Below, in pieces: positions 1 to 64,000 of a stretch of 64,000 bases of DNA. Made by a program: the position numbers and the translations under genes. This stretch comes from Ranitomeya imitator (lineage: Eukaryota), in the NCBI RefSeq assembly GCF_032444005.1, contig NC_091282.1, forward strand, positions 305,164,001 through 305,228,000. The letters run 5' to 3'. Position 1 is the first letter of the stretch, and every line of letters starts with the position of its first letter. The notes beneath the pieces are model-generated. The model ran no database searches. It saw nothing but the letters and a program-made list of their open reading frames with translations, and had not been told where the DNA came from.

Positions 1-212
1 AGTTTGAAAATTGCAAAATTTGACAAATTTCAGGTTGTTGTTTTTTTTCACAAACAAGTCATATCAAACAAATTTTACCACCTGCAAAGTGCAATATGTC
101 ACAAAAAAATCAATCTGAAAAACAGTGTGCTCTATTGAATCATTCCAGAGTTATTACCACATAAAGTGACACTGGTCAAAATGGTAAAATTTAGCCTGAA
201 CATGAAAGGTGA
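1..212. mobile_element. Right-end fragment of the piggyBac-like family seen at 37840-38076
   Basis: Shared blocks GAAAATTGC.AAATTT and GAGTTATTACC.CAT.AAG.GACACTGGTCA. Confidence 0.65.
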
Positions 213-1114
213 TGGGAGGGTGGATTGAAGGGGATAAATAGGTTTATTCTTTTAAATTTCTTTATTTTCATACTGGCAAAAGGGAAGGGTTTTAAACTTA
301 GGTTTTTTTTTTGTTTAGAACCGATTTACTTTTTACCCATTTTCTTTTAGTCCCCCTTCAAACTCCCTTATAGGACTTAAACCTGTGCATATACAAAGCA
401 TGTTAAAATGAAGACAAGAATACTTGACTGTATCGTAAAAATTAACTTTATTCCCAGTGAATTTTAAAATCTCAGAAAATTGAGGAATCAACACCCTTTA
501 ACGCCAAAGCACAGAGAATATCTACAGACTGCATGGCATCTTCCATTGGAGTAGATCTCGGAGCATGCATTTTGGACAAACGAAAACCAATTTGCTCTTT
601 ATCCAGAGTCTTTTGCCCCCTGATCCACCACTTCTTATCACCTTGCAGGGTATATCATGCGCTGCAGCACATCTTGCCCAGAAATCTGACGTTTTGCTGC
701 CATGTATTTGCCAGTATGAGGCAATGCTTTCAATGTCCTGAGGTGCCTTTTTAATTTCCCGTTCTTCACCATTTTCTTTTTCACATTTAGGTATGTGGTT
801 TCTTACACATATTATTCTGATTTGCATATGTTCAGTATTCTTACCATTCCCCCTCCAAATAATTATAACGGTGCTTCTCTCACACCTCTATTTATGCCAT
901 CTGTGACGCTACTTCATAGCCATTAATACTTTTATTCTCTTTTATCTAGCCGCCCTTTCTCTTGTAATCTAAAAGGGCAGAGACCAGAGAATAGCACATC
1001 AGAGGCCACAGAAGGACACAGGGCAAAGTTCAGGGTAAGATATCACGGGGATAGGGTTGATATCCGTGAATGGCGCGCAGTCCTCATTGCCATCCATATT
1101 GTAATTAGTGATAA

Positions 1115-1212
1115 TCAAGCGATCAACAGCCAAAACATTATGACCAAGGCAACAAAGAGGAAAAGACGAGACAGGAACTGCTCATCCACATACTGAGGGG
1201 TTCCGGGGACAG
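1115..1212 (-). CDS. RNF185: RNF185 last coding exon ([32 protein letters not shown])
   Basis: Acceptor ttttacag|, TGA at 1117-1115; 98 nt. Confidence 0.96.
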
Positions 1213-4200
1213 CTGTAAAATAGGTTAAAAGAAAGAATACAGTATAAGAAATCTTCTGCAGAAATTTGTCTAAAACTAAAATAAAAGTAGACACACAAAA
1301 TAGCCTCAAGTTGCTAAAAAAAACAAAAACAAAAAACGTTGTCTATTTTAACCTAAGCAATCATTCTTCAGTTGCAAAAATGTATTTTTTAGTAGATCGT
1401 CACAGTTTGGAAAGAAACATTTACAATTTTCATGTGACAGTCCCTAATCCACACTGGATAGTTTTTGCAATAATGGTTTTTCTTCCGTCTAGTGTCACTG
1501 AACATGTAGGGGCCAGTTACAGCAAACGCAACGGTTAGTAAGGCGTAGCGTACAGATGCGTCAGTGCAACAATTGTGCTTGCATTGGTTTCTTTACCATG
1601 GAGCTACTTGTATCTCATGTATATGGCCACCTTCAGGTGTAATCTCATAAAAATTCCAATCTGCATCATTGAATCATGCAGATGGAGCCATATAAAGATG
1701 CCGATTTTGGCGGGATCAGAGGTCAAGCGTACGGGTATGGTGGCTTCCCCACTCCACCCATTAGATGATGTCAGGGGGAAAGGAGGATTGGATTGAACTT
1801 CAAGGCCTGATTTTTTTTTTCTTTTTAACGTTGTTAAGAGCATCTTTCACCTCTCTCCCTGTTGAAAACACACGAACGCACCAAATGCGTGCACATGTGT
1901 ATGGTGAAATCGGGAGAGATTGCCGTCTGCCAAGCGAACATTCAGTAGACAGCCTTCTCATTTATGGCCAGCTTAAAGAATGGTAAAATCTTTATAAAGT
2001 TAGAAAACAAAAGTTGAAAACCTTTTTCTTTCTTCTTTTATAGGTATATTTTTGGATAAGGTGTCTTTTTTGGGCTCCCTATAAATTTCTGACGTCTTCC
2101 GCTAGGAAAACCACGCAAACTAAATGAAGGCCACTTCTTTGAACCGCTGCCTGTATTTTGACATCTGGAGTGGTTACAGATCGAACATGTCCACACCTAT
2201 GTCAAAATGACATGCTGTTCATATAGTCAGCCTTTTAATCATATTTCTGAGTATTTTTAGGGCACTTTCTCAGGTGGGTTTCAGAGCTAAGGATAAGGTT
2301 TTTAAAACTTGTGAAACACTGCATTACAGGCAGATGCCAGATTATGAGTTTCTATTGGCATTTTTTCATTTTGCAACATTTTGTTCATGAGTGTTTTTTT
2401 ATTTTTAGTGGTTTAAAGTCCCATAAAAACGTCTATTGAAGGAGAAAGAAAAACAAAAACCAGATGTAAGGCATCCGGTATTAAAAAAAAAAAAAAAAAA
2501 AAAACAGACATACATACATTGAAAATGGCAGGAGAAATCGCCAAGATTGGCTTGTAAGTACTTGCACAGTTGTCAAAGACCTCTTCTGACAATTACAATT
2601 TTCTGCATATTGTTACAGTAAAGTAGTTACAGGTGGTAGAGAGATCTACAATTATCCCAATAACTTTCAATGTGGGATATAAGGCTGCAGTCACACTAGC
2701 AGTATTTGGTCAGTATTTTACGTCAGTATTTGTAAGCCAAAACCAGGAGTGGGTGATAAATAGAGGAAAAGTATAATAGAAACATGTGCACCACTTCTGT
2801 ATTTATCACCCACTCCTGGATTTGGCTTACAAATACTGACGTAAAATACTGACCAAATACTGCTAGTGTGACTGCAGCCTAAAACGGAGTATGCTGCTAA
2901 AAAGCAAAAATTATTATTATTAATAATAATCATCAGAAGAATACCTGGTGGAGGACGACCATCATTAATGTTAAATGCTGTAGCAAACATTCCAAATGGA
3001 AACGCTCCAATGCCAAAGGACATCTGAAAGCCTCCGTCTCCAAAACCAAATCCTTGGAAACCCTGGAAAAAAAAATAAAATCAAAATCAATAAATACTGA
3101 AGTTGAATGATCTTTACATTGTATAGGTTTTACAAGCAATCCTATGAATAGATAATACATGTCTTTCGAGGGGAAACCTCTTATAAGATTAAAAATGAAA
3201 TCTACAAACTTTGGGACTTTGTGTACTGACCATCAATGAATCCTTGTGTCTGGTAAGTGCTTAAAGGGACACTGTCACCTGGATTTGGAGGGAACAATCT
3301 TCAGCCATGGAGGCGGGGGTTTGGGGTTTTTGATTCACCCTTTCCTTACCCGCTGGCTGCAATATTGGATTGAAGTTCATTCTCTGTCCTCCGTAGTACA
3401 CGCCTGCACAAGGTAATCTTGCCTTGTGCAGGCGTGTACTATGGAGGACAGAGAATGAACTTCAATCCAATATTGCAGCCAGCATGCAGCCAGCGGGTAA
3501 GGAAAGGGTGAATCAAAAACCCCAAAACCCTGTCTCCATGGCTGAAGATTGTTCCCTCCAAATCCAGGTGACAGTGTCCCTTTAAGTGTAATTTTTTCTA
3601 AACTAGCAGAGCAGCAGCATTGTGTCAAGTATGTCACCAATTCCTTTAGTGCCCTGGCAATGATGATGGGTGACAAAGAGCTCCTGCATCACCTGTACTT
3701 AACTAATGACAGAGAAAGTCCACACAATAGACATTGATGAGAAGCTGGTAATTTTCCAGCTGCTATTAGTGGAGAAGAGCACAAAGTGGCTACATGTTTA
3801 CTACTACATACCAAGAGGAGTATTATGTGCACTTATATAGCGCCAATACATTCCACAGCGCTTTACAGACATCATCATCACTGTCCCCATTGGGGCTCAC
3901 AATCTAGATTCCCTATCAGTATGTCTTTGGAGTGTGGGAGGAAACAGGAGAACCTGGAGGAAACCCACGCAAGCACGGGGAGAACATACTAACTCCTTGC
4001 AGATATTGTCTTTGCTGGATTTTAATCCAGGACCCCAGCGCTGCAAGGCTGCAGTGCCAGTCATCTAATCTCATCTTCAATGCAACTAATTTTTTGTGTA
4101 TAAAAATTCATTATTTCTGAAACTATTTTTATACAATTCCAACCATCATTAAATATTTGCACATACATTCATGCTCATACATAAGTGCAGCACCTGAAAT

Positions 4201-7200
4201 GGCGCACAAATATATGACAGCGACATTCTCTAAGAGCAATGGTTCACTTTTGTCCGTAAAGTGGAATGATGCAATGTGACAAAGTGGCCATCTTCTCCAC
4301 TGTAACAGCAGCAGGTGATAGAGGACACCAAGGCCTAAAAGATGCCTCATTCGCACCTTGCCACGCTGGTACAAGTCACAAAAGCCGCCAACGCTGTGGT
4401 TTACATCGCAACAAAACCATCATTGGCTCATGAAGAGCAGGAAATGGCCAATCACAGGTTTAGAAGCATGAAATGAATGCCAGGAAGCGCTCTGCGCCCT
4501 GTGTCATCTTGTTATTGTTAATTAGTTTTTCTCGTGGGAAGCTCGTTATGCGTTAACTAACAATTCCCAGGAAGCAATACAGAATTACAGATGAGAAGCA
4601 ATGGTTTCATCATGTGACACCCGCCGTACAACCCTTCACCCTACACTCACCCCTCTGTTCTCCGGTTCTGGTCGCTGCCCTTGAGGCCGTGGAGGAGTTT
4701 TTTCCCTAATGGAAAGATTATTGTATAGGATTAGCTCTTATGTAACACCGAGAAATAAAGAATGGTGAGCTTACACAGAAATACAGCAAAGGTTACGCAC
4801 CGTGGGTCTTCTTGCCCCGTGCTTCCTCTTCCATACAAAGGTATTACTTTATCACGGCTAATTCCAGCTTTGCACACAGGACACACCTGACGATTGGGTC
4901 GTGTTTCTAACCACTGAAGACAAGGAGAAAAAAATAAAATCAATTCATGATTTGTCTGTAACTATTATGACTTACGCAAGAAGAAATACTAAAGGCTCAC
5001 GTGTTCGTGTCATTATGGGGGCAGAATTGGAATTCTAAGAAATATAATGGAATTGTTACTACAAGTGAAATATATGTGGTGCCATAAGTCAAGACTATAC
5101 ACGAGGTTTTTCGCCCCAAAGTAATGAAGTTGTCCACATCTAGGGAATTTTCTTAAAAAAATTTAAATGTATGTATTTGGGGCTAAAAAAATTTTTTTTT
5201 TTAAGAAAGCTAAAAAAAAAAGAAGGACAGACAATACTTAAACTTTTCAGTTTAGACCCAAGGAATGAGCTCGCTGAAGGATTCTCAGTGAACCCATTTT
5301 GCAGCCCACAATAGAAGACATTGCTTAAATGAAATTGTCAATGAATGCCATTCACAGAATACATACATACAATAGTACACCACTTACTTGATGCAAACAT
5401 GGCCAGCTAGAGGAGACATAAAAAGATGAAAATGTTATATAACCAACAATCTTTTTCACTATAAGTCATATCAGACAGTGAAATACCAGTAAGATAAAGA
5501 CTAAAGAATTGTAAACTAACAGCCCCGAATGATTATTGCATTTGTGCCTTTTTTCTGGTCTAGTATTTGGTATTTTTAGTCTGTTTTTGATTTATGCTAA
5601 ATTCTTTAATTGCCGCTTTATTAGGTCAATGCACAACTAAATATATAACAGAGAAAGCAATACTACATTGCACTGCTGGAGATATTATGGTGGTTCTGCA
5701 CACCCCGTATAAAATGAATATTCACCCATGTAAAACATTCTGAAAGATCTCTGTGCTACTTGTACGTCAATGACAACTGCTTAAAATGCAATGCCCTACA
5801 TCGAGGACTCACAATTTTCACGGGAACAACACCGGCACAGGAGGCGAGTATAAGCGATTTTATTTTCATGGGGGCTAGCATGCAGATTGAGAAGAGGATG
5901 CCTTGGTAGTGGAAACCCCTTTAATCTATGTTTAAAGGCGCAGTCAGACGGCCATAATACTTGTACTACAATCGCATCACAATCCTCGGACGGCCGTCGG
6001 CTCTCCTAACCTGGACAGCTGCATAGGAATACATACTGTCACACTCGGTTTAGGAGAGGCGACGGACAGTCCAAGGATTGCGATGCGATTGTTGCACGAG
6101 TAATACGGCCGTCTGACTGCGCCTTTATACTGAGAACTATTATCAACCATGTATGTAGATCTTAGCCTGTATACTGTCATCTCTGGTGTTAAAGACATCT
6201 TGGTATTTGCCCTTGGTGCAGGGCATTGCCTTATAAGCAATTGTTATAGACATACAAATTGCGCAGAGATTTTCCTGTATGTTTTATATTGGCGAATATT
6301 CTACTACTACGTGGTGTGCAGAGCCGTATAATACCTCCAGCAGCTAGCAGTACTGCTTTCTCTACATTATTTAAAGGGAACCTGTCACCCCCAAAATCGA
6401 TGGTGAGGTAAGCTCACGTCATCAGGGGCTTGTCTACAGCATTCTGTAATGCTGTAGATAAGCCCCCGATGTAACCTGAAAGAGGAGAAAAAGAGATTAG
6501 ATTATACTCACCCAGGGGCGGTCCCGCTGCGGTCTGGTCAAATGGGTGTCTCAGATCCGCTCCGGCGCCTCCTATCTTCATTCCATGACGTCCTCTTCTG
6601 GTCTTCACGCCGCGGCTCCAGCGCAGGCGTACTTTGTCTGCCCTGTTGAGGGCAGAGCAAAGTACTGCAGTGCGCAGGCGCCGGAGCCGCGGCGAAGACC
6701 AGAAGAGGACGTCATGGAATGAAGATGGGAGGCGCTGTTGCAGACCTGAGACACCCATCGGATCGGACCGCCCCTGGGTGAGTATAATCTAACGTTTTTT
6801 TCTCCTCTTTCAGGTTACATCGGGGGCTTATCTACAGCATTACAGAATGCTGTAGATAAGCCCATGATGACGGTGAGCTTACCTCACCATCGATTTTGGG
6901 GGTGACCGGTTCCCTTTAAGGGTGCCGATGTAATTACTATACCAATTGACTACATTTTATGAGTTCGCTTATTTTTGCTTTCCGCACGATTCATCAATTA
7001 CGACTTTTTAAAGAGTTGACCAATGTTTGCACAAACGCGCTCTAGTCCCCCATAGAGTGATTATATGCATGTCTGGAACTCCCCTCTTCCCCTGTAAAGT
7101 TTGCAACATTTTTGAAGAACATGTGACTTTTTGAGCTAAAGGATCACAATAAAAGTTTAAAGATAAAAATAAGGGGTTTGTTGATTTTTGTGAAAAATTA

Positions 7201-7491
7201 ATGAACCGGGTGCTCCATCTTGATGGCAACGTATACCACAAGACGAAAAAAAAAGTGGCTTAAACCCTGCAAATGATGAATCAGGACCTAAGTGTATAAC
7301 CAGCCTGTAAAGTCCACTTACCAGAAGAGGTGGCCACATAAGCTAATCACTGCATCCTTGGCGGTGTCTAGGCAAATGTTGCACTCAAACGTACTGTCCT
7401 GGCTGCTCCCCTCGCCATTGCTACTTCCACTTGCTCCACCAGGGCCTGAATTCTCCGCAGATGCAGAGGCGGCTGGACCTGCACTTGCCAT
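1115..7491 (-). CDS. RNF185: E3 ubiquitin ligase RNF185, complete CDS: join(7491..7322,5406..5388,4913..4801,4705..4651,3062..2945,1212..1115), 573 nt, 190 aa
   Basis: Spliced translation [11 protein letters not shown]...[44 protein letters not shown]...[20 protein letters not shown] has the C3HC4 RING and C-terminal TM segments of vertebrate RNF185; all junctions GT-AG and in phase. Confidence 0.97.
2683..2879. mobile_element. PIF/Harbinger-type MITE
   Basis: Near-perfect palindrome GGCTGCAGTCACACTAGC..., TAA TSD. Confidence 0.9.
2945..3062 (-). CDS. RNF185: RNF185 coding exon 5 ([39 protein letters not shown])
   Basis: 118 nt, ccag| acceptor after a polypyrimidine tract, |gtat donor. Confidence 0.96.
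3265..3581. mobile_element. T2/Kolobok-type MITE
   Basis: TTAA TSD, AGGGACACTGTCACC TIR, palindromic. Confidence 0.9.
3821..4060 (-). mobile_element. V-SINE-like element, 5' truncated
   Basis: V-domain-like core GGAGTT.GTATGTTCTCCCCGTG...GGGTTTCCTCC and the shared LINE-type tail. Confidence 0.85.
4651..4705 (-). CDS. RNF185: RNF185 coding exon 4 ([18 protein letters not shown])
   Basis: 55 nt, ttag| acceptor, |gtgagt donor. Confidence 0.96.
4801..4913 (-). CDS. RNF185: RNF185 coding exon 3 ([38 protein letters not shown])
   Basis: 113 nt, ttcag| acceptor, |gtgcgt donor. Confidence 0.96.
5388..5406 (-). CDS. RNF185: RNF185 19-nt microexon (C-WPCLHQ)
   Basis: ctag|CTGGCCATGTTTGCATCAA|gtaagt supplies the missing RING residues in the correct phase. 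Confidence 0.94.
5937..6123. mobile_element. PIF/Harbinger-type MITE
   Basis: TIR GGCGCAGTCAGACGGCC; TSD ambiguous. Confidence 0.75.
6375..6915. mobile_element. T2/Kolobok-type MITE
   Basis: TTAA TSD, AGGGAACCTGTCACC TIR, palindromic. Confidence 0.92.
7322..7491 (-). CDS. RNF185: RNF185 first coding exon
   Basis: ATG at 7491 just after an acceptor (tag|G ATG), ends ...CACCTCTTCTG|gtaagt; implies a non-coding exon further upstream. Confidence 0.96.
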
Positions 7492-8331
7492 CCTACCCAG
7501 GGGGCACCACAGGAATATGAGCACTAATCCAAGACAATGGACCTACCAGACACAAGAAAATCATGAAGGCATCTATACATGCATGAGAAGGTCAGGCCAA
7601 TCTCAAAAGCCAGGCAAACTTACCAAATCTGTTGATCTGCTCTGATAGAACTTGCAGCGAGGAATCACAGTCACTCAGTGATGGGTGAAGACCAGAATAA
7701 GCTCTGTGTATGTGTGTTGCTTTTTCAATCTGTTACATCATGTCCCCATAGAATAAACTGATGACAAGAGAAAAAAAAAAAAGCTTGGAGTGACGCACAA
7801 CAGTGAAAGTAGCCAAAATGGTTCTGGAGAAAGGAAAAGGAAGAATAACAGAGAGGGGAGGGGTAAAATAGACAGTAATTAAAGCAGTGAAATCGGAGAA
7901 TGCTATAGAGATCTGCAATAAACCCTCTCACCTGTCTGGGCCGTCCCTCTGTGTGCACAGGTAGCCCAGCTAATCCCGTCCTCAGGGACCACCTGCACAG
8001 CTGTCACGTCATGTCACAGACAGCTATAGGAAGCCAGGGACTGGCACAACGGTTAGCGAGACTAGTCTGGCAAGTGAAATTACAGAACAAACCAAGGCAG
8101 TCAAACACCGGCCTGGAAGAAAACCTGCAGGGCTTGTATAGGTCACAGACTGAGGATTACCTGCTGTAACAATTCTAAAAAGATTGAAGGACCCACATCA
8201 AAATAGGGCCAACCTCTTAAAACAACCCCTGCGCTCACCCCACAAGACTGGACGCGGTGACGCAAGTGCTGAGGTCTGCAGTCCGGTGACAACCTGTGCG
8301 CGTCTAGAACAAGAAGCTGTCCTGACGTTAA

Positions 8332-8947
8332 AGGGAACCTGTTACCCCCCCACGGAATGCTGTTAAGCTGTATGGCATAAACCAGTCTCACCTGTATTTC
8401 TCATAGCTGCGGTGTAGATATTAAAAGTGCATTACCCAACCTTTTAGGTTAATGATTTCTTCCAGGCTCCGGGGCGTGCGGTGGAAGAAATCTTGGCCTC
8501 CTGTCTTCATTACAATGCCACCCCCTCCCACCAGCATCACGCTGACCTGTGACGTGCAGTTGTGGCGCCATAATCCCGCGCATGTGCCATGCACTCGCAC
8601 GGTTAGGGTTACCTTACACACCCTTCTAATGGTAGTGTCTTCATCCTGTTTCTGCGCAGGCGAGTCACTGCTGCTGCGCGGAATTATGGCACCGCAACTG
8701 CACGTCACAGGTCAGTGTGAGATCCATGGGAGGGGGTGGTATTGTAATGAAGACAGGAATGTATTCCAGGCACTGCACGCCCCGGAGCCTGGAAGAAATC
8801 ATTAACATAAAAGATTAAAAGTGCATTTCTCAACATCTAGACCATAGCTGTGAGGCATACAGGTAAGACTAGTTTAACCATTCTATTACCTGTATGCTTA
8901 AAAGCATCCCGGGGGGGGGGGGGGGGTGCTTGGGCGACAGACTCCCT
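8332..8947. mobile_element. T2/Kolobok-type MITE, diverged
   Basis: TTAA|AGGGAACCTG start, GACAGACTCCCT end. Confidence 0.6.
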
Positions 8948-8951
8948 CTAA

Positions 8952-10306
8952 CCCCTTTCCAACATTGAGTGTAATAGTACACCCACGTCGGACTCGCCCT
9001 TTTGGTGCGGGCTCTGGCGTTGAGCCCGCATCTTTCCAGGCACATGACAGCTGATCTGTACAACTGAAATGTGCCCGCAACAGACGCGGGTGGAATCGCC
9101 ATCCACCCGAGGCTGTTATCTAGTTAAATGCCGCTGTCAATCTCTGACAGCGGCATTTAACTCATGCTTACTGGAAGTGTGTTGTTAATCCTACCCATTG
9201 GTGACCCTGTCACATGATCGCGGATCACCGATGACCGATGGGTCGGCATGACAACCAGAGGTCTGAAGCAGACCTCTAAGGTTGTCATTGCCGGATTGCC
9301 ATGAGTGCCGCCCCATGTTAGCAAGTGAGCATTTCTGCTACACACAGGGGATCTGATCATCAACTGTGTGTAGCAGAGGCGATCAGGCAACTGCAGCTTC
9401 TAGTCTTCCAAAAAGTAAACAAAACAAAAAAAAAAATTAACATAAAAATATATATTATATATAAAAAGTTCAAATCACCCCCCTTTCTCCCCATTCAAAA
9501 TAAAACAATAAAAAAAAAAATCAAGTATACACATATTTGGTATCGTCGTGTTCACAATCGCCTGATCTATCAATCTAAAAAAAAGAATTAACCGGATCGC
9601 TAAACGGCGCAACGAGAAAAAAATTCAAAACGCCAGAATTTTTTGGGTTGCTGCCACATTGCAATAAAATCCAATAACGGATGATCAAAAGATTGCATCA
9701 ACACCAAATTATGATACAACACACTTTATTGATCCTGGGGGAAATTACTGAGATCAGTGGCATACCATGAGAAAATGGTATCAATAAAAACATCAGCTTG
9801 GCACACAAAAAATAAGCCCTCACCCAATCCGAGATCATGAAAAATGGAGACGCTACGTGTATCTGAAAATGGCGTGGTTTTTTTTTTTTTGGGGGGGGGG
9901 GGGGGCGGGGGGGTTAACAAAGTTTGGAATTTTTTTTTCACCACTTAAGACAAAAAAGAACCTAGACATGTTTGGGATCTATGAACTCGTAATGACCTGG
10001 AGAATCGTAATGGCAGCTCAGTTTTAGCATTTAGGGAACATGGTAAAAAAAAAAAAAAACCAAGAGAAAAACTGGAATTGCACTTTTTTTTTTTACATCT
10101 TCACCACACTTGTATTTTTTTTTCCTGTTTTCCAGTACACGATATGGTAAAACCAACGGTGTTATTCAAAAGTACAACTCGTCCCGCAAAAAACAAGCCG
10201 TCCCATGGCCATACTGATGGAGAAATAAAAAAAAGTTATGGCTCTGGGAAGGAGGGGAGCGAAAAAAGAAATTCAAAAACTGATATATCCCTGGTCGTTA
10301 AGGAGG
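8952..10306. mobile_element. piggyBac-like non-autonomous element, diverged
   Basis: TAA|CCCCTTTCC start, GGTCGTTAAGGAG degenerate end; A/T-run-rich interior like the other TTAA-CCCC elements. Confidence 0.5.
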
Positions 10307-10799
10307 TTTTCCAGCCAAAATATGTACCACATAGCCACGGAGAAGTGGATGACTGACAGATCACTGGGGTCGGATGGAAACAGCTAAGAATTTCACATTG
10401 CCAACTATGAGCGGGGTCTTCTCTAAGGCCTCATTCACACGTCCGTCCGTGTACGTCTGATATCAGTTCCTTTCCACGGATAGCACAGGTGCCCATTATA
10501 ACCTATGGTGTCCATTTTTTCTGGATGACAAGTCTATGGGTCAGTGAAAAGCATGTGTAGCATCAGTGCACAGTAGAAGAGAAGCTCTGTACTTTATTTA
10601 TCCACACCAGGAAAACACGGATGGTAAAAATGGAAGCACGGATGACACTGGTAGCGGTTTTTCGCGCCCGTGTTTTATACAGACGGAGGCTTACTGGGTA
10701 GCAAGCGCTGCTGAGATAAGGGCCAGGCTCACTAGGCCATGGATGGCCTCTCCATAGGACATTTCATCAATATCAGATTGGTGGGGGCCCAACGCTCAG

Positions 10800-11620
10800 C
10801 CCCCACCACCAGGTAATACGGTCACATGTCGTACCCGCCGTAACCCCAGCAGCGTGGCCCTGCAGGTTACTGGGTGTGCACAGGCCCCTACACACAGGAC
10901 TTCTGCGCCACCGTCCTCCTCCATAGAAGGCGATGGATAATCCGTACGGTTACAGGTGTGGGAGGGAAGGGGCGCGACACTGGGACTCCAGGGCTCAAGC
11001 AGCCAACATTTACCTACAGACAGCTGCCACTAAACGACCCTGGGGGCTGTGCTGGGACTTGTAGTTCTACAGAGGGAGAGAGGCTGGCACAGCCCCAGGG
11101 TCTGACTGTACACTGGTGAGGGAAACAACGGCTCCTACTAAGCCGATTAGCGCAGGCTCTCGGCATTCCCAGCCATGGCCGTGCCACTGTGACCCCATAT
11201 GGAGGCGAGGGCACGGTGCCCACTACCAGGAGGCCATGGGCACGGTGCACACCACTAAATCTCACTTTGTTTGCAGACATATGTCGGACAAGGAAGTCTC
11301 TCAGCGCTCACCTCCAATAAGCCGAGGTCCACCATCACCAAGCGTCAGCTGTAGGCCGGCCCTTGTACGTCACTGCCGGCTCACCGAGGCCTGCGAGAGA
11401 CTACAGCGACCGAGATGCTGTGCGGCCACGGCACGTGATGCAAGATGGCGGCGCCCAGGAGCTCCTCGCAGGAGGCGGATTCAGACAGCAGTGCTGAGGA
11501 CCTGGAGCGGTTCCGTGAGGCGGCCTGGGAACCTCCCGGTGAGAGGCCGCTGTATATAGTCCGTGCTGCTCCGCAGCCTACAGACTGTGTAAACTGCAGA
11601 GTCGTGCAAACCTGGAGATC
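10800..11620. promoter_or_regulatory. CpG-rich bidirectional promoter of RNF185 and CUSTOS with a ZNF143/THAP11-type motif (11053-11065), E-box (11432-11437) and YY1-type AAGATGGCGGC at the CUSTOS start
   Basis: GC/CpG-rich island between divergent genes; - strand ACTACAAGTCCCA matches ACTAYRNNNCCCR; CACGTG present. TSSs not directly visible. Confidence 0.7.
11445..11538 (+). CDS. C12orf43: CUSTOS exon 1
   Basis: caagATGGCG start, ends CCTCCCG|gtgaga; 94 nt. Confidence 0.93.
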
Positions 11621-14600
11621 ACTGGGCAGAGACATGTTGGTGATAGGAAAAATGGAAACAACGTTTTCAGAACGTCTCTACTATAGAGTATGTGCACAAG
11701 TACCCAACCTTACATGCTCTGCTGCTATTAATGGTTGTCCGAGGAATGTTCTGCCGCTCTGATGCAGTCAGGCACACAAATCATCAAAATCCACTGCTGG
11801 CAGCTCCCCGTGCAATTGTAGACCAACATCGTCCCAAACGTTGTTACCGTTGTTACCGTTGCAATTGTTACCATCCACCTCTCGTGTCTCCCCTTTTCCC
11901 CATAGTTTGTAAGCTTGCGAGCAGGGCCCTCACTCCTCCTGGTATCTGTTTTGAACTGTATTTCTGTTATGCTGTAATGTCTATTGTCTGTACAAGTCCC
12001 CTCTATAATTTGTAAAGCGCTGCGGAATATGTTGGCGCTATATAAATAAAATTATTATTATTATTATTATTAAACGTTCTCAATAAGAGACAATGTGATC
12101 CTGGAACACAAACTAGAGGGGTGCACTGACCATACATTACACCACCCCATACAGTACTCACAAGAGTATGACCGGTGTGATGTTACCTGTCAGTGGCGCT
12201 GTCCACGTGGCCTCCAGGCAAATCTCCAGCTATCATTGCTGCACTCGCCACAGAAGTAGAAATGCCACCTTTTCCGCCATCTTGCTCTGCAGCATGCTAG
12301 CCTTTGAGAATGGCAGCGTGAAGTGAATGGAACACCTGTAGCTGGACTTGTAGCCCCCAGTGTCACACAAATACCGTCTGATTGTTTGTGTAGATATTTG
12401 ATGCCTTGGTATGTGTCACCTAATTTCACGTGCTGTACAGAATAGATCACTAAGCGCCACTCTTCATAAGTGCCACTCTTCGTATCTTTCAAGACCACAT
12501 GGGCGACACCATGAAGAGGCCTTCACGATGGAGCGTCACACCGGTCCTGCTCCCGGGATTATGGTGGGGCATGAGGTACTGTAGCTGCTCACCTCTAGTC
12601 TCCGTTCCAGGTGCATTAACAGTTTGACATTACATTGATTTGGTCATGGAACCAGTGGTACGGCATTTCTCTAAAGTGTCCCAGAAGCTGTTTTTTCTCC
12701 ATGATAGTGCCCGGCCACAAGTTACTCATGTTACTGTGAGCAGCATGTGTGACCCATACGTGCTGCCATGACCTACAGAGGCTCTGGATTTGTCTTCTAT
12801 CAAGCACCTCTGGGACATCATTGTCAAAAATTAGAAAGGGAGCTGCCAGCAGCAGATCTTGGTGATTTGCATGCCCAAGTGCATTCGGCGTGGCAAAACA
12901 CTCCATAGACAACCATTAATTAACCCCCATTGATGGTATGCCAAGGCGTGTAAGTGCAGGTATTTCTACTTGGTACCAAACAAATCGAGGTATTTTGAAC
13001 ATTTTGTTTCCATTTTGTCATAATTTACATTTCATTAAGATTGATCCTGTTTTTTTCCATAATTTTTTCCTTCATGGTGTTGCAATTTAAATGTTAACCC
13101 CTTCCTGCCAAAGGAAATCGTACTACATCTCTGTTGAAGAATCCTCTGAGTCAGCTCCTTGCGCTGCTAAATTCAATAGCGGGCATCTGTGTCTAAGGGT
13201 ATGTGCAAATGGTTAGTAAACTTATGCAGCATATACGGTAACCCGCAGCAGCCAGATGTTCTATCATATGGGATGGGATTTCCACAGATGCCTGCGGCTC
13301 ACCCATAGAGACTGAGATATAGCGCGTCTCTCCAACATGTTCATTTCTCTTGCAAGAGAAATGTCACCTATACAATGTATTGGACGCCGTGATTCCACTC
13401 GGTTCAGTGAACACATGCGGATTTACCTGCGTTCAATAGACCGCAGCGCTTTGGACGCAGTGAACATGCACTGCGTCCAAAGTGCTGCCACTTCCAGATC
13501 ATCTGCTCATATCCTTACAACCGTGGTCAAAGCTAAGCTCCCACAGCTGCCGTTAACCATTTAGTTCCTGCGACATAATTTCTGGGGATCCATAGGTTAC
13601 TGTGGCAGCTGGGGATCTGCTAAAGGATGGAAAATCGCAGCATGCTCCGATTGTACGCGAATATCGTCCAAAACTCACCAATGCAAGCCTATGGGTGCGA
13701 GAAAAGGTTCGCACAGCACTCGGCACATGTGAGTGCTGTCTGATTTTTACGCACTGGTGTCCAATTCTGGCGCTTAACACAAACCTCATGATCAACTACA
13801 AAAAAGTCTGACTGCTGTGCTTGCCAACAAGGGTTTTGCCACCAAGTATTAAGTCTTGTATGTCAGAGGGATCAAATATAGTGATGAGCGAGTGTACAAA
13901 TCTCCAGGTTTGTGTTTTTAGACTTGTGTTCCCCATGAGCATCTGTTCTTTTTTGATTGTGCTATCCCCTAGTTATTAGAAATAGGAGTGAATTGACAGC
14001 TGGATGTTGCCAGTTGGGGATGTGTCGTTACACAAAGACACACACCACTGACAAGTAATGCTAGTGCTAGTTCTAGGAGGAATAACTGAGGAATAGCACA
14101 GCTCAGAGGTCTAAGAATAGAGGATGCATTCAGTGTCTACAAGTCAGAAAATGAAAAGGTGTTGATTGGCCCCCAAATGTGAATAATTTTAAAAAGTTTG
14201 TGATCACCACAGAGCTAAAGAGGTCGTCCACTACTTTATCATTGATGACCTATCTGTAGGATACGTCATCAATGTCTGATTGGTCACGGTCTGACTGCTC
14301 CGCCAATCATCTGACCTCTGTCAGCGGCGGCCGCCTTCCGGAAATACTTAAATGAGGAGCTGCTCCGGCTTTTGATAGTGGCTGCGACAGGGCAATGTGC
14401 AGTACCCAGTCTCAGCCATTATCCCATGACGGAGCAGCTCTGCAGTTAGAGCATTTGCTGTCGCGGACACAGAAAAACTGATCAGCGGGGCTATCGGGTG
14501 TGGGACCCCAACCAATCAGACATTGATGACCTATCCTAAGGATAGGTCATCAATGATAAAGTAGTGGTCAACCTCTTTAATTCCTTGGTGATCATTCACT

Positions 14601-17600
14601 TCTTATTCATTTGTTTTTAATTTTATTAAGACAGTCTACAAAATTATGCAGATTTTGGGGCCAATCAACACCTTTTCCTTTTCTGACTTGTAGACAATTT
14701 AAAATGCATTCAGTAGCCAACAGTAGATCTTTAGAAAAGGATAGGTCATCAGTGATCAAGTGGTGGACAAGCTGTTTAATAAAGTGTACTACAGCTAGCA
14801 TTGCTTATAGAAAAGAATGTTTCTAACTTAGGACAGCAGATGGCGCATCATAGAGTAGCACGTGTAGGTATATAGGGCTGCAGATTCCTCCCACGTCCTA
14901 CAGCGGTCTGCATGAGGCCTAAACCTAACTGTATTGTCATGTACTGTATGTCTTTTTTCATGTTCATTGGAAAACGGGCACCGTAAACCAATAAAAAAGC
15001 ACCTGTTGCCCTACGGCAAAGGTGGTGGATGTTTGGTATCACAAAAAAATAGTGATGCCATTATTTTTGCAATGTTTTCAGAAAAAAATGCTTTTTCTTA
15101 TAAAAGCTATCCTTCACTCTAGGACAAGAATTAAAGGAAAAAAGCATTTATGTAAAAACAAAAGGACTACTATAGTACATATATACACATTCATTGCACT
15201 CCTGGGCATATACTGCATATTTATCATCTTACAGGTCCAGTGAAGAAAACAGTACTGCATCCAGAAAATTCTGCGTTTCTTGTTGTTCCAAGCTTACGGT
15301 ATGTATATTTAAAGTTGTTGTCCACTACTCAGACATCCCTATCTCAGTCAGCAGGTTTACATGAGTAAAACACTCCCCTCTGGTGCCGGTACTCGCTCTC
15401 CCAGGGCTCGTGTGAGATTATGTCACGTGAGCCCTGAGCCCAATCAGCGCTGGTGTCACTCTCCCCATCAGTAATCAAGATGAAGTGAGCTGCGACTCGC
15501 CACTCGCGTCCTCTTGATGTTTGATACATCTGAAGGTGGGGAGAGTGACACCAGCGCTGATTGGGCTCAGGGCTCACGTGACATAATCTCACACGAGCCC
15601 TGGGAGAGGTGAGTGTTTTACTCATGCAAACCTGCTGACTGAGATGGGGTTGTCTGAGTAGTGGACAGCCCTTTTAATGATCATGACCAGATTCTGTATC
15701 TTTTGCTGAAGCCATCTGAACACTTTGTTGTTTTGTAGGGGTCGACCCAACAGCCACGAACATGATGGGAATGAACTACAGACTACCCCTGAATTCCGCT
15801 CACATGTCGCCAAGAAGCTTGCAGCCATGCTGGACAGGTAATCGGAGGATCTTTGTACATGAGTACTGGGTAATTTCTGCTTTATTACTGTTATAGATAA
15901 CTGACTTGTGTTATTCAGCTGCATCAAAGAAATTCCTGGAAATAACAGCGTCAATCAGGAGTTTACAGCCACATCAGACTCTGAAGACGAAGGTAAATAA
16001 CCAGATGACACAGATCTTGATACAGGTTACACATTCTTAAAGGGAACCTTCCACTTTATTCATCCTGCCTAAATCAGAGAAATTCCAGCTATTTTACCCC
16101 CTAAGCTGGGGTTGATTTTATAGTGGTTGTCTATTTTCTGTCATGTCAAATTAAGTTGCTTTCAGGGAATAAGCTCATGTCCCCCCTTTTTTGAATGTAG
16201 AAATCCACATCTGCAGGTAGTAGCTATGGATATTAGATGTGCCGTGTTTCTTTGGCCAGATCACATTTTACAGAAGGTGTCGGCCATTCTGAACTGTGTG
16301 CAGGATGCTGGAGTGCCTATATGCTGCATTTCAGTTCACAGGTGGTGTGATAACTCCAGTCCAATGCACCATTCATAGATGTGGGAGTAATCTCACATCA
16401 TGAGCTGTAAGCTGCCCGGAGATGGGTCTGAGACAGCATCAGAATACACTGTACCGCTAAGACCATGTGTGAGTCAGCCTTGACAGACACAGCAATGACC
16501 CAAGACATTATTACTAGTTACTCGGACCTGTCAGTTCAGATGATATTGCCGTAAAAAAGTTAAATGTTTTTCACGTTTTAATATAAATAAAAGGGATCTT
16601 GTCCGCTTCCCTACACCTGGCAAGCAGCCACCATAACTTTAAATCAGCCTGTCCTCTGATTTTATTATCTTACTCACGTATATAGCGCTATTAATTTCCA
16701 CAGCACTTTACAGACGTCATCATCGATGTCCCAATTAGAGCTCACAATCTAGATTCCCTATCGGTTTGTCTTTGGAGTGTGGGAGGAAACTAGAGAACCT
16801 GAAGGAAACCCACACAAACACGGGGAGAACATACAAACTCCTTGCAGATGTTGTCCTTGGTGGGAATTGAGCCCAGGACTCCAGCGCTGCAAAGAAACAA
16901 CTCTAACCATTGAGCCACCATGCTGCCCATGGATTACAGCAGTCATTTATGTGCCTTATAAAAGTTACTATTTTCTTGTGAATTGAGATACTGATTTGGC
17001 TCTTTTCTTATTATTGCAAGACTCGTTAAAGGGTTGATTGTGACTTGTAGGATCGCTACTTCCAACAGGTGGCGCTATAGAGTTCACGTCCTCTTTTTCT
17101 CTGAAGAGGCAATTAGCATATTGTTTTTTAAATTAAGTTTTACGCTTTGTGTTATGCAAATTAGGCAGGGCTTGTTTCCCCAAACTGATCTGGCCTCAGG
17201 TCATATAGTCGCTCTAGGCGTGTCAGCATCCACCAAACAGGCAATATAATCATTGGGTCTTTGCAAACCTTGGCCATCCAGCAATGTTCTGCATGTTTAG
17301 GCATGTATAATGACACCGGGTATACATCCAGGAAGGCGTTAATGGCTCCTCCGTGTCTGCTTGCAAAGGAAAGGGCAGCATAAAAGCCTCCTTGGACTTA
17401 CACCGCTGATGAAGCCAGAGAACGCACACTCAGTTTTATTATGCATGCCCTGGAAGGTAGAATATCATGAATTTGCCTAGACCCTATGATGACAACATTT
17501 GTGTGCTGGCTATCGATCACGCCCAGGAGGGCTTTAATCCAAGAACAGACTAGTCTGGAGGAATTAATTTCCTGCCGGTCAAGAAAAAGAAACCATTATA

Positions 17601-20600
17601 TGACACATAAATAACTTTATTCTAATTGGATTATTTAACTTTATGGTGGTGGGTTTTGGAGAATAGGGCACCTTGTATGTCTCTTTTACATGGTCCTTTT
17701 TACTGTACAATCTTCCAGTCCAGCTAGGGTCTGCCTTAGCTCCAAGTGTCTTCATGATCTAAACTTTATCTCTACCCAGCTAGTCTTACTGACAAACTGC
17801 AGGTTGCACTAAGCAGAGTGAGAGTTAACTGCAACACGGCATCGTTTTATTATTTTTTTTAAAGGGAACCTGTCAACCCGAAAATCGCGGGTGAGGTAAG
17901 CCCACCGGCATCAGGGGCTTATCTGCAGCATTCTGTAATGCTGTAGATAAGCCCCCGATGTTACCTGAAAGAGGAGAAAAAGACGTTATATTATACTCAC
18001 CCAGGGGCGGTCCCGCTGCTGGTCAGGTCGGATGGGCGTCTCTGGTCTGCTGCGGCGCCTCCTATCTTCATTACAAGACGTCCTCTTCTGATCTTCAGCC
18101 ACGGCTCCGGCGCAGGCGTACTTTGCTCTGCCCTCTTGAGGGCAGACAAATTACTGCAGTGCGCAGGCGCCGGAAAGGTCAGAGGCCCGGCACCTGCGCA
18201 CTGCAGTACTTTGTCTGCCCTCAACAGGGCAGAGCAAAGTACGCCTGCGCAGGAGCCGTGGCTGAAGATCAGAAGAGGACGTCTTGTAATGAAGATGGGA
18301 GGCGCCGCAGCGGACCAGAGACGCCCATCCGACCGGACCAGCAGCGGGACCGCCCCTGGATGAGTATAATATAACGTCTTTTTCTCCTCTTTCAGGTAAC
18401 ATCGGGGGCTTATCTACAGCATTACAGAATGCTGTAGATAAGCCCCTGATGCCGGTGGGCTTACCTCACCCGCGATTTTCAGGGTGACAGGTTCCCTTTA
18501 AATTGACATACAGATTTTTTTCTTCACAAAGTATCCGAAAAATGCAGAATGCTATCTAAAGGCTTCTGAGATGTCGTCCTGTGAGCCTGCAGACACCCAG
18601 TTGTATACCTTCTTGTTCAGGCTCAGTGGTTAGCACAGCAGCCTTGCAGTGCTGGAGTCCTGGGTTCAAATCCCACCAAGGACAACATCTGCAAGGAGTT
18701 TGTATGTTCTCTCCATGTTTGCGTGGGTTTCCTCCGGGTTCTCCGGTTTCCTCCCATATTCCAAAGACATACTGATAGGGAATTTAGATTGTGAGCCCCA
18801 ACGGGGACAGCAATGATAATGTGTGCAAACAGTAAAGCGCTGCGGAATATGTTAGCGCTATATAAAAATAAAGATTATTATTATGTACCCATCTATTATC
18901 AATAATCCCATCCATCACTGATGGTAGAGGAGTGTAATATATAGGTAATGAGATGCGTGTAGTGTGCTGCACACGGGGTTGAACTATGAAGCTCTGCATT
19001 TCCAAGGATTAATTTCCTTTGCTCCTCACCTCCACGTGTACTGTCGCCCCAGTTTTCACCAGGGACCACTGTCCAGCTTTGGTTGAAGCCCTGCGCTTCT
19101 AGTGGGGACGTTTTCTAAGGGCAGTGGACTCTAGTGACAAACAACATGCAGAGTAAAGACAGTGACAAAGACAAATAAATAGGGATCATACATATGACCC
19201 AGACATCTGACTGGAACTGCTCAAATACATAAGAGATAAACATATGTGAACATTATTACATATACACAATCTGGGGGCGTCTTAAATACTGCTCTGGAAT
19301 ATTTATGTATTATTTTGTCTGGGGACTAATGGAGGGACATATATAGGTGTCCCTGCTTTCTTTGGCACATTTGGTCTGGGCCGCGTTATATATATTCTGC
19401 TATATGGCAGCATCTAAGCGTGTTGTTTCCTTTCAGTATATGCAGGGATATTATTGCCTCTGCATCTGCGCAGTCTTGCCCTGCTTGTTGGGCAATTTGA
19501 TCATGCGCACTAAATCTATCAGACCTTTGAGGAGGAGACACCGTAATGAGCTGTTACACTTCCTGGATAATTATATCCCTATTAGTGGAACGCAACTTGC
19601 GGTGCACCACCGCTGTTGGCACCTGCGCAGTAAAGCTAGTCTCCAGGACATGCGCACTCGCTCCATTTGAATGTGGCTCCGGACGTGCACCGGAAATAGT
19701 TTGTGCACTTCCGGGCTAATCGCACTTATACCTGAAGCGCGCTCCCAGCTCCACTACTTCCGGACCGCGTGCAGCGTCTGTACTTCTCGCTGCCCACGCC
19801 TATCATTGGCATCCCCTGATGAGCCCCGCAGGATCTCCTCCGGGGTGAAACGCGTCGGGATGAGACATTGTCTCTTAAGATAAGTGTATCGCTTATGTAC
19901 ACAGATGCTGTTATGCTGGCGGTCTATTATGATTTTTTTCACCTGTTTTTTGCTGCATTACATTAATCATGCAGCATCATTGTGTCATTCCCCCTGATTA
20001 TACATATTAATGTTTTGGGGGTTTGCCTGCATTGATAGTGATGCGATTGGCACAGGTGTTTTGTGACAGCCTCTGGTGATGCTTGTGCATATGCGATGAT
20101 CCTAATAACATCTTTTTGGCAGTGACGCTATGTATGGATCAGTTCACTGAGGGCTCTGTTCTGGCAATGATGCCAATATCCGTTGATACTTACAGATCAT
20201 CATATCTCTGGCGATGATGCCCTCACATATATCTGAATAGACTGACTTTTTTCTGGCGTTGATATCACTGTATATTATATTTGGATCATGATACGCTTTG
20301 GCGACGATGCCCTCGCATATGCTATGACTCTGTTTTATTTTTTCTGGTGGTGATGCCATCAAGCTTTGATCAGCTTACTATTTATGCTCTATTTTTGAGA
20401 CATGATGCACTTATAAATATTCATATAATGGAATAAACTGATTATTTGTCTAGCGCCGATGCCAGTGTGCACCAAAAAGGGACTGAACATTGTCCATCAT
20501 TTACGTTCAGATGTTTGAATGAATTTATCTTTTTCTGGCGCTGATGCCACTGTGCACTATAAGGGATTGACCTAAATATCATTAATAGCCATGTCCCTAT

Positions 20601-23600
20601 ATATATATTTTGTCTGGCATCGACACCATAAGATGTATCAAGACTCTTCTGTTTACTAATAGGTGACTACTTGAGAATTTTTTCTTATACTCCACCTGTA
20701 TCTACCTCTGAGAAGAGTAAAGTGTGTTATCAAACATTGTTTATACCTTATCTTTGTAAATCACTTTATCTTCTAGTGATTCACATTAGTAAGAGTCTTG
20801 GTAACCTCTTAGGGTACCGTCACACAGTGGCATTTTGATCGCTACGACGGCACGATTCGTGACGTTCCAGCGATATATCCGTGACGTTCCAGCGATCTCG
20901 CAGTGTCTGACACGCTCCTGCGATCAGGGACCCCGCTGAGAATCGTACGTCGTAGCAGATCGTTTGAAACTTTCTTTCGTCGTCTAGTGTCCCGCTGTGG
21001 CGGCATGATCGCATGGTGTAACAAAGGTGTGCACGATATTGTATACGATGTGCGCATAGTAACCAACGGCTTCTACATCGCACATACGTCATGAAATTAT
21101 CGCTCCAGCGTCGTACATTGCAAAGTGTGACAGCAGTCTACGACGCTGGAGCGATATTGTTACGACGCTGGAGTGTCACGAATCGTGCCGTCGTAGCGAT
21201 CAAAATGCCACTGTGTGACGGTACCCTTAGAGTTTATTATAATAAGCTCACCATCACTATCAGCAGTCAGTACTAGCGACAGCATTTTAGTGTACATATA
21301 CACTTTTTTCTGTTTTTTTTGTGGTGTTTGTTTGGGTGGTGGCTTGTGGTAGGGATACCTACTAGGGTTATCAGGGTCAGTCGACGTTGAGCGGGGGCGC
21401 CATTTCGTATCCCAGGGTGCCAACCTCCGCGGCAAGGAAGGATACAGCTTAGGGTGAGGCACCACTATCATCCCTAATCCTTTCCTTATTATCATATATA
21501 TTTTTTCTTGCTCTATTATTTTTTATGAGCTTATCCTGACCCTAGGATCCCTACTTTTTGTCTATAGGTTATAAGTGGTTCTTTATTTATATTTTATTTT
21601 TATTTATTTATAATAAAAATATATTTTTTAGGTCTTTTTTGTATTTTTTGTTTTTTTCTAGCTGAATAGACCTTGGTCATTTGTTTTGGGTGTTGTTCAA
21701 ATACATAAGAGGGCTGCGCAAGTGTGCCATCAATTACTTTTTTTTTTTTTTTACTTGTTATACTTTTATGTTTAAGGTTTTCGTCTGTTAACTACATCTG
21801 TTCCTGGAGATTCTGGGAAAATATTACCTTCTCCAACTTTAAAGCGCAGAGTGGCATCTTCTACCAGGTATACTATGGGTTGGAAATTGTATTTATTGCA
21901 TTAGCATGCAGACTGCACTTCAGAAGCAGCTACATGGCAGCATTACATTAGGCTAGCTTCACACTAGCGTTCGGCAGGGCTGCGGATGGCGGCCTTCGTC
22001 CTCCATTAAGCCCCGCCCACTGCCGTGCCTCTTCCTTCAGCTCCGCCTATGTCTGCATGCGTCCTGCGTACCCTATCTTCAACATCATTTTGACGCTACG
22101 CTGACCGCAACAAAATGAAACATGTTGCGTTCGACTCAGCGCAGTGTCAAAACGACGCATGCGGAGACATCAACATACATCCACATGGCCTGCATACTCA
22201 ATGTTAAAGATAGAGGACGCATGCAGCTGTAGGCGGAGCTGAAGGAAGAGGTGCCGCAGTGGGCGGGGCTTAACAGGAAGAAGGCTATCATCCGCAGCCC
22301 TGCTGAAAGCAAGTCTGAAACCAGCCTTAGAAGAAGACTTTACGCTTTTAACAATCTCTCTCCAAGTACAGACTATAGAGTTAATATGTGGCAGCCTGTA
22401 TTCAGCTTGCGCTCAGATTGCTATGAAACTGTTTAGTTCCTGTATGAATTGGGGCAATTAATGCTCCTCTTATATTAGCCATGTTATACTTTAATAACAT
22501 GTTCATGATTGAACTAATCCTTCTAAAAGCTAAATGCTTGCACATATCTATATTAAGGATATAGCAGTATGTGGTGTTTAACCTGTTCTTGCTCCCTTAC
22601 ATTTTTGAAGAAAATGAGTAAAACTAGTCCGGTGTTGGTTGTCACGACCAGTAAAGGCTGTTTCCTAAAATAGGACATCAAAGGATCTTTAACACCCCTT
22701 CATGACATGTGACAGAATGGTAGGTGTTGTGTTAGCTCATACACAATGATGCTGGCAGATAATGGCTGTGTTACACAGTCAGGATCTGCACCTAACAGCA
22801 TTGCTGTTAACTACATAAATGCTGCTGTCAGTCTCTGACTGTAGCATCTTAAAGCGCACGGAGCATAGGGTGCGGCATTCCATGATATCCATGAGAGCAG
22901 GGGGTCCGCTGAAGACTCCTGTGTCTTTCAGAACAGTGGTCCTTTGGCTGGGCCTTACAGAAGACTGTGATTTTTGCCATATACTTCAATGCTGTAGTAA
23001 TTGCAGTATAAACCATTCAATAATCGCAAGTTCAAATCTTGTAAGGAGACTACCAAATAAAGTAAAAAAAAAAAAAAAATGTTTGCATATGTGTATAATA
23101 TATACCTAATAAAAAAATAATATATCTGCGCTGGATATAATTCCCTTTTTGTTTATATAAAGCAGTGTTCAGGAGAGAAGTCTCTATTATTACGGTTATC
23201 GGCTAATTCTAATTAGTGTCTAATTAAGCCTTTGGCTTTTTGGTCCACTGCGCTTTCCATAGCCAGTCACGTGTGCGGAACACGTGACTGGGGCGTCACG
23301 CTAGGTCCTGCACTGTCAGGAGACCGAGCGGCTAATATCTACAGCGCGCATTCACCCCACGCTACTGACTGTAAGTGACGGCTGTGGTTGTGCACTGCCA
23401 CCTGCCGGGGCAACGCTCACCACCCGTTCAAGCTCCAAACAGACTCATTTGGACATGCAGATGTGAGGATCATAACTACAGGCACAAAGGAGTGGAGGAA
23501 CAAATCGGACGACAGGAGGTAACGTCCTCTCCAGTAAATACCTCAAAGACTTTAACTGACAATATATTTATATATTGGATCATTTATGGGCTTTTATATA

Positions 23601-26600
23601 TTTTTATACAATTTTATATATTTTTATACATACTCTGCTGAGAGGGCTGATGTGCCTATATAACACTATATACGTTTATTTCTCCTTCGCCTCATTGGGG
23701 GACACAGACCGTGGGTGTTTGCTGCTGCCACCAGGAGGCTGACACTAAGTAATACAAAGAAAGTGATCTCCTCCCCTGCAGTATACACCCTCCTGCTGGC
23801 CCCCAGCTAACCAGTTCTTGCTTAGTGTCCCTAGGAAGCACACGGACGGGTCTGCTATTCAGACCCAAAGAACTCTTTTTACTTTAACCTTATACAACGG
23901 ACGAAGGGAGCGACGGATTCTTTCATGTTCCGATCTCTCCCGAACCAACAACAGGCGAGCACGGGAGTTTCATCTCTCCGTATCCTCTCCTGCGACGTGG
24001 GAAGCCACTGCTTGAGCTGATTTTAGGGGCGACGGGCCCCTTCTAGGGCACCGATCTCCCTCCTCCCTTATCAGACGAGCACTGGAGTTTCACCTTCAGT
24101 ATCCTCTTCTGCAGCCAGGCCTATTGCCGGACATTCAGCCCTGCCCACCAGGTTTTACCCTCGGCTGTACAGAGGCACCTTCCAGCGTGGCGTCCGAGCA
24201 GCCCCCACTGCATCACCACTGAAAAAGCGGATGATGGAAGGAGGCAGACGGTTCCTCTCCACCTCCCTGCTAAAGGAACGATGGATTGAGGACTTTTCTT
24301 ATCCCTGCACCGTCCAAACAGCAGCAACAGCACAGGATCTTTTCTCTACCTCTGACCTGCTGAACAAAGCTGCATACTGGGGTAAGTGCTGGGACTCGAG
24401 CGGTTGGAGGGCTCTGCGCATCTGGCGGTTTATTCCCTCGTTCGGCGCCAGCTGGCTTAAAAAATTTAGCCCACGGCTTCGGGTTTGTGTAGGCCGCAAC
24501 CCGGAACTCTTCAGGCTCCGCCCCCCTATTCAGGCGCCTCTCATTCAGGATGAGAGCTCTATTCTCGGCGGCCATCTTCTTCCTCCTGCCATTTCCGGAC
24601 ACGAGCTCATCCGGAAGTGGCTGCTGCATCGCATCGGCGGTACTCAGCGCTGAACTCAGCGCTATTCCAGACGGGGGACTCAGAATCTCGGTAAGGAGAA
24701 TCCTCCCTCCGCACCCCTTCCCCGCACGCACCCCGGCAGCATAAAGGGACTAGCGTTCCCTCTTTTTTAATACTTAACACCTGCAATCTCTCCAGCAGCC
24801 TCTGGTCTTAAAGGCACAGGTCTTAAGGGTACATGACCGCATTCCCTGGCCTTAAAGACACATGCCCCTTATAGGTACATGTCCAGCTTTCCATGGCTTT
24901 AACACATGACCAGCATCCCTGGTCTTAAAGGTTCCCTAGTTTTTATAAAGGGGCACATTACCAGCATTCTCTGCTCTTTAAGTCATGACCAGCCAGGAGC
25001 CGGTCACCTTCCACAGAGTACTTAGTTCAAATGAGCTCAGGAGCCCTCCGCCGCCGCCGATCCCGGCTCTTCCCAGAGTACCTGGTTCCCCTCAGGGGCT
25101 TCACCTCTGGCATAATCTTTGAAAAATGCCCCGGTCTTAAAGGCACATGACCAGTATTCCTGGTCTTAAAGGCACGTGACCAGTATTCCTGGTCTTAAAG
25201 GTACGTGACCTGTATTCCCTGGTCTTAAAGGCGCATGACCAGTATTCCTTAGTCTTAAGGGCACATGTCCAGTATTACCTGGTCTTAAAGGCACATGACC
25301 AGTATGTCCTGGTCTTAAAGGCACATGACCAGTATGCCCTGGTTTTACGGGCACATGACCAGTATGCCCTGGTCTTAAAGGAACATGACCAGTATGCCCT
25401 GGTTTTACGGGCACATGACCAGTATGCCCTGGTCTTAAAGGCACATGACCAGTATGCCCTGGTTTTACGGGCACATGACCAGTATGCCCTGGTCTTAAAG
25501 GAACATGACCAGTATGCCCTGGTCTTAAAGGCACATGGCCAGTATGCCCTGGACTTAAAGGCACATGACCAGTATGCCCTGGTCTTAAAGGCATGTGACC
25601 AATATTCCCTGGTCTTAAGGGCACATGACCAGTATGCCCTGGTCGTAAAAGCACATGACCAGTATGCCCTGGTTTTATAGGATCATGACCAGTATGCCCT
25701 GGTCTTAAAGGCACGTGACCAATATCCCCTGGTCTTAAGGGCACATGACCAGTATGCCCTGGTCGTAAAAGCATATGACCAGTATGGCCTGGTCTTAAAG
25801 GCACATAACCAGTATGCCCTGGTTTTAAAGGCACATGACCAGTATGTCCTCGATTTAAAGGTACATGACAAGTATGTCCTGGTTCTTAAAGGCACATGAC
25901 CAGTAGGCCCTGGTTCTTAAAGGCACATGACCAGTATTCCCTGGTCTTAAAGGCACACGACCAGTATTCCCTAGTCTTAAAGGCGCATGACCAGTATTTA
26001 CTGGTCTCAAGAGAACATCATCAATCCGAGGCTGGTCACCCTAACTGAGCTCTGGAGCCTTCCGCCGCTCATCCCCTAACCACAACCCATGGTTTCTCTG
26101 ACAAGATATGGAATCCCTCTGTGAACCCTCTGTGGCTCGGAGTGCTCGCAGGACCGATATACATGGTCCCTCTCCTACATGGGAGCCGTCGGCTAGCAGG
26201 GGCCGCAAGTGTTCTATGAAATCGTACAGGCGTCTAGAAAACGGAAGTTTTCACTTCCTGATCTCTCCCCTATGATTTGTTGAGTACAACGCTGAATATG
26301 GATCGCATATTGCCTTGGATTGCCAGAGCTTCAGCAAAAGAGGGACTCTCCTATTTATACCATCAACAAATTGACGAGTGATTCACTGGACAGAAGCCTC
26401 TAAGTAGGTTGCCATACCTGGTCTGTTTTTTATGGGCGACGGGTCCTTTAAAAGGCACCGTTTCCCCCCCCCCCCACATCTTCAACACACGAACACATGC
26501 AGTGTCGCCTCCATGTATCCTCTTCTGCATCCAGGCCTAACGCCAGACAGCCTGCCCTGTCCACCCGGGGCCCTCAACTCTGGGGATGTACAGAGGCACT

Positions 26601-29600
26601 TATTTTTGGCGTCCGAGCACCCCCCTTTGTATCACCACTATTCAGCGGATGATGCAAGAAAGCGGACGATCCCTCTCCACGTCCCTGTTAAGAGGATGAT
26701 GAATCGAGGGTTCCTAATTTTCTACTCTGCACGACGATGGCAAGAGACCTGCTGGTTGCAGCCCCGCTTTTTGCCACTTGGCAGACTAATCGGGTAGAAT
26801 TTCTTGTGGTATACCTACCAGTATCTCCGCCCGATGTATCATCAATTAAAATACCACAGACGGTCGGATAGCAAATCTGGTGCGTTCCGTCTTGTGGTTT
26901 TGGGTTCAGCGCTCTCCACCACATGGGTTGCTTGACCAATAGTCTCCTGGTCAGAGACCTTAACTACTTCGATTCAAATCAAATCTTCTGAGCGGGAGAC
27001 TAACAAGGGATCGTGTCTTTTCTACAGACCCATCCAGCAGTGGAAGCGTTGTCCAGGACAGTCTAGATCTAAGGAATCTTGGTTTCAAAAAGGAGGCAAC
27101 GAAAAGTAAGATCATTCCTGGACCTCAAACTTCTAACAACCTTTCACAGGCTCCTCCATTTTCAGATGGAGTTCCTCCGCTCAGCCATCGACATTCGGGA
27201 TTCTTACCCTCACATGCCTATTTTTTCCCCTCTACAATAATCTCTTCGCCTTTCCATTCGCGAACAGCAAGGGACATAGCGGTGGTCATGTGCTTCTTGC
27301 ATCCTAGAAGCATAGTTGTCCTGCCCTACTTGGTCGACTTTCTAGCCGCTCTTCAAGGACCACGCTGAGTCGTTTATATCACTTGCAATACCCTCTCACT
27401 TGGGCTAGCAGCTAAACTTAGACAAGTTTTTCCTCATTCCCAGCCCAGCAGATCCTCTTTCAGGATGATCCTGCACAAGAAGGATGTTGATTCTCTCTCG
27501 AGTCAAGGTCGTGGCCCTTCAACAGGGAGCTTGTGCACTTGATCTCTCATTCTCTCGGTTCATTCAATTCGCTAGTCGGGTTCTGAGGAAAAAGTCGACA
27601 ATGGAAGAAGTATCTTTCGCTCCTCTCATTTGCAGCAAGTGAATCAGGCTTTCAAAGTTAGTCTCTAAGCTCCATCCTCATCCAGAGCCTTCTCCTGGTC
27701 CAATAGTTATTAGGGAATCCCGATGCCAGTCTTCTTCTCCCGATCATTTCTCTGGACATCCGAACGGTACGGCTAATCCTACAGCAGGTCCACTGCCTTT
27801 AGATGGATCAACCATCCGTCTTCAATTGGACAATGCCACGGCTGTACCATACGTCAATCTAGCAGGTACCCACAGTCAAGCGCCATGGCCGAGGTACCTC
27901 GCCCTCTGATGGGCTGAGATCTATCATTCGGTGATCTCAACAGTACATATCCCTGGAGTAGAACACTGGGCGGCTGACATATTCAGCCGTCAGGGTTTCT
28001 CCTCAAGTGAGTGGGAACTTCACTCGGAAGTCTTCCTTCAGATCTGCCTTCACTGGAGTACTCCAGTTGTAGGTCGGATGGCGTCCAAGCTGAACGCCAA
28101 TGTACTCCAGTTCATGGGTTGGCCTCGAGATCAGAGACCATCGCAGTGCATGCTCGGTTCTTCCATGGTACCAATTTCCATATCCCCTCTTCCACTACAT
28201 CTAAGGTCCTTTTGGAAGCAGAAAGGGCCCCAGTGATCCCGGGAGACCCGCACTGACCATGTTAGGTTTTCTCACTTGCGGTGATAGTATTTTTCCGTCT
28301 TAGTTCGACAAAACTGGAAATATGGTCTTTCTCGCAGGGAGCCTTCACCTGTAGTTCTTCCCTACCGCGTACCGTTAGATCTGTGGGACCTTAATGGTCC
28401 TGGGGATCTTACAGTAGACTCCTTTTTCGATCCAGAAAGACTTTACTATCAGGGAAGGTCTCTCCCCTTTTTTTCTCTGCGTTCTTGTCTTCCGGATGAG
28501 TCTTCAGAGCTCCCCGCTCTGTTTTCTTTCAGCCTTTTTTTCTTATTACCATCAAAGCAAGGTTGCCCTCAAGCCATCCCCTTCGCTCGTTGCCAAGGTG
28601 GTTTTGTATTCCCACTGTTGCAGGAGCATCGTCCTCTCATCTCCTTCGGCTTCAGTCCACAAGACGGAAGGGGTTCTCCATAATCTGGAAGAAGTAAGTG
28701 CTCCGAGCGGGTACGTATCGAGGACGGCGTCCTTCCGAAGGTTGGACACTTTACTTGGGCTTCTCGATGGTAAGTAGGCTTCCTGACGGTCTCAGGAAGT
28801 GTTTAACCGTTTCATCGGCCATGTTAGCCTGGTGGATTCTTTTCACCATCCAGGAGTACTTCCGTGCTAGATGTTAGCCTATCTCCCTGTCTGAGGGCTC
28901 TAGACACCAGACGTCGGAAGCACGACCGCAAGCTTACGAATTCCGCCAGTCCGCAGGCATTCTTGCAGCACTATAATTCACACACTTCCACAGAGGTGAG
29001 TCTGGGCAGGTGGACTTTGCAGGCCACGGTGGCGCACTTGTCAGTAGCGGTTCCACGGCCTGATCTGATGTTGTCCCCACCCAGGGACTGCTTTGGGACG
29101 TCCCATGGTCTGTGTCCCCCAATGAGGCGAAGGAGAAATAGGGATTTTTGTGTACTCACCGTAAAATCCTTTTCTCCGAGCCATTCATTGGGGGACACAG
29201 CTCCCTCCCTGTTATTAGTTTCTACTTGTTTTTATCATTTGATATGTTATACTCTCCTATATATTGTGACATGCTATACGCTTATATGTTCTAATTGATC
29301 TCCTACTGCTTTTGCACCGAACTGGTTAGCTGGGGGCCAGCAGGAGGGTGTATACTGCAGGGGAGGAGCTAACTTTCTTTGTATTACTTAGTGTCAGCCT
29401 CCTGGTGGCAGCAGCATACACCCATGGTCTGTGTCCCCCAATGAATGGCTCGGAGAAAAGGATTTTACGGTGAGTACACAAAAATCCCTATTATATAGTA
29501 TCCAAATTTGGATCGTAGTGGGTATAGAGAGACGAAAAAATAACTCAAGATTTTCATCGTGCCTAATCAGGTAAAACTATAGACACTAATTAGAATTAGC

Positions 29601-31557
29601 CGATAACCGTAATAATAGAGACTTCTCTCCTGAACACTGCTTTATATAAACAAAAAGGGAATTATATCCAGCGCAGATATATTATTATTTTTTTATTATT
29701 TCTAGTATGACACGGGTAAGTGGTGCGTTGTGAATATCTGCTTACAGGAAACTAGTTGAGCAAGTGCCACTGGTATTGAAATACCAATTCTCTATAATAT
29801 ATACATACCTTTTTTTTTTTTTTTTACAGAAATCTAAAAAATGACCCTGAAGTTCAAATCCCTAACTTTTTTTTCCCCAATTAAAAATAAAAGTTGTGTT
29901 GCTGTTTCACTAAGTCAGATCTATCAAAATATAAAATTAAACGGCATAAGAAAAAAATTCAAACCGCCAGAATAGGTTTTTTTTTTTTTGTATTTGCAGA
30001 AAATGAAAAAATGCAACAACAAGCAGTTAAAATGTCGTATCTGCCCCAAAACGGTATTTTAAAAAAACGCCACAAAGCTCACCACTTAAATAAAAAATTT
30101 GTACATACTTGGTATCTCTGTAATCAAACTGAGCTGGCAAGTCATGTCCACAAGTTATTTTTTTTTTTTAATCAAAGTATGAATACGGTTATTTTGTATC
30201 ATTTGAAATATCACTGCATTTGAATTTTTGTTTTTTTTTCTGTAAAACGAATAGTGCCATTCAAAACTACAACTTCTCCCACAAAAAAAAAAAACACCAA
30301 ACCTCATAGATCTGTATAGACAGATAAATACTGAGCTCCATCACTCGAGACAAATCTTACCGTTTTCGTGCAGACGACGATCATCCAACTTGCGTGCCTT
30401 TCCTAGGACATCGTCAGTGTCACATACCAGTTATTACAAATAGTTTGTGACAAGTCTTATTTTATTTATTGTTCGGTTTGTTAGATTATATAAAGTGCAG
30501 CTTACATTGTGTAACGCTATATAAATATTAATGTATATACATCGTATCATCTTCCACACTGATTTATCTATTCCGGAGGTCTGGATTGAGGTCTTTTTAG
30601 AGGGGGATTACATGGCAGCGATGAAATGATTCTTGCTGTTTTAGCTAGATTTTGTATACTCCACATTGCTTCTAGGAGAGTCTTACTGTAGGACAGGGAA
30701 AGCTATTCCCTGCACTGTCCAATGGTGGAGGAAGAAAAGTAGCAATCTCTCGAGTATTTTAGTTCCTTTAGTGCCTGAGGGCGTCTCACGCTGCAGTAAA
30801 GATTCACCACGTTTCATGTAATGAATCTTCGACCTGTATACCGTTTCGAAAGGATTGTTCAGCCACAGCTTGACTGAAAAAATGCTCATTGTAATATCAC
30901 GATTATCCAACCATTTTGAAATTTGTTTTTAAAGTAAGTTCACCAGCCTCAACAGGTCTAAGAGATCTGTTAATTAATGGAAGCAGTTTGTATAGTGAGA
31001 TCTTGTACCAGATCCTCTTTAAATGTAGTATTTCACATAACTGTTCTTCAGGGTTGTTATTTTTTTTCATCCACTCGTTGTCTACTAAATAATTGCAATT
31101 TTTCACAAAATTCTTTTCCTTTTCATCTCTGCCTGGCAGTGAGGACAGTGAAGAGGAGAAACAGAGAAGATGTCGGGAAGCTGCTGTGTCGGGTTTTGAT
31201 ATTCTGAGAAGCAGTGCATTGCAGACAATCCCAGTGGAGATCGTCGATACAGCCAACAATAACCAAAAGAAGAAGAAGAAGAAAAAGACGAAAAGAGGAC
31301 TGACTGATGAGGCTGATGACCAAAGCATGGAGTCCAAAGGTAAGATAAATGTGTTTAAAAAGAAGAAAAAGAGAGAAAGAAGAACAAGTGACGAGACTCA
31401 TTCCAAAGAGCAGATTGAAATGCAGTCTAAAAAGAATAAAAGTGGATCAGACCATAATAATACCGTGGACGCTGTAGTGGATGGATCTAAGAAGAAAAAG
31501 AAGGAAATAGGATTGAATAAAGATGCTGCATCTGAGCAGAATGTCAATCCGTACTAA
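11445..31557 (+). CDS. C12orf43: Protein CUSTOS (C12orf43 homolog), complete CDS: join(11445..11538,15235..15298,15739..15837,15919..15992,21777..21867,31140..31557), 840 nt, 279 aa
   Basis: Motifs MAAP...[68 protein letters not shown] and a Lys-rich tail match recalled CUSTOS; all junctions GT-AG and in phase; adjacent to HNF1A as in human. Confidence 0.93.
11760..12071 (+). mobile_element. 3' end of an L2/CR1-clade LINE
   Basis: Ends GTAAAGCGCTGCGGAATATGTTGGCGCTATATAAATAAA(ATT)n, the SINE tail but with a non-SINE body; 5' limit approximate. Confidence 0.65.
12110..13092 (+). mobile_element. Fossil Tc1 transposase fragment
   Basis: [11 protein letters not shown] at 12534 and degenerate [16 protein letters not shown] near 12770; many stops. 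Confidence 0.75.
13775..13880 (+). mobile_element. Tc1 transposase C-terminal fragment
   Basis: [14 protein letters not shown] resembles the end of the 39809 transposase. Confidence 0.7.
14219..14576. mobile_element. T2/Kolobok-type MITE
   Basis: AGAGGTCGTCCACTACTT / AAGTAGTGGTCAACCTCT, (C/T)TAA flanks. Confidence 0.85.
15235..15298 (+). CDS. C12orf43: CUSTOS exon 2 ([22 protein letters not shown])
   Basis: cttacag| ... |gtatgt, 64 nt, phases fit both neighbours, ends in conserved PSLR. Confidence 0.85.
15313..15673. mobile_element. T2/Kolobok-type MITE filling most of CUSTOS intron 2
   Basis: TTAA flanks, GTCCACTACTCAGACA TIR core, palindromic body. Confidence 0.85.
15739..15837 (+). CDS. 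C12orf43: CUSTOS exon 3 ([32 protein letters not shown])
   Basis: tttgtag| ... |gtaatc, 99 nt, the most conserved block. Confidence 0.95.
15919..15992 (+). CDS. C12orf43: CUSTOS exon 4
   Basis: ttcag| ... |gtaaat, 74 nt, in phase. Confidence 0.9.
16660..16928 (-). mobile_element. V-SINE-like element
   Basis: tRNA-like head, V-domain-like core and tail as in 18620-18884. Confidence 0.88.
17863..18497. mobile_element. T2/Kolobok-type MITE, near-perfect 635-bp palindrome
   Basis: TTAA TSD; same family as 6375-6915. Confidence 0.92.
18620..18884 (+). mobile_element. V-SINE-like element
   Basis: A-box-like GCTCAGTGG, B box GGTTCAAATCC (18663-73), V-domain-like core, (ATT)n tail. Confidence 0.9.
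19620..20650 (+). mobile_element. Probable Penelope-like/retrozyme non-coding remnant carrying the hammerhead
   Basis: Inferred from the hammerhead type, an upstream CpG/CCGGAA-rich segment and downstream degenerate repeats; no RT or GIY-YIG ORF recognised; boundaries approximate. Confidence 0.45.
19810..19862 (+). ncRNA. Minimal type I hammerhead ribozyme (Penelope/retrozyme type)
   Basis: CATCCC-CTGATGA-GCCCCG(12-nt loop)CGGGGT-GAAA-CGCG-TC-GGGATG: intact core CUGAUGA/GAAA/GUC, 6-bp stem I, 6-bp stem II, helix III reduced to the palindrome ACGCGU. Confidence 0.85.
20812..21226. mobile_element. PIF/Harbinger-type MITE
   Basis: Long TIR GGGTACCGTCACACAGTGGCATTTTGATCG..., TTA TSD. Confidence 0.92.
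21777..21867 (+). CDS. C12orf43: CUSTOS exon 5 ([30 protein letters not shown])
   Basis: tttaag| ... |gtatac, 91 nt. Confidence 0.92.
21951..22326. mobile_element. PIF/Harbinger-type MITE, diverged
   Basis: GGCTAGCTTCACAC.../...GAAACCAGCC, TTA TSD, palindromic body. Confidence 0.8.
23679..29492 (+). mobile_element. DIRS1-type tyrosine-recombinase retrotransposon, degenerate ORFs
   Basis: Inverted termini 23679-23817 / 29319-29492; internal complementary region ~29103-29200 matching the outer ends of both ITRs; RT (PYLVDF), RNase H ([15 protein letters not shown]; [16 protein letters not shown]) and YR remnants broken by many indels. Confidence 0.93.
24820..26010 (+). repeat. 30-bp minisatellite (GCACATGACCAGTATGCCCTGGTCTTAAAG)n in the DIRS gag region
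   Basis: Exact 30-bp period over 25260-25860, degenerate at both edges with some 29/31-bp units; source of ORF 25166..25834. Confidence 0.95.
31140..31557 (+). CDS. C12orf43: CUSTOS last exon, Lys-rich C-terminus
   Basis: ggcag| acceptor, frame of ORF 31093..31557, several poly-K NLS-like runs, TAA stop. Confidence 0.94.
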
Positions 31558-31888
31558 AAATAAGAAAAAGAAGTCGTGGAACATTGTAATGTATGTGACT
31601 GACACGGATATCAATGGCTCATCTCGGGAAATCCTTTGTGTTTGATAAAGACACATCTAGTTTTGTATTGACAGGTTAATCCTCGGTGGTTTCAGCCACG
31701 TTCCCAGTCCGCATGTACGCTAGAATAGGTACACGGTAGCCATTCTGCACGAGCCAGACATCCGAGGCAGAGGGTGATAGTCTTTATGTCTCGCAACCTG
31801 TGTCTGGCAATGACTGTTTATATCGTGCACATCCTTTACTATGAGTCCAAGGAATGTACTGGCAGGTAGAGCAATGGTCGCAGGTCTT

Positions 31889-62414
<30,526 letters not shown>

Positions 62415-62604
62415 CCTTAATGTTACCTGCTAACATCTCACCATCCTGCGGTTGCAATAGGGATCAGCAGGCGGGAGCCCATGCTCTACCCACCTTCTGT
62501 CTCCTCCTCCCCCCCAAAAAATACTTGCTCTGCGGCCTCAACCAGCAAGTGGTCACCCCCCGGACTGTCTTCACTGAGACATAGCAGATAAGGGACCCTT
62601 GTCA

Positions 62605-62690
62605 CTCTCTGTTTACATCAGAGCAGTGTAAATCCTCCAAGGTTCATATTTATCCCTGCGCTTCACAAGTTACTGAACTTTGGACCCCAA
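62605..62690 (-). promoter_or_regulatory. HNF1A proximal promoter: HNF4 DR1 site (62674-62687), TATA-like GATAAATA (62647-62654), FOXA-type TGTTTAC (62610-62616)
   Basis: - strand GGGTCCAAAGTTCA, then GGGATAAATATGAACCTTGGAG and ATGTAAACAGA, blocks I recall as near-identical in the mammalian HNF1A promoter. Confidence 0.8.
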
Positions 62691-63352
62691 CTCTGCACAA
62701 AGTGCATGTGTGAGAGAGGGGGGAGAGAAAGGGAAGAGCGAATAAGAGGAAATAAAGACAAGAGAGTAGGAAAGCCAAAATCAGGGATTAAAACAAGAAA
62801 AATCTAAAGAACGAAGATTATTGAGATTATAGATAACCAATTCAAGGTTGTGGTGGGAGTGGTTAGAAGCCATGAAATTATACCCTGGTGATTGAATCGG
62901 CTTAATCTAGTCCCTACACCAATGGTGCCCAATATGTCCACACCACAGACCACTTACTGAAATATCAGACGATGAGTGCCCCCTAAAGACTTGACATACA
63001 CTGTTGGGGTATATGTACTACAGGTTGGAAACTGGGACCCCACCCTAAAGTGGCTGGGAATATTTTTTACATTTTGGAGCTAAAAATTTTTTGCAATTGG
63101 GTTTTAAATGCTGTGTGCTGCCCTACGGTATGGCTGGTTACAGAATGAGTTATCTGAAAATCTGTCAGTGACCTTGTTCTGATGGGAGACTTTGTAGCTC
63201 TTTTATCTGTCTCTTTCTGATTTGCTCTCAGCTGATTTATGACCAGAGACCACATCAAAGTTGAATGTGCAGGTAAAACTCACAGTGCAAAATAATGTAA
63301 TGAACACAAAATTGTAAACAATGGATTTTTACCCCCAAACACATGCATTTAA

Positions 63353-63868
63353 AGGGTTATTCCCATCTTCAGATGGATATTGTCAGAGCAGCATTATAAA
63401 AACAAGCACTGCTTATTAACATTTTCAGCCATTCATAAGATTTTTTTTTTCTTTTCTACAGTTTATTACCACTACTGTCTACCTTATAAGCACTGCACTT
63501 AAGATGCCAGGATTAGGGCTCATTCAGACATCCGTGCAAATCGGTATAGAAATCTATGAAGCTGTTGTGCTACGTCCAGAGACCTGCGGCCAGTCTGATT
63601 TGCACGGACGTCTGAATTAGTCGTTAAGAGGTAACATTGACCTCCAGCGATCCTGTTCAGCTTTAAAAAAAAAAAAAAGTGCTTACAAATTGGTTGTCAA
63701 CACTGCATGTTTTGCTGTCTAGGAGAGGTGGTCGGTCTCTAAGGCAACAAACTGTAAACAATAGAAAGGGTTTCATATCTCAAGAAGGTATTAAAAATTT
63801 AATAAGCAGAAAATTTGGTTAACAAGCACTATCCAATAATACCCATATATGAGGATGGGAATAACCCT
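63353..63868. mobile_element. T2/Kolobok-type MITE with a nested Harbinger-like MITE remnant (~63515-63625)
   Basis: TTAA|AGGGTTATTCCCATC ... GATGGGAATAACCCT|TTAA. Confidence 0.8.
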
Positions 63869-64000
63869 TTAAGTAAAAAAGCCCCCTAGAGTAAACAACC
63901 CCCTTAACGACATAGCACCTCACTGTCAGTAGAATATATTGTGTGCAGCATCATACTGTAATTTCAATTATTAATCAACTTTTTCTTAAATGGAAATAAG

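Follow-up and report, generated by a model that had tools for sequence, protein, structure and literature searches.

A hammerhead ribozyme motif in CUSTOS intron 4 of Ranitomeya imitator, probably an inert passenger of a retroelement-type insertion

CUSTOS intron 4 and its hammerhead motif

The window, by which we mean the whole 64-kb stretch of Ranitomeya imitator DNA that was analysed, carries the CUSTOS gene on its plus strand. The exons were placed individually by tblastn with the CUSTOS protein of Phyllobates terribilis (P0001) and the splice sites were read from the sequence. The last exon is matched by the Pfam family CUSTOS (PF23999) with an E-value of 3.6e-11. Masked runs of N lie at 39339-39467 and 41085-41212 of the window. 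Around the intron that holds the motif, the gene is arranged as follows:

15919-15992, plus strand: CUSTOS exon 4
15993-21776, plus strand: CUSTOS coding intron 4 (GT...AG)
21777-21867, plus strand: CUSTOS exon 5

Read directly, positions 19810-19862 of the plus strand form a full type I hammerhead motif in sense relative to CUSTOS. The Pfam match, the tblastn exon map and the splice sites together bear out the earlier note, which had placed the motif in sense within intron 4. The hammerhead parts that it had described, with cleavage predicted after C19856, were each seen in the sequence at the same positions:

19810-19815, plus strand: 5' strand of helix I, CATCCC
19816-19822, plus strand: core CTGATGA (CUGAUGA in the RNA)
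19823-19828 and 19841-19846, plus strand: helix II, GCCCCG/CGGGGT, 6 bp
within 19823-19846, plus strand: extension of helix II by 3 more bp, AGG/CCT around an ATCT loop (6+3 bp in all)
19847-19850, plus strand: GAAA
19850-19855, plus strand: palindrome of helix III, ACGCGT (ACGCGU in the RNA)
19856, plus strand: C17, with the predicted scissile bond between 19856 and 19857
19857-19862, plus strand: 3' strand of helix I, GGGATG, giving a helix I of 6 bp

The conserved type I core is present, with C3-U4-G5-A6-N7-G8-A9, G12-A13-A14, the A15.1-U16.1 pair and H17, where T19855 and C19856 follow the GAAA. Five CpGs are retained together with the complete core. At base pair 10.1-11.1 of helix II the motif has a G.U wobble instead of the usual G-C. 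A lone A-U pair under a palindromic CGCG tetraloop makes up helix III, and a 6-bp helix is formed only in the dimer.

The descriptor scan found this one motif only in the 64-kb window, on both strands and even when the helices were relaxed to at least 3 bp. By descriptor scan, blastn and local alignment, no second or decayed hammerhead was found in the CUSTOS gene region or elsewhere in the window, and no local alignment for decayed copies of the motif in the window scored above the shuffled null. The statement of the earlier note that the window holds a single copy was upheld by these searches.

The insertion, its modules and its relatives

The motif is embedded, at a depth of about 575 nt, in a non-coding block that has no counterpart in P. 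terribilis. When the window was compared by blastn with the P. terribilis locus (L045), alignment was obtained on both sides of 19236-21696 and none inside. The junction alignment showed a 15-bp target-site duplication flanking the block, its right copy identical to the left at 15/15 positions. The features of the region are, in order:

19221-19235, unstranded: left 15-bp target-site duplication, TCAAATACATAAGAG
19236-21696, unstranded: non-coding insertion holding the hammerhead, 2,461 bp
19560-19870, plus strand: GC- and CpG-rich block ending with the hammerhead (GC 0.57, CpG observed/expected 0.98)
20075-20650, plus strand: degenerate minisatellite (period about 45 bp, units starting ctggcg.tgatgcc), from the motif listing
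20812-21226, unstranded: nested MITE ending in terminal inverted repeats, with its TTA target duplicated at 20809-20811 and 21227-21229
21697-21711, unstranded: right 15-bp target-site duplication, TCAAATACATAAGAG

The sequence TCAAATACATAAGAG, found at both junctions in R. imitator, is single in P. terribilis at about 14733-14747 of L045. There the CUSTOS gene is intact and the orthologous intron has no insertion. The 2,461-bp block is best read as a lineage-specific insertion that occurred after the split from Phyllobates, with its polarity taken from a single outgroup. With this one outgroup, it is conceivable, if less likely, that P. terribilis instead lost the block through an exact deletion between two repeats of 15 bp. 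Since the insertion is missing from the orthologous intron of P. terribilis, the motif in intron 4 is not a conserved host feature.

The GC-rich block 19560-19870 contains repeated TGCGCA and ACTTCCGG motifs and, judged from its composition and motifs, may be a promoter-like module of the element. No direct repeat of the hammerhead module was found by repeat search, blastn or local alignment. The minisatellite units were considered as decayed hammerhead monomers and rejected, having a 45-bp period, no GAAA and no helix pattern. The minisatellite is covered by paralogous contigs. The nested MITE is very abundant, with a contig depth of about 8e5, and it is absent from some contigs of the runs X1, X2 and X10, where the joints skip 418 bases. 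It is thus recent or polymorphic, and it does not belong to the original insertion, which measures 2,043 bp without the MITE and the duplicated TTA.

The ten longest open reading frames of the insertion gave no significant Pfam match, and no remnant of RT/GIY-YIG or RT/EN was seen among them. No tandem units, pLTR-like direct repeats or poly(A) tail were found in the insertion; a search of 19236-21696 for direct or inverted repeats returned none besides the nested MITE and the minisatellite, and TRF on the insertion reported nothing above threshold.

The four sequence runs compared with the window all consist of contigs, none of them on record as RNA. In run X2 the single-copy flank has a depth of 13 and the insertion a depth of 58-297, and the contig depth is slightly raised at 19712-19913. 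Paralogous contigs at 81-86% identity span 19450-19803, 19826-20223 and 20432-20778. These depths and identities place the insertion in a repeat family of low copy number. The block is carried by a related species (run X10) at about 95% identity. On a contig from another sample, which is 96.4% identical, none of the 36 listed differences falls within 19793-19903, five further differences being outside the list, and the same contig has a comparable difference-free gap of 100 nt elsewhere.

Folding of the motif and its likely status

The best fold of the monomer was predicted at -23.7 kcal/mol and pairs the core GAUG with CGUC, while the ribozyme-competent fold reaches -22.5 kcal/mol. In the fold of a 253-nt context, the CUGAUGA core is taken up in pairing with a UCAUUGG that lies upstream. 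Both the best fold of the monomer and the 5' flank are thus predicted to sequester the catalytic core. Because helix III is one base pair with a palindromic tetraloop, the active fold needs a second motif. The intermolecular 6-bp ACGCGU duplex, scored as an isolated duplex, has -7.5 kcal/mol and a Kd of about 5 µM, a predicted value far above plausible nuclear concentrations of rare transcripts.

We propose, at a probability of roughly 78%, that the motif entered intron 4 as an internal part of a non-coding, roughly 2-kb insertion of retroelement type after the split from Phyllobates and is an inert passenger there. The insertion would have been mobilised by target-primed reverse transcription. 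By analogy with other hammerhead-bearing repeats of frogs, a Penelope-like machinery would be the most plausible mobiliser. In CUSTOS the ribozyme would be essentially inert, as a second motif is needed and the pre-mRNA contains none, and the intactness of the motif would reflect the youth of the insertion and not selection by the host. The motif is most probably an ordinary inert passenger and not a gene switch.

An unlikely alternative is that this copy is catalytically competent on behalf of its element family. Cleavage would then be achieved by ACGCGU dimerisation with perhaps 5-20 paralogous copies, or by a protein cofactor that stabilises helix III, and would process the element RNA for retrotransposition, with cleavage of CUSTOS as an occasional side effect. 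This would fit the intact core and the two intact long helices, the membership of the block in a repeated family and the promoter-like CpG-rich block directly upstream. It would also fit the published dimer-dependent cleavage of amphibian hammerheads, for which cofactors in vivo have been suggested (PMC4209133, PMC7229834). However, the family is of low copy number and its paralogues have diverged by 14-19%, which argues against current activity of the family. The Kd of the palindrome duplex, the competing folds that sequester the core and the absence of a tandem arrangement also speak against it. A further proposal, to which we give very little credence, is that the insert represents an undescribed class of non-tandem, hammerhead-bearing, non-autonomous retroelements. 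A single ribozyme, lying immediately downstream of a CpG-rich promoter-like block with NRF1/ETS motifs, would serve in such a class to trim the transcript of its own element, and the host pre-mRNA would now and then be cut as well where a copy sits in sense in an intron, as in CUSTOS.

It is also very improbable that the motif matches a hammerhead by chance, without ribozyme ancestry. The Rfam scan that the earlier note had put forward as a check did not identify a hammerhead: no family was called at the gathering thresholds in the whole window or in the insert, the motif does not match the Rfam HH9/HH10 hammerheads, and a permissive scan gave as its sole match Hammerhead_3, circularly permuted, at 15.1 bits against a cutoff of 48.5 bits (E = 2.9). 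That permuted alignment would imply a type III hammerhead cleaved after 19778 and was rejected, as no helix I is possible there. These scores below threshold and a fold z-score of only -1.4 could be taken for a chance match, and in a multi-gigabase genome with many windows scanned rare chance matches are expected somewhere. However, in dinucleotide-matched random sequence only 0.0067 motifs are expected per 64 kb with helix I of at least 5 bp and helix II of at least 4 bp, which is looser than the 6 and 6 bp observed. The three extra helix pairs and the palindromic tetraloop cut this expectation by an estimated 100-fold or more. The motif also sits in a repeated insertion flanked by a target-site duplication, and hammerhead-bearing retroelements abound in the genome. 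A specific pattern of the motif found no relatives among metagenome and viral contigs; a looser pattern hit 44 metagenome contigs, which were rejected as relatives since they are unrelated AT-rich hammerhead-like motifs that share only the ACGCGUC of helix III. On its sequence features we regard the motif as genuine hammerhead-lineage sequence that is improbable by chance.

Least probable of all is an exaptation by the host, in which regulated self-cleavage in intron 4 would sever the CUSTOS pre-mRNA and tune the CUSTOS output: every pre-mRNA does carry the motif, as it lies in sense in a constitutive intron, and intronic ribozymes with proposed regulatory roles such as the CPEB3 ribozyme are known (PMC10919898), but the motif is absent from the P. 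terribilis orthologue with its intact CUSTOS gene, has no dimer partner in cis, and combines a weak helix III with the G.U at 10.1-11.1 and competing folds. Moreover, sense copies in introns are common in this class of repeats; introns hold about 43% of the retrozyme-homologous copies in Xenopus, and any selection on such copies would seem to work against them (bioRxiv 10.64898/2026.07.22.740005). The conditional intron-cutting switch that had been suggested before is left unsupported by the lineage-specific insertion, the lack of a partner hammerhead in the pre-mRNA, the weak trans-dimer helix and the folds that hide the core.

As it stands, the finding is of little weight. If a real cleavage of the CUSTOS pre-mRNA took place, the locus would offer a natural and recently acquired case for the effect of an intronic ribozyme on splicing.

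Comparison with known hammerhead systems

Like the amniote HH9/HH10 hammerheads and the HDV-like CPEB3 ribozyme (PMC10919898), the CUSTOS motif is in sense, intronic and transcribed with the pre-mRNA. The HH9/HH10 and CPEB3 ribozymes are conserved at orthologous positions in many species, whereas the CUSTOS motif is lineage-specific and missing in a confamilial genus. These conserved intronic ribozymes fold stably as monomers, in contrast to the CUSTOS motif with its unstable helix III.

Closer likenesses are found among the retroelement hammerheads. The type I topology and the 6-bp helix I are shared with the hammerheads of amphibian satellite-2 and non-LTR retrozymes (axolotl HHR_Amex1; PMC7229834). 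The helix III of a single A-U pair with a palindromic tetraloop is that of the amphibian retrozymes, and the activity is likewise expected to be low as a monomer and higher as a dimer (PMC7229834). Like the metazoan non-LTR retrozymes, the insertion is non-coding and has a target-site duplication, of 15 bp, that exceeds the 4 bp of plant retrozymes. However, retrozymes consist of tandem monomers of about 170-400 bp that each carry a hammerhead, whereas here a unit about 2 kb long holds one motif. The helix II of amphibian retrozymes has 4 bp and conserved contacts between loop 1 and loop 2, in contrast to 6+3 bp here. Retrozymes are described with less than 45-50% GC and the module around the CUSTOS motif has a GC of 0.57, and, unlike the amphibian retrozymes, the family of the CUSTOS insertion is of low copy number.

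Penelope-like elements carry minimal hammerheads (Cervera & De la Peña 2014, PMC4209133) with which the motif shares the 6-bp helix II, the vestigial palindromic helix III and the prediction that it works in dimeric form; the in vitro activity of the Penelope type is very low. In the one Penelope-type minimal motif that was assayed, cleavage of a single copy could not be detected in vitro (PMC4209133). The CUSTOS locus departs from Penelope-like elements in that it lacks an RT/GIY-YIG open reading frame, direct repeats of the pLTR kind and any Penelope-style tandem or inverted arrangement. Its motif is set back about 575 nt into the element and is not part of a recognisable terminal repeat. 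The earlier note had called this minimal form typical of Penelope-like elements and retrozymes. The architecture of the palindromic helix III and the dimer dependence agree with what is published, namely poor cleavage of the amphibian retrozyme and Penelope-type hammerheads with weak palindromic helix III as monomers and better cleavage as dimers (PMC4209133, PMC7229834). Membership in either group is not borne out, the insertion being without tandem units, pLTRs and an RT/EN remnant.

Frog genomes are already known to contain thousands of dispersed, dimer-dependent type I hammerheads of non-coding retroelements, a large fraction of them intronic; the Penelope minimal hammerheads alone occur there as thousands of dispersed copies (PMC4209133). 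To these the CUSTOS locus adds a clean example: its orthologous site is empty, its 15-bp target-site duplication is perfect and its nested insertions are dated, and a sequence-intact intronic ribozyme motif can be explained there without a host function.

CUSTOS intron 4 and the hammerhead motif

The open reading frame at 31093-31554 (+) matches the Pfam family CUSTOS (PF23999) with E = 3.6e-11 and 43.5 bits vs a cutoff of 27.4, and its closest database protein is the CUSTOS protein of Phyllobates terribilis (P0001). When P0001 was searched against the window by tblastn, six coding exons, each located individually, were found on the + strand with 85-97% identity to P. terribilis, a level that points to another dendrobatid as the source of the window.

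CUSTOS exons (tblastn) and intron 4 (splice sites read)
11445-11540 (+), exon 1 of six
15234-15299 (+), exon 2 of six
about 15739-15837 (+), exon 3 of six
15919-15992 (+), exon 4 of six
15993-21776 (+), intron 4, GT...AG
21777-21867 (+), exon 5 of six
31138 onward (+), exon 6 of six

The exon map and the splice sites confirm the earlier placement of a hammerhead motif in sense orientation in CUSTOS intron 4, where it lies 3.86 kb inside the intron. At the P. terribilis locus (L045), HNF1A (-) is convergent with CUSTOS (+), tail to tail. Elsewhere in the window, repeats with a period of about 30 bp form a long tandem array at 25166-25895 (-); its minus strand reads as an open frame of repeats of a 10-residue form (222 aa).

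Elements of the hammerhead motif (sequence read)
19810-15 (+), helix I 5' strand CATCCC
19816-22 (+), core CTGATGA
19823-28 (+), helix II 5' strand GCCCCG
19829-40 (+), 12-nt segment with AGG/CCT pairing around ATCT
19841-46 (+), helix II 3' strand CGGGGT
19847-50 (+), GAAA
19851-54 (+), CGCG tetraloop
19855-56 (+), TC
19857-62 (+), helix I 3' strand GGGATG

Read in this way, 19810-19862 is a type I hammerhead with all core positions present. Helices I and II comprise 6 bp and 6+3 bp, respectively, and helix III consists of the A15.1-U16.1 pair and the palindromic CGCG tetraloop, equivalently the 6-nt palindrome ACGCGU. The pair 10.1-11.1, at the foot of helix II, is G.U, the usual pair being G-C. 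Scission would occur between 19856 and 19857, and the anatomy and cleavage site first described from the sequence thus stand. An Rfam scan, which the earlier note had proposed as a check, did not call the motif: at gathering scores the entire window gave no matches, and the best result of a permissive local scan was Hammerhead_3 (15.1 bits, E=2.9) in a permuted register, which was discarded because helix I cannot form in that register.

We then used a descriptor comprising the core, a helix I of at least 5 bp and a helix II of at least 4 bp, with 0-12 nt allowed in the helix III loop. On both strands of the window the single match was 19810-19862, in agreement with the claim of one copy, and relaxing the descriptor to 3-bp helices yielded no further site. 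Since 0.0067 matches per 64 kb are expected by chance (300 dinucleotide-matched random sequences), the motif is real and a chance match is not plausible in this window.

AT-rich hammerhead-like motifs were also seen in 44 metagenome contigs, many of them moss-associated, with CCCUGAUGAG, a GUGUU/AACAC helix II and the same GAAACGCGUCGG segment. These form a distinct family that has the palindromic ACGCGU helix III in common with the CUSTOS motif.

A repeated block, probably inserted after the Phyllobates split

The region 15900-21900 was aligned by blastn to L045, P. terribilis being the one outgroup on which the empty-site comparison rests. The introns match piecewise at 15905-16076, 17590-17860, 18497-18619 and 18880-19235, and then directly at 21694-21900. 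The last two blocks fall on L045 14360-14747 and 14730-14930, ranges that overlap because the 15-mer TCAAATACATAAGAG occurs once at the P. terribilis locus and twice in the window.

Copies of TCAAATACATAAGAG bracketing 19236-21696 (junction alignment and exact coordinates)
19221-19235, first copy
21697-21711, second copy

The hammerhead thus lies about 575 nt within an insertion of 2,461 bp whose 15-bp target-site duplication is perfect. The insertion is missing from P. terribilis, which belongs to a confamilial genus. Two further lineage-specific insertions in intron 4 were revealed by the same alignment. The intron measures about 5.8 kb in the window vs about 1.2 kb in P. terribilis, a difference that stems almost entirely from four or five mobile-element insertions.

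At about 17858-18502 lies a fold-back element whose 316-nt arms show 97% complementarity across a 13-nt spacer; the P. terribilis intron lacks it, and L045 14228 is there joined to 14232. Also absent at the orthologous site is a SINE-like repeat (18620-18884), which is hyper-abundant in the DNA run X2 (summed contig depth about 1e6 or more); an inverted second copy, 84% complementary, occupies 16707-16916, also in intron 4 and 1.7 kb further upstream.

Contigs of four public runs were aligned to 18500-21500. In X2 the unique flank 18904-19206 had a summed contig depth of about 13, compared with 58-297 over the insert and 156-192 near the hammerhead, and distinct contigs cover 19450-19803, 19826-20223 and 20432-20778 at just 81-86% identity. 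The raised depth and the diverged contigs place the block in a low-copy repeat family of fair divergence, whose repeated unit includes the hammerhead as an integral element. A related second species (run X10) has the block at about 93-96% identity; its presence there and absence in Phyllobates would date the insertion after the Phyllobates split and before the split from the X10 species.

The ten longest ORFs of the insert had no significant Pfam match, an Rfam scan of it found no family, and repeat searches detected no tandem monomers, pLTR-like direct repeats, terminal inverted repeats or poly(A) tail. As the block is non-coding and repeated, its 15-bp duplication favours an origin by target-primed reverse transcription.

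Features inside the insert
19560-19870, GC/CpG-rich block ending with the hammerhead (GC 0.57, CpG o/e 0.98; composition)
20812-21226, nested 415-bp MITE with long terminal inverted repeats and a TTA duplication (whole 20809-21229)

The GC/CpG-rich block holds repeated TGCGCA and ACTTCCGG motifs, which we take to be NRF1- and ETS-like, as a lead only. The insert also includes a degenerate minisatellite whose units recur every 45 bp. The MITE, which the TTA duplication suggests to be of the PIF/Harbinger type, has a contig depth of about 8e5 in X2. Some contigs of X1, X2 and X10 join 20809 to 21228 without it (418 bases skipped); since this occurs in three runs, including the second species, the copy is a later insertion and probably polymorphic. 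A high-copy segment at ~21300-21510 (depth up to 1.9e4) gave no tRNA and no Rfam match, and may be a separately nested SINE on the minus strand, because that strand terminates in an A-rich tract.

Intactness and possible cleavage in the intron

The intactness of the motif needs no selection, because the two copies of the target-site duplication remain identical and the chance that ~35 constrained positions stay unchanged is estimated at roughly 0.4-0.16 for 2.5-5% post-insertion divergence per lineage. A 96.4% identical contig of another sample (run X3) spans the motif with 0 of 36 listed differences between 19793 and 19903. As five of its differences lie outside the list and the same contig has a similar difference-free stretch of 100 nt elsewhere, this gives no clear sign of local conservation.

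The earlier note had proposed a conditional intron-cutting switch. Its background statement, that minimal motifs with a palindromic helix III usually cleave efficiently as dimers, agrees with published work: amphibian type I hammerheads whose helix III is one pair and a palindromic tetraloop are weak as monomers and cleave efficiently solely as dimers (PMC7229834), and for the one Penelope-type minimal motif that was assayed, a lone copy gave no detectable in vitro cleavage (PMC4209133). The descriptor found no partner hammerhead on either strand of the window, and neither the 53-mer nor the 311-nt module has a decayed copy on either strand of the CUSTOS region of 11-32 kb. For an intermolecular ACGCGU duplex we computed -7.5 kcal/mol and a Kd of about 5 µM, which by our estimate exceeds the level of a scarce pre-mRNA in the nucleus by many orders of magnitude.

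The isolated 53-mer favours a fold of -23.7 kcal/mol, pairing the core GAUG with CGUC, vs -22.5 kcal/mol for the ribozyme-competent fold. Directly 5' of helix I (19803-19822 region), the 7 nt TCATTGG are fully complementary to CTGATGA with two G.U pairs; in a 253-nt context fold this UCAUUGG base-pairs with the CUGAUGA core, and the hairpin conceals it. The pairing may have arisen by chance or may represent a built-in attenuator.

The switch is therefore not borne out: it is weakened by the lineage-specific origin, the lack of a partner motif, a helix III of low stability and the ordinariness of such copies, and the sense orientation is the sole point in its favour. In Xenopus, about 43% of retrozyme-homologous copies are intronic, and these copies are if anything depleted from introns (bioRxiv 10.64898/2026.07.22.740005).

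Strict membership in the non-LTR retrozymes or the Penelope-like elements fails on the defining features tested, and the carrier element itself is unclassified. The helix III architecture is exactly that of the amphibian type I hammerheads (PMC7229834), and in its mode the motif seems to resemble the ribozymes of non-LTR retrozymes and Penelope-like elements.
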